In this document: one piece after another, positions 1 to 64,000 of the stretch | Layout of the letters: every line of letters starts with the position of its first letter | How positions within the stretch are numbered: the stretch's first letter is position 1 | Origin: an uncultured Dehalococcoidia bacterium | Lineage (GTDB): Bacteria > Chloroflexota > Dehalococcoidia > Lucifugimonadales > UBA3495 | Direction: 5' to 3' | Assembly: GCA_951812625.1 (NCBI GenBank) | Contig: CATOSP010000003.1 | Span: forward strand, 245,335-309,334 | Length of the DNA: 64,000 nucleotides | The notes under the pieces: model-generated | The model's database searches: none | What the model was told of the DNA's origin: nothing | What the model saw: the letters and a program-made list of their open reading frames with translations, nothing else | Program-made: the position numbers and the translations under genes

Positions 1-97
1 CGGGGCCAATATCACCCAGTTGAACGCCAACCAGCGCATAACCAGCTATTGCCGTCACTGCCAGCCGGGGATGCTGGTCAGGAACTGAGACCTGCGG

Positions 98-595
98 TTA
101 CGGCCCGGAGCACTCCCCCAGGGGAATGGTCTCGTGGGTGCGGTCCTGGAACCGCTCGATGGACACTATCAGGTCGATGTCCGTCGAGCCCACGTCGAAC
201 TTGTCCGTGGACATGGTGCGGCTGCCGGACTCCTTGTCGGTTACGGTCAGGTCACCGGCGGCCCCGGCCTGCTTGTAGATGGTCCCGGAACTGTTCTGGA
301 GCCTGTAGGTGACGAAAAGAAGCTCGCCGGATGCGTTGTCCAGCGTGAACGTCACGTTCAACTCCGGGTCTCCCCCGCCGTCGGGCTGGGTCCACGCGCA
401 CTCGTCGATGGCGATGTCCACCCCTTCCAACTCCCTCCCGATGCCGAACGCAGTCTGCCCCGCTCCCGTCGGGTTGTCCGACGTAGGGGTTGGCGTGGGA
501 GACTCCTCAGCGGGCGTAGTTGCGGCAACTCCGCCGCAGGCTGCCAGGAGCATTATGACCGCGACTGAGGTGAGGAGATGAAACAGGGGTCGCAT
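98..595 (-). CDS. Hypothetical lipoprotein, possibly Ig-like fold
   Basis: Signal peptide with lipobox LAAC, Pro/Thr linker, then a beta-rich domain. Confidence 0.7.
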   Translation of the reverse strand: MRPLFHLLTSVAVIMLLAACGGVAATTPAEESPTPTPTSDNPTGAGQTAFGIGRELEGVDIAIDECAWTQPDGGGDPELNVTFTLDNASGELLFVTYRLQNSSGTIYKQAGAAGDLTVTDKESGSRTMSTDKFDVGSTDIDLIVSIERFQDRTHETIPLGECSGP

Positions 596-684
596 ACGCT
601 AACGCTCACACCGGGAATATACCAACACAGTATTGTGAATGGACGTGGCTGGACCTTGAGAGGGGGAAGGGGACCGGAGGGGAT

Positions 685-759
685 TGGAGCGGAAGATGGG
701 ATTCGAACCCACGACCCTCTCCTTGGCAAGGAGATGCTCTACCACTGAGCCACTTCCGC
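685..759 (-). tRNA. tRNA-Gly(GCC)
   Basis: Reverse complement GCGGAAG...CTTCCGC-TCCA; D arm GCTCAGTGGTAGAGC; anticodon arm TCTCC-TTGCCAA-GGAGA; T loop GGTTCGAATCC; encoded CCA. Confidence 0.98.
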
Positions 760-841
760 TCGCACAAGAGTATTGTCCCTTACATTATACACTCGAACCG
801 GGAGCCTGTGCTAGTGGATTTTCCACAATGAGAATGGTGCA

Positions 842-1072
842 TTATGCCACCCTCCAGTAATACATGCGCTGGTATCCGGGGATGCATCTTGTAGAGACGG
901 CTTCCTGCTTCTTTAGAGACTGTTGGGCATTATGAACATCATGCTCCCAATCCCCTTGGCACCAGTCGGGGATGTGAGTCTGTACCAAGGGCAATATCGC
1001 ATTCGTGGATAATTCTCCGTTGCTAGCCAAAACGTGCAGAACTGCATCAGCGAATACCTGATTCCTTGTCAT
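842..1072 (-). CDS. Small hypothetical protein, possible winged helix
   Basis: 76 aa; strong SD (AGGAGGAG) just upstream; helix-rich with a C-terminal YYW hairpin; AT-richer than flanks. Confidence 0.55.
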   Translation of the reverse strand: MTRNQVFADAVLHVLASNGELSTNAILPLVQTHIPDWCQGDWEHDVHNAQQSLKKQEAVSTRCIPGYQRMYYWRVA

Positions 1073-1202
1073 TACTCCTCCTTCTTTGAGTGAATAGTTG
1101 TGTCTGCGTAACGGATGGCCAGACTTGCGGCAATCTCATCGGCCGATGATCTGATGAACTCACAAAACCTTCCAGTACGATCGTCCTCATCCCACAGGAC
1201 AC

Positions 1203-1236
1203 AAAAAGACCCGCCGGATATAATACGACGGGTCTT
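1203..1236 (-). terminator. Intrinsic terminator-like hairpin
   Basis: AAGACCCG (1206-1213) / CGGGTCTT (1229-1236), followed by a U-tract on the minus strand. Confidence 0.55.
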
Positions 1237-1569
1237 GACCCGAGTGCCTTGGGACCCTTCTATTTCTCTAGAGATCGTGCTCGGAGCTTAAGGGTCCACC
1301 CTAGCCAATTAAACTATCAGGGCTGGCTCTTGGGTATTCTGTTTCATGCATCATGACACACCGGAGGGGCTCTATGTGTCAAATGCTGGCTATGTGCCAC
1401 GATGTTGAGGAATAACACGTTGATCCTATGACTTCCTCCAAGCAACGTAGTGCAATGGTAGCTAAACCCCGGGAGCAATGCAAACGGTAATCCCATTCTC
1501 ACGGCGAACCTTCGACTTCCTCACTTGATGTGGCTAGGCAGAGTCTTGTACTTCCGCCCCAAAATCGGG

Positions 1570-2052
1570 TCACTGCACGTTGCGCCAGGCGTCGTAGTTC
1601 TCCTGCATATAGTTCAGATGCTCGGGGATGTGGGCCTCGTATACATCGAGCCAGTCGTCCAGCGTCATGTCCCCGTTTTCGGGGTGGTAGCAGGTGTTGG
1701 CCCAGGCTGCATCCGGCAATGACTTGATCAGGATGTAGCTCTGTTGGCGCAGCAACCGGAACAGTTCCAGGGCGTCGTCGGGACTCCGGTCGGCGTAGCC
1801 CAGCGCAGTTGCCCAGACGTTTTCGTCGTAGGCCATTAGCGGTTCGCCCGGTTCCGCTATGAAGCGGCGGCACCGGATGTAGCTGTTGATCTCGCTGTCG
1901 GTGATGTGGACGACGTGCTCCCGGATGCTCCAGCAGCCGTGTTCGTCGCGGAAGTCCCACATTTCCCGTGGGAAGTTGGCAAGGCCGGCGATGAGAGTCT
2001 CGTAAGCCTTGCCGTAGGACTCAATTTTTCGGGCGCGGGTTTCAGGTGTCAT
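1570..2052 (-). CDS. DinB/YfiT-family protein (thiol S-transferase-like)
   Basis: WSIREHVVH motif near the N-terminus and C-terminal H-x3-H (HIPEH). Confidence 0.85.
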   Translation of the reverse strand: MTPETRARKIESYGKAYETLIAGLANFPREMWDFRDEHGCWSIREHVVHITDSEINSYIRCRRFIAEPGEPLMAYDENVWATALGYADRSPDDALELFRLLRQQSYILIKSLPDAAWANTCYHPENGDMTLDDWLDVYEAHIPEHLNYMQENYDAWRNVQ

Positions 2053-2073
2053 GCTGACTAATGCCGACGGGGG

Positions 2074-2949
2074 CTAGTCCTCCTCTACCGTTGCGATCGC
2101 GATGCCCTGCTCTCCGGCCACGGAGTACAGCAGGTAGGTGTTGCCGTTCTCCTGGTAGATGCCGGGGTCCCTGAGCTGGCGCACCCTTTCCAGGATCGCG
2201 CCGCGTGCTGAAGGCGCTGGTTGCAGGTCTGCGCCCTCGTACTCGGTCTCCGGCTCCAGCACCGGGACTGGGTCTGAGGCTTTCCACTGCGACCAGTCGC
2301 CGCCGATGTCGATGGTGGAGAGGAATATCCGCTCCGGTGAGTCAGCCGCATTGGTGTAGAAGACCTTCAGGATATTGCCACGGGTCCCTGAGCTATCCAT
2401 GGCCAGGGCCGTGTGGCGCATGTTGTCCCTGAACAGGGTCGGCCCCTGCTCGAAGCCGGTCAGGCCGTCCTTCGAGCGGTAGAACACGCCCGGCATCCCG
2501 ACGGCATAGTGGTAGCCCTGCCACTGGAACACCCGAAAATAGGGCTGGCCCAGGTCTTCCGGTGACGCCTCGAAGCTAAGCCCGTCACGCGATACCGCCA
2601 CCTTGGTCTTCTGGACCCGGTCGGCAACCCAGCCGTGGTAGTACATGCGGATTTCCCGCCGCTCATCGTCCACGTGAACGTCGGGAGACGCTACGTGGTT
2701 GTAGCAATGGGACTGCTCGATCTGGAGCGTTCCGGGTTCGTAGACTTTCCAGGGTCCTTCCAGCCGATCGGAATAGGCCAGCCTTATGAAGGAGCCGATG
2801 TGGTGGGCGAAGTAAAGGTAATACTTGCCCAGCCGGTCCGGCAGCCAGTCCGGAGCCTCAATCAGCGACGGCCCGTTGATGTTGCCGTCCAGCGTCTCGC
2901 TCAGTCCAAGGTGGATGATGGGGTTGCAGTCAAATCGTTTGACCTTCAT
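2074..2949 (-). CDS. Beta-propeller glycoside hydrolase-like protein (GH43/32/130 clan-like)
   Basis: Repeated blade motifs NGPSLI, YYLYFAHH, VASPDV, LRDPGI. Confidence 0.65.
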   Translation of the reverse strand: MKVKRFDCNPIIHLGLSETLDGNINGPSLIEAPDWLPDRLGKYYLYFAHHIGSFIRLAYSDRLEGPWKVYEPGTLQIEQSHCYNHVASPDVHVDDERREIRMYYHGWVADRVQKTKVAVSRDGLSFEASPEDLGQPYFRVFQWQGYHYAVGMPGVFYRSKDGLTGFEQGPTLFRDNMRHTALAMDSSGTRGNILKVFYTNAADSPERIFLSTIDIGGDWSQWKASDPVPVLEPETEYEGADLQPAPSARGAILERVRQLRDPGIYQENGNTYLLYSVAGEQGIAIATVEED

Positions 2950-3132
2950 GGTTGTCTCCTCTGCACATTGTCACCGCAATGAGTGTTCCAGTCGATGCTA
3001 AACTCAGGTTCAGATACTACGGGGCAGGAACAGAATTGTCCACAAATGAAGCTTGGGAGGCAGGAGTTGACGGGTGCAACGCCAGCCGGGATACTGGCGA
3101 TGTTGTGACACCTTCAGGAGGAGGATACTAAC

Positions 3133-3999
3133 ATGCAGCTAGGCGCTATTTTCCCGCAGACGGAAATCGGTGCTGACCCCGGCGGGGTCCGTGACTTTGC
3201 CCAGGCCGCCGAAGCTATGGGCTACGAGGACATGCCGGTGTTCGACCACGTTCTTGGGGCCGACGCCAGCAAGCACCCCAACTGGGAGCGGCCCTACCGC
3301 TCCACGGATATGTTCCATGAGCCGTTCGTGCTGTTCGGCTACCTGGCCGCAGTCACGGAGAAGATCCAGATGACCACCGAAGTCCTGATTCTTGGGCAGC
3401 GGCAGACCGCCCTGGTGGCCAAGCAGGCGGCGGAGGCGGACCTGCTCACCGGGGGACGTCTGCGCCTGGGCATCGGCATCGGCTGGAACCACGTGGAGTA
3501 TGAGGCCCTGGGAGAAGACTTTTCCAACCGGGGCGCGCGCAGCGTTGAGCAGATACGGCTGCTCCGCGAGCTATGGACCAACGAGGTGGTCAACTTCGAG
3601 GGACGTTACCACCGGGTCACCCACGCGGGCATCAACCCCCTGCCGGTGCAGCGGCCCATTCCCATCTGGTTCGGAGGCGGCCACGAGCGGGTCATCCGCC
3701 GCATCGGGCGCATGGGCGACGGCTGGTTTCCCCAGTTCCAGCCCGACAGCGAGGGCCAGGAGAAGATCGCCCTGATGCGCCAGTACGCCGAGGCTGCGGG
3801 CCGGGACCCGATGTCCATCGGTATCGAGGGCCGCATAAGCATCAACAGCGGCGACGCCGACTCCTGGAGCAAAGCCGCGGCAGCCTGGGAGGAGATCGGC
3901 GCAACCCACCTGTCGGTGAACACCATGCGGGCCGGGCTGGAAGGCCCAGACCAGCACATCGACGCCATCCGCCGGTTCAAGGACGCGGTCTCGGGCTAG
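3133..3999 (+). CDS. LLM-class F420-dependent oxidoreductase
   Basis: FDHV, EPFVLFGYLAA, GRLRLGIGIGW, PIPIWFGG and DGW motifs; SD GGAGGAGG. Confidence 0.92.
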   Translation: MQLGAIFPQTEIGADPGGVRDFAQAAEAMGYEDMPVFDHVLGADASKHPNWERPYRSTDMFHEPFVLFGYLAAVTEKIQMTTEVLILGQRQTALVAKQAAEADLLTGGRLRLGIGIGWNHVEYEALGEDFSNRGARSVEQIRLLRELWTNEVVNFEGRYHRVTHAGINPLPVQRPIPIWFGGGHERVIRRIGRMGDGWFPQFQPDSEGQEKIALMRQYAEAAGRDPMSIGIEGRISINSGDADSWSKAAAAWEEIGATHLSVNTMRAGLEGPDQHIDAIRRFKDAVSG

Positions 4000-4071
4000 A
4001 GTCTCAGACACCGCTTCTTTTGCGAGAAAGAGGTCAGGGGATTCTCGTAGAGGAGATAAGCGGTATTGAGT

Positions 4072-5268
4072 TCAGGCGGGGAATAGCTGGTGTATCCGGT
4101 CGAGGATGCACTGGCTGACCTCGTACTTGGTCATTACCGGCAGGTCCTCGACCTTCAGGTCTCCGTCGATAAACGTGACCTTATTGGTGTCCACGCCGAA
4201 ACCGGCCTGGGGGTCGGTCAGGTCATTGGCCACTATCAGGTCCAGGCCCTTCCGTGTCACCTTGTCCCGCGCGTTGGGAATAAGGTCCTGGGTCTCGGCG
4301 GCGAACCCCACCTTGACGAAGTTGCCCCTGGCCGCCTCGAGAATGTCCGTCGTCTTGGCCAACTCGATGGTAAGGTCGTCGGCGGACTTCTTTATCTTCT
4401 GCTCGGCTTCGGAGGCCGGGCGGTAGTCGGCAACGGCAGCAGCCATTATCAGCGCGTCTGCGGTCTTCACCTGCCGCAGCACCTCGTCGCACATGTCCTG
4501 AGCTGACCGCACGCGCACCACGTTCACCAGCGCCGGATCGGGAAGGCTGGTGGATGCCGCGACCAGCACCACCTCTGCGCCACGGTCGCGCGCGGCCTCG
4601 GCGATGGCATAGCCCATCTTCCCCGACGAGTGGTTGGTGATCACCCGCACCGGGTCTATGGCCTCCATGGTGCCACCGGCGCTGACAACCACCTTGCGGC
4701 CCTTGAAGTCGGCGTCCTTGCCCATGGTGTAGGAGATGTAGCCCAACAGGTCCGGCGTCTCCAGCAAGCGGCCCATGCCCATCAGGCCCGATGCCAGCCG
4801 TCCAGGCGCGGGACCCGCGATCACCATGCCCCGGCGCTTCAGGGTGTCCACGTTTTCCTGGGTCGCCGGGTTATCGAACATGTTGGCATCCATCGCCGGA
4901 GCGACCATGACGGGCGCGGTGGTGGCGATGATCGTTGTCGTCAGCGGGTCGTCAGCCAGACCCTGGGCCAGCTTGGCGATGCAGTGGGCCGTGGCCGGGG
5001 CGATTACCACCACGTCGGCTTGGTGGGCCAGCGCAACGTGCTCGATGCTGTACTCGGAGTTGGAGTCGTAGGTGTCGGTGACAACGGCCCGGTGAGTAAT
5101 GCTGCGGAAAGCCAGCGGCGTGACAAACTGGGTTGCCCCGTAGCTCATTATGGTGTCCACCAGCGCCCCAGCCTGGGTCAGCTTGCTGGCCAGGTCAATT
5201 GCCTTGTAGCAGGCGATGCTGCCGGTGACGCCAAGGACGATGTGCTTGCCTTCAAGTGGGCCGGGCAT
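4072..5268 (-). CDS. coaBC: Phosphopantothenoylcysteine decarboxylase/ligase
   Basis: GVTGSIACYK, APAM, GGTMEAIDPVR, SSGKMG, AAVADY, GFAAET. Confidence 0.97.
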   Translation of the reverse strand: MPGPLEGKHIVLGVTGSIACYKAIDLASKLTQAGALVDTIMSYGATQFVTPLAFRSITHRAVVTDTYDSNSEYSIEHVALAHQADVVVIAPATAHCIAKLAQGLADDPLTTTIIATTAPVMVAPAMDANMFDNPATQENVDTLKRRGMVIAGPAPGRLASGLMGMGRLLETPDLLGYISYTMGKDADFKGRKVVVSAGGTMEAIDPVRVITNHSSGKMGYAIAEAARDRGAEVVLVAASTSLPDPALVNVVRVRSAQDMCDEVLRQVKTADALIMAAAVADYRPASEAEQKIKKSADDLTIELAKTTDILEAARGNFVKVGFAAETQDLIPNARDKVTRKGLDLIVANDLTDPQAGFGVDTNKVTFIDGDLKVEDLPVMTKYEVSQCILDRIHQLFPA

Positions 5269-5277
5269 CTTGTTCTC

Positions 5278-6084
5278 CTACTCGGTCCTGGCTGCCTGCG
5301 ATGTGGACGAGCCGGTACGGTCCTGGTTCATGTTGTAGATCAACCGCAGGCCGACCAGGGTCAGGTCTGGGTTGATGGCGTGGAACACGTCGGTCTCCCT
5401 GGCGACGACGCTGATGGAGCCGCCGGTGCCGATAACGCGGGCGTCCTGCCCCAACTCCTGCTTGAACCGCTCCACCATGCCGGTGACCAGGCCCGCGTAG
5501 CCAAGTACGAGGCCAGACTGCAAGGCTGTGGTTGTGTTCTGTCCAATCGCCTTGGCCGGCGCGACCAGTTCCACCCGCCGGAGTTGGGAGGTGTTCAGGA
5601 ACAGGGCGTCGGCGGCCAGGCTGATTCCCGGCGCGATGGCCCCGCCGAGGTACTCGCCGTCCCGGTTCACGGCGTCGAACACGGTGGCGGTGCCGATGTC
5701 CACCACGATGGCAGGCGCGCCGTACAGTTCGATGGCGGCCACGGCGTCGACAATCCTGTCCGCGCCCACGTCCCGGGGACTGTCGTACAGGATGCGCAGG
5801 CCTGTCCGGGTGCCGACAGACACCATCACGGGACTGACGTTGAAGAAGGACTTGCAGACGTCCTCGAAGACCACCGTCAACGGAGGCACTACGCTGCAAA
5901 TGCAGGCGGCGTCGACCTCATCAGGCTCGATCTCCTTCAGGCGGAGCAGGTTGGTGAGCAGCACTCCGTACTCGTCCGCGAGGCGGCGGGCGTCGGTGGC
6001 CACGCGGAGAGTGGTGTTCAGCCGGTCGCCGTCGAACACTCCCAGCGTCACCGCAGTGTTGCCGATGTCGATGCAAAGTAGCAT
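5278..6084 (-). CDS. coaX: Type III pantothenate kinase
   Basis: IDIGNT, VGADR, VDIGTATVFD, GGAIAPG, TGG; adjacent to coaBC. Confidence 0.96.
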   Translation of the reverse strand: MLLCIDIGNTAVTLGVFDGDRLNTTLRVATDARRLADEYGVLLTNLLRLKEIEPDEVDAACICSVVPPLTVVFEDVCKSFFNVSPVMVSVGTRTGLRILYDSPRDVGADRIVDAVAAIELYGAPAIVVDIGTATVFDAVNRDGEYLGGAIAPGISLAADALFLNTSQLRRVELVAPAKAIGQNTTTALQSGLVLGYAGLVTGMVERFKQELGQDARVIGTGGSISVVARETDVFHAINPDLTLVGLRLIYNMNQDRTGSSTSQAARTE

Positions 6085-6096
6085 GGTACGGACCGG

Positions 6097-6858
6097 CTAG
6101 GGCTCCAGGTCCCGTCGGCGCAGCTCTTCCCGAAGCTGCCGCAACTCGGCCTCGACCGCCCCCCGCGCCGCGCGTTCCCGTTCAAGCGCAGCGCGTTCCT
6201 GTTCAAGAGCCTCTTCCAACTGTACGACGTTTCTGAGATATGCCTGGGTGGCGGGATCGTAGAGATACATCATGCGATTGTCCCAGCACAGGTGCAATCC
6301 CAGGGTTGGACTGTAGCCCTTGAGCACGCCGTCGGGTTCGGTAGTCAAGTCAAATGGTTGGTAGACGCCGTTGACCAAACGCTCGCCAACCAGCGGATCT
6401 CCATAGATGTCTCCGCCGGTGGGGTCGAACCGCCAATACTCGGGGATGCCCATCTGGGCGTAGATGAGGCGTTTTCCCGACACGTCACGATGCCCCGTGC
6501 TGGGCGATGCCACCTCCAGCGCCCAGTCAGGTGGTTTGCCAACTTCCCAGGGTAAGTAGAGGTGCCGGTCCCTGATGGCCCGGGCATCGACGCCGAATGC
6601 TATGTAGCAGTCAGGAGATACACGCACGTTGAGGTCGCGGCGGTCGTAACAGATGATGGTGTTGGCGCTGAGAAATACGTCCGGGCGTTCCCCGAGATTG
6701 GTGAAACGCCCGCTCAATATGTGAACGACTTCCTGGAGGGGAAGTTCTTGGATCATAGCGTCGGGCGGGACATGGAATGTGAAAGGGTCGAAGCTGAGGC
6801 TTTCGTAGTCGATGTCCCCCTGCCGGTTGTACGGCAGCATCCTGGGCTTGGTGGTCAT
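6097..6858 (-). CDS. Uma2-family (PD-(D/E)XK) endonuclease-like protein
   Basis: SPD, PPDWALEVASPST, K..Y...GIPEYWRFDP; C-terminal coiled coil. Confidence 0.9.
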   Translation of the reverse strand: MTTKPRMLPYNRQGDIDYESLSFDPFTFHVPPDAMIQELPLQEVVHILSGRFTNLGERPDVFLSANTIICYDRRDLNVRVSPDCYIAFGVDARAIRDRHLYLPWEVGKPPDWALEVASPSTGHRDVSGKRLIYAQMGIPEYWRFDPTGGDIYGDPLVGERLVNGVYQPFDLTTEPDGVLKGYSPTLGLHLCWDNRMMYLYDPATQAYLRNVVQLEEALEQERAALERERAARGAVEAELRQLREELRRRDLEP

Positions 6859-6950
6859 TGCGGGCCTCTCAGACGCGGGGAGATGTCCAAGGCTGATGAT
6901 AGCACACTCCCGCGCAGCCCTGCGAGACAGAGAGTTGGCCTTGGAGAAAC

Positions 6951-6983
6951 AAAAGACCGGCCCCGAACAATTCGGGGCCGGTC
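6951..6983 (-). terminator. Intrinsic terminator after the NHL gene
   Basis: 13-bp stem GACCGGCCCCGAA/TTCGGGGCCGGTC with a U-tract on the minus strand. Confidence 0.8.
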
Positions 6984-7013
6984 GCGCCAGGACTGTGTTT
7001 GCCGAAAGCAGAC

Positions 7014-8042
7014 CTAGAGGTTGAACTGGGGGTCCTGGTAATTCATGTCCTTCTCGTAGATCTGCAGCCGGTTGCGCTGGGTGTCGCAGACGATCAGGCG
7101 GTTGGCATCCTGGTCGAAAGCGCAGGCTACCGGCATCCGGAAGGGGCGCTGCTGGTCCTCCAGGTCATAGACCTGGCGGCGGCGGCGCTGCATGTCCGGG
7201 TTGGCCTCAATGGACTTCATCGCCCAGGGCGATACGTCGACCGCGTCACCCTTGAGGTAGGTCAAGGGGTTGCCATCCTGGTTGTAGATGACCACGCGCT
7301 CGTTCATCCAGTCCACGACATAGACGTCGCCCTCGCCGTCCACGGCCACGCCGGTCGGGTGGCGCAGGGAGCCAGGGCCCCTGCCGCCGTAACCGAAGGT
7401 GGCGAGCAGGTTGCCGCCGGTGTCGAACTTCTGGACCCGGTGGTTGTTCCAGTCGGCGATGAAAATGTCGCCGTTATTGTCGATGGTCATGCCCCAGGGC
7501 ATGTCCAGTTGTCCGGGGTCGCTGCCCTTCTCGCCGAAGCCGCTGAGGAACTTCCCCTCGGGGGAGAATTTCTGGACCCGGCTGTTGAGGCTGTTGACGA
7601 CCCAGAGGTTGCCGTCGGCATCCATGGAGACCCCGGACGGGCCGTTGAGCTGTCCTTCGCCGTCTCCCTGTTCGCCCCAGGTCCTGACAAGGCTGCCCTC
7701 GGAGTCGAAGACCGAAATGAGGTTCTTCCACTCGTCGGCGGCGTAGATATTCTCGTCCTTGTCCATCGCAATGGACGTTAGGAACGCGAAATGGGGCTCT
7801 TCGGTCGAGCCGTAGGTCGGTCCGGTCTTGCCGAACTCGGTGATGAACTCGTGGTTGACGGTTACCTTGGAAATCCGTTGGTTGGGGTTGGTGTCCGAGC
7901 CGCGGTTGGCGACGTACAGGACACCGTCCTTGGCTGGTATTACACCGACGGGGGTGCTGAATCCTTCACCTGCTGCGGACCCTCGGCCCACGTGGTGACT
8001 GTAGATCCATGCACGACCGCCGGCTACGGTTTCCAGCGCCAT
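7014..8042 (-). CDS. NHL-repeat beta-propeller protein (copy A)
   Basis: Repeated P-x-G...D..GN.yvaD..N.RVQKF blades; no signal peptide. Confidence 0.9.
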   Translation of the reverse strand: MALETVAGGRAWIYSHHVGRGSAAGEGFSTPVGVIPAKDGVLYVANRGSDTNPNQRISKVTVNHEFITEFGKTGPTYGSTEEPHFAFLTSIAMDKDENIYAADEWKNLISVFDSEGSLVRTWGEQGDGEGQLNGPSGVSMDADGNLWVVNSLNSRVQKFSPEGKFLSGFGEKGSDPGQLDMPWGMTIDNNGDIFIADWNNHRVQKFDTGGNLLATFGYGGRGPGSLRHPTGVAVDGEGDVYVVDWMNERVVIYNQDGNPLTYLKGDAVDVSPWAMKSIEANPDMQRRRRQVYDLEDQQRPFRMPVACAFDQDANRLIVCDTQRNRLQIYEKDMNYQDPQFNL

Positions 8043-8147
8043 GCTTTATCCTCCTGCTGTTGTGTGACGCTGGGGCCGGAGGCGTTGCCCTCCGGCCCGT
8101 AGGTCGTGGTCAGCGGTGGCGCGCAATCGCGCCGGTTGCTGTGCGGT

Positions 8148-9275
8148 CTAGAGGAAGCTGTGCTTCTCGAAGGAGCCGTTGACGATGGGCTTTGCGTCCA
8201 GGCCGAACCAGTCCTCGATGATGGTGGTGTAGCCGCCGCGGAAGTCGTAGTTCGGGACCAGGTCTCCCTGCTCCAGGTCCTCCGCCTTCGCCGACGGGTA
8301 CTGCCCGTACATCCCGCCCTTCACCGCGTCGCCGATGGCGAACGCCGCTCCGGCCGCGCCGTGGTCGGTACCGGAACCGTTGTCATGCACCCGCCGTCCG
8401 AACTCGGTGAACAGGTACATGATTACGTTCTCGCCGGTGCCGTGGGCGTGCAGGTCCTCGAAGAACGCCGAGATCCCCTCGGAGACGTCCTTCCACAGCG
8501 TCGGGTGCGCACCGGCCTCGCCGGCGTGGGTGTCGAAGCTGCCGTGCTGAGTGTAGAAGATCCGCGTCCCCAGATCGGCCAGGTACACCTGGGCGATGTC
8601 CTTCAGGTGGGCGGCGATGGGGCTGTTGGGATACTCAACGCTTGAGGAGTACATCTCGGGCGCGACCTTGACGATGTCCGCCCCGGTCATGGCCTCCATG
8701 CCGGTGGAGCGCAGGTAGTCGGTGACCATCCCGGAACCGACGGCCGGGGAGTACATGCGCGCGAACAGGTCCAAAGCCTTCATGCGCTGCTGGTCGTCGC
8801 TGATGCCGGTCAGCACGCCGTAGGTCTCCAGGTCGGCGATGGCGGCGACGGGGACTCCTGGGACCACCAGGGCGCGGGGCAGGCCGTGGCCGAAGTTGAT
8901 GGCCGACAGCACGTTCTCCTTGTTCGGGTCGAGCTCGCGGGCCAGGCGTCCGGCCCAGCCTTCCGTCCCGACCTTGTCCGGCTCGCAGGTGTGCCAGATG
9001 TCCATGGAGCGGAAGTGGGAGCGGGGCGAGTCGGCGTAGCCGATGCCGTGGAGGACGGCGACCTTGCCCTGGTCGTAGAGATTCTTGATGGGACCCATGG
9101 CGGGCATGAAGCCCAGCTGGTCGTCGACCTTGATGATGTCTTCCTGGCGGTACTGGACCGCGGGGCGGTTGTCGTAGTAGAGGGGTTCGTTGTAGGGGAT
9201 CACGGTGTTGAAGTAGTCGTTGCCGCCGGTCAGCTGCAACACTACGATGACAGGGTCTTTCTTGGTCGAGGTCAT
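8148..9275 (-). CDS. DUF1501-family protein (copy A)
   Basis: LTGGND, RSHFRSMDIW, FDTH, TEFGRR, GTDHG. Confidence 0.9.
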   Translation of the reverse strand: MTSTKKDPVIVVLQLTGGNDYFNTVIPYNEPLYYDNRPAVQYRQEDIIKVDDQLGFMPAMGPIKNLYDQGKVAVLHGIGYADSPRSHFRSMDIWHTCEPDKVGTEGWAGRLARELDPNKENVLSAINFGHGLPRALVVPGVPVAAIADLETYGVLTGISDDQQRMKALDLFARMYSPAVGSGMVTDYLRSTGMEAMTGADIVKVAPEMYSSSVEYPNSPIAAHLKDIAQVYLADLGTRIFYTQHGSFDTHAGEAGAHPTLWKDVSEGISAFFEDLHAHGTGENVIMYLFTEFGRRVHDNGSGTDHGAAGAAFAIGDAVKGGMYGQYPSAKAEDLEQGDLVPNYDFRGGYTTIIEDWFGLDAKPIVNGSFEKHSFL

Positions 9276-9325
9276 GTCTGTCGCGTCTCCTTATTCTGTA
9301 TGCTCCCTCGATACCGGGGGAGCTT

Positions 9326-9396
9326 GGGTGAGGGCCCTTCCGTATCTACCGGGACACGTTCCCTCACCCTGGTCCTCTCCTTAAGTAAGGGGAGAG
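9326..9396. repeat. REP-like nested inverted repeat between DUF1800 and DUF1501
   Basis: GGGTGAGGG/CCCTCACCC and CTCTCC/GGAGAG stems. Confidence 0.5.
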
Positions 9397-9410
9397 ACTA
9401 TCCGCCTAGC

Positions 9411-10820
9411 CTAGCCGAACTGGTACTCGGTGGTGGCTCCGACAAGGGCCAGCATCTCGCCGACGCGGGCGCCCGCGTCGTCCTCATTGCCCCAGTCCAT
9501 GTCTCCGCCATTCTTGGCGTGGTCCAGAAGCTGCTGGCGGGTCTCGTCGCTGACTTCCAGGTAGCCCATGTGCTCCAGGGAGGCCTCCAGCAGTTGCTCC
9601 GGGGAGGAAACGCCGGCAGCCTTCATGTCGCTGATGATGCTCTGCACGCCGGGCAGGCTGGTGTCGGCAACGTGGTCGGCCACGAAGTTGATGCGGGCCA
9701 ACAGCGAGCCGCTGTTGATCCACTCGCGCCCGGTGTACCAACCCTCAACGCTCGGGGGATCGAGGATGGACTGGCCCATGTATCCGGGCTGCAGTCCGAT
9801 GTCCCTGATTCCGGGCTTGGGAAGGTCCCAGGAGCCGGACAGGCGCAGGGTGCTGGCGACGACTTCGGCCGGGCTCTTGATCTTGGCGAACCGCGCGTTC
9901 TTGAAGAAGTCGGAGTTGAACATGGCGCTGAGGACAGCCGTCATCTCGTAGCCGGACTCCTCAAAAGCGGTCATCATCATGTCAAGGGCTTCCTCGTCGC
10001 GGGCGGGCTCGATGGTCCAGGCCGGGACCTGAACCTCGTCGGCCACGAAGAAGTTGTACAGGTGGCGGCAGATGAAGCGAGCAGTCGCGGGCTCCTTGAC
10101 GACGATGTCGATGATGTCCTCGCCATTGAAGTTGCCGGTGTAACCGAGGAAGGTCTTCTCCCCTTCGTCGTGGTCCTCTTCCTTGTACTCGAACCGCCAG
10201 GGGAACCGGCCATAGGGCAGGCGGGGAATCTTCGGGGTGATGGTCCAGCCGGTGAAGGCCCGGGAGGCCTCACGGACATCGACCTCGGTGTAGTTGCTGA
10301 CGCCCATGGAGAACAGTTCCAGGAGCTCGCGGCCCCAGTTCTCGTTGACGGCGTCCCGGTGGTTCTCGTTGTTGTCCAGCCAGAAGATCATGGCCGGGTT
10401 CTTGGAAAGCTGTACCAGCATATCCCGGTAGTTGCCGAGGCCATACTGGCGGAACATGTCAAGCTGCTCCAGGAGCTGGTCGCAGTTGTCCACCTTGGAG
10501 TTGCCGGTGGCGAAGACGTGGTGCCAGAAAAGGGCCATCTTCTCTTCCAGCGGCCGGTCGGTGTTGACCATGCTGTACATCCAGCTTGCCTGGCCCAGGG
10601 TGGGCACTCCGCCTGGGAGCAGGGTGCTGGGGTGATAGCGGGTGACCATAGCAAAGGGGCCGGCCTTGTCTTCGGGCCGCTTCGCCGGGAGATTCACGAG
10701 CTCCTCAACGGTGGCCTCGTATCCCTTGGCGACCCGCTCCTCCAGCTCCTCCCTGCTAGCGCCGAAACCGGCCCGGCGCATCAGGTGGGCCATTTGAGCG
10801 AGTTTTTCCTTGTTCGCCAT
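9411..10820 (-). CDS. DUF1800-family protein (copy A)
   Basis: HLMRRAGFG, EKMALFWHHVF, PAMIFWLD, NENWGRELLELF, DVREASRAFTGW, PPSVEGW. Confidence 0.9.
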   Translation of the reverse strand: MANKEKLAQMAHLMRRAGFGASREELEERVAKGYEATVEELVNLPAKRPEDKAGPFAMVTRYHPSTLLPGGVPTLGQASWMYSMVNTDRPLEEKMALFWHHVFATGNSKVDNCDQLLEQLDMFRQYGLGNYRDMLVQLSKNPAMIFWLDNNENHRDAVNENWGRELLELFSMGVSNYTEVDVREASRAFTGWTITPKIPRLPYGRFPWRFEYKEEDHDEGEKTFLGYTGNFNGEDIIDIVVKEPATARFICRHLYNFFVADEVQVPAWTIEPARDEEALDMMMTAFEESGYEMTAVLSAMFNSDFFKNARFAKIKSPAEVVASTLRLSGSWDLPKPGIRDIGLQPGYMGQSILDPPSVEGWYTGREWINSGSLLARINFVADHVADTSLPGVQSIISDMKAAGVSSPEQLLEASLEHMGYLEVSDETRQQLLDHAKNGGDMDWGNEDDAGARVGEMLALVGATTEYQFG

Positions 10821-10952
10821 TCGATGCCTCCTCCTAAGATTAGTTTTCCCTGAGAACGCTGCCCCATAACACCGTGCCGACCGCGGAACGGCGGACGGGA
10901 TCCGTCCCCTAGTTGGGTCGCGTGACCCAGTGCCACCTGTTAATATTGGTAA

Positions 10953-10981
10953 ATTCTATGGCAGGAATACGGGCGTGTCAA
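10953..10981 (-). promoter_or_regulatory. Sigma70-type promoter of DUF1800 operon A
   Basis: TTGACA-N17-TAGAAT on the minus strand. Confidence 0.7.
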
Positions 10982-11334
10982 CTGAAAAACGTCATTTTGC
11001 GGGAATCCAAGTCACACATGATAATGATTAAAAAGTAGGAGCGATTTCCACCTGTTAATTCCCCGCCAGGCTTCGCTCCTTTGACCAATGCTTGACCAAC
11101 GCCGGAAATCTACCGGGCGTTGCGCCGCAGGCTTCGGACACAAATTCCTGTTGATATAAGGTATAATCACTGGCGTTCCAACCCAGATGGCAACCCCCCC
11201 TTTTGCAAAGCGCAGGTCAAGGGGTCACGGACTGGTCTCACGGAGGACAGTCCTCTAATGTATAGCCCGTTATGTATAGTGCGTAGTGCATGACCCGGAC
11301 GGCGCTTCCCGGAGGAGTCAGGGAGAAACACTCA

Positions 11335-12129
11335 ATGAGCAGGTTTTTGGACCAACTTGAACGGATCAGTCAGAACGCACCCATACGGCTGGGGTTCGGC
11401 GTATCGCGCGCCAAGAGGACCCCTGGCATGGCCCTGGTGGCCTTGGTCTCCGGCAACCACGCGGAAGGCTGCGCCGCAGTGGCCAGCGTGGCCCCCGACG
11501 GCGCGGTCCTGTCTGGCCTCGGCAGCCCCGCCGGCCTGGAGTCCCTGAAGGACAGCCTGCCCGCCGCCCCCTGGGGCGTCCTCTGCGAATCCCTCACTTC
11601 CGAGGACACCAAAGCCTATGAAGAAGCGGGCTGCGACCTGCTGGCGTTTGGCCTTGAGGGGACTCGCGTTTCTGCCCTGCCGTCCGACGACGTTGCCCGC
11701 GTCCTGTGTATTGAACCCCGTCTCTCCAACCGCGAGGCCCGGGCCATCGACGCGCTGCCAGTGGATGTGCTGCTGGTGGACATGCAGGGCCGTTCCGGTG
11801 GGTGGACGCTGGCAGACATCGCGGCTGTCGCCGGGGTAAGCCGCCGGGTGGACAAGTACGTTCTGCTGCACCTGTCCCAGCCACCGGAGAAGGAGGACCT
11901 GGAAGCGATCCGCAATGTCGGCGTTCAGGGCCTTGCCCTGGACATCGGAGCGGTATCCCCGGAGGCTCTGCAGGAACTAAAGACCAACTTGCTCGATATG
12001 CCGCGCCAGCGCCCCCACCGCAGGGACCGGGCCAGCGCAGTGGTTCCTTCCTCGGTGTTCCCCTCGGGTGGCCATACCCCAGAACCAGAACCAGAACCCG
12101 ATCCAGACGACGACGATGACCTTGACTGA
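11335..12129 (+). CDS. Conserved hypothetical protein, possible TIM-barrel/aldolase-like
   Basis: Alternating beta/alpha pattern and acidic PEPD..DDDD tail; start placed at the ATG after GGGAG (the ORF extends to 11290). Confidence 0.6.
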   Translation: MSRFLDQLERISQNAPIRLGFGVSRAKRTPGMALVALVSGNHAEGCAAVASVAPDGAVLSGLGSPAGLESLKDSLPAAPWGVLCESLTSEDTKAYEEAGCDLLAFGLEGTRVSALPSDDVARVLCIEPRLSNREARAIDALPVDVLLVDMQGRSGGWTLADIAAVAGVSRRVDKYVLLHLSQPPEKEDLEAIRNVGVQGLALDIGAVSPEALQELKTNLLDMPRQRPHRRDRASAVVPSSVFPSGGHTPEPEPEPDPDDDDDLD

Positions 12130-12163
12130 CCGGCTGTCGCCTCCACGCCGGGTCCTATAATCA

Positions 12164-12865
12164 ATGCTGCTCAGATACCTGGACCTCCTCCAACACGACC
12201 CTGCCAGTTACCTGATCCTGGTGGGGTTGACTGTACTTTCCGTGGTCATCGCGGTCACAATCCATGAATTCAGCCACGCCGCAATCGCCAGTGTGCTGGG
12301 CGACCACACAGCCAGGCATCAAGGCCGCGTGTCCCTGAACCCCGTAAGGCATCTGGACCCTGCCGGGTCTCTATTGTTCCTGGTCGCCGGGTTTGGCTGG
12401 GGAAAGCCCGTTCCGGTGAACCCATACCGGCTGGCCCACGGGGGAGTCGGCGAGACCATGGTGTCGGCGGCCGGCCCACTGTCGAACCTGGCAACGGCGT
12501 TCCTGATGGCTGTCCCCATCAAGCTCAGGATGGTGGAATACTATGGCTTCGGGCTGGCTTCGATCATGAACCTGAGAAGCGGGGACATGGGAGACTTCCT
12601 TGCCGCCACACTTGGAATGACCGTGCTTTTCAACCTTGTCCTGGCCGTGTTCAACCTCATTCCCCTCGCTCCACTGGACGGTTCCAGGGTGCTGGGTGGG
12701 TTGATTCCCAGCCAGAGGCGGGAAAGCTACGAGCGGTTCCAGAGGTTCGGCCCGGTGGTCCTGGTGGGCCTGATTATGCTGGACTTCCTGATTGACTTCA
12801 GCATCCTTGGGACCATAATCTCCCGCCCGGTAAACCTCCTGTTCTCCCTGGCCGTAGGCGGGTAG
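12164..12865 (+). CDS. Site-2 protease (M50) family membrane metalloprotease
   Basis: HEFSH, AAGPLSN, FNLIPLAPLDG; multiple TM helices. Confidence 0.93.
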   Translation: MLLRYLDLLQHDPASYLILVGLTVLSVVIAVTIHEFSHAAIASVLGDHTARHQGRVSLNPVRHLDPAGSLLFLVAGFGWGKPVPVNPYRLAHGGVGETMVSAAGPLSNLATAFLMAVPIKLRMVEYYGFGLASIMNLRSGDMGDFLAATLGMTVLFNLVLAVFNLIPLAPLDGSRVLGGLIPSQRRESYERFQRFGPVVLVGLIMLDFLIDFSILGTIISRPVNLLFSLAVGG

Positions 12866-12952
12866 GCGTGATTCTACAAGTGTTATTCAACGGATTCTGG
12901 AACATCAGGGTCGAGTTCATTAATCACTGAGCATGACTGTCGTCAGACTCCA

Positions 12953-12981
12953 TTGACCAGCGGCCTATAGTGTCGTAGTAT
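12953..12981 (+). promoter_or_regulatory. Sigma70-type promoter of the NYN cassette
   Basis: TTGACC-N17-TAGTAT. Confidence 0.7.
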
Positions 12982-12987
12982 AGACGT

Positions 12988-13055
12988 ACCATCTCCCCTG
13001 CCCCCCACAGCGGCAGGGCGCAAGGCCACCCTTCGGGGTGGTCGTTGCATTTTTT
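12988..13055 (+). ncRNA. Candidate small structured RNA/leader ending in an intrinsic terminator
   Basis: Hairpin CCCTGCC/GGCAGGG (12996-13018), then GCAAGGCCACCC-TTCG-GGGTGGTCGTTGC and T6. Confidence 0.5.
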
Positions 13056-13060
13056 ATGAC

Positions 13061-13705
13061 ATGGTTACAAATGTCTACGTCGATGGTTTCAACCTCTACT
13101 ACGGTGCTTTGAAGAACACTCCATATAAGTGGTTGGACCTCGCTGAGACGTGCCGGCGTCTCCTGCCCGACCGCCAGATCAACAGAATCAGGTATTTTAC
13201 TGCCCCTGTTGTCCCCTTGGCCCACGATCAGCAAGTCCGTGACCGGCAGAGCTCCTATATTCGTGCCCTCCGAACCATCCCTAATCTAACCATTCACTAC
13301 GGTAGGTTCTCCTCCAACCCATTCAGAGCTCCTATCTATCCTCTCGTTTACCCGAGTCCTACAGGCCCGCCGCAGACTGTCCAGATTCAGAAGACCGAAG
13401 AAAAACGTTCTGACGTGAACCTAGCGACCCTATTGCTTATCGATTGTTTCGACAACGAATTCGATGAAGCTGTTGTCATATCAAATGATTCAGATTTGAC
13501 GCTGCCTATCCAGTACGTTGGAAATCGATTCGACAAACAAGTCGGAGTTATCAACCCGCATCACCGCAGCCGGGTCAGCAGTGAACTTCGGCAGGCAGCC
13601 ACCTGGACATACAGGCAGATAAACCGGAGTGTTTTGGAGAACAGCCAATTCCCTCCGGTGATGGCCGACTCCAACGGCGAGTTCAGAAAACCCGCTGCCT
13701 GGTGA
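13061..13705 (+). CDS. NYN-domain (LabA/PIN-like) ribonuclease
   Basis: VYVDGFNLYY, EEKRSDVNLA and ISNDSDL acidic motifs. Confidence 0.9.
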   Translation: MVTNVYVDGFNLYYGALKNTPYKWLDLAETCRRLLPDRQINRIRYFTAPVVPLAHDQQVRDRQSSYIRALRTIPNLTIHYGRFSSNPFRAPIYPLVYPSPTGPPQTVQIQKTEEKRSDVNLATLLLIDCFDNEFDEAVVISNDSDLTLPIQYVGNRFDKQVGVINPHHRSRVSSELRQAATWTYRQINRSVLENSQFPPVMADSNGEFRKPAAW

Positions 13706-13828
13706 CAAACTCCCGCTTCCAGTCCCCTCCTCGTGCTAGAATGCGGTAACTCGATACGGCCCCTGCCCTGTGCTTGGGGAGAGAGTCCAGGTCGGGTATC
13801 TGGAATCGACATAGGGAGCCTTTATTCG

Positions 13829-14272
13829 ATGGCGCAACAGCCGGAAGACGTTCCCGAGGCCGACCTCGACGGGGTGCTATTGCCGGAACAGGGCATCGTT
13901 GATCTTACCGACAAGCTCACCGGCTACCTGACCGAGATTGAGTTGGGTGGACTGCCGGACATCATCGGGCAGGTGCTGGACGATTTTCTCGAACAGTGCG
14001 GGAGTATGCCAGAGGACCTGACCGCCTCCGACGCCTTTGACCAGATAACCCGTAACCAGCTTGCGGTGACATTGGCCTATCAACTGGGGCGGCTGGAGGG
14101 CCGTTCCCCGCAGGTGGTCCGCCTGTTTATGGGCCAGGCCATCGAGGAGTGGGGGACCCGGCCGATCGAGGAGTCTGCGGTCGTCTCCGACCAGGACCTT
14201 CAGAACCCCAAGGAGCTTGTCTACCCGCGCCTGCGCCGCCTGGAGTACACGGACCCCGACGAGAGCCAATAG
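13829..14272 (+). CDS. Acidic hypothetical protein
   Basis: ATG after GGGAG; genome-typical codon usage; the ORF extends to 13733. Confidence 0.6.
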   Translation: MAQQPEDVPEADLDGVLLPEQGIVDLTDKLTGYLTEIELGGLPDIIGQVLDDFLEQCGSMPEDLTASDAFDQITRNQLAVTLAYQLGRLEGRSPQVVRLFMGQAIEEWGTRPIEESAVVSDQDLQNPKELVYPRLRRLEYTDPDESQ

Positions 14273-14319
14273 CCGCGCGCAGCCGCCATCATCCCAATCA
14301 TGAAATCAAGGGGGGAGCC

Positions 14320-15513
14320 GTGACCAGTCCTCTTAACTCCGGACCCGAAGCCCACGACCTGCTATTGACCGGGGGCACACTGCTCGACCCGTCCCAGGGA
14401 ATCCACGACCGGCGGGACGTCGCCTTCAAGGACGGTGTGGTGTCCGCCGTGGCAGAGCGTATAGATCCGGCCTCTGCCTCCTCTGTGGTGGACGTGCCGG
14501 GAAAGTTGATAACCCCCGGCCTGATCGACCTCCACGGGCATTTCTACCACGGGGCCAACGGCACCGCCGTTCATGCCGATGAAATGTGTCTTTCCGCGGG
14601 CTGCACCACCGGCGTTGACGCGGGCAGCGCGGGGTTCCTGAACTATCCGGCCATGCGCGACTACGTTTTCCCCGCCCACCGGACCCGGCTGCTGTCCTTC
14701 CTTCATATTGGTGCGATTGGACTGGCGGCCAACCGGGTACTGGGCGGAGGACTCCACGATATGCGGATAATCGACGTGGACCAGACCGCCGACGCCATCA
14801 AGCAGAACCCCGGTTTCTGCTACGGCGTCAAGGTGCGGATGCACATCAACGCAGTCGCCGCCTGGAACGCTCACGAGGCCATGCGCAAGGCCAAGGACGC
14901 CGCCGGGCAGTCGGGCACCCGCCTCATGGTGCATGTCAGCGGCACTCCCATACCCCTGCCGGACATCCTGGAGTTCATGGGACCGGGAGACATCGTCACC
15001 CACGCCTTCAACGGCAACCCCGAGGGAATCCTGGATAACCAGGGGAAGATACGCCCCCAGGTCAAGGAAGCCGCCGAGCGCGGCGTGATAATGGACGTGG
15101 CCCACGCCGGGGTGCACTGCGACGTGGACGTGGTGAAGTCCGCCTTGGGGCAGGAGTTCTTCCCCGATACCATCAGCACCGATATTCACATCGCGCCGCC
15201 GGGCCGCACCGTATACCTGATGAACGACCTGGTGAGCAAGTTCCACGCCATGGGCATGTCCCTCTCCGACGCGGTGGCGGCCAGCACCAGCAAGCCCGCC
15301 AGTGTGCTGGGCATGGAGGACGAGATAGGGTCCCTGGCCCCCGGTATGTCCGGCGACGCCGCCGTCTACGACCTGCGGGAAGGGCGCTTCGTGTGGTTCG
15401 ACAGCGCCGGGCACAGCGTCGACGGCAAACTGCGGTTGGACACCTTCATGTCAGTCCGGGCCGGGGCCGTCGCGTGGCGCGAGGGTCAACTCATGCAGAT
15501 GGGCAACTGCTGA
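14320..15513 (+). CDS. Amidohydrolase/deacetylase-family metallohydrolase (dihydroorotase-like)
   Basis: PGLIDLHGH, DAGSAG, GVKVR, MVH, THAF, ISTD; GTG start after GGGGGAG. Confidence 0.88.
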   Translation: MTSPLNSGPEAHDLLLTGGTLLDPSQGIHDRRDVAFKDGVVSAVAERIDPASASSVVDVPGKLITPGLIDLHGHFYHGANGTAVHADEMCLSAGCTTGVDAGSAGFLNYPAMRDYVFPAHRTRLLSFLHIGAIGLAANRVLGGGLHDMRIIDVDQTADAIKQNPGFCYGVKVRMHINAVAAWNAHEAMRKAKDAAGQSGTRLMVHVSGTPIPLPDILEFMGPGDIVTHAFNGNPEGILDNQGKIRPQVKEAAERGVIMDVAHAGVHCDVDVVKSALGQEFFPDTISTDIHIAPPGRTVYLMNDLVSKFHAMGMSLSDAVAASTSKPASVLGMEDEIGSLAPGMSGDAAVYDLREGRFVWFDSAGHSVDGKLRLDTFMSVRAGAVAWREGQLMQMGNC

Positions 15514-15634
15514 GGACAGATACTCCCGTTTCCTTCCGGGGAGTACCGTCCCTGCTGGTTTTTCCGGGAAAACCTGCCCCGGTCGGACCGGCGGCGGGAA
15601 TCCCTGGTTTCATTCTTGATGGTAGGTTGCCGAA

Positions 15635-15856
15635 ATGGCCATGATCCGGGAACCCTGCCAGGATTGTGCCGGCGAAGGCTCCACCGGCTGTCTTAACCCG
15701 GACTGCGACCGGGGCCACGTCTACGTCATGGACGCGGAGCATTGGGACCTGTCCGGACGCAACGGCCGGTGGGAGGACTGCCGTCAGTGTGAAGGTACGG
15801 GCTTTCAGAGATGCCCCAACTGCCGGGGCCGCGGCTGGTACTGGCAGCAGGAATAA
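15635..15856 (+). CDS. Small stand-alone DnaJ-type zinc-finger protein
   Basis: CQDCAGEG, CLNPDCDRG, CRQCEGTG, CPNCRGRG. Confidence 0.65.
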   Translation: MAMIREPCQDCAGEGSTGCLNPDCDRGHVYVMDAEHWDLSGRNGRWEDCRQCEGTGFQRCPNCRGRGWYWQQE

Positions 15857-15903
15857 CACTGCTGCCAGGATTCACCATACTGCTATGGAGGTCTGAGGCA
15901 ATC

Positions 15904-16686
15904 ATGTCTGATGACAAGAAGAGTTACAGGGAGCTATTGCTGGGCCGGCAGGATGCAATCTCATCTCGCCAACCCGCCGCAACACCCCCGGCAGTCACGG
16001 ATGAGAAGAGCGTTGATGTCCAGCCGTCGCGGGAACCGCAGAAACTCCCGGGCGACGCCCCAACTCCTCAAACTGGTGGGGGTTACATTGATGCGGATGA
16101 CAAGAGGCAGTGGATCGACGACTGGTGGAAAAGTCAGCCTCGTCTGGGATGGTTCAATAAATACGGCGGGGTGCGCAAGAAGCTTTACGACTTTATTGGA
16201 GACGACGAATTTCCCGAGCTAAGGGTATTGGGTAACATGAGGATCAATGGCGACCCCTGTCCATTCATTATCGTGGCCACCAATAAACGCCTGCTATGCC
16301 TGTATGCGGGTCCGGCCAGTAAACAGTCTTCCGAACCAAGAAACATCACGGTGCCATACGAAGCCATCGAGAAAATCAGGCTAACGCGCAGACCCAGCGA
16401 GGATGAGCCATACATGTATACCCTATGGCGGTTAGGGGGGAATGGCCATGAGGTTGAGTTCCGGGACCCTGAGTCCCTGTGGCGTATTGTCAACCATCTG
16501 GAACATGTGCATGGTGTTTCTCGGGAAAGGCACATAAGAACGGCAAACTTCTCAGCCCTAAGTCGGTCTCCACGTCCGTCTTCATCCCGGGCTGCCACCG
16601 GTTACTCCAGCACTGAACGGGAACGGATTTCAAGAACATCCCAGCCAGGAGAGCGCACCCAGGAGTCCCGCAAAAACCTGCACTGA
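15904..16686 (+). CDS. Hypothetical protein, possible bacterial PH-like domain
   Basis: IIVATNKRLLCL...VPYEAIEKI pattern; disordered termini; ATG downstream of GGAGG/GAGG. Confidence 0.5.
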   Translation: MSDDKKSYRELLLGRQDAISSRQPAATPPAVTDEKSVDVQPSREPQKLPGDAPTPQTGGGYIDADDKRQWIDDWWKSQPRLGWFNKYGGVRKKLYDFIGDDEFPELRVLGNMRINGDPCPFIIVATNKRLLCLYAGPASKQSSEPRNITVPYEAIEKIRLTRRPSEDEPYMYTLWRLGGNGHEVEFRDPESLWRIVNHLEHVHGVSRERHIRTANFSALSRSPRPSSSRAATGYSSTERERISRTSQPGERTQESRKNLH

Positions 16687-16774
16687 TTGGGGAGGCGCGC
16701 ACACTCCCCCAACTGTGGTTTTGATGCGGTATTAGCCCCTTGTAAACCCAGACTTACGGTGTCAGACTGTAGCC

Positions 16775-17659
16775 ATGTTGACTGGGTACTTTTCGCTGCA
16801 AGAACCCCTCCCCGAGTTGAGGGACCCCCACGTTCTGGCGGTGCTCAGGCCGTGGATCGACGTGGGCAACGTCGGCACGTTGAGCCTGGACCGGGTCGAG
16901 AGGCACCTGAAGGCCGAGGAGTTGGGCCGGCTGGAGAAACCGGGCCGGTTCTACGACTTCACCCGCTACCGTCCCCGGTCCTACATAGACCAGGGTAAGC
17001 GCGGGTACTCCATCCCGAGCACCATCTTCCGCTACGCGGTGCGGGAAGAGCCACCCGATCTGGTGTTCGCCCATCTTCTCGAACCCCACGTCTACGGCGA
17101 AGACTATACGGATTCCGTGGTGGAAGTGCTGAAACTTCTGGAGGCAAAGCGTTATTCGCTGATTGGCGCGATGTATGACATGGTGCCCCACACCCGGCCT
17201 CTGCTGGTGTCCGGCGGATCGAACCAGAGCGGCGCCGAGGAAGAGAACCAGATGGTCGGGGCCAACCCCAGTGATTACGAGGGTCCGACCAGCATCACCT
17301 ACCTGATATCCCAGCAGGCCGAGGCGATGGGCATGGAGACACGGTCCTTCATCGTGCATCTGCCCCAGTATTTCCAGGTGGATGAGGACTTCACCGGGGC
17401 TGCCAGGTTGATGGAGGTGCTTTGCACCCTCTACGGTCTGCCGGAGCGATTGAAGGAAGAAGCCCGAGGCCACCGGCAGTATGAATCTCTACGAAGCATA
17501 GTCGACGACTCCGAGGAAGTGGCGTCACTCCTGAAGCGCCTGGAAGAGCGCTACGACCGGGACCATGGAGAGGGGTCGTCCTCAAGCGAACTCCCTGCTA
17601 CCATCGAGGACTTCCTCAAGGACCTCGAGCAGGGGTTCGACCCCCCTGGCCGGAGTTAA
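16775..17659 (+). CDS. PAC2 (proteasome assembly chaperone-like) family protein
   Basis: WIDVGNVG, FYDFTRYRP, EPH, VPHTRP, YEGPTSI, HLPQY. Confidence 0.85.
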   Translation: MLTGYFSLQEPLPELRDPHVLAVLRPWIDVGNVGTLSLDRVERHLKAEELGRLEKPGRFYDFTRYRPRSYIDQGKRGYSIPSTIFRYAVREEPPDLVFAHLLEPHVYGEDYTDSVVEVLKLLEAKRYSLIGAMYDMVPHTRPLLVSGGSNQSGAEEENQMVGANPSDYEGPTSITYLISQQAEAMGMETRSFIVHLPQYFQVDEDFTGAARLMEVLCTLYGLPERLKEEARGHRQYESLRSIVDDSEEVASLLKRLEERYDRDHGEGSSSSELPATIEDFLKDLEQGFDPPGRS

Positions 17660-17706
17660 CTTAACGTGACGGAAGGATATAATATCTCAGTGGAGGCAAG
17701 CTCAAC

Positions 17707-18000
17707 ATGGCGGCGGGCACAGGCCGAACATCGGCAACCAGGACCAGACGCACCAAAACCTCTCTGTCCGCGGCGTATTCCGAATGTTCGGAGTTGCAGC
17801 CGGGTATAGCAATAAAGCCGTCAACACTTGAGGGTAAGCCCTGCGTTGCCGGGACCAGGATTCCGGTGTCCCTTGTGCTGCGTTACATAGCCACCAACGA
17901 AGACCCTATAGAAGGTTTGGGCTTGACTCCGAAGGATATCGAAGACTGTCTGGAGTTCAGTGCGCTTCTCTGCGATTATTCCGCTGCTGAGCGTGAATAG
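17707..18000 (+). CDS. DUF433 antitoxin-like protein
   Basis: GKPCVAGTRIPV...LTPKDIEDCLEF. Confidence 0.85.
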   Translation: MAAGTGRTSATRTRRTKTSLSAAYSECSELQPGIAIKPSTLEGKPCVAGTRIPVSLVLRYIATNEDPIEGLGLTPKDIEDCLEFSALLCDYSAAERE

Positions 18001-18005
18001 CGGCC

Positions 18006-18398
18006 TTGCGCTTCCTGTGCGAGAACCACATCGACAGGAAGTTGGTGGCCCTGCTTCGTAGTTTTGATGCCTCGGACGTCCGGGTGGTCTCAAATGATCC
18101 CGATCCAGGAGACACTGAAATTGTCAGAGACGCGAACGCGGACGAGCGCATAATCGTCACCCGTGACCGGGGATTTCCAAATCGTCGTATTTGCTCCATC
18201 AATCATGGCACGATTTTTATTCCTCAGAGGTTTGAGGGCAGACCGTTAAACCTCCCTGAAACATTCGATTGCATAAGCCGCTTTCTTGAGTCGGGCAGGC
18301 TAACCGACCTGGGACACGGGACATGTACCGTAACCCCGGACGGCGTTGCCATCAGGACGCAAGGGGGAGAGGAATCTATAGCAGTACAGGAAATTTGA
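18006..18398 (+). CDS. DUF5615 PIN-like toxin
   Basis: MRFLCENHI, D.EI, RIIVTRDRGF; immediately follows DUF433. Confidence 0.8.
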   Translation: MRFLCENHIDRKLVALLRSFDASDVRVVSNDPDPGDTEIVRDANADERIIVTRDRGFPNRRICSINHGTIFIPQRFEGRPLNLPETFDCISRFLESGRLTDLGHGTCTVTPDGVAIRTQGGEESIAVQEI

Positions 18399-18484
18399 AC
18401 TGACGGCCGGTTTGGTAACAAACGAAGGCCCGGAGCCAATAAGACATTGACTCCGGGCCTCTTTGCGTCCGTGCCTGGGTTGCG

Positions 18485-19621
18485 TTACAGGGCCATCAGG
18501 CGGGCCATCCTTGCCTTGTGATAAATGGCGTCCCCCAGGTAGTGCTGGAGAGTCCTGGCGCGCTTGGTGTACTGGGTCAGACCGTACTCCAGGTCTGAGC
18601 CGATGCCGCCGTGGACGTGGTGGGAGCAGTCGCACGCCTTGGGGAACCCGTCGCTGACCACCGCCTTGGCCATCGACACAGCCACGCCTGCGCCGGCGTC
18701 GCCCTCGTCTATCTGGGAAAGGGCATCGTAGGTGGACCACTTGGCGGCGTCGGCCTCGTTCAGGCAATCAATCACGTGGTCCTGCACCCGCTGGAACGTT
18801 CCAATCGGCACCCCGAAGGCGATCCGGGTCTGGCTGTATTCCTGGGACATTTCGAAGACCCTTTGGGTCCCGCCGGTCATGTAGGCGCAGAGGGCGGCTG
18901 TGGCCCTTTCCGTTGCTTTGTCTATGGCCGGCCACGCCCCGTCCACCGGGCCCAGCACGTTGGCTTCGGGGACTTCCACATTGGAGAAGTTGACCTCGCA
19001 GACCTTGGGGCCGATCCACCCCGTCTGCACCCGGACCGAAACGCCGGGCGCGTCCTTCTCCACCACCAACATGCTGATGCCCTGGTCGGGTGTCTCACCC
19101 GGGGAAGTGCGGGCAACCACGATCAGTTGGTCGGCCACGTTCGCGTCTGGGATGAACAGCTTGGACCCGTTCAGCACGAAGTTGCCGTTGCGGCGAGTGG
19201 CGGGAAGCTGCACGGTTCCGGGACCCCAGCCATAGTCCGGTTCGGTCTGGGCAAAGGCGAATATCTGCTGCCCCGAAGCGATGGACGGCAACAACGCCTG
19301 CTTCTGGGACTCGTCTCCGGCTTCCAGGATGGCCTGGGCGGAGAGCACCGCCGAAGACAGCAACGGGCTGGGGCAGGCGTAGAACCCCAGCAGCTCCTGC
19401 ACCACGCCCATGTCGGTGAAGGAGTTGCCGGAACCCCCGTACTCTTCGGGGATAGCCATGCCGGCCCAGCCGATCTCGCACATCATTTCCCAGATGTCGA
19501 CTGCGAAACCGCTCTCGCTGTCATCGATTTCAAGCACACGCGACTTGGGCATCTCCGCTTCCAGAAATTCCCTGGCGGAATTCTGCAACAGAGTCTGAAT
19601 CTCGGTAAGGGCAAGGTCCAT
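18485..19621 (-). CDS. Acyl-CoA dehydrogenase-family protein (FadE27/28-like subunit)
   Basis: IPEEYGG, FAQTEP, LNGSKLF, RIAFGVPIGTFQ, HGGIG. Confidence 0.9.
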   Translation of the reverse strand: MDLALTEIQTLLQNSAREFLEAEMPKSRVLEIDDSESGFAVDIWEMMCEIGWAGMAIPEEYGGSGNSFTDMGVVQELLGFYACPSPLLSSAVLSAQAILEAGDESQKQALLPSIASGQQIFAFAQTEPDYGWGPGTVQLPATRRNGNFVLNGSKLFIPDANVADQLIVVARTSPGETPDQGISMLVVEKDAPGVSVRVQTGWIGPKVCEVNFSNVEVPEANVLGPVDGAWPAIDKATERATAALCAYMTGGTQRVFEMSQEYSQTRIAFGVPIGTFQRVQDHVIDCLNEADAAKWSTYDALSQIDEGDAGAGVAVSMAKAVVSDGFPKACDCSHHVHGGIGSDLEYGLTQYTKRARTLQHYLGDAIYHKARMARLMAL

Positions 19622-19680
19622 GTCGGTCTCCTTAGATGGTCTTTGCAAGGGTCCGGAGCGACTGCTTGTGGCCCCCTCCT

Positions 19681-20892
19681 CTAACGGGTGGGAGCCGTCA
19701 CCTCCGGCGCTGCATGTTGAGTCTCCTGGTAATCTTGCCAGTCCTGCGAGTTGCTGGCAACCTCTTCCGGCGGACTGCCCAGCCCCAGGGCGCTTGCGAT
19801 GACCGCCAGGTCTCCCGCAACTTCGGACTCAGGGGGCGTGGCTGCCACAGCCAGCCGTTGCATACGCTCAAACCCGCCGCTGGCGGGAGCGCGGGGATCG
19901 CCGGCATCCAGCAGGGCGTACATGCCCGCCACCTGCCGCGCAATCTCGGCCATCCTGCGGGCGGTGCGCCGTTCCAACTCCCGAGTCTGGGACGCATGGT
20001 ATGTCAATTCCCGCCCCGTCTCCTTCATCCAGGCGTCGCGGGTGCGGAACAGGGCGGCCAGACGGGAGTTGATGCAGGCTTCCATCAGCAATTGCTGGTA
20101 ATTGGGCTCATTGGCCAGGCTCTCGCCCTCATGCACCGTCTCACCGGCGTAATCCAAGAGCTGGGTCAGCCCCTCGTCCTCCGGCAGTGGCGGCAATGGC
20201 TCCATATCCGCCGCGTGGAGCGCCGGTCCGAGCGCCCAGCCGTCATCCTCGCTACCCAAAAGGCAATTGGGAGGGACGCGGACGTTGTGAAAGGTGATGA
20301 GCCAGTCTGAGCCAGTGTTGAGGCGGCGCGGCATGGACACCGACACCCCATCCAGACCCGCCGGTATCAGGAACACGGAGACGTCCGGCGCGGGACCATT
20401 AGCCCCGCTGACCGCCTGTACCCACAGGAAGTCCGGCGACGGTCCCGGCCCGGAGAACAGGTCGGAGCCGGCGAGAATGTAGTCGTCGCCGTCACGAAGG
20501 ACCTCAACCGGCGTTCCGGCGGGATCAACTGAGCCATCGGAGCTTTGAGACGGCATCCAGCAGGCCAGTTCTCCCGGCGTTGCGGCGGACAGAAACGTGC
20601 GTCGTTGATCAGGCGAACCATGCTCGTCGACGGCGTTCAGTACCACCGCCGCCTGTTGGACCGTCTCCCGCAGCCCGAGCCGCTCCAGCTCCTGGAGCAG
20701 CACAACCCTGCGGTCCGGGTCTTGGGATGAGTCAAGCCAACCCCGCTGGCCGAGCAGGGAAATCAGCGGCCCCGTGGATTCCTGGGCATCAGAGGGAGCG
20801 GTTGATGCGCCGGGCAAATGGAGGTCAAGCAGGGACCGCACTTCCAGGCGGAACCGTTCCTGGTCATCGGAGTAGTGGTACCGAAAGTCCAA
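19681..20892 (-). CDS. Divergent acyl-CoA dehydrogenase-family paralog
   Basis: Same N-terminus as the neighbouring ACAD (MDFRYHY); eroded FAD-binding motifs; TTG start. Confidence 0.7.
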   Translation of the reverse strand: MDFRYHYSDDQERFRLEVRSLLDLHLPGASTAPSDAQESTGPLISLLGQRGWLDSSQDPDRRVVLLQELERLGLRETVQQAAVVLNAVDEHGSPDQRRTFLSAATPGELACWMPSQSSDGSVDPAGTPVEVLRDGDDYILAGSDLFSGPGPSPDFLWVQAVSGANGPAPDVSVFLIPAGLDGVSVSMPRRLNTGSDWLITFHNVRVPPNCLLGSEDDGWALGPALHAADMEPLPPLPEDEGLTQLLDYAGETVHEGESLANEPNYQQLLMEACINSRLAALFRTRDAWMKETGRELTYHASQTRELERRTARRMAEIARQVAGMYALLDAGDPRAPASGGFERMQRLAVAATPPESEVAGDLAVIASALGLGSPPEEVASNSQDWQDYQETQHAAPEVTAPTR

Positions 20893-21009
20893 CGCGCGCT
20901 CCCGGAATGGCCCCCTGCATCAAGTGACGAGTCCTCCATGTGGTGTGGGGCCGGAGACACCGCAGAGGATCCGCATTTGGATGAAATACCGGGTCCGGTC
21001 CCAGGCCGG

Positions 21010-21822
21010 TTACTGCCGTTCCTGCTGGAGGAACTGGCGTATGCTTTCTATGGTTGCATCTTCGTTGGAACGGAAAGCGTAGCCGCCCCGTTCCTCTTCC
21101 AGGATGGTCTGGGCAATCTCCCACCCCTGAGTCGGCAATCCCACCAGGCTGTCCTTGGGCACACGCACACTGTCCAGTACGATGGTGCGCTCGCTGCCCG
21201 CCAGCATTCGCTTGGTGACTATCGAGATGCCGGGCAGGGTGGCGTCAACCATGAGTATGCCCAGGTTCATGCGTGAAGGCCGGTCCGGGTCGGTGACTGC
21301 CAGCGTCCACAGGTAGTCCGGGTCAAACCGCCCGGTGATGAAAGCCTTTTCGCCGGAGACAACGTATTCGTCGCCCTCGAGTACCGCGCTCGTGCTGATG
21401 GATGCGAGGTCAGACCCGCTGCGCGGTTCGTTGAAAGCCTGCCAGGTGATGGTCTCGCCCCGGAGCGCCGGCAGGACGTACCGCTGCTTCTGTTCCTCGG
21501 TTCCCCAGACCATCATGGCCGGTATCCAGCGGCTGTTGTCGCCCATGGACGGGAGGATAAGCTGCTGGATTTCCTCCTGCAGCACCTCGGCGAATGCTGG
21601 ACTGAAACCGCCGCCTCCGTATTCCTTGGGCCAGGTTGGGGCAAGCCAGCCCTGCGCCCCCAGCAGCCTCCTGAATTCCTTGACCCGTTCCTGGGTCTCG
21701 TTATTCAGAGGCCGGCCATCGGGCGGGATGTTCAGGTCCCGGGGAGCGTGCTGTTGCAGCCAATTGCGCACCGCCCAACGGAACTCCTGCTGGGCCCTGG
21801 TGTAATTCTTCTCAAACTCTAT
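21010..21822 (-). pseudogene. Truncated acyl-CoA dehydrogenase (N-terminal and middle domains only)
   Basis: WPKEYGGGG and FNEPRSGSDLAS present; stops before the C-terminal helical domain; the homologous start position is ATA (21822-21820). Confidence 0.6.
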
Positions 21823-21939
21823 GATGGCCCTCTGGACGGGACGTGTGTCCCTTCTGGACGAAATTATCCGGCGGGCCCCAGGGCAGACCGCGTCGTGCCC
21901 TCAAACCTCGCCGGACGATGGTTCCTGGTTCGCTGTAGC

Positions 21940-23163
21940 CTAGACGCCGGAGACGCCCGAGGTGGACGGTGTGGCGGCGGCCCGCTCCCTGGTGCGGCTG
22001 ATGCCCAGGCGCCGGGCCATGATTACCTTCTGAATCTCGATGGTGCCGCCGGGATGCGCCCCGGTCAGGCTGCTGCGCTGGTACACCTCCGGCTGCCCGC
22101 CGAAGGGAGCGCGTGGTTCATTGACGCCCAGCAGGGAGTACATGCCCATGATGTTCCGGGCCTTGTCGGCATTCCGGATCCGGAACTCCTTGCGGTACAG
22201 GGCGCTCTGGGAACCGTGGTAGGTCATTTCCTGGCGCGCCTGGTACATCCAGTAGTTGCGCCGGGAGAGCAGGTCGTGGATGCGGGACTCAATGTAGGCC
22301 CCCATCGCGTCTTGCTGCACCACGGGGTCCTCTCCAAGGCTGTCCCCGTTGCTGCCGGTGCCCCGGACGTACATAAGCAGGTTGTCCAGCGCCTCGTCAC
22401 GGGGCATCACGATGCCGCGGCCGCCGTGCTCGATTTCCAGGGTGGTCTGCGACACCTGCCAGCCTTCCCGATCCCCACCGATCAGGTGGTCGCCGGGGAC
22501 GCGGACGTTGTCCATGAAGATGAAGCTCTGGTCGTTCCCGGTGAGCAGGTTCAACCTCTTCAACTCAAGACCGGGCGCAGGGCATGGGATGAGGAAGTAA
22601 CCCAGGTTGCGGTGTCGCGGCGCATCGGGATCGGTGACGATGGGGCCGAACAGGAAGTCAGGGTCGCCGTGGCCGCTGATGAAAGTCTTCTGGCCGGAGA
22701 TTATCCAGTCGTCGCCGTCGCGCACCGCGCGGCTCTGGAGGGAGGCAAGGTCGGAGCCGGCATTGGGTTCGGTGAAGTTCTGGAAGGCGACCTTTTCGGC
22801 CCGTAGTATGGGGGCCAGCAGGTTTCGCTTCTGCTCCTCGGTGCCCCACACCAGCATCGTCGGGAAGACGTAGGTGTTGGTGAAGTCCGGGACGACCCTT
22901 GCCCGCTCGAACTCTTCGTTAATGATGGTCTCGTGCTCTCCGCTGAGGCCGCCCCCGCCGTACTCCTTGGGGTAGGTGGGATAGAGCCAGCCCTTGGAGG
23001 CCAGGACCTGGTGCATCTGCCGCCAGAAGGTGTAGTGCTCCTCGGTCAGGTCGAGCCGGTCCACCGGGGCGCGCATATTGCCGGGGATGTTCTCTTCCAG
23101 CCAGGTGCGCACCTCTTGTCTAAACGCTTCCTGCTCCGGTGTGTAATGGTACTTGAAATCCAT
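21940..23163 (-). CDS. Acyl-CoA dehydrogenase (FadE26/29-like subunit)
   Basis: YPKEYGGGG, FTEPNAGSDLASL, ISGQKTF, GGTIEIQKVIMARRLG; SD GAGGAGG. Confidence 0.92.
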   Translation of the reverse strand: MDFKYHYTPEQEAFRQEVRTWLEENIPGNMRAPVDRLDLTEEHYTFWRQMHQVLASKGWLYPTYPKEYGGGGLSGEHETIINEEFERARVVPDFTNTYVFPTMLVWGTEEQKRNLLAPILRAEKVAFQNFTEPNAGSDLASLQSRAVRDGDDWIISGQKTFISGHGDPDFLFGPIVTDPDAPRHRNLGYFLIPCPAPGLELKRLNLLTGNDQSFIFMDNVRVPGDHLIGGDREGWQVSQTTLEIEHGGRGIVMPRDEALDNLLMYVRGTGSNGDSLGEDPVVQQDAMGAYIESRIHDLLSRRNYWMYQARQEMTYHGSQSALYRKEFRIRNADKARNIMGMYSLLGVNEPRAPFGGQPEVYQRSSLTGAHPGGTIEIQKVIMARRLGISRTRERAAATPSTSGVSGV

Positions 23164-23518
23164 CTGGGAACCTCCTCCTCGTTTAGACACTGACGTCCGT
23201 GTCAGCAATGGCGGGCTGCCCGGCTTGCGCCTTTTCCAGCGCTACCACAATGGCCGAAAATATAGCCCGTACACCCCTCTTTGTCAACCTGCACAGCCTC
23301 CTCAGCAGGGTCTCTTCAGAGGCGCTTCCTGTGTCAAACTCCCCGGCCCAACCGTCAGTGACATGAGAATAGCATCTTCCGGTTGTGCGTGGCCCACCGG
23401 GCCAACCTCAATTCCTGCAATAACCCCTGCCCTCGACCCGAGCAGGGTCAGGACCCGCTCGCGGCCGTCTGACGGCCGCCCCCCCTAACACGAGACACTG
23501 CCTGCTGAAAATTGCCCC

Positions 23519-23547
23519 TTGCCAAAGGTATAGAACTTATGTACTAT
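23519..23547 (+). promoter_or_regulatory. Sigma70 promoter overlapped by a putative LexA box
   Basis: TTGCCA-N17-TACTAT; AGAAC-TTAT-GTACT at 23532-23545 resembles the GAAC-N4-GTTC SOS box. Confidence 0.6.
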
Positions 23548-23715
23548 GACGTCAGTCCGACCCGTAAGACCCTCTATCGGAAGATACCCTTATAAGGAGG
23601 GCAGGGCCAGTCCAGGACAGCCACTGAGGCGCATGATGTTTAGTGTCTGAAATAGCTGACAACGCAACCCGCGAACACCAGCCTGGCCCCTCCCCAGAAT
23701 CCACCTTTGGCTCGT

Positions 23716-23932
23716 CCAGCCACCCAAAATGTCCGGTTTTGTCCGCATCTGACCGGAAAATCGGAATTTTTCCTTCCACTGTCCGGTCTGCCCACTGTCC
23801 CATCTATTGCAGGGCGACCCGTTCCCGGCAGTATTTCTGCTCCCCGGATTCCACCCCCAGCCACCCCGAATGCCCGGTTCTGTCCGCTCAGTCGGCCACG
23901 GACTGCCACACTTGACCAGAAAATCGAGAAAT
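23716..23932 (+). repeat. Imperfect direct repeats with 10-bp phased G(T/A)CCG units
   Basis: CCAGCCACCCAAAATGTCCGGTTTTGTCCGC (23716) vs CCAGCCACCCCGAATGCCCGGTTCTGTCCGC (23857). Confidence 0.7.
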
Positions 23933-24017
23933 CTCCCCCTTTCGCAAAACGGGGATTAAGGGGGATTTACCCCGTCACTCCACACCCAATCGCTCACTCT
24001 CTTAAAGAGGTAAAGCA

Positions 24018-24545
24018 ATGACTTTCTCCCAGCTCAGGTCCCAGGTCGACGCCCTCTTACGCAAGTACGCAACCGAAGTCGAGACCTACCGCCTCGGCAA
24101 AGTCACCACTGAATTCTGCGATGAGGTGGCCGACGCCCTGACCAACCCCAAGTCTGGCCCCGTGAAGGACCCCTTCGATTGGGCCTCCGTATTGTTCAAG
24201 CGGATGGCCAAACGCGGTTACCGCCCCCGGAACCTCACGCCTATCCAGAACTACCTGAGTCGTTGCCTGCAGGAGCGCCGCGTCCTCCCCCAGGCCCGCG
24301 AGGTCCTGCGTGCCCTGCTGCCCAGGGCAGCCGAACGCGGCCTTATCCCCCGCACCGTCGAAGACCCCGTCCCCATCTGCGCCATGAAACGCGGGCTGGA
24401 GAACGCTGGCAAGGGTGACGATTCAGGCCAGTCAGGCTTGGGTCTGTCGGACCTGATCGAACACTGGCAGAAGATGGACTACTGGCGGCAGTTGGCCAAG
24501 GGTTCCTTGCCGGGACCGGGCCTGGCAGAAGGGGCAACAGCGTAG
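24018..24545 (+). CDS. Hypothetical protein
   Basis: SD GAGG; 175 aa; helical; GC-typical codons. Confidence 0.7.
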   Translation: MTFSQLRSQVDALLRKYATEVETYRLGKVTTEFCDEVADALTNPKSGPVKDPFDWASVLFKRMAKRGYRPRNLTPIQNYLSRCLQERRVLPQAREVLRALLPRAAERGLIPRTVEDPVPICAMKRGLENAGKGDDSGQSGLGLSDLIEHWQKMDYWRQLAKGSLPGPGLAEGATA

Positions 24546-24974
24546 AGCCTGCCCCGGCTTGACCGGTGATGGGACCCCGCTGGCCGTCGTTGGATTGCCC
24601 GGCCACCTGGTACCGGAACGCTGCCGTCTCCTGCCGTCGAGAGAATTGCGAAATTCCGGAGACGGAAAAATAGCGCCGGGAATGGGTACACCCGTTCCGG
24701 AATTACACTCCAACGAAAAACAACATAACAGTCAGTCCTGATATGATAAGATCGTGGTCACTATCTCAACTGAAGCTGGCCTGACCAGATGCACCATAAC
24801 CCTCGTCGCCACAGCGTTACCCTTCCCATAGAGAACGCCTAATACAACGCCCATCCACTTCAAGTTGTCCTCAATGCGGTTGCCACCTGGCAATGGCCTG
24901 TAGTGCCGTCGCCGCCTCCGGTTCAGAACCTGGCCTGATAGTCGCCCGCCAACGCCACCGGCGCGGAACCCCGC

Positions 24975-26276
24975 ATGACTAAACTTCACTGGCTTATATA
25001 CACTTGCCTAACGCTCATCGCCTTCACCCTGGCAATGACCGCCTGCACAGAGCAAGCACAGCCCGAACTTCCGCTAATTCCGACGGTCCAAAGCGCCACT
25101 GCCGCAACGTCAGCAACTCAGGTCCCTATACCAACACCGTCACCCAGACCAACTCCTACTGCCAAAGCCACTCCGACCGCTGCATCAACCCCGGTTCCCA
25201 CACCAACACCGGGCACTGTTGGACCGCCTCCAACTCCCACACCGACCCTTGTCTTCAGGCCGGGGCCAACCGAGAAATACGTGCCAGCGCCACCCGAGCC
25301 TCCACCCCCGCCTACACGCTATCCTGGCTACAAGAGCTTCCACCCAATGGCCGCCTACACGACCGAACATCCCACCTTCGCTATGAGCTTCCTGACAGCC
25401 TGTGCCTTGAACGCTTCAGGCAGGCCAGTCTGCTGGAACTACCTGAAGGACGTGAAGCCACCTCCCACGCCCACAATCATCGAGGGCCAGAAGATAGAGA
25501 TACCCGAGCCAACAATCTTCGACCCGCCGGACGAAGTCTTCAAGTTCATTACCGCCGGGAACGCCCACTTCTGCGGACTCCGGCAAGACGGCGTCCCGGT
25601 CTGCTGGCTCGCGTCAGATGGCTGGGGCTTCGACTCCATAATGTCTCCACCCGAAGGGGAGACATTTACTTTCATAGACAGCCGCCGATGTTACACATGC
25701 GGCATCCGCCCGGACGGTACGCCCCTCTGCTGGCCGCAGTTCATGGACGACGACACCTGCCCCGAATACAAAATGGTAGAGCCACCGGCCAACGAAAAAT
25801 TTACCGCCCTCACCGGAGGACACGGTATCTCCTGCGGACTCCGTGCCAACGGGACCTTCCTCTGCTACCCGGATATAGAAGGCGTCACCGAACAGGATTT
25901 AGAATCATTGCCAGAACCCGGCGAATCAGAACGTTTCAAGGCCATAGACCTCGCGGGCTGGAGCTTCTGCGCCATCAGGACCGATGGGTCTCCCACCTGT
26001 TGGTACTGGGACATGACCGGTAACCAGTACACACGCAATGCACGCGAACCCGCCATAAACGACATGAACACCATCAGCGTCGGTCACTTCCACGCCTGCG
26101 GGACCCGCGGACACTACAACGGCGTCTGCTGGTGGGTCAACGAAATGCCCGAACCCCACACCTGGCCCGACGATTTAGTGGGTGTCCACGTCATCACCGG
26201 CAACGGCCACCATTCCTGCGGACTATGGGTCGATAGCAGCCGAATCTGCTGGACCGGGATGCCCGATACTCCCTGA
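24975..26276 (+). CDS. Lipoprotein with Pro/Thr stalk and RCC1/BLIP-II-like repeats
   Basis: MTAC lipobox; repeats of ITAGxxHxCGLRxDGxPxCW. Confidence 0.8.
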   Translation: MTKLHWLIYTCLTLIAFTLAMTACTEQAQPELPLIPTVQSATAATSATQVPIPTPSPRPTPTAKATPTAASTPVPTPTPGTVGPPPTPTPTLVFRPGPTEKYVPAPPEPPPPPTRYPGYKSFHPMAAYTTEHPTFAMSFLTACALNASGRPVCWNYLKDVKPPPTPTIIEGQKIEIPEPTIFDPPDEVFKFITAGNAHFCGLRQDGVPVCWLASDGWGFDSIMSPPEGETFTFIDSRRCYTCGIRPDGTPLCWPQFMDDDTCPEYKMVEPPANEKFTALTGGHGISCGLRANGTFLCYPDIEGVTEQDLESLPEPGESERFKAIDLAGWSFCAIRTDGSPTCWYWDMTGNQYTRNAREPAINDMNTISVGHFHACGTRGHYNGVCWWVNEMPEPHTWPDDLVGVHVITGNGHHSCGLWVDSSRICWTGMPDTP

Positions 26277-26622
26277 ACCTCACGACAACAGACTGCTCAA
26301 AGAGACCGAGGATAACTTCCCATAGCATTCTCCTGCGCCATCGTACCCGGAGCCACATCGTTCCTATGCACCCTCATCTAACATTCAGAACAACTGGATT
26401 TGCCACTGTCCGTTTCCGATGCAAGACTGGTTGTTGGTACTTCGGCAAGAGTGTCTTCTGCCGTCGAGATTGACAGTACAGCCTGTGGCAACTACACTCG
26501 AAAGGCTGTGTATTATGTTCTCAGTGCCTGCGAGTACGGGTGGTGAGACAGCGTTAATCGGCCCAATCGTCGGTGGTTTGTTCGATTCTGGACGCGGTGC
26601 CACGGACGTTCCTTGAGTAGAT

Positions 26623-28083
26623 ATGACGACTAGCGGAATGCCATTGAACGATCCTGGCGGCGCGCCCGGCGTTTCCGCCGAGCAGGTGCGGCGGTGCCGC
26701 TCCTGTGGATACGAGAACTCGGCGGAGGGCGCGGAGCGCTGCCACAACTGCTGGATGCTCCTCGAAGGCATAGCGCCCCTGTACATCGGGGAGTCCGTAC
26801 CCAAGAGCTGGTGGCTCAGGCTGCTCACAGCGGGCATGATGGTCAAGTGGGTGCCCCTGGCAATCATCGTCGTCGGCGTCATGTGGTGGTTGTTCGCCTT
26901 CTTCCAGTGGGGGCCGAACCCGGCAAGCGCCATGACTACAATGGAGGCGCACTCGGGCCCGGGCACCTGGGCCTTGGGCCGGGCTGACGCCCAGAACACG
27001 GGCTTCACACCGGACGATGCGCCTGTGCCCGGACAGGTCAAGTGGACATTTACCGATAACGTGCCGATGGAGTCGTCCCCGGCGGTCGTCGAGGGGCAGG
27101 TGTTCCTCACCACCGGGGATGGCCGCACCGTGGCGCTGGACCAGGATACCGGGTCTCTCATCTGGGAGCACGATACCGGCTTCCCGTCCAGTTCATCCCC
27201 CGCCGTATCGGGAGACCTGGTCATCGCATCCTATACCCCCGGCCTGATTGTCGCACTGGACCGGGCTACCGGCATCCCCCAGTGGTCGGTGCACCTGCGT
27301 CAGCCCATATCAGCCTCGCCCATAGTGGCCGAAGGGACCCTCTACTTCGGGGCGGGCGACAGGCTGCTCCACGCAATGGACGTGACTTCCGGCGAAGAGC
27401 TATGGACGTTTCCCACCAAGGACTGGATCGTCTCCCCGGTTGCCTACCATGACGGGACGGTGGTGGTGGCCTCTCAGGACAGCCTGGTCTACCTGGTCAA
27501 CGCCGACTCTGGCAAGGAGCGGCTGATGTTCGATACCGGGAGACAGCGTTTCGGAGGCGGACCGACGGTCAGCGGCGACGTCGTGTACTTCAGTTCCGAC
27601 CGTGGCTGGGTCTGGGCCATCGACCGGCTGGCCAAGTCATGGCCTGGGCAACGGAAGTGGTTCAAGGTAAAGATCAACCTGTTTGTCTGGCAGGTGATCC
27701 ACACGCGCCCGGTCCAGCCTGGCGGCCTGTGGTCCAAGCGGGTCGGCGGCCAGATACAGGGACTGCTGTCAGTGGCCGACGGCAAGGTAATCGGCGCCAC
27801 CAGGGAAGGCAAGGTCTTCGCCCGTGACACAGACTCCGGTGCGGAGGTCTGGTCGGCCCAACTGGACGAGCCCGTATCCACCGAACCCACCGTTGCGGGG
27901 AATACCGTTCTGACAGGTACGGAAAGCGGCAAGGTCTTCGGAGTAGATGCCACCACGGGGGATGTCCTGTGGGACTTCGACGCCGGGACCGGGCTGGTCA
28001 CGGCCAGCCCCATCGTCGCCGGTGACACCATGTTCGTCGTCACCGAGGGCGGCGTCCTCCACGCAGTCACCGCCGCCAACTAG
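26623..28083 (+). CDS. PQQ-binding-like (BamB-type) beta-propeller with N-terminal zinc ribbon and TM helix
   Basis: CRSC...CHNC, a hydrophobic helix, then repeats of SSP.V.....ALD..TG...W. Confidence 0.85.
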   Translation: MTTSGMPLNDPGGAPGVSAEQVRRCRSCGYENSAEGAERCHNCWMLLEGIAPLYIGESVPKSWWLRLLTAGMMVKWVPLAIIVVGVMWWLFAFFQWGPNPASAMTTMEAHSGPGTWALGRADAQNTGFTPDDAPVPGQVKWTFTDNVPMESSPAVVEGQVFLTTGDGRTVALDQDTGSLIWEHDTGFPSSSSPAVSGDLVIASYTPGLIVALDRATGIPQWSVHLRQPISASPIVAEGTLYFGAGDRLLHAMDVTSGEELWTFPTKDWIVSPVAYHDGTVVVASQDSLVYLVNADSGKERLMFDTGRQRFGGGPTVSGDVVYFSSDRGWVWAIDRLAKSWPGQRKWFKVKINLFVWQVIHTRPVQPGGLWSKRVGGQIQGLLSVADGKVIGATREGKVFARDTDSGAEVWSAQLDEPVSTEPTVAGNTVLTGTESGKVFGVDATTGDVLWDFDAGTGLVTASPIVAGDTMFVVTEGGVLHAVTAAN

Positions 28084-28344
28084 AGGCTGCCACAGCCGTC
28101 GGCCAGCCCCGGCGGCTGTGAACACAGGTGACTGCCCCGGCCAATCACCCTCCATCCCCGGCCAGATCCAGACCTGCACGGGGAGCCCCGTCAAAAGGTT
28201 GGTTGCCGGACAGGGCTTGATGCCACCCCCCCAAGCCAAACCGCCCTCATAACGCTGGCTACCCTGCGTCCTTTCCCCTTCCTCTCGGTGAGAACACACA
28301 CCCTGTAGTTTGCAGCCCCTACGGGAGACGAACGCCTGGCATGA

Positions 28345-28387
28345 AATGGGCTTGCCCGTGGACACGATGCCCACGGGCAAGCCCATT
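28345..28387. terminator. Hairpin between convergent genes
   Basis: 17-bp stem AATGGGCTTGCCCGTGG/CCACGGGCAAGCCCATT. Confidence 0.7.
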
Positions 28388-28443
28388 GATTGGCGGTTAT
28401 CGCGGGGCTCTGTGACTGGCCCCTGCGGCCTTGCCGGTGCCGT

Positions 28444-28983
28444 CTAGCAGTCGGCTTTGAGTTGGTCCGAATGTGTGGCTCTGATGGAGGGTCTGTCGTC
28501 CCAGTCTTTCTCGATGGTCCCGGTCACGCAGACTACCTTGTCCAGGTATATCGGGGCGAAATTGGTGCTCTCGGGGAAGTTCTCGGGTTTCAGGGCATCT
28601 TCCTTCCATATCTGCACGGTGAAAGTGTCCGGGATTTCCTGCTCCGAGATGGACGACCCCCGTTCTATCAATGCGCCTGTGTCGAACAGGAGCAAGTGCG
28701 GCCTCCCTGGCCTGCCGGAAATCCACTGGTAATCCTTCACGATGCCGCGGACGGTCACATTTTCCGCACCGACGTGGTCACCAGCCTTGGATGACGGGAT
28801 GAACCCCATGGCCTCCGTCTCAGTGGCCAAAGTACCGGGGTCGCTAGCGGAAGCAGCTCCCTCACTCGACCCGCCGCCGGATTCAGATCCGCCGCTCGGA
28901 CTGGACGCTCCGCAGCCCATGGCCAGAGTCAGCATACCGACCAGAGCCATTACCAGTAGTGGGAACACGATGCCTGATCTCAT
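28444..28983 (-). CDS. Lipoprotein with OB-fold-like domain
   Basis: AMGC lipobox, Ser/Gly linker, VTVRGIV...FTVQIW...VCVTGTI. Confidence 0.7.
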   Translation of the reverse strand: MRSGIVFPLLVMALVGMLTLAMGCGASSPSGGSESGGGSSEGAASASDPGTLATETEAMGFIPSSKAGDHVGAENVTVRGIVKDYQWISGRPGRPHLLLFDTGALIERGSSISEQEIPDTFTVQIWKEDALKPENFPESTNFAPIYLDKVVCVTGTIEKDWDDRPSIRATHSDQLKADC

Positions 28984-29026
28984 AACACTCCCTGCCTTAT
29001 CCGAGATTTGGATGAATCTCCAGTAT

Positions 29027-29069
29027 AAAATCCCCCCCCAGGTCACGAGTGCGACCAAGGGGGGATTTC
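29027..29069 (-). terminator. Intrinsic terminator after the ABC permease
   Basis: AAATCCCCCC/GGGGGGATTT stem. Confidence 0.6.
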
Positions 29070-29135
29070 TGGTAACTATTTCACCACTGACGGGCGCTTA
29101 GCACTGCGACCGAAGCAGGTCTCTTTCTGGGTTGT

Positions 29136-30119
29136 CTAGGTAGACCCGCGCAGCTTGGGGTCCATCACGTCTCGGATGGCGTCTCCAAGGACGTTCCAGG
29201 AGAAGACTACTACGGCGATCGCCAGGCCGGGGAATATCGCCAGTGATGGAGCCACGGTAACGTTGGCGGAACTGGCCTGACTGAGCATCCCGCCCCAGGA
29301 AGGCACGTCGATGGGAGTGCCGACGCCCAGGAAGCTAAGGGACGCTTCGGCGATGATAGCGCCGCCCAGGTGGAAGGTGAAGATCACCAGGTAAAGGGCG
29401 AAACAGTTGGGAATCATGTGCTTTATCATGATCCGCCAGTTACCCGCACCGATCGCCTGAGATGCCAGGATATAGTCCATCTCCTTGATGGCCATGAACT
29501 GGGAACGCATGATCCGGGCCGTACTTGGGATATACACGATGCTCAACGCGATAATCACGTTGAGCAGAGAAGCACCCAGGGCAGCCATGATGGCGATGGC
29601 CAGGATCAGCGTTGGGAATGAGATGAGGGCGTCTATGAACCTCTGGACCGTGAGGTCTGTGGCACCCCCGAAATGGACGCTGATGACCCCCACCATCATG
29701 CCGATGGTGCAACCCACGAGGGATGCCACGATTCCCACGTACAGGGAAATGCGGGCGCCGTAGATCAAGCGGCTGAAAACGTCCCGCGCGAGGTGATCAG
29801 CGCCGAACAACATAATCCCTTCCGGGTTTTCGGACCTGGCGCCCGGAGAGGCCCACTTGCACCTGTTATTCTGCTCGGAAGTGCATTGACTGATGACAGA
29901 ATACGGGTTGTAATTCGCTATCACAGGCGCAAAAACGGCCATAAGAACCAGGGTCGCCGCCACCGCCGCTCCGAACGTTCCGAGAGGTTTGCGAGTTACG
30001 AAGAAAAGGACGTTCTGGGCGAGGGTTCGCTTCGGCGGCAGAACGAAGATGGGTTGCGCCGGGGCCGCCGCCGCTGATTGTTCCGGGACCGCTCCGGCGG
30101 GAGTTTGTTCTTGGGCCAT
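29136..30119 (-). CDS. ABC transporter permease, DppC/OppC family
   Basis: GADHLARDVFSRLIYGARISL; EAA-like loop; AEASLSFLG; SWG. Confidence 0.93.
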   Translation of the reverse strand: MAQEQTPAGAVPEQSAAAAPAQPIFVLPPKRTLAQNVLFFVTRKPLGTFGAAVAATLVLMAVFAPVIANYNPYSVISQCTSEQNNRCKWASPGARSENPEGIMLFGADHLARDVFSRLIYGARISLYVGIVASLVGCTIGMMVGVISVHFGGATDLTVQRFIDALISFPTLILAIAIMAALGASLLNVIIALSIVYIPSTARIMRSQFMAIKEMDYILASQAIGAGNWRIMIKHMIPNCFALYLVIFTFHLGGAIIAEASLSFLGVGTPIDVPSWGGMLSQASSANVTVAPSLAIFPGLAIAVVVFSWNVLGDAIRDVMDPKLRGST

Positions 30120-30155
30120 CTCTATACCCCTACTTGAATACGTTGAATTGCCAGG

Positions 30156-31118
30156 CTAACTGTAGCGAATTCTGGGATTCAGCCAAGCATAAGTGAGGTC
30201 CAGCACCAGGTTCAAGAGCAGTACGACCACCGCTATCATCACTACGATAGCCTGGATTACGGGGAAGTCCCGGCTGGTGATGGCGGTAATCAGGAGGCGG
30301 CCCATGCCGGGAAGCAAGAATATCACCTCGATGATTACCGTGCCGGATATCAGGCGGCCGAATTCATAGCCGGTGAGCGTGACTACCGGAAGCAGGGCGT
30401 TCCGCAGGGCATGGCGGGATATTACCGTTCCTTCCCGCAGGCCCTTGGAACGGGCCGTCCTGATATAGTCCTCGTGCAAGACTTCCAGCATCGCCGAGCG
30501 GGTAATCCGTGCGATGAACGCCATGTTGGAAGTGCCCAGGGCGATCGCAGGAAATACCAACTGCTGGAAGTTGTTCCACGGATCATCCCAAACGTTCTTG
30601 TAGTCCAGTGGCGGGGCCCAGCCGAAGAAAAGCACCAGGAAGAAAATCGTCATCACGCCTACCCAGAAGTTGGGCAGGGCGATTCCGGCGATCGTAATCA
30701 CCCGCGTGACATAATCGCCCACGGTGTCCTGCTTGATTGCGGAAAGGACTCCCAATGGTATGGCCACGATGCTGGCCATAATGAGGGACATGAGGCCAAG
30801 TTCTATGGTGACGGGGAGCCTGTGCTTGATGTCGTCAATGACCTGGTCGCCTTCATAGAAGTATGAAGTCCCAAAGTCGCCCCGGAGCATTCTCCCAACC
30901 CATCTGATGTACTGCTCATATATGGGCTTATCGGTGCCGAGTTTGGCCCGTAAGTCGGCCAACTGCTGTTCGCTATAATCGTCCTCCCCTTCTTCTCCCC
31001 CGAGGATAAGCACCGCCGGGTCTCCGGGCACCACCCGGAGAATGGCGAACACGAGTACGGTCACTATGATCAGGGTAGGTACGAACAAGAAGCACCGCTT
31101 GACAATGTATGTCTTCAT
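30156..31118 (-). CDS. ABC transporter permease, DppB/OppB family
   Basis: PGDPA, GDFGTS, EDYIRTARSKGL, RHALRNA, RDFPVIQ. Confidence 0.94.
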   Translation of the reverse strand: MKTYIVKRCFLFVPTLIIVTVLVFAILRVVPGDPAVLILGGEEGEDDYSEQQLADLRAKLGTDKPIYEQYIRWVGRMLRGDFGTSYFYEGDQVIDDIKHRLPVTIELGLMSLIMASIVAIPLGVLSAIKQDTVGDYVTRVITIAGIALPNFWVGVMTIFFLVLFFGWAPPLDYKNVWDDPWNNFQQLVFPAIALGTSNMAFIARITRSAMLEVLHEDYIRTARSKGLREGTVISRHALRNALLPVVTLTGYEFGRLISGTVIIEVIFLLPGMGRLLITAITSRDFPVIQAIVVMIAVVVLLLNLVLDLTYAWLNPRIRYS

Positions 31119-31383
31119 CTTGCTCCTGAATATTGTTGGGGAACCGGGCTACGGCTCTCTAGGGATGTCGTGACGATGATTTCAGAGTCGATCAGACCGA
31201 CACATGCCTGGGCATTGTGAATTGCGACGTTAACTCCGGTCAAATAGGGTTGAGCTTATGCGTCTCCGATGAGGGCCTGGACTGCATTTCCAGCACAAGT
31301 CCTTGTAAACGATGCTAGTGAAATTGCAGCCTTAATCCACCTAAGCGATGAGAATGTTCTCCTGCCTTGCCGGAGTGCAGCAC

Positions 31384-31413
31384 ACTATATTATAGGCTCG
31401 AATAAAGTGTCAA
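31384..31413 (-). promoter_or_regulatory. Promoter, conserved ABC-cluster type
   Basis: TTGACA-N18-TATAGT. Confidence 0.6.
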
Positions 31414-31475
31414 TAGCTTTTCCTGGGATGCCTGGCACCTCGGTCTCGCGCTAGCAAAACGGTGTGGTTCCCGAG

Positions 31476-31511
31476 AAAAGAAAGAGGCCGGTCCCCTGCT
31501 GGGGACCGGCT
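31476..31511 (-). terminator. Intrinsic terminator after SBP1
   Basis: GCCGGTCCCC/GGGGACCGGC stem plus U-tract on the minus strand. Confidence 0.75.
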
Positions 31512-31538
31512 GTATCCGTGGCTGAACCGGGGAGTTGG

Positions 31539-33410
31539 CTACTTGCACTCAGGATCGCACCAAACATGCTCCCAGCGCATCCCCTGGTAGGTAAAGTTGT
31601 AATTCTGGATGCGGTGTTCAACGCCGTGGTGCCGATCGGTCCAGTATAGATATGGACTGGCGGTGTGCTCCTGCACGATTCTCGCCATCTCCTGGACGAT
31701 GGCCTTCCGTTTCTCCTGGTCTGGCTCCTTTACCTGCTGCTCGAAGAGCACCTCGAGGCCCGCGGGAGCGTAGTACTTACCCCGACCGCCGCCGGTCCAC
31801 TGGGGATTGGTCCCGCGTATAAGCCGGGCGAAGATGGCGTCGGGGTCGTTCATGAAGATGCTGCTGCCCTGGACGGCGAACTGGTAGTCGCCGGCCCAGT
31901 AGGCATCGAAGCCTGCACCGCTCTCCATTACCCTGAGCGTGATATCCCAGCCGAGGGCCTCCTCAAGCTGCTGCTTGACCAACACCGCGACGTCGGGATA
32001 GTCGCAGCAGTTCCGGGCGTGAAGAGTGATACTGAACGGACCTTCCATACCAATGCTGGCCAGCAGCCTCCTTGCCTCAGCCAGATCGTCGGGGTGCTTC
32101 GCCCCGTTCATTTCCCGGAAACCGGGCATGTTGTTGTACTCATCCTCAGAGAGGCTGTACCAGAAGCCCTCGGGCAACGGGTAACCCTTGGCGTACATGC
32201 CCTCGCTAATGTTGTCGATGATGGGCCGGGCATCCACCGCGAGTTGCACAGCCTTCCTGACCTCGGGTTGGTCGAAGGGGGCCTTGGCTGTGTTCATCAC
32301 GATAGCCATCAGGCTGATGGGACCAGCCCAGTGCATGGTCAGGTTTTCCATATCCTCGTCGAGCTGCAGGGCCTCGGCAACGGTGAGATTGTCAAGGGAC
32401 TGGTTGCTGGTGAGGATCTGGCCGGTCTTGAAGGCCGCGATCACCCGACCCGAGTCGGTCATTACGAAGTGCTTCATCCCGTCGATGTAGGGACGCCCTT
32501 CCTTGAAGTAGTCGTCGTTCCGCGTGTACTCGACCGACACTTCCTTGACGTACTCGACGAACTTGAATGGGCCAGAACCGACGATGACCTCCATATTCTT
32601 GCCACCCTGGGGTATCTCCTGGCCCACGACCACATGCTCCGGGATGATCAGGCAGGTGTGGTTGGCGATTGCCGGGAAGAAACCGCCGCTGGGGAATTTG
32701 GTCATGACCTCCACGGTCTTCTCATCAATGGCCCGCGACAGCCCCGAATCGTAGTATAGGGCGGTGTTGCAGTGGGTGGAGGTAGAGCGGCCCTTGATTG
32801 CCGGGAACTGGTCCGGCGCCACCATGCTCTCCAGGCTGAACACAATGTCTTTGGCAGTGACGGGAGTGCCATCCCACCACATGGCGTCGGGGTGGACCTT
32901 GAAGGTGTAGGTCACGCCGTCATCTGCCAGCTCCCAGCTCTCGCACAGGTCGCAACGAATGTCGCCCTGGTCGGGGGTCTCCGGGTTGTACTCGACCAGG
33001 TTGTTGAACATGGGAGCCATATTCATATTGAGGACCGACGACTGGTGGATCAGCCGCTGGCGCACATCGGCATACTGGCTCATGTTGATGATCCCGCCGC
33101 GCGTTGCCTCTGCGATGTAGTAGGGGTTGTCCGTGGCCTCGGCCTTGGCACCGGGAGCGATCTGGACTGCTGCACCCTCGTGGGTCTTCTTTTCGACCAC
33201 GGGAGTTGCAATTACCTCTTTAACTACTTCGACTTCCTTGATTACCTCTTTCTCAACGATTACTTCCTTGGGGACTTCCTTGATTACCTCTTTTTCCACC
33301 ACCACCGGCTCGGCCGGCGCCGCGGACCCACAGGCGATGATGAATACCAACGCCAGCAGGAGCGAAGTAAAGACTAACCCCCTTGAAACCCTTGACGAAC
33401 CTGATGCCAT
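31539..33410 (-). CDS. Family 5 ABC substrate-binding lipoprotein (SBP1)
   Basis: IIAC lipobox, EKEV linker, DLCESW, DGTPVTAKD, GSGPF. Confidence 0.92.
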   Translation of the reverse strand: MASGSSRVSRGLVFTSLLLALVFIIACGSAAPAEPVVVEKEVIKEVPKEVIVEKEVIKEVEVVKEVIATPVVEKKTHEGAAVQIAPGAKAEATDNPYYIAEATRGGIINMSQYADVRQRLIHQSSVLNMNMAPMFNNLVEYNPETPDQGDIRCDLCESWELADDGVTYTFKVHPDAMWWDGTPVTAKDIVFSLESMVAPDQFPAIKGRSTSTHCNTALYYDSGLSRAIDEKTVEVMTKFPSGGFFPAIANHTCLIIPEHVVVGQEIPQGGKNMEVIVGSGPFKFVEYVKEVSVEYTRNDDYFKEGRPYIDGMKHFVMTDSGRVIAAFKTGQILTSNQSLDNLTVAEALQLDEDMENLTMHWAGPISLMAIVMNTAKAPFDQPEVRKAVQLAVDARPIIDNISEGMYAKGYPLPEGFWYSLSEDEYNNMPGFREMNGAKHPDDLAEARRLLASIGMEGPFSITLHARNCCDYPDVAVLVKQQLEEALGWDITLRVMESGAGFDAYWAGDYQFAVQGSSIFMNDPDAIFARLIRGTNPQWTGGGRGKYYAPAGLEVLFEQQVKEPDQEKRKAIVQEMARIVQEHTASPYLYWTDRHHGVEHRIQNYNFTYQGMRWEHVWCDPECK

Positions 33411-33592
33411 AGATTGTCCTCCGACGAATACGTTAGATTTGAGGGTAAAGAGAGACCCAGGCTCCCATTCCCCCGATAGCTCGGGCCCGAGACGGGAATG
33501 CACTTCAGGCTGGCCACCACAACCCCGGGGTCGAGAGGTCTAAGGCCTGAACGATGCGATATCCGAGGATTCCGCCCGCCTCGAAGGTCAAC

Positions 33593-33622
33593 ACTATATT
33601 ATCTTTCGTGATTATATGTCAA
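33593..33622 (-). promoter_or_regulatory. Promoter of SBP1
   Basis: TTGACA-N18-TATAGT. Confidence 0.6.
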
Positions 33623-33883
33623 TAAGTTTATTGCAATTATCGATATGAGACGATAATGCAACATTTGTTGTATGTAATGGGATATTCGTACGGGTAATCA
33701 CGTTGTGTGTGCATGTGGCATACGGAGTTGATGTGGGTCAATTGGGACATGCAGGTCGGCAGCTAAGGGGCAATCTGCTCCCTTTCGACGCCTGGTCGTT
33801 GTCGGATTTCGATACGAGAATGACCAGCCCAGGGTCTCCGGCGAAGGCACTCCAGTTCTACAGATCGTAGCCCGTGGCCAAGC

Positions 33884-33914
33884 AAAAGGGCCGGTCCCTT
33901 GAGAGACCGGCCCC
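33884..33914 (-). terminator. Intrinsic terminator after SBP2
   Basis: GGGCCGGTC/GACCGGCCC stem plus U-tract on the minus strand. Confidence 0.75.
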
Positions 33915-33936
33915 TGGAATCCGTGTGCGTTAGACC

Positions 33937-35808
33937 CTAGTTACACTCAGGGTCGCACCAGACATGCTCCCAGCGTGAACCCTGGTAGGTGAAATTGAAG
34001 TTCTGGATGCGGTGCTCCACGCCGTGGTGCCGGTCAACCCAGTAGATGTAGGGGTTGGCCGATCCCTCGTATGCGAGCCTGCCCATCTCCTGGACGATGG
34101 CCTTCCGCTTCTCCTGGTCCGGCTCCCGTACCTGCTGGTCGAAGAGCGCTTCTACCCCAGCGGGAGCGTAATACTTGCCTCGTCCGCCGCCGGACCATTG
34201 AGGGGTGGTCCCGCGGATATACCGGGCGAAGAGAGCATCGGGGTCGTTCATGAAGATGCTGCCGCCCTGGACGGCGAACTGGTAGTCGCCTGCCCAGTAG
34301 GCATCGAAGCCAGCGCCGCTCTCCATCACCCTGAGAGTGATGTCCCAGCCCAGGGCTTCCTCAAGCTGCTGCTTGACCAACACCGCGACGTCGGGATAGT
34401 CGCAGCAGTTCCGGGCGTGGAGGACGATCTCGATATTGTCCATCCCGGCATTGGCCACCAACTTCCGAGCCTCGGCCAAGTCGTCCGGGTGCTTCTGCCC
34501 ATCGACGTCCCGGTAACCGGGCAGGTTGTCATACTCGGTATCCGGCAGGCTGTACCAGAAGCCCCTGGGCAACGGATAGCCCTTGGCGTACATCCCCTCG
34601 CTGATGTTTTCTATGATCGGCTGAGGATTGACGGCCAGCTTCACCGCTTTCCGTATATCGGGGTTGTCGAAGGGGGCCTTGGCGGTGTTCATCTGGACGT
34701 ACATCATGCTGATGGGGCCGGCCCAGTGCATGGTCAGGTTGTCCATCTCTTCATCAAGCTGCAGCGCCTCGGCAACGGTGAGGTTGTCGATGGACTGGTT
34801 GCTGGTGAGGATCTGGCCGGTCTTGAAGGCCGCGATGACCCGACCCGAGTCGGTCATCACGAAGTGCTTCATCCCGTCGATGTAGGGACGCCCTTCCTTG
34901 AAGTAGTCGTCGTTGCGGGTGTACTCGACGGATACTTCCTTGACGTAGTCCACGAACTTGAACGGGCCGGAGCCCACGAGGCCTTCCATGTTGCTCCCGG
35001 CCTGGGCTATCTCCTGACCGACCACCACGTGCTCGGGAATGATCAGGCAGGTGTGGTTGGCGATGGCCGGGAAGAACCCGCCGCTGGGGAACTTGATGAC
35101 GACCTCTGCGGTCTTTTCGTCGATAGCCCTCGCCTGCCCGGAATCGTAATACAGTCCAGTGTTGCAGTGGGTGGAGGTAGACCTACCCTTGATGGCCGGG
35201 AACTGGTCCGGCGCCACCATGCTCTCCAGGCTGAACACTACATCCTTGGCAGTGACGGGGGTGCCGTCCCACCACGTGGCGTCAGGGTGGACCTTGAAGG
35301 TGTAGGTCACACCATCGTCGGCCAACTCCCAGCTCTCGCACAGGTCACAGCGGAGGTCGCCCTGGTCGGCGGTCTCCGGGTTGTACTCGATCAGGTTGTT
35401 GAACAGGGGCGCCATGTTCATGTTCAACACCGACGACTGGTGGATCATCCGCTGGCGCACATCGGCGTACTGGCTCATGTTGATGAACCCGCCGCGCGTG
35501 GCCTCGGCGATGTAATAGGGGTTTTCCTTGGCCTCGGCCTTGGCGCCGGGGGCGACCTGTACTGCGGCGCCCTCGTGGGTCTTCTTCTCGTAGATTTCCG
35601 GGGTGACTACGACTTCCTTGATGACCTCGACTTCCTTGACCACCTCTTTCTCAACGATTACTTCCTTGGGAACCTCCTTGACCACTTCCTTCTCGATGAT
35701 TTGCGGCTCGGCCGGGGCGGCTGACCCGCAGGCAATGACCAAAGCCAGTACCAACAGGAGCGGAATAAGGATGAGTCCCCGTGAAACCCTCGACAAACCT
35801 GGTGCCAT
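33937..35808 (-). CDS. Family 5 ABC substrate-binding lipoprotein (SBP2)
   Basis: Close paralog of SBP1 and SBP3 with the same motifs. Confidence 0.92.
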   Translation of the reverse strand: MAPGLSRVSRGLILIPLLLVLALVIACGSAAPAEPQIIEKEVVKEVPKEVIVEKEVVKEVEVIKEVVVTPEIYEKKTHEGAAVQVAPGAKAEAKENPYYIAEATRGGFINMSQYADVRQRMIHQSSVLNMNMAPLFNNLIEYNPETADQGDLRCDLCESWELADDGVTYTFKVHPDATWWDGTPVTAKDVVFSLESMVAPDQFPAIKGRSTSTHCNTGLYYDSGQARAIDEKTAEVVIKFPSGGFFPAIANHTCLIIPEHVVVGQEIAQAGSNMEGLVGSGPFKFVDYVKEVSVEYTRNDDYFKEGRPYIDGMKHFVMTDSGRVIAAFKTGQILTSNQSIDNLTVAEALQLDEEMDNLTMHWAGPISMMYVQMNTAKAPFDNPDIRKAVKLAVNPQPIIENISEGMYAKGYPLPRGFWYSLPDTEYDNLPGYRDVDGQKHPDDLAEARKLVANAGMDNIEIVLHARNCCDYPDVAVLVKQQLEEALGWDITLRVMESGAGFDAYWAGDYQFAVQGGSIFMNDPDALFARYIRGTTPQWSGGGRGKYYAPAGVEALFDQQVREPDQEKRKAIVQEMGRLAYEGSANPYIYWVDRHHGVEHRIQNFNFTYQGSRWEHVWCDPECN

Positions 35809-35995
35809 ACACTGTCCTCCAACATTTTGCCAGAATCTGGCTGGGGGGGATGCCGGTCCGACCGGGTTGGGGCCCTGCTCCATTCCCAGGGTAGATTACT
35901 CAACGAGAGCTATTTCTCCTCGCTGCTCCAATTAAACCGACCACGTTGTTCGTAGGTGTTATGAGAACAGCTTTGCCCCGAGTGAAGCGCCAAAC

Positions 35996-36025
35996 ACTAT
36001 ATGATAGCCCTTAAATTCATGTCAA
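35996..36025 (-). promoter_or_regulatory. Promoter of SBP2
   Basis: TTGACA-N18-TATAGT. Confidence 0.6.
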
Positions 36026-36200
36026 TAGCATCATAAATGTGGAATATTGATTTCGAAAAGGCGTACTACAGCTCCGAAACCCGATACAGCCGTGGTGCCT
36101 CGTCTCGAAATGTGTGACGAAACACTATCACCATAACTGTTGATTCTGACTATTACTCAAGCTCAGAAGACTATTTTACATGCCGGACGGGATGCCAAAG

Positions 36201-36236
36201 AGAAGGGGCCGGACCTCCGGAGGTCCGGCCCCTTCT
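36201..36236 (-). terminator. Perfect 36-bp palindrome/terminator after SBP3
   Basis: AGAAGGGGCCGGACCTCC/GGAGGTCCGGCCCCTTCT. Confidence 0.75.
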
Positions 36237-36256
36237 TCATCTTCAGGCGATTTGTC

Positions 36257-38131
36257 CTACTTGCACTCAGGGTCGCACCAGACATGCTCCCAGCGCATCC
36301 CCTGGTAGGTGAAGTTGTAGTTCTGGATGCGGTGCTCCACGCCGTGGTGGCGGTCGGTCCAGTAGATGTAGGGGTTCGCTGTGCCCTCATAGGCCAGCCT
36401 TCCCATCTCGTGGACGATGGCCTTCCGCTTCTCTTGGTCCGGCTCCCTTACCTGCTGGTCGAAGAGCGCCTCCAGCCCTGCGGGTGCGTAGTATTTGCCC
36501 CGCCCGCCGCCGGTCCACTGGGGAATGGTGCCCCGGATGTACCGGGCGAAGATGGCGTCGGGGTCATTCATGAAGATGCTGCCACCCTGGATGGCGAACT
36601 GGTAGTCGCCTGCCCAGTAGGCATCGAAGCCCGCGCCGCTCTCCATCACCTTGATGGTGATGTCCCAGCCCAGGGCTTCCTCAAGCTGCTGCTTGACCAG
36701 AACCACCACGTCCGGGTAGTCGCAGCAGTTCCGGGCGTGCAGGGTGATTGAGAATGGACCGTCCATCCCCACGCTGGCCAGCAGCCGCTTGGCCTCGGCC
36801 AGGTCGTCCGGATGTTTCTGCCCATCAATGTCCCGGTACCCGGGCAGGTTGTCGTACTCCTCGTCGGAGAGGCTGTACCAGAAGCCCCTGGGCAACGGGT
36901 ATCCCTTGGTGTACATGCCCTCGCTGATGTTGTCGATGATCGGCTGCGGGTTGACAGCCAAGTTGACCGCCTTCCTGACCTCGGGCTGGTCGAAGGGGGC
37001 CTTGGCGGTGTTCATCACGATGTACATCATGCTGATGGGGCCGGCCCAGTGCATGGTCAGGTTTTCCATATCCTCGTCGAGCTGCAGCGCCTCGGCGACG
37101 GTGAGGTTGTCGATGGACTGGTTGCTGGTGAGGATCTGGCCGGTCTTGAAGGCCGCGATCACACGCCCCGAGTCTGTCATCACGAAGTGCTTCATCCCGT
37201 CGATGTAGGGACGCCCTTCCTTGAAGTAGTCGTCGTTGCGGGTGTACTCGACGGAAACCTCCTTGACGTACTCCACGAACTTGAATGGGCCGGAGCCGAC
37301 AAGCCCATCCATGTCGCTCCCGGCCTGGGGTATCTCCTGGCCGACCACCACGTGCTCGGGAATGATCAGGCAGGTGTGGTTGGCGATGGCCGGGAAGAAG
37401 CCGGCGGTCGGGAACTTGGCTATGACCTCCACGGTCTTCTCGTCGATGGCCCGCGACTGCCCTGAATCGTAGTACAGTCCAGTGTTGCAGTGGGTGGAGG
37501 TGGAGCGTCCCTTGATGGCCGGGAACTGGTCCGGCGCCACCATGCTCTCCAGGCTGAACACGATGTCCTTGGCAGTGACAGGGGTGCCGTCCCACCACGT
37601 GGCATCGGGGTGAACGTGGAAGGTATAGGTCACACCATCGTCGGCCAACTCCCAACTCTCGCACAGGTCACAGCGGAGGTCTCCCTGGTCGGCGGTCTCC
37701 GGGTTGTACTCAATGAGGTTGTTGAACAGTGGGGCCATGTTCATGTTCAACACGGCGGACTGGTGGATCATCCGCTGGCGCACGTCGGCGTACTGGCTCA
37801 TGTTGATGAAGCCGCCGCGCTTGGCCTCGGCGATGTAGTAGGGGTTTTCCTTGGCCTCGACCTTGGCTCCGGGGGCAACCTGTACTGCGGCGCCCTCGTG
37901 GGTCTTCTTCTCGTAGATTTCCGGGGTGACTACTACTTCCTTGACGACCTCAACTTCCTTGACCACCTCTTTCTCAACGATTACTTCCTTGGGAACTTCC
38001 TTGATCACCTCTCTCTCCACCACCACCGGCTCGGCCGGTGCGGCTGATCCGCAGGCGATGACCAAAGCCAGCGCCAACAGGAGTGGAATCAGAATGAGTC
38101 CTAGTGAAGTCCTTGACTTACCTGATGCCAT
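36257..38131 (-). CDS. Family 5 ABC substrate-binding lipoprotein (SBP3)
   Basis: Close paralog of SBP1 and SBP2. Confidence 0.92.
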   Translation of the reverse strand: MASGKSRTSLGLILIPLLLALALVIACGSAAPAEPVVVEREVIKEVPKEVIVEKEVVKEVEVVKEVVVTPEIYEKKTHEGAAVQVAPGAKVEAKENPYYIAEAKRGGFINMSQYADVRQRMIHQSAVLNMNMAPLFNNLIEYNPETADQGDLRCDLCESWELADDGVTYTFHVHPDATWWDGTPVTAKDIVFSLESMVAPDQFPAIKGRSTSTHCNTGLYYDSGQSRAIDEKTVEVIAKFPTAGFFPAIANHTCLIIPEHVVVGQEIPQAGSDMDGLVGSGPFKFVEYVKEVSVEYTRNDDYFKEGRPYIDGMKHFVMTDSGRVIAAFKTGQILTSNQSIDNLTVAEALQLDEDMENLTMHWAGPISMMYIVMNTAKAPFDQPEVRKAVNLAVNPQPIIDNISEGMYTKGYPLPRGFWYSLSDEEYDNLPGYRDIDGQKHPDDLAEAKRLLASVGMDGPFSITLHARNCCDYPDVVVLVKQQLEEALGWDITIKVMESGAGFDAYWAGDYQFAIQGGSIFMNDPDAIFARYIRGTIPQWTGGGRGKYYAPAGLEALFDQQVREPDQEKRKAIVHEMGRLAYEGTANPYIYWTDRHHGVEHRIQNYNFTYQGMRWEHVWCDPECK

Positions 38132-38320
38132 ACTACAATGCCCTCCAACATTTCGACGGATTCTGTCCGGTGAATGCCGGTCGCACCGGGTTGATTCCAC
38201 GCTCCAGGACAGGATGTGATTCCCTAACGAGAATATCGATCGCTGGTTAATATTATCGAAAGCACCTTATCAACTCGTATAATACATGTGAACCGTTTTA
38301 CCTATCCTAGAGCGATAAAC

Positions 38321-38349
38321 AATATATATTGGCTCTATATCTATGTCAA
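38321..38349 (-). promoter_or_regulatory. Promoter of SBP3
   Basis: TATTGACA, then a 17-bp spacer and TATATT. Confidence 0.5.
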
Positions 38350-38483
38350 TAGATGCACTAAAGGCAGATTTTACTTGCGAAACCTTGGTATTATATTTCG
38401 AATCTCACGTTTCTCGACAATAAATGCAGATATATGAGCTACGAAACACAGCTTCATTAATGGTAGATACTGCCAAGAACAAC

Positions 38484-38521
38484 AGAAGTGGGCTGCCTCC
38501 TGAGCGAGGCAGCCCACTTCT
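38484..38521 (-). terminator. Terminator hairpin after the DppC-like gene
   Basis: 16-bp stem AGAAGTGGGCTGCCTC/GAGGCAGCCCACTTCT. Confidence 0.75.
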
Positions 38522-38595
38522 GGCTGCGGGTGATTGTGCTTTACCTGCGCTGGAGGCCGCAGGCGTGAGCCGTTGGAAGCCGGTACAGCCCTTCT

Positions 38596-39534
38596 CTATC
38601 CAGTCCCGCGCAGCCGGGGGTCCAGAACGTCCCGCAGGGCGTCGCCAAGCAGATTCCAGGCGAAGACCACGACGACGATCGCAAGGCCGGGGAATATCGC
38701 CACCCAGGGCGCGAGCTTGATGGAGCTTGCGGAAGCGCCGGTCAGCATCCCGCCCCAGGACGGCACGTTGGGAGGTGTGCCTACTCCCAGGAAACTGAGG
38801 GATGCTTCGGCGATGATTGCCCCGCCCAGGTGAATGGTCACGCTAACGATGAACAGCGCGAAGCAGTTGGGGATCATGTGGCGGATGATTATCCTCCAGT
38901 CTCCGGCACCCACCGATCTGGCCGCCAGAACGTAGTCGGTCTCCTTGATGGCCAGCGCCTGGGAACGCAGGATACGGGCCGTGCTTGGTATGTATATGAT
39001 GCTCAGGGCGATCACCACGTTGTTCAGCGACGACCCCAGGGCCGCCATGATGGCAATTGCCAGGATCAACGACGGGAAGGCCATCATGCCATCGATGACC
39101 CTCTGTACCGAAAGGTCTGTGATGCCCCCAAAGTGGACGCTGGCCACTCCTACCATCATCCCGATGGTGCATCCGATGAAGGAACTCATCAGACCCACGT
39201 ACAGGGATATTCTCGCGCCATGCACAAGCCTGCTGTATACGTCCCGCCCCAGGTGGTCGGTGCCCAGCCAGAATTGGGGGTCCGGCGATGCGAATACGTC
39301 AACTTTGTTCCCGGTGGAGGTTTCGGGACGTATCTGGTAGGGATCGTGAGTATCAAGCACGTTTGCGAACACGGCAACGAAGACGAGAATAACAGCCACA
39401 AAGGCACCGAACGTCCCCAGTGGCTTGGTCCGGAAGAAATTCATAAGGTTCTGGACGGCGGTGCGCTTGGGCCTCAATCCGCCTTCCGGTGGTCCGGGCA
39501 GGGCGATCGCCCCGATCCCTCGGTCTTGACTCAT
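38596..39534 (-). CDS. ABC transporter permease, DppC/OppC family
   Basis: GTDHLGRDVYSRLVHGARISL; AEASLSFLG. Confidence 0.93.
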   Translation of the reverse strand: MSQDRGIGAIALPGPPEGGLRPKRTAVQNLMNFFRTKPLGTFGAFVAVILVFVAVFANVLDTHDPYQIRPETSTGNKVDVFASPDPQFWLGTDHLGRDVYSRLVHGARISLYVGLMSSFIGCTIGMMVGVASVHFGGITDLSVQRVIDGMMAFPSLILAIAIMAALGSSLNNVVIALSIIYIPSTARILRSQALAIKETDYVLAARSVGAGDWRIIIRHMIPNCFALFIVSVTIHLGGAIIAEASLSFLGVGTPPNVPSWGGMLTGASASSIKLAPWVAIFPGLAIVVVVFAWNLLGDALRDVLDPRLRGTG

Positions 39535-39615
39535 CAGTCCTCTCCTGGGGGCCGGTTTTGTGGGGTCTGTATCCTCTCTTCAAGAGCCGAGATGGGAAAC
39601 CGTACCTGCGGCGGA

Positions 39616-40584
39616 TCAGGTGTATCGAATGCGTGGGTTCAGCCAGGCATAGAACAGGTCCAGCACCAGGTTCAGCACCAGCACCAGCACCGTGATCAGC
39701 ACGATAACCGCCTGGATCATGGGAAAGTCCCGGTGGAATATGCTGGTCACCAGCAAGCGCCCCATTCCCGGGACCATGAAGATGACCTCGATTATGATTG
39801 TGCCTGCCATGAGCCGCCCGAATTCGTAACCGGAGATGGTTACCACCGGCAGCATGGCGTTCTTCAAGGCGTGGCGGAAGACCACCACCGCTTCCCGCAG
39901 ACCCTTGGAACGGGCCGTGCGGATGTAGTCCTCGCGAAATACCTCCAGCATGGCTGACCGCGTTATCCTGGCGATGAAAGCCATGTTGGAAAATCCCAAC
40001 GCCAGCGCCGGGAAGAAGAGTTGCTTCAGGTTAGACGTCGGGTCCTCCCACAGGCTGACGTAAACGATTGGCGGCATCCATCCGAAGATCAGGACCAGGA
40101 AGAAGATCATCAAGATGGCAAGCCAGAAGTTGGGGATTGCCACCCCGGCTATAGTGATGACCCGTGTCGCGTAGTCCGCAATGGTGTCCTGCCTGATTGC
40201 GGATACGACCCCCATGGGAACGGCGACAATTATGGCCAGAATGGTGGCGAGAATGGCGAGCTCCAGGGTGACGGGGAATTTCTGCTTCAGGTCGGCGGCG
40301 ACGGGGGTTTCGTAGAAGAAGGACGTCCCGAAGTCCAGCCGGGCCATGTTGCCTACCCAGATGGCGTACTGGATGACGATAGGCTTGTCCGTACCCAACT
40401 TGGCCCGCAACTCGGCCAACTGTTCCTGGCTGTACTCGTTTTCCTCTCCGCCCGCTTCCCCGCCTGCCAGGAGCATCACCGCCGGGTCGCCAGGAACGAT
40501 GCGCAACAGGACGAAGATGACGATGGTCACCAATAGCAGGGTAGGTATGAACAGGAGGGTCCTTTTGGCTACGTATGCCTGCAT
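39616..40584 (-). CDS. ABC transporter permease, DppB/OppB family
   Basis: PGDPA, EDYIRTARSKGL, RHALKNA. Confidence 0.94.
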   Translation of the reverse strand: MQAYVAKRTLLFIPTLLLVTIVIFVLLRIVPGDPAVMLLAGGEAGGEENEYSQEQLAELRAKLGTDKPIVIQYAIWVGNMARLDFGTSFFYETPVAADLKQKFPVTLELAILATILAIIVAVPMGVVSAIRQDTIADYATRVITIAGVAIPNFWLAILMIFFLVLIFGWMPPIVYVSLWEDPTSNLKQLFFPALALGFSNMAFIARITRSAMLEVFREDYIRTARSKGLREAVVVFRHALKNAMLPVVTISGYEFGRLMAGTIIIEVIFMVPGMGRLLVTSIFHRDFPMIQAVIVLITVLVLVLNLVLDLFYAWLNPRIRYT

Positions 40585-40621
40585 TAGCCCGGCCTATCCT
40601 TCTTAAGATTTGGTCTCATCA

Positions 40622-40649
40622 GACGGGGCAGGATACGTCCTGCCCCGTC
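40622..40649 (-). other. Intercistronic stem-loop after SBP4
   Basis: GACGGGGCAGGA-TACG-TCCTGCCCCGTC, no clear U-tract. Confidence 0.55.
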
Positions 40650-40687
40650 GTTGCGTATCTCTCTGTAGAATGAATGTTGGCGGAATG

Positions 40688-42628
40688 CTAACGGCAAGCG
40701 TCCACCGGATCGCACCAGAGATGCTCCCACTTGGTACCCATGTAGTGGCTGGGATGCAGGTGGAAGTTCTTGACCTGAGTGGCCACCGGGAAGGCGCGCG
40801 CGCCCCAGAACAGATTGATGTACTGTGCATCCTCGTTCATAAGGATGTCTTCCATCTGTCGGACTATGGCCTTCCGCTTCTCCAGGTCCAACTCCTGGGA
40901 CTGCTGCTTGTACAGGTCTTCGAACCCGCTGGGGTGCTGGAAGTTGGCCCCTGGGGCGCCCCCTGCACCCCACCTGGTCATGGTGCTGTTGACCCACTGG
41001 GCATAGACCACGTCCGGGTCCATCAGTGACAGTGAGCGTCCCTGGACCATGAACTGGAACTCCCCAGCGTCGTAGGCCTTATAGCCCGCGGCGCTCTCAT
41101 AGGTCTTGATGGTGGCCTGGATGCCGATCTTCTTCAATTGCTCCGCGACAATAGCAGCCTCGTCCGGGTACCCCACGGCGTTGCGGGCAGAGAGCGTCAC
41201 CTCGAATCCATCAGGCAGGCCGGCTTCAGCCAGAAGTTGTCTTGCCTGGTCGAGGTCTCGCGGGTCCTTCTGCAGGCCCTCTATTCCCTTCAGTGATCCT
41301 GTCACCGGAGTACCGGATCCATCAACATAACGGTAGCCGGGCAGCGAGAGCAGTTCCTCAGTCTTGCGCCCGAAGACCGTGTCTGGTGGGAACGGAGACC
41401 CCATCCACCAGACTCCCGCGCTCAATGTATCCACCACCTCCCAGCGGTCGATGGCCAGGTTGACCGCCTGCCTGACCCTGACATCGTCGAAGGGGGCTTT
41501 GGTCGTGTTAAACCCTACCCCGTGGGCCAGGATGGGACCGGCCCAGTGGAAGTCCACCTTCCCCTTGAGTTCCTCTTGCAGTCTCAGTGCGTCGTGAACG
41601 CCGATTTGATGCACGATCCAGTTGACCATCAGCACCTGGCCCGTCTGGAACGCCGCCATCTGGGAGGCAGAGTCGATGATGATGACGTGCCGCATCCCGT
41701 CAATACGAGGGTAGCCTTCCTTCCAGTAGTTCGGGTTGGCTTCGTACTCGTTCTGGACATCCTTGGTGTACTTCTTGTGCAGGAAGGGGCCGGAGCCGTT
41801 GAAGTCCTCCGGAGTCTTGATGGTCTGGGCTTTTCTTTCCCCAAGCACGGTGTGCTTGGGGAGCATCTTGAACACATCGAGGGACAGGGTGGGAATGAAG
41901 GCGGGCGCGGGGAACAGTGTCTCCACCTCCACGGTGTGCTGATCGATGGCACGGGACATCCCTGCCTCGTAGTAGTTGTCTGTAAAGATGGCCCCGCTCC
42001 GAGTCGCGCCTTGTATACCATCAAGCCCGTTGCAATCCGCGCAAACTCCGCCGTCCATGCTGAACACGATGTCTTCGGCGGTAACCGGCTTCCCGTCGTG
42101 CCAGGCCGCATTCTTCCGCAGGTAGAACACGTAGGTCGTGGGTCCGGTCTGCTCCCAGCTTTCAGCCAGGTCGCCCCTTATGTCCAGAGGATCGTCTGTC
42201 TCGGGGTTGAACTCCAGCAGGCCATTGAACACCGGGGAGGTGTTCTTGAGCTGAGATCCAGCCCACTCCCAGATGGCCTTCTGCGTGGGCGCGTTGTAGT
42301 CCATAAAGGTGATGAAGCCACCGCGCTTGGTCTCAGCCATTACCGGCACTGCCGTTGGCTCTGGCTTGGCCTCGGGGGCTACAGTTGCCGCCACCATCTG
42401 GGCAGGCTTCATCCCCTCGGGCCTCACCTCGACTATCTTGGTGATTTCCACTTCCTTGACTACTTCCTTCTCGACCACCACCTCTTTGGGTACTTCCTTG
42501 ATCACCTCCTTTTCCACCACTACCTGCTCGGCTGGCGCGGCAGACCCGCAGGCAATGAGGAAAAGCAGTGTGAAAAGCATCGAACCTAGTACGACATACC
42601 TGACATTCCGACTGTTCAGCCTTAACAT
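40688..42628 (-). CDS. Family 5 ABC substrate-binding lipoprotein (SBP4, divergent)
   Basis: LIAC lipobox, EKEV linker, DLAESW, HDGKPVTAED, GSGPF. Confidence 0.92.
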   Translation of the reverse strand: MLRLNSRNVRYVVLGSMLFTLLFLIACGSAAPAEQVVVEKEVIKEVPKEVVVEKEVVKEVEITKIVEVRPEGMKPAQMVAATVAPEAKPEPTAVPVMAETKRGGFITFMDYNAPTQKAIWEWAGSQLKNTSPVFNGLLEFNPETDDPLDIRGDLAESWEQTGPTTYVFYLRKNAAWHDGKPVTAEDIVFSMDGGVCADCNGLDGIQGATRSGAIFTDNYYEAGMSRAIDQHTVEVETLFPAPAFIPTLSLDVFKMLPKHTVLGERKAQTIKTPEDFNGSGPFLHKKYTKDVQNEYEANPNYWKEGYPRIDGMRHVIIIDSASQMAAFQTGQVLMVNWIVHQIGVHDALRLQEELKGKVDFHWAGPILAHGVGFNTTKAPFDDVRVRQAVNLAIDRWEVVDTLSAGVWWMGSPFPPDTVFGRKTEELLSLPGYRYVDGSGTPVTGSLKGIEGLQKDPRDLDQARQLLAEAGLPDGFEVTLSARNAVGYPDEAAIVAEQLKKIGIQATIKTYESAAGYKAYDAGEFQFMVQGRSLSLMDPDVVYAQWVNSTMTRWGAGGAPGANFQHPSGFEDLYKQQSQELDLEKRKAIVRQMEDILMNEDAQYINLFWGARAFPVATQVKNFHLHPSHYMGTKWEHLWCDPVDACR

Positions 42629-43148
42629 CTCGCCCTCCAAAAGTTGGCATAGAAAAAGGCGCTTTCTATCGGACACGGAATCCGCCGGGAATGGCGGAAG
42701 CCTTCAAGGTGAAGGCCGCGACTCCAATGTGGAAGCGCCTATACGGGGTATGGTAATATGCAACATGGCACGTGTGACCAGCACGTTCCACCTCCCCCCA
42801 GGCGGTCTAGTTGTGCGACGAGCCCGCCTGGGGTCTTTCTTTTGTTGTTTGCTTGCTATGTTTCTTTGTATTTAGGCTTTACGCTAACCCTTGAAGTAGC
42901 CTGGCATTAGCAATTCGACACAATTCTTCGAATATCGTATCGTATTGCGTCTGCCGAATGGACTTGGAGAGTAATGTAAAGTATTGGGAGAAGTGATGTC
43001 AAGACCGGATTTGTGATGTTGATTACAGGAATATATCCAGTGCCATGATAGGGGTTGGCCCAGTCGGTACTGGCCGCAAACAAGACCGCGCCCCTGTTTG
43101 GCAGGGGCGCGGTTGGGAAGCCGGGGAATTGGGTGCTTGGAACCCTGA

Positions 43149-44207
43149 CTACAGGTTGAACTGGGGGTCCATGTAGCTTTCGTCCTTCTCGAATACCTGG
43201 ACGCGGCCACGGTGGGAGTCGGTTATCATCAGGCGATTGGTGGCCTGGTCGAAGGCACAGGCAACCGGCATCCGGAAATAATTCTGGATCTCCGGGTTCT
43301 TCACCCGGCGGCGTGCCTTGCCCATGTCGGGATTGGCGACGATGGACATCTCGGCCCACTTGGACAGTCCGCGGGCCTCGCCCCTCAGGGTGGCCAGGGT
43401 GCCGCCTATGGAATTGAATATCACTACCCGCTCGTTCATCCAGTCCACCACATAAACGTCGCCGTCCTGGTCAACGGCCACTCCGGTGGGGTGGTTCAGG
43501 TCGTTGGGGTTCTCCCCAATCTCCCGAACCGTGGCATGGATGTAGGGCGTGTCCCCGGAATTGGATACCCCGGTCTTCTTGCCGGAGCCGAAGGTCATCA
43601 GGTAGTCACCGCTGGCGGTGAACTTCTGGACCCGGTGGTTGTTCCAGTCGGCTATGTAGATGTTTCCGTTGTTGTCCAGGGTAATTCCCCAGGGCATGTC
43701 CAGTTCACCCTCGGCGTCGCCCTTGCTGCCGAACCCGGTGATGTACTGCCCGTCCTTGGTGAACTTCTGGATGCGGCTGTTGAGGCTGTTGACGACCCAT
43801 ACGTTGTCATCGGCATCGAAGGCCATACCGGACGGGCCGTTGAGCTGGCCCTCGCCCTCTCCATGCTCGCCCCAGACCTTGAGCAGGTTACCCTCAGAAT
43901 CGAAGACGGTGATGCGGTTGAGCCACTCGTCCGCAGTGTAAACGTTCTCATCCTTGTCCAAGGCGAGGTCCGTGGGCCATACCCACTGTCCCTCTTCCTC
44001 GCCGCCGCGGCCAAATTCCCCCAGGAACTCCTGGTCAACGGTGGCCTTGGTTACGCGCGGGGACGTGCGGTTCAGAACGTAGATTACGTCGTTCTTGCCG
44101 GCGGCTATGCCAATGGGCTGGGTAAGGCCGTTACCGGCGCCACCCCTGCGTCCCACGTAGTGGCTGTACTGCCAGCAGCGCCCTGATGCTACTGTGATTT
44201 CCGCCAT
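43149..44207 (-). CDS. NHL-repeat beta-propeller protein (copy B)
   Basis: Paralog of 7014..8042; same DPQFNL C-terminus. Confidence 0.9.
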   Translation of the reverse strand: MAEITVASGRCWQYSHYVGRRGGAGNGLTQPIGIAAGKNDVIYVLNRTSPRVTKATVDQEFLGEFGRGGEEEGQWVWPTDLALDKDENVYTADEWLNRITVFDSEGNLLKVWGEHGEGEGQLNGPSGMAFDADDNVWVVNSLNSRIQKFTKDGQYITGFGSKGDAEGELDMPWGITLDNNGNIYIADWNNHRVQKFTASGDYLMTFGSGKKTGVSNSGDTPYIHATVREIGENPNDLNHPTGVAVDQDGDVYVVDWMNERVVIFNSIGGTLATLRGEARGLSKWAEMSIVANPDMGKARRRVKNPEIQNYFRMPVACAFDQATNRLMITDSHRGRVQVFEKDESYMDPQFNL

Positions 44208-44328
44208 GTTGGGTTACCTCCGGTTTATCTTGGAGTCATGGGCGCGATTGCCTCGGTACAGTTGAGTTAAGGCGGGCGGCGCAGCGCGCCCAGCTGCTCT
44301 GCCCGCCGGATGTGCCAGAAGCAACGCC

Positions 44329-45456
44329 CTAGAGGAAGCTGTGCTTCTCGAAGGAGCCGTTGACGATGGGCTTTGCGTCCAGGCCGAACCAGTCCTCGAT
44401 GATGGTGGTGTAGCCGCCGCGGAAGTCGTAGTTCGGGACCAGGTCTCCCTGCTCCAGGTCCTCCGCCTTCGCCGACGGGTACTGCCCGTACATCCCGCCC
44501 TTCACCGCGTCGCCGATGGCGAACGCCGCTCCGGCCGCGCCGTGGTCGGTCCCGGAACCGTTGTCGTGCACCCGCCGTCCGAACTCGGTGAACAGGTACA
44601 TGACTACGTTCTCGCCGGTGCCGTGGGCGTGCAGGTCCTCGAAGAACGCCGATATCCCCTCGGAGACGTCCTTCCACAGGGTCGGGTGCGCACCGGCCTC
44701 ACCGGCGTGGGTGTCGAAGCTCCCGTGCTGCGTGTAGAAGATCCGCGTCCCCAGGTCAGCCAGGTACACCTGCGCGATGTCCTTCAGGTGGGCGGCGATG
44801 GGGCTGTTGGGATACTCAACGCTTGAGGAGTACATCTCGGGTGCGACCTTGACGATGTCGGCCCCGGTCATGGCCTCCATGCCGGTGGAGCGCAGGTAGT
44901 CGGTGACCATCCCGGAACCGACGGCCGGGGAGTACATGCGCGCAAACAGGTCCAGGGCCTTCATGCGCTGCTGGTCGTCGCTGATGCCGGTCAGCACGCC
45001 GTAGGTCTCCAGGTCGGCGATGGCGGCTACGGGGACTCCCGGGACCACCAGGGCGCGGGGCAGGCCGTGGCCGAAGTTGATCGCCGACAGCACGTTCTCC
45101 TTGTTCGGGTCGAGCTCGCGGGCCAGGCGTCCGGCCCAGCCTTCCGTCCCGACCTTGTCCGGCTCGCAGGTGTGCCAGATGTCCATGGAGCGGAAGTGGG
45201 AGCGCGGGGAGTCGGCGTAGCCGATGCCATGGAGGACGGCGACCTTGCCCTGGTCGTAGAGATTCTTGATGGGGCCCATGGTGGGCATGAAGCCCAGCTG
45301 GTCGTCGACCTTGATGATGTCTTCCTGGCGGTACTGGACCGCGGGGCGGTTGTCGTAGTAGAGGGGGTCGTTGTAGGGGATCACAGTGTTGAAGTAGTCG
45401 TTGCCGCCGGTCAGCTGCAACACTACGATGACAGGGTCCTTCTTGGTCGAGGTCAT
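44329..45456 (-). CDS. DUF1501-family protein (copy B)
   Basis: Nearly identical to 8148..9275. Confidence 0.9.
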   Translation of the reverse strand: MTSTKKDPVIVVLQLTGGNDYFNTVIPYNDPLYYDNRPAVQYRQEDIIKVDDQLGFMPTMGPIKNLYDQGKVAVLHGIGYADSPRSHFRSMDIWHTCEPDKVGTEGWAGRLARELDPNKENVLSAINFGHGLPRALVVPGVPVAAIADLETYGVLTGISDDQQRMKALDLFARMYSPAVGSGMVTDYLRSTGMEAMTGADIVKVAPEMYSSSVEYPNSPIAAHLKDIAQVYLADLGTRIFYTQHGSFDTHAGEAGAHPTLWKDVSEGISAFFEDLHAHGTGENVVMYLFTEFGRRVHDNGSGTDHGAAGAAFAIGDAVKGGMYGQYPSAKAEDLEQGDLVPNYDFRGGYTTIIEDWFGLDAKPIVNGSFEKHSFL

Positions 45457-45601
45457 GTCTGTCTCCTTGACTTGATGCTTCCTCTCCACATAGAGAGACA
45501 GGTCACTCCCCTTGTTATAGGAGAGTCCGGGATGAGGAGGGTTCCCGGAATGTTATTCCTCACCCCGGCCATCTTAGATCTTCGGTAAAGGGATCATCCG
45601 C

Positions 45602-47002
45602 CTAGCCGAACTGGTACTCGGTGGTGGCGCCGACCAAGGCCAGCATCTCACCGACGCGGGTGCCTGAGGCTTCCTCGTTGCTCCAGTCCATGTTGCCCTC
45701 GGCCTTGGCATGGTCGAGAAGCTGCTGGCGGGTCTCGTCGCCGATTTCCAGGAAGCCCATGTGCTCCAGGGATGCTTCCAGCAACTCCTCGGGTGAAGTC
45801 ACTCCGGCAGCCTTCATGTCGCCGATGATGCTCCTCACACCGGGGAAGCTGGTATTGGCAACCCGGTCGGCCACGAAGTTGATGCGGGCCAGCAGGGAGC
45901 CGCTGTTGATCCATTCGGAGCCCGTGTACCAACCCTCAACACTGGGCGGGTCCAGAAGGGCCTGGCCCATGTAGCCGGGTTCTGAGCCGATGCTGGGAAG
46001 GGTCGGCTCTGGAGTCTTGTAAGCGCCCACCAGCTTCAGGGTGCTGGCGACGACTTCGGCGGGGCTCTTGATCTTGGCGAAGCGCGCGTTCTTGAAGAAG
46101 TCGGAATTGAGCATCAGGCGCAGCACGGCCTTCATCTCGTAGCCAGACTCTTCAAAGGCCGTGACCATCATGTCAAGGGCTTCTTCATCGCGGGCAGGCT
46201 CGATGGTCCAGGCCGGGACTTGCACCTCGTCGGCCACGAAGAAGTTGTACAGGTGGCGGCAGATGAACCGGGCTGTCGCCGGCTCCTTGACGATTATGTC
46301 GATGATGTCCTCGCCGTTGAAGTTGCCGGTGTACCCCAGGAAGGTCTTCTCGCCGTCGTCGTGGTCCTCGCCCAGATACTCATACCGCCAGGGGAAGCGT
46401 CCGAAAGGCTGGCGCGGCAGCTTGGGCATGATGGTCCAGCCGGTGAAGGCGCGGGAAGCTTCACGGACGTCGACCTCGGTGTAGTTGCTGACGCCCATGC
46501 TGAAGAGTTCCAGGAGTTCCCGGCCCCAGTTCTCGTTGACGGCGTCCCGGTGGTTCTCGTTGTTGTCCAGCCAGAAGATCATGGCCGGATTCTTGGAAAG
46601 CTGGACCAGCATCTCCCGGTAGTTGCCCATGCCGTACTTGCGGAACATGGTCAACTGCTCGAGCATCTGGTCACAGTTGTCCACCTTGGCGTTGCCGGTG
46701 GCGAAAACGTGGTGCCAGAACAGAGCGACCTTCTCTTCCAGTGGCCGCTGGGTTGTGATCATATGGTACATCCAGTTGTACTGGCCCGGGGTGGGCGTAC
46801 CGCCGGGTAGCAGGCAACCTGGCAGGTAGCGCAGCAACATGGCGGTCTTGCCCGATTGCCTGTCCTCGGGTGGATCGATCAACTCGTCCACAGTGGCTTC
46901 GTAGCCCATCTCGGTGTACCGGGCAAGCTCTTCCTTGGTTGCGCCAAACCCTGCGCGGCGCATCAGGTGTGCCAGCAGGGCTACGTCCTCTTTGTTAGAC
47001 AT
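45602..47002 (-). CDS. DUF1800-family protein (copy B)
   Basis: Paralog of 9411..10820; ATG after GGAGG. Confidence 0.9.
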   Translation of the reverse strand: MSNKEDVALLAHLMRRAGFGATKEELARYTEMGYEATVDELIDPPEDRQSGKTAMLLRYLPGCLLPGGTPTPGQYNWMYHMITTQRPLEEKVALFWHHVFATGNAKVDNCDQMLEQLTMFRKYGMGNYREMLVQLSKNPAMIFWLDNNENHRDAVNENWGRELLELFSMGVSNYTEVDVREASRAFTGWTIMPKLPRQPFGRFPWRYEYLGEDHDDGEKTFLGYTGNFNGEDIIDIIVKEPATARFICRHLYNFFVADEVQVPAWTIEPARDEEALDMMVTAFEESGYEMKAVLRLMLNSDFFKNARFAKIKSPAEVVASTLKLVGAYKTPEPTLPSIGSEPGYMGQALLDPPSVEGWYTGSEWINSGSLLARINFVADRVANTSFPGVRSIIGDMKAAGVTSPEELLEASLEHMGFLEIGDETRQQLLDHAKAEGNMDWSNEEASGTRVGEMLALVGATTEYQFG

Positions 47003-47095
47003 CCAACAGCCTCCTTTTGTATTGCTTTGGTCTCCAAATTTCAACAACCCCGCCGCCAGCAAAACGCATAAATCGACAGGGGCGGTTTGGTTCCG

Positions 47096-47124
47096 ATAAT
47101 ATGCCATGCCCGTATGACTGTCAA
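47096..47124 (-). promoter_or_regulatory. Sigma70-type promoter of DUF1800 operon B
   Basis: TTGACA-N17-TATTAT. Confidence 0.65.
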
Positions 47125-47359
47125 CGGCCCGTAGTTATGGCAGCAGCGCGCCTGGCGACGAAACAGTGACGTTATGTGGCCACATTATACGAAAACGGAC
47201 TTACGCAACCATGGTGCATTTGGGAGAGCAGGCCGCCACCTGGCGCGTAGATGCCAGCGGACAGACGGCTCCGATACTACACATGGCCCAATCCTGCTAT
47301 CATAGGGCGGCGTTAACCGGCGGGACTCAATTCCCGAAACCAACATATATGTAAGGAAG

Positions 47360-47758
47360 GTGACAGCCGTGTCGAACGACAGCATCAGGCTCAAGGCGAT
47401 CAACCATATCACCTATAACGTCAAGAACAAGGACGCCGCTCTCAAGTGGTACACTGAGGTCCTGGGGCTGGGACAGATTCCCAAGATGGTGGACAGCGAT
47501 AACCTCTACTGGCTCCAGCTTCCCAGCGGGGCGATGGTGCACATCATTGAGAACCCCGAAGCTCCCTCGGCTCCCTCGCACCACACCGCGTTCGAGGTTG
47601 ACGACATCGAGGCGGCCAAGGCTGATATGGAGAGCAAGGGTGTTGAGGTCACAGACATCAGCCTTCGCCATGACGGGCAGCGTGCCTGCTACTTGAATGA
47701 CCCCGATGGTAACCGCATAGAGCTTTGCACCAAGTCAGGTTTTGGAGTGCTGGTCTAG
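47360..47758 (+). CDS. VOC/glyoxalase-family protein
   Basis: INHIT, WYTEVLG, HHTAFEV, DPDGNRIEL. Confidence 0.92.
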   Translation: MTAVSNDSIRLKAINHITYNVKNKDAALKWYTEVLGLGQIPKMVDSDNLYWLQLPSGAMVHIIENPEAPSAPSHHTAFEVDDIEAAKADMESKGVEVTDISLRHDGQRACYLNDPDGNRIELCTKSGFGVLV

Positions 47759-47843
47759 ACGCGACTTCCGGGGCCATCGGCCCAGTTTCGGTCAAGGCGG
47801 TGACGCCCGCGTGCCAACAGCTACGCGGGCGTTCTTTCATTTG

Positions 47844-48926
47844 TCAGGCTGCGGCCAGCCTGTTCACCACATCCTCGTCAAGCTCCACCCCCAGGCCCGG
47901 TCCCTCGGGCACGTCCAGGTATCCGTAATTGACCTGCAGCGGTTCCTTCAGTATGGGCCACTCGTCGCGGATGGAAGTGGGTTCTATGTTGTATTCCTGG
48001 GCGTAGGGGATGTTTGCATAGGCAGCGCAGGCGTGCAGGTGGGCTACGGTGCTTATCGTTGGCTGGGTGTTGTGTACGGTTATGGGCTTGCCGAAGGCCG
48101 ACGCCAGAGCGGCGATACGCTGGAACTCAGTAAAGCCGGGGGCCTTCACGATGTCCGGCTGCACTATGTCGATCCTGCCCCTGAGCATCAGGTCCCGGTA
48201 CTCCCAGTGGGTATAGATCATCTCCCCCGACGCGATGGGAATGTCCAGGGTGTCGGCGATGGTCGCCAGACCCTCAAGGTCGTGATGGGGACGTGGCTCC
48301 TCGAAATGGAACACTCCCAGGTCTTCCAGCGCCCGTCCAATCTCCAGGGCGTGGTGAGTGGAGAACGCGCCGTTCACGTCCACCAGGATCTCAATGTCGT
48401 CGCCCACGGCGGCACGGACTTCCCTGACCGTGTCTATCGTCTGGTCCGCTGGGTGGTCGATGGCCCCCGGAACTGCACTGTGCAACTTGTATGCCGAGTA
48501 CCCGGCATCTACGAAAGATGCGGCGCGCCTGGCTTCCTCTGCTGGAGTCATGTCCCTCCGCATGGAACTGGCGTACATCCGTACCTTGTCGCGCGCCTTG
48601 CCGCCCAGCAGCCTGTATATGGGCACACCCAACGCCTTGCCCTTCAGGTCCCAGAGGGCTATGTCCAAGCCGGCGATGGCGCAGTAGACCGCGCCTCCCA
48701 TGTCCGCCGCCGACCCTGCAGCGACCATCTCCCGCCAGCGCACTTCCGTGTCCACAGGGTCCTTGCCGAGAAGGGCCGGTTTCAACGTGGTGTCCACCAG
48801 GGTCTTGACCACCTGCGGCTGGCGGCGGAAGCACTCGCCGATCCCCACCAGACCCTCATCGGTGTACACACGGACGAAAGGGAATTGGCGATCAAGCACC
48901 AGGCATTCCACGTCAGTTATCTTCAC
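47844..48926 (-). CDS. Mandelate racemase/muconate lactonizing (enolase superfamily) protein
   Basis: TDEGLVGIGE, DIALWDLKGK, DVN, EEP, ASGE, QPD, PGLG. Confidence 0.92.
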   Translation of the reverse strand: MKITDVECLVLDRQFPFVRVYTDEGLVGIGECFRRQPQVVKTLVDTTLKPALLGKDPVDTEVRWREMVAAGSAADMGGAVYCAIAGLDIALWDLKGKALGVPIYRLLGGKARDKVRMYASSMRRDMTPAEEARRAASFVDAGYSAYKLHSAVPGAIDHPADQTIDTVREVRAAVGDDIEILVDVNGAFSTHHALEIGRALEDLGVFHFEEPRPHHDLEGLATIADTLDIPIASGEMIYTHWEYRDLMLRGRIDIVQPDIVKAPGFTEFQRIAALASAFGKPITVHNTQPTISTVAHLHACAAYANIPYAQEYNIEPTSIRDEWPILKEPLQVNYGYLDVPEGPGLGVELDEDVVNRLAAA

Positions 48927-48971
48927 GCTTGGACCTCCTTTTGTATCCCACCGCCGCGCCGCCTCCGGTGT

Positions 48972-50345
48972 TTACTCCCTCACAGGCGGCAACTTCACCG
49001 GGAAGGGAACGTTTGGATAGCGACTGACGACCCTGTTCCACACCGAATGACCGATTTCCTCAGCGCGCTGCACTATGTACGGCTCATCAATGGTCAATGC
49101 TTTGCCGTCGCGCATTATCCACTCGCCGTCTACCATCATGGACTTCACGTCGGCGGGCTGTCCGTTGTGGACAAACGACGAGACGATGCGCAGAGTTGGG
49201 ACAAGATGGGGACGCATCATGTCAATGAGGAACAGGTCGGCTTTCTTGCCCACCTCAAGTGAGCCGGTCTCCGAGCCGAGACCAAGTATGTCCGCCCCGC
49301 CCTGGGTTGCCCACTCCAGCATGTCCTCGGGCTGCGGGTCCATCTGGTCGTTGCGGCGCACCCGCTCCAGGAACAGCCCGGCGCGCATCACTTCAACCAT
49401 ATCCTCGGCCATATTGTCCGAACCCATGCCGATGCGGCAGCCCGCAGCTTGCAGCTCCTTCACCGGCGCCGCTGCCCCGCGCCGGGCGGCAATGGCGGCG
49501 TTGTTGGAGACCCCGACCCCTGCCTGACCCAGCAAGGCTATTTCCGACGAGTTCACATAGCGGCAGTGGGCGACCACGAGACGCGGCCCCAGGAAATCGT
49601 TAGCGAAGAGGTAGTGCGTGGGAGGGACTCCCCGGCTGCGCATCACGGCTTCGATTTCATCCTGGCTCTGGGAGAGATGGATCGTGTAACCGGTGCCGTG
49701 GGACTCCGCCATCTCCCGGCTGGCACGCAGCAACTCCGGCGAGCACATCTCCGGCGCATGGGGCGCTACGAAGCATGTGACGCGGCCTTCTTCCTTGCCG
49801 TGCCAGCCCTCTATCAGGTCGGCGCTCCGGCCGAGCCCTTGGTCAGTACGCTCCCGGGAAAACCTGTTTCCTCCCCGCGCCTGCCCTTCTTCCGCGTCGT
49901 TGATGTTGTCGGCCAAGACCAGGCGCAACCCGGTGCGCGCCAGGGATTGGGCGTAGCCTGCGACTCCTGCGGAAATCTCCATCAGGCAGGTCGTGCCGCT
50001 GCGCATGGCCTCCAGCGCGCCAAGGGTCGCCATCACTTCCTGTTCCTCTACCGAAAGCAGGGAGCGGGCCGCCGTGGGGAACCGCAACGTGGTGGGGAAA
50101 CCGAAGTCCTCCAGGATTCCCCGGTCTGCCGTGGCAAGCAGGTGGGTATGGCAGTTGACCAGTCCGGGGAACACGGCCTGTCCCGTCGCGTCCACCTGTT
50201 CGGCATCGGCATAGGCAGCGGCAACTTCGGTGGTAGGACCGACCGCCGCGATGCGACTCCCGTCGATGGCTATAGCTGCGTCGTACAGCACCGTCCGGGC
50301 CTGGTCCCCCGTGACAACTGTGGCATTCCTGATAACTGTCGTCAT
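48972..50345 (-). CDS. Amidohydrolase-family protein (MtaD/AtzA-like fold)
   Basis: PGLVNCHTH, IHLSQ, VAHC, GSD, GSLEVGKKAD. Confidence 0.88.
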   Translation of the reverse strand: MTTVIRNATVVTGDQARTVLYDAAIAIDGSRIAAVGPTTEVAAAYADAEQVDATGQAVFPGLVNCHTHLLATADRGILEDFGFPTTLRFPTAARSLLSVEEQEVMATLGALEAMRSGTTCLMEISAGVAGYAQSLARTGLRLVLADNINDAEEGQARGGNRFSRERTDQGLGRSADLIEGWHGKEEGRVTCFVAPHAPEMCSPELLRASREMAESHGTGYTIHLSQSQDEIEAVMRSRGVPPTHYLFANDFLGPRLVVAHCRYVNSSEIALLGQAGVGVSNNAAIAARRGAAAPVKELQAAGCRIGMGSDNMAEDMVEVMRAGLFLERVRRNDQMDPQPEDMLEWATQGGADILGLGSETGSLEVGKKADLFLIDMMRPHLVPTLRIVSSFVHNGQPADVKSMMVDGEWIMRDGKALTIDEPYIVQRAEEIGHSVWNRVVSRYPNVPFPVKLPPVRE

Positions 50346-50400
50346 GGGCTACATGGTAACATAGCGCCCGGACCAGACGGTCAATGAAGGAGTATTTCTC

Positions 50401-50871
50401 ATGCCAGAAGTGGAGAACAAACTGAAGGAGTTGGGCTACGAGCTTCCGCCGGCGCGGCGTACCCAGTTGGGCAACTTCATCCCCGCCGTGCGTACCGGCA
50501 ACCTGGTGTACCTGTCAGGCACCGGCCCTGGTTTGCCCGATGGCACCTTGCTCCACGTGGGCAAGCTGGGCTCAGACCTTACCATCGAGCAGGGATACGA
50601 CTGCGCGCGCCAAACGATGCTGAACCTGCTGACCAACCTGAAGGGGGAGATAGGCGACCTGGACAATCTGAAGCGGGTGGTCAAGCTGCTGTGCATGATC
50701 AACGCCGCCCCCGACTTTGGCGACACACCCAAGGTAGCCAATGGGGCGTCGGACCTACTGATCAGCCTCTATGGGGAGCAGGGCCGCCATGCCCGTTCCG
50801 CCGTGGGTATGTCCACACTCCCCGGCGGTATGCCAGTGGAGATAGAGATGATCGTGGAGGTGGAGGACTAG
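50401..50871 (+). CDS. RidA/YjgF-family protein
   Basis: VYLSG, ANGASD, GRHARSAVG, PVEIE. Confidence 0.92.
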   Translation: MPEVENKLKELGYELPPARRTQLGNFIPAVRTGNLVYLSGTGPGLPDGTLLHVGKLGSDLTIEQGYDCARQTMLNLLTNLKGEIGDLDNLKRVVKLLCMINAAPDFGDTPKVANGASDLLISLYGEQGRHARSAVGMSTLPGGMPVEIEMIVEVED

Positions 50872-51102
50872 GAAACCCCGCTGTTCCGCCGCCACCTCAT
50901 CGGCTTCGGCTCAGCCCTGCCAGCAGGGTGCTGAGATAGCCGCGAATGCCGGGTTAGAACAGGACCAGGGCGGGGGAATACACCTTTTCCGTGTACGCCC
51001 CTCACTGGTCTTCGTACAACTCCTCGTGGATTCCGCTTGTCCATCTACGAAGACCACTCTTCCGTTACAGCGCATCCCTCCTGAGATTTACCGCAGTTCC
51101 TC

Positions 51103-52527
51103 TTACCCCAACTCAGGGTGGCGGTGCTGTAGCCATGGTCTTGCCTGCTCGAATGCTGCCGACGCCCGGAGAACCGTGGCTTCCTCGCCCCGGCGGCCCA
51201 CTATCTGGAGACCGATGGGCAGACCCTCCGCCGAAAACCCGCACGGTATACTCGCTGCGGGCTGCCCGCCCAGGTTGAAGGGGCGGGTCATGGGCGAGAA
51301 CCCGCCGCGGGCCGGAACGTCCACGCCTCCGATGGTGGACGGCGGCTCTCCCACCGGAAAGGCAGGTACCGCCAGGGTGGGCGTGAGCAGCAGGTCGTAG
51401 GACTCCATCAGGTCATCGACACGGGCGCGCATCTGGTCCACGGCGCGTATCGACCCCGCGTAATCTGCGCCCGTCACGTTTCGAGCGTGTTCCAGGCATA
51501 AGAGGGTATTGTCGGTGAGAAGCTCCGGGCATTCGTCCAGAAGGTGACCGTAGCTAACGTAATTTCCGATGTAGAAGATGTTGAGGAACGCCGGGACCGG
51601 GTCATCGAGCACGAAGTCCGGCTCGTCGACGACGCAGCCCAACTCCTCGAACACCCGCGCCGCCCTGGACGTGACTTCCACAACCTCCGGGTCGATCACG
51701 GCATAACCCATGTTGGCGCTCCAGGCAATTCGCAATCCGGACGCTCCATTGTCCAGCGCCGCCTCGAAGTCCTGGGGTGTGTCTCTCATGGATGCCGGGT
51801 CTCGCGGGTCGTGGCCCGCCAGGGCTTGCAGCAACACGGCAGCGTCCCGGACGGTGCGGGCCATCGGCCCGGACTGGGACGTGAGGTTGGGTGAGGGGCG
51901 TCCCAAGCCCCCGGCGCGTGGGACCCTGCCCAGGGTGGGCTTGATGCCGTACAGCCCGCAAAAGCTGCTGGGGTTGCGTATGGAGCCGCCGCCGTCGGTA
52001 CCGGTGGCGATGGCGCACATGCCAGCGGCCACCGCCGCGCCCGCTCCACCGCTGGAGCCTCCCGGAGTGCGCTCGGGGTTCCAGGGATTGCGGGACGGCT
52101 CACCCAGCCGGTTTTCGGTGGTGCCCTGAAGACCGAACTCCGGAGTATTGGTCTTGCCCAGGAGCACCGCGCCCGATGCCTTGACCCGCTCCCAAACCAC
52201 GGAGTCGATGTCGGGGACCGTGTCACGGAAGGCCAGGGACCCCATAGTCGAGCGGATTCCGCTGGTGGCTTCCAGGTCCTTCACAGATATGGGGATTCCC
52301 AGCAGCGGCACTCCCCGAGTCCCGTTCTCTATCATCCCGTCGGCGGCGCGGGCTGCGGCCAGCGCTTCTTCTCCCGTGACGGTGAGATAGGCGTTGAGAA
52401 TGGGGTTAAGCTGCTCAATGCGGCGCAGGTAAAGCTCGGTCAGTTCCACCGAGGAGACCTCGCGGGCGTCCAGCATCTCCCGAAGTTCATACACGGGCGC
52501 GTATAGCAAGTCGGTGTCCGGCATCAT
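51103..52527 (-). CDS. Amidase signature enzyme
   Basis: PISVKD, GKTNTPEF, GGSSGG, TDGGGSIR. Confidence 0.93.
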   Translation of the reverse strand: MMPDTDLLYAPVYELREMLDAREVSSVELTELYLRRIEQLNPILNAYLTVTGEEALAAARAADGMIENGTRGVPLLGIPISVKDLEATSGIRSTMGSLAFRDTVPDIDSVVWERVKASGAVLLGKTNTPEFGLQGTTENRLGEPSRNPWNPERTPGGSSGGAGAAVAAGMCAIATGTDGGGSIRNPSSFCGLYGIKPTLGRVPRAGGLGRPSPNLTSQSGPMARTVRDAAVLLQALAGHDPRDPASMRDTPQDFEAALDNGASGLRIAWSANMGYAVIDPEVVEVTSRAARVFEELGCVVDEPDFVLDDPVPAFLNIFYIGNYVSYGHLLDECPELLTDNTLLCLEHARNVTGADYAGSIRAVDQMRARVDDLMESYDLLLTPTLAVPAFPVGEPPSTIGGVDVPARGGFSPMTRPFNLGGQPAASIPCGFSAEGLPIGLQIVGRRGEEATVLRASAAFEQARPWLQHRHPELG

Positions 52528-52623
52528 TGCTCCTATGGCATGGCTTCTTGATAGAAGGTTCTGCGGTCTATGTTCCGGTAGAGTTTCGTTTCAGGCGGCA
52601 CGGCTGACCGGTGGCGGTCCAGC

Positions 52624-52732
52624 GGCGAAAATTTAATTTCCCGGTCAATTCCGGACATTTCCGGTCACTGCTGACTCTCCAGGGCCGGGAAAAATTTCAG
52701 TTTTCCTCTCATATCCGCTCATTTCCTCTCAC
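52624..52732 (-). repeat. Two blocks of three 10-bp phased units
   Basis: Plus strand CCGGTCAATT-CCGGACATTT-CCGGTCAC and TTTTCCTCTC-ATATCCGCTC-ATTTCCTCTC, each next to AAAATTT. Confidence 0.65.
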
Positions 52733-52953
52733 TTTTACGAATTCCGGCGCATTGGCAGGGGGGCACGTGAGAGGCACATTCCCACCGAGTTCCAGTCACC
52801 CCCCCAACCCTCTCCTGGAAAGACATGATAGGGAAGCGCGACCAGGGTTGAAAAGGGGCAAGTGTCAGTAATGTGGAACCCGGAAGCGGTCCGGAGTGAA
52901 ACCGCCCCCGGTCGAGCCGGGGGCGGGCTGTAGTTGTAAATTGCAACGCTACC

Positions 52954-54135
52954 CTATGTTCCCTTGACGTTGACGATCTGTCGGAACGTGTGCACCACAT
53001 CCACCAAGTCTCGGGACTGTTCCATTACCAGGTCGATGTCCTTGTAAGCGCCCGGCAGTTCGTCAAGGAAGGCTTCGGAGCGCCTGACCTCGATGCCTTC
53101 CATGTACTGGTCGAAGTCCTCCATTGTAAAGGAATTGCGTGCCCGGTTGCGGCTGAGGCTTCGCCCCGCACCGTGAGGGGCTGTGTTCAACGACGCCTCG
53201 TTGCCCTTGCCCCGCACCACGTAGCTGGCAGTTCCCATCGAGCCGGGAATCAGCCCAAGCTGGTCTTCCCTAGCCTCGATTGCGCCCTTCCTGGAGACCA
53301 GCACGTTCTTCCCGAAGTGGTGTTCGCGCTGGGTGAAGTTGTGGTGACACTGGATGCGCTCAACCTCGTTGAACTCGCCGAAGCGGTACTGGAGGATCTT
53401 GAGGATGCGCTCGACCATCTCCTCGCGGTTGAGCTTGGCGAAGTCCTGCGCCCACAGCAGGTCGGTCATATAGTCATCGAACTCCGGTGTGTCCTCGACG
53501 AGGTAGGCCAGGTCGGTATCGGGCAGGTTGATGTACCACTTCTCCATCAATGCCTTGGCGGTCTTGATGTGGAACGTGGCCAGCTTGTTTCCGATTCCCC
53601 GGGAGCCGGAGTGGAGGAAGGCCCAGACAGAGTCCTCTTCGTCGAGCACGATTTCAATGAAGTGATTCCCGGAACCCAGCGAGCCAAGCTGCTTCCGCCA
53701 GTTGCGGTCAATCTTGTCGTAGAAGTCGAGGCGGTCCAACTCCGCTGCCTGGGTCTCCAGTTGTTCGATGCGCTCCCTGGCCGTCCGCTTGACGCTGCGG
53801 TTGTAGCGTCCAGCGCTCAACGGTATCTGCTCTTCGACGGCCTTGCGCAGATCGGACAGGTCCTCGGGCAGGTCGTCCTTGACCAGGGGTGTCTTGACCG
53901 CGATCATGCCGCAGCCTATGTCCACGCCCACGGCGGCGGGGATGATGGCCCGGAGCGTAGGGATGCAGGATCCGACGGTCGCGCCCATGCCGAAGTGGCA
54001 GTCAGGCATGACTGCGACGTGCTTGAAGATGAAGGGCAGTTCCGACAGGTTCCTGATCTGCTGAAGGGCGGAGTCCTCAATCTGCTCCTCCGGCACCCAG
54101 GACAGGATGTTCGGCCCGATGTTCAACGGCGGCAC
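52954..54135 (-). CDS. rtcB: RtcB-family RNA ligase
   Basis: MPDCH, GVDIGCG, GSGNHF, HSGSRG, HHN, RKGA, PGSMG, HGAGR, DELPGAYK. Confidence 0.95.
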   Translation of the reverse strand: MPPLNIGPNILSWVPEEQIEDSALQQIRNLSELPFIFKHVAVMPDCHFGMGATVGSCIPTLRAIIPAAVGVDIGCGMIAVKTPLVKDDLPEDLSDLRKAVEEQIPLSAGRYNRSVKRTARERIEQLETQAAELDRLDFYDKIDRNWRKQLGSLGSGNHFIEIVLDEEDSVWAFLHSGSRGIGNKLATFHIKTAKALMEKWYINLPDTDLAYLVEDTPEFDDYMTDLLWAQDFAKLNREEMVERILKILQYRFGEFNEVERIQCHHNFTQREHHFGKNVLVSRKGAIEAREDQLGLIPGSMGTASYVVRGKGNEASLNTAPHGAGRSLSRNRARNSFTMEDFDQYMEGIEVRRSEAFLDELPGAYKDIDLVMEQSRDLVDVVHTFRQIVNVKGT

Positions 54136-54181
54136 GATGGCCTCCCCGCGTCGTCGCGTGCGGACGACGCCCTTAGAAAAA

Positions 54182-54201
54182 AGTGTAACTTATAGTGTAA
54201 C
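54182..54201. promoter_or_regulatory. Direct repeat upstream of rtcB, putative operator
   Basis: AGTGTAAC-TTAT-AGTGTAAC. Confidence 0.45.
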
Positions 54202-54237
54202 ACGGAGGGGACGGAGGGCGGTTACCGGAGAGTCCGT

Positions 54238-54729
54238 TTACTCGGAGGGAGCGAGGGAAGCGAGGGCTTCTTCGGGAGTGACAACTTCCAGGTCGTATTG
54301 GGCACGAATACCGGAGGATTCCAGGTCGTCGCGCAGAGGGGTGTCGGCGGTTACCAGTGTGGCCCCGGTAGCTACTGCCAGCCTCACAATAAATCTGTCG
54401 TCTTGGCTGCCCTGAGGAATCAGTCCCTCTTCAGCAAACGACACAGCATTGCATCTGTCGAAGCCATCGAGTTTGCCATCGATTCGAATCGCATCGCGCA
54501 AGAGGCGCACCATCGCAGATCTCTGACTGACCGGCGGGCGTCTGGCTTGGTCCAGTTGGTGACGATATTTCGCCCATAGAGGAATATCTATCACGATTGT
54601 GTGACAGATATCGATGATTCGGTTTACCAGTTCGGTACAGGTATCGTCGGGTTCACCGTTCTCGTTGGTTCCGGTCTGGGCGAAGATCAGGACATTCTCG
54701 TCCAGAATAAAGGCTCTGTTTGGTGTCAA
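54238..54729 (-). CDS. PIN-domain protein
   Basis: FILDENV, DDRFIVRLA, LVTAD; start overlaps the ATPase stop (TTGA). Confidence 0.75.
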   Translation of the reverse strand: MTPNRAFILDENVLIFAQTGTNENGEPDDTCTELVNRIIDICHTIVIDIPLWAKYRHQLDQARRPPVSQRSAMVRLLRDAIRIDGKLDGFDRCNAVSFAEEGLIPQGSQDDRFIVRLAVATGATLVTADTPLRDDLESSGIRAQYDLEVVTPEEALASLAPSE

Positions 54730-56006
54730 GAGTTCTTCCGTAACGCTTCAACTAGCCGGTCCATTTCGTCCAGGTTCGCATCATAGAAACCCGGGAGTCC
54801 GCCCATCGTCTGGCCCCTGTCCGTGACCTCGATTTCGGTGGCGGAACAGATTCCCCGGTCGTCTTTCTCAAAGGCGTAGATTGCGACTTCCTCTTTAGAG
54901 ATTACCCCCTCAGCCACCAACACCAGAAGTCGTCCCAGCATGTGCTCGCCGTGGGTGGTCATGATTATTTGCTTGTCGTTGGACTTTGCTTCTTCTACAA
55001 GCACTTGGGTGAGGTCGCCCTGCGCCTTGGGGTGGAGGTGCAACTCCGGTTCCTCAATTAGTAGAGTGGCTCCGCGTTCGGCCCTGGCAAGCTCGAACAG
55101 TAGCCGTACAAGGGCATTGGTACCGAAGCCTTCGGCAACCAAGCTTACTTCACCTGCTGGAGCAAGGGATACGGGCTTGGTCGATACAGGCGGTACCATG
55201 TCCATCCGAAAACCTACCCCGGTAACTTCTTTCATCCAATCGGAGATTTTGGATACATCCGAACTGGAGTAGACCAAAGACGTGGCTGTATCTTCCTCCT
55301 GCTGCCCTAATCCATTGACATGGGAAATATCATTCACCAGCCTCGGACCCAATTGATAAACTTGGCGAGCCAGTGCTCTGGCTGCGGGTACTGACCTCAG
55401 TGTCTCCATTACCCTCGTTGGAGCGTGTGATGCGTCCTCTAAGAAGTGGTCAAAAGTCTCTACCGGCCAAATTATTGAGTGGTCCAGTGATTTGCTCCCA
55501 CTGAACGTCATTTCTGCAACGTCGATTCCTGGCGCTCCAGCGTAAGACAATTCTAGATATCCGAACTGGATCGTAGTCCAATCATCGTTGGTGTTCGCGG
55601 CTATAACGAATGGGACTTGCCCGAATTCGAACCTAGTGTTGCCGGTTTTTGATAGAGTCTTTGAAGCATCGGGTGTGAAGCTAAGATAGACGTTAAAATC
55701 AACTGGAATTGTGAGTCTATCCCAATAAACTGGCCAATCTCCAGACAGTGAAACACCGACTATATCCGATTCAGAGTCTGCGCTATGCAGCATGAAGTCT
55801 TCTTCGCCAATTCGCACCAAATCCCCATGCAAGTCCAGGGCTTGGCTGGCGTCCTTTGACTGTTTCAACAGGAGTAACGCTTGCAGGACGCCGGACTTGC
55901 CGGTGCCGTTTGGGCCAATGAGCACCGTTACCAGCTTGGGGCTGATTTCCAGGTCGCTGAAGCACTTGAAGTTTCGCAGACCTATTTTTGTAATCATCTG
56001 AGCCAC
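54726..56006 (-). CDS. ABC-type ATPase (AAA_15/AAA_21, DUF3696-like C-terminus)
   Basis: NFKCF, Walker A GPNGTGKS, EGFG signature, Walker B IEEPE, HLHP, TTH, PGFYD. Confidence 0.9.
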   Translation of the reverse strand: MAQMITKIGLRNFKCFSDLEISPKLVTVLIGPNGTGKSGVLQALLLLKQSKDASQALDLHGDLVRIGEEDFMLHSADSESDIVGVSLSGDWPVYWDRLTIPVDFNVYLSFTPDASKTLSKTGNTRFEFGQVPFVIAANTNDDWTTIQFGYLELSYAGAPGIDVAEMTFSGSKSLDHSIIWPVETFDHFLEDASHAPTRVMETLRSVPAARALARQVYQLGPRLVNDISHVNGLGQQEEDTATSLVYSSSDVSKISDWMKEVTGVGFRMDMVPPVSTKPVSLAPAGEVSLVAEGFGTNALVRLLFELARAERGATLLIEEPELHLHPKAQGDLTQVLVEEAKSNDKQIIMTTHGEHMLGRLLVLVAEGVISKEEVAIYAFEKDDRGICSATEIEVTDRGQTMGGLPGFYDANLDEMDRLVEALRKNS

Positions 56007-56063
56007 CCCTCGCGCTGCATTATAGCAACGGTGGTTGTCGTTACGTCGGCTCCCAGAAAACAG

Positions 56064-56091
56064 GTCCGGCGCAGGTCATCCTGCGCCGGAC
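56064..56091 (-). terminator. Terminator after the capA-like gene
   Basis: GTCCGGCGCAGG-TCAT-CCTGCGCCGGAC with a nearby U-tract on the minus strand. Confidence 0.6.
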
Positions 56092-56126
56092 GGTGTGTGC
56101 CCTACGATGGTAACGAGATTCGCTGA

Positions 56127-57476
56127 CTAGAGGCGGATGTAGCCCGTGTCACCCTCGATGGTTATCTCCGTGCCGTAGGGCTTGGAGACTTCCTGGAGCC
56201 ATGTCAGGGTCTGCTGGGCTATTTCACCCTCGGCCATGACCGGGCGACCACGCTGGGGGATGGGACGGCCGTGGCCCATGTCGATGGGATGCAGGACTAT
56301 CTCCCGCAGGTCCCCACCCTGGTAGTTGCACACCGCGACCACACTCTGCCAGAACACCGGGTCGCCGGCGAAGGCGCGGCTGCCGCCCCCGGAGCGGGTG
56401 TCCAGGTAGTCGCCGGGGGTGTGTTCATGGGTCAGGTTGAAACGGCGGTACGACTCGTCGGGCAGCCACAGGACGCTTTCATTCTGGAAGATGAAGTTGC
56501 CCAGGCTGTAGAAGATGGGGCGGTTCTTGTATATCTCGATGCCCCGCAGCAGGTGCGGCCCATGCCCCGCGAACAGCGCGCAGCCCTGGTCAATCGTCCA
56601 GCGGGCGAAGTCTTCCAGGAACTCCGGCGGCGACGTACGGGTCGTGCCATGGTACTCCCCGGCGCTGCCGCTCTCGTGGCAGTGGGCGCCGTAAATCTGG
56701 AAGTCAGAGAGCTTCTGAGACCCCCTGATCCACTTGGCCATTCCGGAGAGGTCATCGTTATTTGGCGAGGTGTGAATGCCGAACTCCTCGGACAACAGGA
56801 ACTTCTTTTCCAGGAATTCCAGCTCCGTGCTGTGGTCCACGGCATCCTCAACTCCGCTGAACCCGAAGGCGTTGGAGGCGACCTTGTGATCGTCGTAGCC
56901 CAACTCCCGGTTGGCCTTGTTGAGGGCGTCGAAGACGTCCCGCTCCACGTGGTGGACCAACTGGTGCCGCAGGGCGTTCACTCCCGGACGGCCGGGGAAG
57001 TCGGGGCGGCCCGGCCCGGCGCGCGACTGGTCGCTGAACGTGCTGGTGGCCGACATGACCGCGACTCGGCCCATTGCCGAGTCCACGTACGCGGGCGCCC
57101 TGGCCTCGTCGATGTTGTGCCCGCCACCGGCCTGGGGCAGGCCCTTTTCGTGGCAGTGCTGGAGCGTGGTCAGGAATCCGCCCTCGGAGAAGTCGAAGGA
57201 ATGGTTGTTCGCGGTGGTCACCGCGTCGATACCCATCCACTTCAATTCGTCCAGGTTGGCCGGGTCGGAGCGGGTGTAGGTCGCGCCGCTCCATTGCCAA
57301 CTGCTCTCGTAATCGTGGAAGAGCATTTCCAGGTTGACCACGCTGACATCGGCGTCGCGCAGCACTTTGACCAGCTTGTGGAAAGCCTCCTCCCGGAAGG
57401 GCTGCATTCGCCGGGTGATCATGGCGTCGCCGCCCACCGCTATGGATATGTCCCGTTTTTCAGCGTCGTATATCAT
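56127..57476 (-). CDS. CapA-family metallophosphatase-fold protein
   Basis: GD, NLE, ANNH, HCHE, GHGPH, YSLGNF. Confidence 0.9.
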   Translation of the reverse strand: MIYDAEKRDISIAVGGDAMITRRMQPFREEAFHKLVKVLRDADVSVVNLEMLFHDYESSWQWSGATYTRSDPANLDELKWMGIDAVTTANNHSFDFSEGGFLTTLQHCHEKGLPQAGGGHNIDEARAPAYVDSAMGRVAVMSATSTFSDQSRAGPGRPDFPGRPGVNALRHQLVHHVERDVFDALNKANRELGYDDHKVASNAFGFSGVEDAVDHSTELEFLEKKFLLSEEFGIHTSPNNDDLSGMAKWIRGSQKLSDFQIYGAHCHESGSAGEYHGTTRTSPPEFLEDFARWTIDQGCALFAGHGPHLLRGIEIYKNRPIFYSLGNFIFQNESVLWLPDESYRRFNLTHEHTPGDYLDTRSGGGSRAFAGDPVFWQSVVAVCNYQGGDLREIVLHPIDMGHGRPIPQRGRPVMAEGEIAQQTLTWLQEVSKPYGTEITIEGDTGYIRL

Positions 57477-57559
57477 CCTCCCTCCTTATGAGTCCGGGGT
57501 TGCCTGCGGGGAATTATAGCATCGCGGGGAATGTACGCCACGGCCCTTGCCAGCGGCCG

Positions 57560-58864
57560 CTACTCGTGCAAGATGAGGTTGTCACGGTTGATCACCCACT
57601 CATATGGGCTGATAGCCACACGGCCTCTGATTTTGGCGATGAGCAGGCGTCCATCAGCGTTAATCTCCGCTTCATCAATAGACTTTGACCACGGGTCACT
57701 GTATACGGCCCCGGTGCCTTCATCAATTCTTTGGCGCAGCAGCGTCACATTTTCCTCGGCGGAACCGCCGTCGGCGTGGACCAACACGAGGGCCATGTAA
57801 GGGCCAGCGTCGTCCTTGCCTGCGCCGGTGGCGAAGGCTTGGTACGGGCGCAAGGGGACAGGCTCGGCCAACTTTGCCAAAATACGATCCTGTTCCCCTT
57901 GAGAGAGACCCTCCAGCATCGGACTCGCCCTATACATATCAGGTCCGAAGGTGTTGTCGCTCAGAAGCATTGTGTATGCTCCAAGTTGCGACATCTCCTG
58001 TGCCAGAAGCCGGAACTCTTCCGCGTCCGCGAGAGACGGCCTATTGTCTTGGTAAGCATTTATCAATGCCTCCAGGTTGGCGGTGGAATAGGCGCGGAGC
58101 ACGTAATCGTCCAGCACTGAAATTCGCCCGCCTCTGCCATATCTGTCGAAGACCGGAGGCGCCATTCTTAGTTCCTCATTCATCTCGAGGTCTTCGCCCC
58201 AGCTGTAATATGAGATGCCGCCATGTTCTCCCAGGCTGGGCGTTGGGCATTCGGAGCAGGATTCCAGGGCGTTGTCAATGGTCTTGGGGTCGAAACGGCC
58301 TGTAGCCACCTCCAACACATCTACCAACGTCCCAGGCTCGGTCACGGCAACCCGGTCAACGTTCCGGACATCGAAAGCGACTTGTTGGCTGAAGGCAAGG
58401 TATTCGGTGTAAGACATGCCCTTGGCCTGTTTGTATTCCATATGACGATATGGGCTGAGAAATGACCTGCGCCCAAACGACAGAATCGGCGGGTCGCTGG
58501 CATCACCGCGGAATGACATGGGGGGCAGCCAGTCGTAAAATTCCTCGGTCACGGCCTCGTCGTCTTCCGGCCCCGGCATGTAGGCTACGTCCGCAAATAT
58601 CTGACGGGCCAACGCGTAGTCCTCAATGTATACTGCCTCGCGCGCTTCGGGTGTGTCGGGAATGGCCCTCAGCAGTTCCTCGTAGGGGGATTCTGAAACT
58701 CCTGGGTCTACCGTCTCGGGAGTTTCGAGCGAGTCGGGAATGGGCTTCGGCAGATCCTTGGAAGGGGATTCTGGACCTCCGGGAGCACTGGGGCTCCCAC
58801 AGGCGAATATCGTGGTTGACATCAGGGTCAGCAGGACCAGAACCAAGTGCAAATGTCGCTTCAT
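57560..58864 (-). CDS. Hypothetical lipoprotein
   Basis: IFAC lipobox, Pro-rich linker, SD GGGAG. Confidence 0.75.
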   Translation of the reverse strand: MKRHLHLVLVLLTLMSTTIFACGSPSAPGGPESPSKDLPKPIPDSLETPETVDPGVSESPYEELLRAIPDTPEAREAVYIEDYALARQIFADVAYMPGPEDDEAVTEEFYDWLPPMSFRGDASDPPILSFGRRSFLSPYRHMEYKQAKGMSYTEYLAFSQQVAFDVRNVDRVAVTEPGTLVDVLEVATGRFDPKTIDNALESCSECPTPSLGEHGGISYYSWGEDLEMNEELRMAPPVFDRYGRGGRISVLDDYVLRAYSTANLEALINAYQDNRPSLADAEEFRLLAQEMSQLGAYTMLLSDNTFGPDMYRASPMLEGLSQGEQDRILAKLAEPVPLRPYQAFATGAGKDDAGPYMALVLVHADGGSAEENVTLLRQRIDEGTGAVYSDPWSKSIDEAEINADGRLLIAKIRGRVAISPYEWVINRDNLILHE

Positions 58865-59198
58865 GTCTGTAACTCCCTTGGATTAACAGCAAAGTGCATG
58901 GGCATCGGGGAAGGCGGATCACCGAAGCATAGATGGTCGCGGGATGGAAGTTGCGGAACCGGGAGTGATGACAAGTCTACTGAATGGCTGTCCCGACAAT
59001 CAACCGATCGCCATGCTGCATGGACGAATGCCGCCTCCACAGGCTGTCCGCAAGTGTTAAAATCTCCTTCGAGGGACAGACCCTCAGCGGAAATGCCGGT
59101 CGGCACACGGTGGTTGGACCGGAATTAAGCCGCAGACCGGCAACCGAAAACTGAATTATGGCCATTGGGCGAAGGGCCGCTGGCCAACCGGAGGCGTC

Positions 59199-61187
59199 TT
59201 GGCTATTACAGAATTGGAAATCACCAAACGCACCAGTTTCGCGTCTAGCGAGAGCTTCGCCGACGTGGGCGCGTATGAGCTTCTGGAAGGCACGGCCCAC
59301 TATGCCGTGGACCCGCTCCACCCCCGGAACCAGGGTATCACCGACCTTGACCTGGCCCCACGCAACTCCGCCGGCAAGGTGGAGTTCTCGGCAGACTTCG
59401 CCATGCTCCAGCCCGTGAATGTCGACCGGGGTAACCGCCGCATCCTGTTCGATGTGGTGAACCGGGGCCGGAAGACCGCCCTGAGCATGAACAGCGTCCC
59501 TGCTTCCACTGATCCCACCGCGCCCCTGGAGGCAGGCAACGGATACCTGATGCGCCGGGGTTACACGGTGGTCTTCAGCGGTTGGCAGGCAGACGTGCCG
59601 CCCACCCCCGGACTGATTGGCCTGCACGGGCCGGAAGCCATCGGCCCTCAAGGGTCTTTGACCGGGAAGATTCTGTGCCAGTTCCAGTGCAACGAACCCA
59701 CCCAGGTATTCCTGCTGGCCGACCGGCAGCACCTGCCCAATCCCGCCGCCGACCCCGACGAGGCCGAGGCCACCCTGACGGTGCGGGACCTGCCCAACAG
59801 CCCTGCGACGCCCGTTGACCGGGGCCAGTGGTCCTTCGTACGCGTCGAGGATGAGGACGTGGAGCCTCAGCACAGCCACATCTACATGCCGTCCGGCTTC
59901 GAACCGGGGAAGATCTACCAGTTGGTCTACACCACAACGGGAAGCCGGATAGTGGGACTGGGGTTCGCTGCCATGCGGGACGTCGTGTCCTTCCTCAAGC
60001 ACGCTCCCTCATCTGCGGGGAATCCATGCGCCGGGGCCATCGACTACGCCTACGCGATGGGACGTTCCCAGAGCGGACGCTTCCTGCGCCAGTACATCCA
60101 CACGGGAATCAACGAGGACGAAGAGGACCGGGCGGCGCTGGACGGGATAATCCCCCACGTCGCGGGCGGGATGCGCGGCGAGTTCAACCTGCGCTTCGGC
60201 CAGCCTTCCAAGGACGTCTGCTACATCATCCCTGAGATGTTCCCCTTCACGGACACACTCCAGACCGACCCGGTGACCGGCGCCCAGGGTTCCCTGCTCG
60301 ACGCAATGGAACAGCAGGGCAATGTGCCCAAGATCATGTTTACCAACACCTCGGCCGAGTACTGGCGGGGAGACGCTGCCCTGATACATACTGACCTGGA
60401 AACCCTGACCGACGCCGCGGAGTCCCCCAACGTCCGCCGCTACCACTTCGCCGGGTGTCAGCATGGTTCCGGCGAGTTCCCCCCTCTGGAAGTCCGCACT
60501 AACGATGGCATCAAGGGGCAACTCCCCTTCAACAGCGTGGACTACGCTCCCCTGCTGCGGGCCGCGCTGGACAACCTGGACCGTTGGGTCACCACGGGAG
60601 AGGAGCCTCCCGCCAGCCGTCACCCCAGCCTGAACGACGGTACGGCAGTGGAGTCCTATACATTGCTGGAACGCTTCGCCCAGCTTCCCGGCGTGCGAGT
60701 CCCGCCCCAGGCGACAAGGGCGATAAGGCTGGACTACGGCCCCGAGTCACACCTGGGCCGCACCACCAAGCTGCCTGCCGATGAGGGAGCGGAGTTCCCG
60801 GCTCTGGTGGCCGATCTGGACGAGTCCTTCAACGAGCGGAGAGGCATCTGCCTGCCGGACCTGACCGTCCCGGTGGCCACGTACACCGGCTGGAACCTGC
60901 GCGACGAGAGCATCGGCAACCCCAACCTGTTTATCGGCATTACCGGCGGCCTTGCCGGTTGGACTCTCCGACTCCCCCTGACCGAAGCCGAGCGTGAGTC
61001 CACTGCAGACCCACGCGTCTCCATCGCGGAACGCTACTCCGACCGTGAGGACTACCTGGAGCAGGTGACCCGCGCCGCGATGGACCTGGTAGGTGAGGGA
61101 TACATGCTGGAGGAAGACGTCGCCGAGGTGGTAGACCTGGCCGGGCGCAAGTACGACCACTTTGTGGGAGACGGCGGAGATTGCTGA
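59199..61187 (+). CDS. Alpha/beta hydrolase domain-containing protein
   Basis: DVVNRG, VFSGWQ, nucleophile elbow GRSQSG, EYW, QH. Confidence 0.85.
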   Translation: MAITELEITKRTSFASSESFADVGAYELLEGTAHYAVDPLHPRNQGITDLDLAPRNSAGKVEFSADFAMLQPVNVDRGNRRILFDVVNRGRKTALSMNSVPASTDPTAPLEAGNGYLMRRGYTVVFSGWQADVPPTPGLIGLHGPEAIGPQGSLTGKILCQFQCNEPTQVFLLADRQHLPNPAADPDEAEATLTVRDLPNSPATPVDRGQWSFVRVEDEDVEPQHSHIYMPSGFEPGKIYQLVYTTTGSRIVGLGFAAMRDVVSFLKHAPSSAGNPCAGAIDYAYAMGRSQSGRFLRQYIHTGINEDEEDRAALDGIIPHVAGGMRGEFNLRFGQPSKDVCYIIPEMFPFTDTLQTDPVTGAQGSLLDAMEQQGNVPKIMFTNTSAEYWRGDAALIHTDLETLTDAAESPNVRRYHFAGCQHGSGEFPPLEVRTNDGIKGQLPFNSVDYAPLLRAALDNLDRWVTTGEEPPASRHPSLNDGTAVESYTLLERFAQLPGVRVPPQATRAIRLDYGPESHLGRTTKLPADEGAEFPALVADLDESFNERRGICLPDLTVPVATYTGWNLRDESIGNPNLFIGITGGLAGWTLRLPLTEAERESTADPRVSIAERYSDREDYLEQVTRAAMDLVGEGYMLEEDVAEVVDLAGRKYDHFVGDGGDC

Positions 61188-61272
61188 ACCTGCTTCAGCG
61201 AGTAACGTCCGGGTGAGAAATACGAGTTAGGGTTTTCTTGATCAGGTCCGGTGTGGCCGGTCTGGGGGTAGT

Positions 61273-62727
61273 ATGACAAAGGTACTGGTCGTGGTTTTCG
61301 ACGGGCTTCAACCGACGCAAGTGACCGAAGGGCTGATGCCCAACCTGGCCGCCTTCGCCGCTGGCGGAGTGACTTTCGCCAACCACCATCCTGTGTACCC
61401 GACCGTGACCCGTGCCAACGCCTCCAGCATGGTCACGGGACGCAACCCCGGAGGTCATGGACTGTCCGCCAACACTCTTCTGGTGCGCGACTTCGACCCG
61501 GACCAGGCCATCCCCGCAATGGAACCTCACCTGGAGCGGGTGGCCCAAAAGACCGGGCGGGTCCTGCTGGCTCCTACCCTGGCCGAGGTGCTTTCCGAAC
61601 ACGGCCAGGAATACGTGGCCATCGGCGTAGGCACCAGCGGCAATGCCTACCTGCACAATCCCACCGCCGAGGTCTGCGGCGGTGCAACTATCCACCCAGA
61701 GTTCGCCCTTCCCCGCGCCCTGTACGAGGACATCACTGCCCGGTTCGGCCCCTGGCCCGACGAAGGCCGACCCAACACGGCTCGCATGGCCCACGCCGTC
61801 CGCATCCTGACCGAGTACATACTGCCGGAACGCGACCCGTCGGTCGCTCTCATATGGTCGTCGGAACCGGACAAGTCCCAGCACGACGCCGGGGTCGGGT
61901 CGGAGCTTTCCAACGCCGCCGTAGGTGAAGCCGATGCCCAGTTCGGCAACATCCTGCGATGGCTGAACGAGACCGGCAGGGCGGGTGAGACCAACGTGAT
62001 GGTGGTTTCCGACCACGGCTATTCCACCATAGCGCAGGCGGTCAACGTTCAGGCACTGGTGCGGGAGGCCGGGTTCCCCCTCGGCGGTGAGCCGGGCGGC
62101 GTCGTGGTGGCCAACAACGGCGGCGCGGTCCTCTTCTACTCCAGTCCCTGGGACCAGGATACGGCGGTCCGGCTGGCCCGGTGGCTGATGGCCCAGCCCT
62201 GGTGCGGGAACGTAACCACCGGGGAGAGAGTCGGCAGGGTGCAAGGCACACTACCTGCGTCGCTGGTGGGCAACGAAGGCGAACGCGCCCCCGACGTAAC
62301 CATGTCATTCCGCTGGCGTTCCGAGGGCAACGACGCCGGATACGCCGGTACGATTTACTCTTCGGGTGGAACGCCGGGACAGGGACAGCACGGGTCGATG
62401 GGGCGGTCGGAACTGCACAACATCCTGTTTGCCCGCGGGCCCAATTTCAAGGACAGGCTGAAGGTTGATGCGCCTTCCGGCAATATCGACTTGACTCCGA
62501 CGATCCTGAAACTATTGGGTCTGCTCCCTGTCGATGGCATGGAAGGCCGCGCCCTGGAAGAGGCGATGGTGGGTGGCCCAGACCCATCAGACGTGGACTG
62601 GTCTTCGGACTTCTACAGCACTCAATGTCTCGCCGGGGACAGGGTGTACCGGCAGCAGATCAGGCTGTCCCACGTCGGCGATTCAGTGTACGTTGACGGG
62701 GGGACCAGCAGCTTGGGTCGCAGGTAG
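61273..62727 (+). CDS. Alkaline phosphatase/nucleotide pyrophosphatase-family protein
   Basis: FDG, PTVT (Thr nucleophile), EPDKSQH, SDHG, QHG. Confidence 0.88.
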   Translation: MTKVLVVVFDGLQPTQVTEGLMPNLAAFAAGGVTFANHHPVYPTVTRANASSMVTGRNPGGHGLSANTLLVRDFDPDQAIPAMEPHLERVAQKTGRVLLAPTLAEVLSEHGQEYVAIGVGTSGNAYLHNPTAEVCGGATIHPEFALPRALYEDITARFGPWPDEGRPNTARMAHAVRILTEYILPERDPSVALIWSSEPDKSQHDAGVGSELSNAAVGEADAQFGNILRWLNETGRAGETNVMVVSDHGYSTIAQAVNVQALVREAGFPLGGEPGGVVVANNGGAVLFYSSPWDQDTAVRLARWLMAQPWCGNVTTGERVGRVQGTLPASLVGNEGERAPDVTMSFRWRSEGNDAGYAGTIYSSGGTPGQGQHGSMGRSELHNILFARGPNFKDRLKVDAPSGNIDLTPTILKLLGLLPVDGMEGRALEEAMVGGPDPSDVDWSSDFYSTQCLAGDRVYRQQIRLSHVGDSVYVDGGTSSLGRR

Positions 62728-62796
62728 CACATCCGCTATCTTCGGGGTCACGACTCTCTGGATCACCACACCACGAGCAAATTGGAGCGATAGTCG

Positions 62797-63882
62797 ATGC
62801 CACACAAGGTTACCGGAGTCATTGCGGCCGCAAAGGGCGCAGCCGTGGAACTCAAGGACATCGTGGTTCCGGACCCAGGCCCTGGCGAGGCACTGGTGCG
62901 TGTCAAGGCCTGCGGGGTCTGCCACACGGACCTGCACTACCGGGAAGGGGCGATCAACGACGACTTCCCCTTCTTCCTGGGGCATGAGGCGTCGGGCACC
63001 GTAGAGGCTGTCGGGGAGGGAGTTGACAACATCTCCCCCGGCGACTTTGTGATCATTGCCTGGCGTTCGCCGTGTGGCGGGTGCCGGTCATGCCTGCGCG
63101 GGCGGCCCTGGTACTGCTTTGCCAGCCGCAACGCCAAGAACCCTATGACCCTGGCCGACGGAACAGTGCTTTCACCGGCCCTGGGCATCGGCGCGTTCGC
63201 AGAGCTTACCCTGGTGGATGCCGGACAGGCGGTGAAGGTTGATCCGAAGGCAAACCCCGCAGCCGCCGGACTTATCGGCTGCGGGATCATGGCGGGATTG
63301 GGAGCGGCCATCAATACCGGCGGCGTGAGCCGGGGAGACTCGGTGGCCGTCATCGGGTGTGGCGGCGTGGGAAACGCGGCCATAGCCGGTTCAAAGCTGG
63401 CCGGGGCGCACACCATCATCGCCGTGGACATCGACGACCGCAAGTTGGAGTGGGCGCGGGAGTTCGGCGCGACCCACGCTATCAACTCGACCAGCACCGA
63501 TCCGGTGGGGGCAATCCGCGACCTGACCGGGGGTAACGGAGTCAATGTAGCCATCGAAGCGGTGGGGAACCCCAGTACCTACGAGCAGGCGTTCTATGCC
63601 AGAGACCTCGCGGGAACTGTGGTGCTGGTAGGTGTGCCCAGCCCGGACATGAGGATCGAACTTCCGCTGCTGGAGGTCTTTGGCCGTGGCGGCACTCTCA
63701 AATCGTCCTGGTACGGCGACTGCCTGCCCAGCCGGGACTTCCCCATGTACATCGACCTGTACCTCCAGGACCGGCTGGACCTGGACAGGTTCGTCTCTGA
63801 GACGATTCCACTGGACGGAGTGGAAGAGGCTTTTCACAAGATGGAGCGAGGCGAGGTTCTGAGGTCAGTGGTGGTGTTCTAG
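62797..63882 (+). CDS. Zn-dependent dehydrogenase, S-(hydroxymethyl)mycothiol dehydrogenase-like
   Basis: [55 protein letters not shown]. Confidence 0.85.
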
Positions 63883-64000
63883 CTGCCAGGCTGGTGACGC
63901 CAATACATCATAGGCACAGAGACAAGGCTTTAGGGTATTATTGAGCTGACCCGGCAACTTGGCATGGAGACAACTAGTGACTACCAGAGAGATGAGCCCG

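Follow-up and report, generated by a model that had tools for sequence, protein, structure and literature searches.

A conserved two-hairpin RNA gene accompanies HEC-09-like NYN nuclease genes and is a candidate RNA antitoxin

To our knowledge, the nucleases that RNA antitoxins are known to control are ToxN-like or HEPN proteins. In AbiF systems, a promoter drives a short stem-loop RNA that ends at a terminator, and read-through reaches the RNase gene (PMC12373285, PMC12737573). As described in these papers, the RNA (RCd22, AbiFr) has one or two hairpin motifs and no pseudoknot, a single bulge matters in AbiFr, the HEPN (Abi_2) nuclease is dimeric, and the RNA neutralises its toxin by binding, in cis as well as in trans (PMC12373285). 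ToxIN, CptIN and TenpIN share an order of constitutive promoter, RNA, terminator and RNase gene and have spread horizontally (PMC3401426); ToxN has a MazF/Kid fold. The DUF3800-I to -XI, drum and skipping-rope motifs are terminator-ended RNAs that associate with a single protein family and may lie before or after its gene, on the same or the opposite strand (PMC5737381), and the main text of that paper contains neither ‘NYN’ nor ‘DUF88’. On the protein side, HEC-09 is a PADLOC candidate whose genes were found embedded in defence loci; it is described as a lone gene, and ‘non-coding’ and ‘ncRNA’ are absent from the main text (bioRxiv 2024.01.29.577857). A 2017 classification of PIN domains gives the NYN group in question as of unknown function, and a DUF2384-fused distant member of the family is reported there as a nicotine-pathway hydroxylase (PMC5499597).

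The window, that is, the whole stretch of 64,000 nucleotides analysed here, comes from an uncultured Dehalococcoidia bacterium and holds a short RNA gene directly upstream of a HEC-09-like NYN gene. The features are as follows.

12869 to 13728, no strand: inserted low-GC cassette, from the M50 peptidase stop to the next gene’s promoter (ends approximate)
12953 to 12981, plus strand: sigma-70-type promoter of the RNA (-35 TTGACC at 12953-12958, 17-nt spacer, -10 TAGTAT at 12976-12981)
12988 to 13055, plus strand: predicted non-coding RNA of ~65-68 nt (short 5' pyrimidine tail, hairpin 1, hairpin 2, U-tract)
12996 to 13018, plus strand: hairpin 1 (arms CCCTGCC at 12996-13002 and GGCAGGG at 13012-13018)
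13020 to 13048, plus strand: hairpin 2 (UUCG loop at 13032-13035, bulged base near the foot)
13050 to 13055, plus strand: T6, 3' of hairpin 2
13061 to 13705, plus strand: predicted NYN/PIN-fold RNase, 214 aa, HEC-09-like (PF01936, E 2e-10)

An earlier note on this DNA had named a near-consensus promoter, a GC hairpin, a C(UUCG)G hairpin with T6 ending 5 nt before the ATG, and an intact NYN/PIN-fold nuclease gene without a Shine-Dalgarno (SD) sequence. All are present: the promoter has 9 of 12 consensus matches, both hairpins and the T6 lie as listed, the 214-aa frame is intact, and the duplex energy with the anti-SD heptamer is +1.2 kcal/mol. Taken alone, the promoter is not significant, because promoter-like sites in 11500-15000 number 3, against 0.9 +/- 1.0 in shuffled sequence. 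The RNA ends are placed from the promoter and the U-tract. The 71-nt unit at 12987-13057 folds at -34 kcal/mol (z = -3.9), a stability reached by 0 of 200 shuffles and due mainly to hairpin 2 (z = -4.5), which has a conserved two-pair foot and a single bulge. Hairpin 1, with a CCC:GGG base and up to 9 pairs, is not significant by itself in the window (z = -1.24; 30 of 200 shuffles) and is accepted as real because it is conserved in homologs. Hairpin 2 and the T6 form an intrinsic terminator that is probably leaky, and hairpin 2 is possibly a protein-binding surface as well. A covariance model of the RNA (R1), which has the window sequence among its members, matches 12988-13056 with E 4e-14, the sole match in its genome at E<=0.01. 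An Rfam search of 12700-14000 gave no match at E<=5, and a tandem repeat search of the window leader found none. Directly after the U-tract, an out-of-frame ATG opens an 18-codon frame (window 13056-13112, plus strand) that overlaps the NYN start and could dampen NYN translation.

Set beside the described systems, the locus is most like AbiF in its plan: promoter, short stem-loop RNA with terminator, and proposed read-through into the nuclease gene, with two hairpins, a single bulge in hairpin 2 and a predicted nuclease dimer. It differs in the protein, which is NYN/PIN in place of HEPN (Pfam gives NYN only), and in that NYN RNA genes also occur on the opposite strand and downstream; the abiF RNA motif gave no Rfam match over the NYN RNA. 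The ToxIN, CptIN and TenpIN order is likewise found in the window, horizontal spread is shared with these families, and tandem hairpin repeats under one terminator, which recall ToxI arrays, occur in some plasmid relatives only. Against these likenesses, the window has no tandem repeats, the RNA gives no pseudoknot signal, the nuclease is NYN/PIN by Pfam and Foldseek, and the layout is not fixed across the family. Because repeats and a pseudoknot signal are lacking and the fold is different, the module falls outside ToxIN, CptIN and TenpIN; it is no AbiF member either. The earlier note’s type III-like label holds for the layout at the locus and the covarying RNA beside homologs, and fails as membership of those families. 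Judged by analogy, closer models are AbiF with its abiF RNA and the DUF3800-type RNA motifs, although the latter have another structure and another partner (PF12686), and their adjacency to the NYN RNA is sporadic; Rfam finds DUF3800-IX in some of the same loci and no family over the NYN RNA. With VapBC type II toxin-antitoxins and LabA/DUF88 NYN proteins (VPA0982, 2QIP; MARF1), the nuclease shares a PIN-like fold, four acidic residues and a predicted dimer, but the module has no conserved protein antitoxin and adds an extra beta-hairpin, a C-terminal tail and a linked RNA gene.

The RNA unit was first recognised by eye in the upstream regions of NYN homologs, and an iterated nhmmer profile gave 112 copies in 102 of 139 loci. 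Ninety-five non-redundant copies were aligned by sequence only, with 4 loci of long or partial copies omitted; row L076 comes from an unpublished genome (G063), which supplies 1 of these 95 rows, 1 of the 106 loci, 1 of the 112 tree rows and 1 of the 5 distant genomes cited below. The covarying two-hairpin motif that the earlier note proposed to seek is strongly evident: 92.3% of 1870 cells are paired in a 20-pair structure, against 33-48% in slid controls, and compensatory double changes occur at 18 of the 20 pairs (265 cells), which 0 of 500 shuffles reach. Relatedness inflates this shuffle test, and the slid control and a mutual-information ranking agree with the structure. Hairpin 1 has 86.9% of cells paired and double changes at 7 of 9 pairs, hairpin 2 96.8% and 11 of 11. 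The top 13 covarying column pairs all fall within, or extend, the two nested hairpins; weaker covarying pairs build no stacked helix, and there is no pseudoknot signal. Pairs exchange through G-U wobble (at one pair, UG 44, CG 18, UA 10) and the loop of hairpin 1, divergent at the window locus, is UUCG in 63 of 95 family members; both traits speak for an RNA and against a DNA feature. The Rfam search that had also been proposed found no family over the RNA, and in 10 homolog loci only RNAI was matched, at gathering level. At locus L031 the shape of hairpin 2 occurs again, there followed by a run of A in place of U. A conserved structured RNA of ~65 nt thus lies beside HEC-09-like NYN genes.

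The linkage is tight. Among non-redundant loci with NYN identity of at least 40%, the RNA lies within 250 nt at 105 of 106, a figure that comes partly from the training set (8 duplicates dropped); R1 finds it at 5 of 18 loci of 30-40% identity and at 0 of 7 below 30%. As a fairer check, a genome-wide scan of 61 relatives placed an RNA at 25 of 25 intact NYN genes (21 + 4). Across the class, in 141 genomes that may overlap those supplying training loci, a listed RNA match lies within 300 nt of 27 of 33 intact genes (from 40 protein rows, with the window, matches weaker than ~1e-17 and second fragments left out), and the remaining 6 gave a match on local re-scan with E from 7e-10 to 0.0097, two of them weak (0.003, 0.0097). 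No intact close NYN gene without an RNA match was found in the genome-wide scans. The pair is spread over many bacterial phyla, and each of the 5 distant genomes scanned has the RNA once or twice. The more alike two proteins are, the more alike their RNAs tend to be (Mantel rho 0.28, p 0.005, n 81), a co-divergence that is also expected from co-inheritance alone.

Its position, in contrast, is free. At identities of at least 40%, terminator and promoter precede the nuclease gene on the same strand at 81 of the 106 loci, and the RNA is on the other strand in 24, downstream and convergent in 22 and upstream and divergent in 2. Of the convergent loci, 21 belong to one mostly actinobacterial group, which includes a Mycobacterium prophage and a Paenarthrobacter plasmid, and one is acidobacterial. 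Further divergent and convergent layouts occur in a Thermus-like subclade, and a downstream same-strand layout in L207 and L208. A quick tree of 112 proteins, with 11 layout labels set by eye, implies at least 7 layout changes, and its well-supported branches make 3 divergent origins necessary. A promoter with at least 8 of 12 matches stands just upstream of the RNA at 73 of 83 co-oriented loci (2 of 81 in controls taken 300 nt away), 5 of 5 divergent loci (2 of 5 in the controls) and 12 of the 22 convergent loci (0 of 21 in the controls). With four layouts and, usually, its own sigma-70-type promoter, the element is a portable RNA gene and not a leader. More distant subfamilies (a Bacteroidota-like, an E. 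coli/Phaeobacter and a proteobacterial plasmid type, the last with a conserved inner loop in its RNA) have their own promoter, hairpin and terminator, as judged by weak model scores, folds and eye; L192, L024 and L028 show no recognisable hairpin pair. At L218:1270-1350 (genome G181), a much more distant LabA-type NYN gene carries its own promoter and a different nested-hairpin RNA that ends in a U-run, and sits behind two orphan copies of the two-hairpin RNA; other NYN subfamilies may likewise be paired with RNAs.

The nuclease matches almost the whole of the PADLOC HEC-09 profile PDLC04163 (residues 5-214 against positions 6-202 of 203; E 6.5e-42), for which no curated cut-off is given. A Thermus relative scores E 6e-98, and the Thermus-like subclade far above the window protein. 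The active-site aspartates D8, D118, D143 and D145 are invariant in 112 of 112 NYN proteins, and W214, in the C-terminal tail, is kept in 109. The AlphaFold model (pLDDT 90.9) has VPA0982 (2QIP) and the MARF1 NYN domain as its nearest structures in Foldseek, and shows an inserted beta-hairpin (82-115) and the conserved C-terminal tail; a PDB sequence search gave 2QIP only (E 0.065), and an NCBIfam search gave no match. The protein is probably a homodimer, as its modelled dimer scores 0.85 against 0.01 for the best control, with pLDDT of at least 90 and contacts that agree by at least 96% between runs. Of 30 solved dimers, 20 reach the mark used, as does 1 of 23 monomers; resemblance to PIN dimers of known structure may account for part of the score. 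The family is large, with 1079 clusters at 50% identity (E <= 1e-30); the nearest relatives lie in Dehalococcoidia. Matches are patchy, in 28 of 61 relatives and up to 6 per genome; 453 plasmid records carry the family, including small E. coli and Klebsiella plasmids, and it is rare in a phage collection (3 records). One proteobacterial DNA query matched E. coli genomes at 11 plasmid sites and at no chromosomal site. No conserved adjacent protein antitoxin was seen beside the NYN genes. Distant members at L188:1186-2157 and L189:1165-2106 are fused to a C-terminal Xre/MbcA/ParS-type domain, and some relatives of these fusions are annotated ‘HspA monooxygenase’. The idea that the fused domain replaces the RNA found no support, as both fusion loci keep an upstream hairpin pair (E 0.003 and 0.06).

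The RNA and NYN unit is an insertion. In 300-nt windows, GC is 0.47-0.55 over 12800-13700 and 0.58-0.70 in the flanks (windows within 11300-12800 and 13550-15600; the edge window 12650-12949 has 0.56), in keeping with the AT-richer unit noted earlier. That the unit is self-contained is borne out by its absence from 4 of 5 same-genus genomes searched: the flanks join across 103 bp in G003 and ~211 bp in G002, G004 and G006, against 860-1000 bp in the window, and these four genomes have no match to the NYN protein; the fifth gave no match to the flanks.

RNA copies without an intact nuclease gene are common. Among 61 relatives, 44 strong RNA matches (13 weaker ones left out) lie beside an intact NYN gene in 24 cases, a broken one in 8 and none in 12, of which 3 still show a decayed gene start; the 69 copies of the class sample divide into 30, 8 and 31. 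Intact neighbours, sought with P0001, are absent at 20 of the 44 and 39 of the 69, and many of these copies still precede the opening codons of an NYN gene. Twenty orphan loci were examined: several retain the first NYN codons, most have a clear -35 box, and three lie near a more distant NYN gene. No recognisable remnant is seen at ~9 of the 44 copies and at many of the 69. Because of these remnant-less copies, and of two that stand before DUF3800 genes, the RNA may have an independent life. The excess of orphan RNAs over RNA-less genes is suggestive only, since part of it is to be expected: deletions hit a gene of 640 nt more readily than a unit of 65 nt, and the promoter is shared when the two are co-oriented.

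Repeated forms also occur. On the E. coli plasmid NZ_CP145651, a 4.6-kb ColE-like plasmid, four 33-nt hairpin repeats of the hairpin 1 unit with A-rich linkers precede a terminator directly before the NYN gene (L032:1081-1230); this array is the most tractable natural version of the module. The Klebsiella plasmid NZ_CP031882 has two hairpin repeats under one terminator. Array linkers are near-identical and not spacer-like. Whole promoter and RNA units are in tandem in L040 and L213; the latter (genome G176; L213:561-626 and 1526-1861) holds four RNA copies, with three tandem units ~135 bp apart and no NYN gene found nearby, possibly an orphan antitoxin array. In L156 and L173 (G019), tandem orphan RNAs lie upstream of two paralogous 460-aa genes that resemble sigma-70-family factors by eye.

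Some orphans share hotspots with DUF3800 genes or DUF3800-IX RNAs (L229:963-1176, L224:956-1159, L255:2130-2473, L220). Two genomes of a single genus have a pair of RNA units ahead of a DUF3800 gene, and in a third genome the unit stands in a row with RNAs of the DUF3800-IX motif. Shared downstream elements of their own are seen at the DUF3800 genes of L229/L224 and L265/L266, and Rfam gave no match at L229 and L224. A general partnership of the RNA with DUF3800 found no support: R1 scored strongly at 1 of 30 further DUF3800 loci and at none of another 10, leaving 39 of 40 without a strong match. We infer that the DUF3800-adjacent RNAs are orphans at sites where RNA-paired nuclease modules replace one another.

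These observations make it reasonably probable that the RNA and the NYN nuclease form an addiction or defence module with an RNA antitoxin, resembling AbiF and type III systems; judged from sequence, the RNA is most likely an antitoxin on a new toxin fold. A trans-acting RNA that would bind the nuclease is favoured by the free position and strand, by the survival of the RNA next to broken genes and by the tandem arrays, and lack of complementarity to the mRNA together with freedom of position makes the protein the likely partner. In the proposed model, in which transcription, direct binding, inhibition, toxicity and trigger are all inferred, a strong constitutive promoter would make an abundant two-hairpin RNA of ~65 nt that ends at its own terminator. 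At the window locus, occasional read-through and an SD-less start would yield little NYN protein; in other lineages, with the RNA gene on the other strand or downstream, the nuclease would have a separate promoter. The RNA would bind the Mg-dependent NYN RNase by shape, using its 5' tail, the hairpin 1 base and the bulged hairpin 2 foot, and keep it off. Should RNA supply stop, on plasmid loss or phage host shut-off, the freed nuclease would cut cellular RNA and arrest the cell, with plasmid or island addiction, and perhaps abortive infection, as the outcome. Against this model stand chiefly the negative phage test of one HEC-09 representative described below, and also the RNA copies that lack any NYN remnant, the low recovery by R1 below 40% identity and the nicotine-pathway report for a DUF2384-fused distant family member.

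An unlikely alternative to the antitoxin model casts the RNA as a cofactor, guide or sensor that the nuclease requires, so that the complex is the active form and the RNA activates or directs it, for instance on a phage molecule. Tight linkage and freedom of position fit this equally. One HEC-09 representative, cloned with ~150 bp of upstream sequence and induced in E. coli, gave no protection from any phage that was tried and is not noted to be toxic, a remark that the source makes among the HEC candidates for HEC-03 and HEC-04 only (bioRxiv 2024.01.29.577857); DUF3800-I, drum and skipping-rope RNAs, which lie on either side or strand, are given as of unknown function (PMC5737381). A guide role, the other reading offered by the earlier note, is disfavoured because the RNA has no variable unpaired segment: its 5' tail is conserved, its loops are stable and the array linkers barely vary. 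Nor does a cofactor give a reason why orphan RNAs with intact promoters are kept or multiplied after the gene has decayed.

The RNA might instead serve as a decoy or preferred substrate and in this way, by titration or negative feedback, buffer an RNase that is not toxic and has a housekeeping or regulatory role. Hairpin repeats joined by A-rich linkers could be substrates for cleavage, a connection of bacterial NYN proteins with RNA processing has been reported (PMC5499597), and the HEC-09 source reports neither defence nor toxicity for it (bioRxiv 2024.01.29.577857). Genes that are patchy, multi-copy, plasmid-borne, often broken and without fixed neighbours are unlike housekeeping genes, and we regard the decoy as improbable.

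A purely cis-acting element, either an attenuating leader or, when downstream, a bidirectional terminator, is harder still to credit. It would suit the leader position of the 81 close loci, the placement of hairpin 2 at the gene’s 3' end in convergent loci and the few orphans that precede unrelated genes. In divergent loci, though, the RNA is not on the mRNA at all; because the promoter, 5' tail and both hairpins are kept off the mRNA and in every layout, the RNA cannot be a leader only, and no covarying alternative fold was found. The prediction of weaker U-tracts in read-through loci was not borne out: co-oriented tracts, with 4.3 U in 7 nt (n 71), are no weaker than convergent ones with 4.1 (n 14), and tuning for read-through is therefore not seen.

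Still less probable is a DNA-level feature of a mobile cassette, such as an attachment site, a transposon end or a dispersed palindrome. Tandem duplications, orphans at hotspots and the inserted cassette are what it would explain, whereas the fixed promoter distance, the G-U-tolerant pairs, the UUCG loops and the 3' U-tract are signatures of RNA, and the distant genomes have one or two copies each. Transposon-like ends were looked for and are unsupported: the -35 box and the stop codon bound the stretch over which paralogs are similar, and no common terminal sequence was seen. Last and least probable is a type I (antisense) antitoxin on the NYN mRNA: type I loci do resemble the convergent layout, where the RNA overlaps the gene’s 3' end by up to 11 nt, and the window RNA’s first bases can pair with codons near the NYN start in a read-through transcript, but most RNA copies are on the mRNA’s own strand and in no layout does complementarity rise above that of non-cognate pairs (the longest match is 7.4 nt for cognate and 7.3 nt for non-cognate pairs at 76 co-oriented loci, 7.4 and 7.0 nt at 22 convergent ones).

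In agreement with the earlier note, a literature search, mostly of non-subscription papers, found no published pairing of an NYN protein with an RNA antitoxin, and the NYN-dedicated structured RNA is widespread and apparently undescribed. If the antitoxin reading is correct, an RNA-controlled PIN/NYN RNase would add a third fold to the targets of RNA antitoxins, the large uncharacterised NYN family would gain a function, and an RNA partner could explain why HEC-09 looked inert. A testable idea would also be offered for the orphan DUF3800 RNA motifs, and a module of <800 bp with natural versions in E. coli makes the key test simple. More tentatively, this could be the first PIN/NYN toxin caged by a free-standing, portable RNA antitoxin, with the orphan and tandem units serving as anti-addiction ‘immunity arrays’ at hotspots shared with DUF3800. 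Such a reading covers a family of >1000 protein clusters. Were it true, RNA-caged nucleases would have arisen independently on at least three folds (MazF-like, HEPN, PIN), the unexplained DUF3800 motifs might be antitoxins too, and the four-repeat E. coli array would parallel the starting point of the path from AbiF to Cas13.

Other features of the window were also noted. The leader of the downstream gene (13700-13840, plus strand) begins with an extended -10-like site, which congeners have kept, and it folds worse than shuffled sequence (z = +2.05). Two further lower-GC patches follow on the plus strand: at 15635-16686, a small DnaJ-like zinc-finger ORF with a 291-aa orphan ORF, and at 17707-18398, a pair of DUF433 and DUF5615 (PIN-like) genes that is likely a toxin-antitoxin module of type II.
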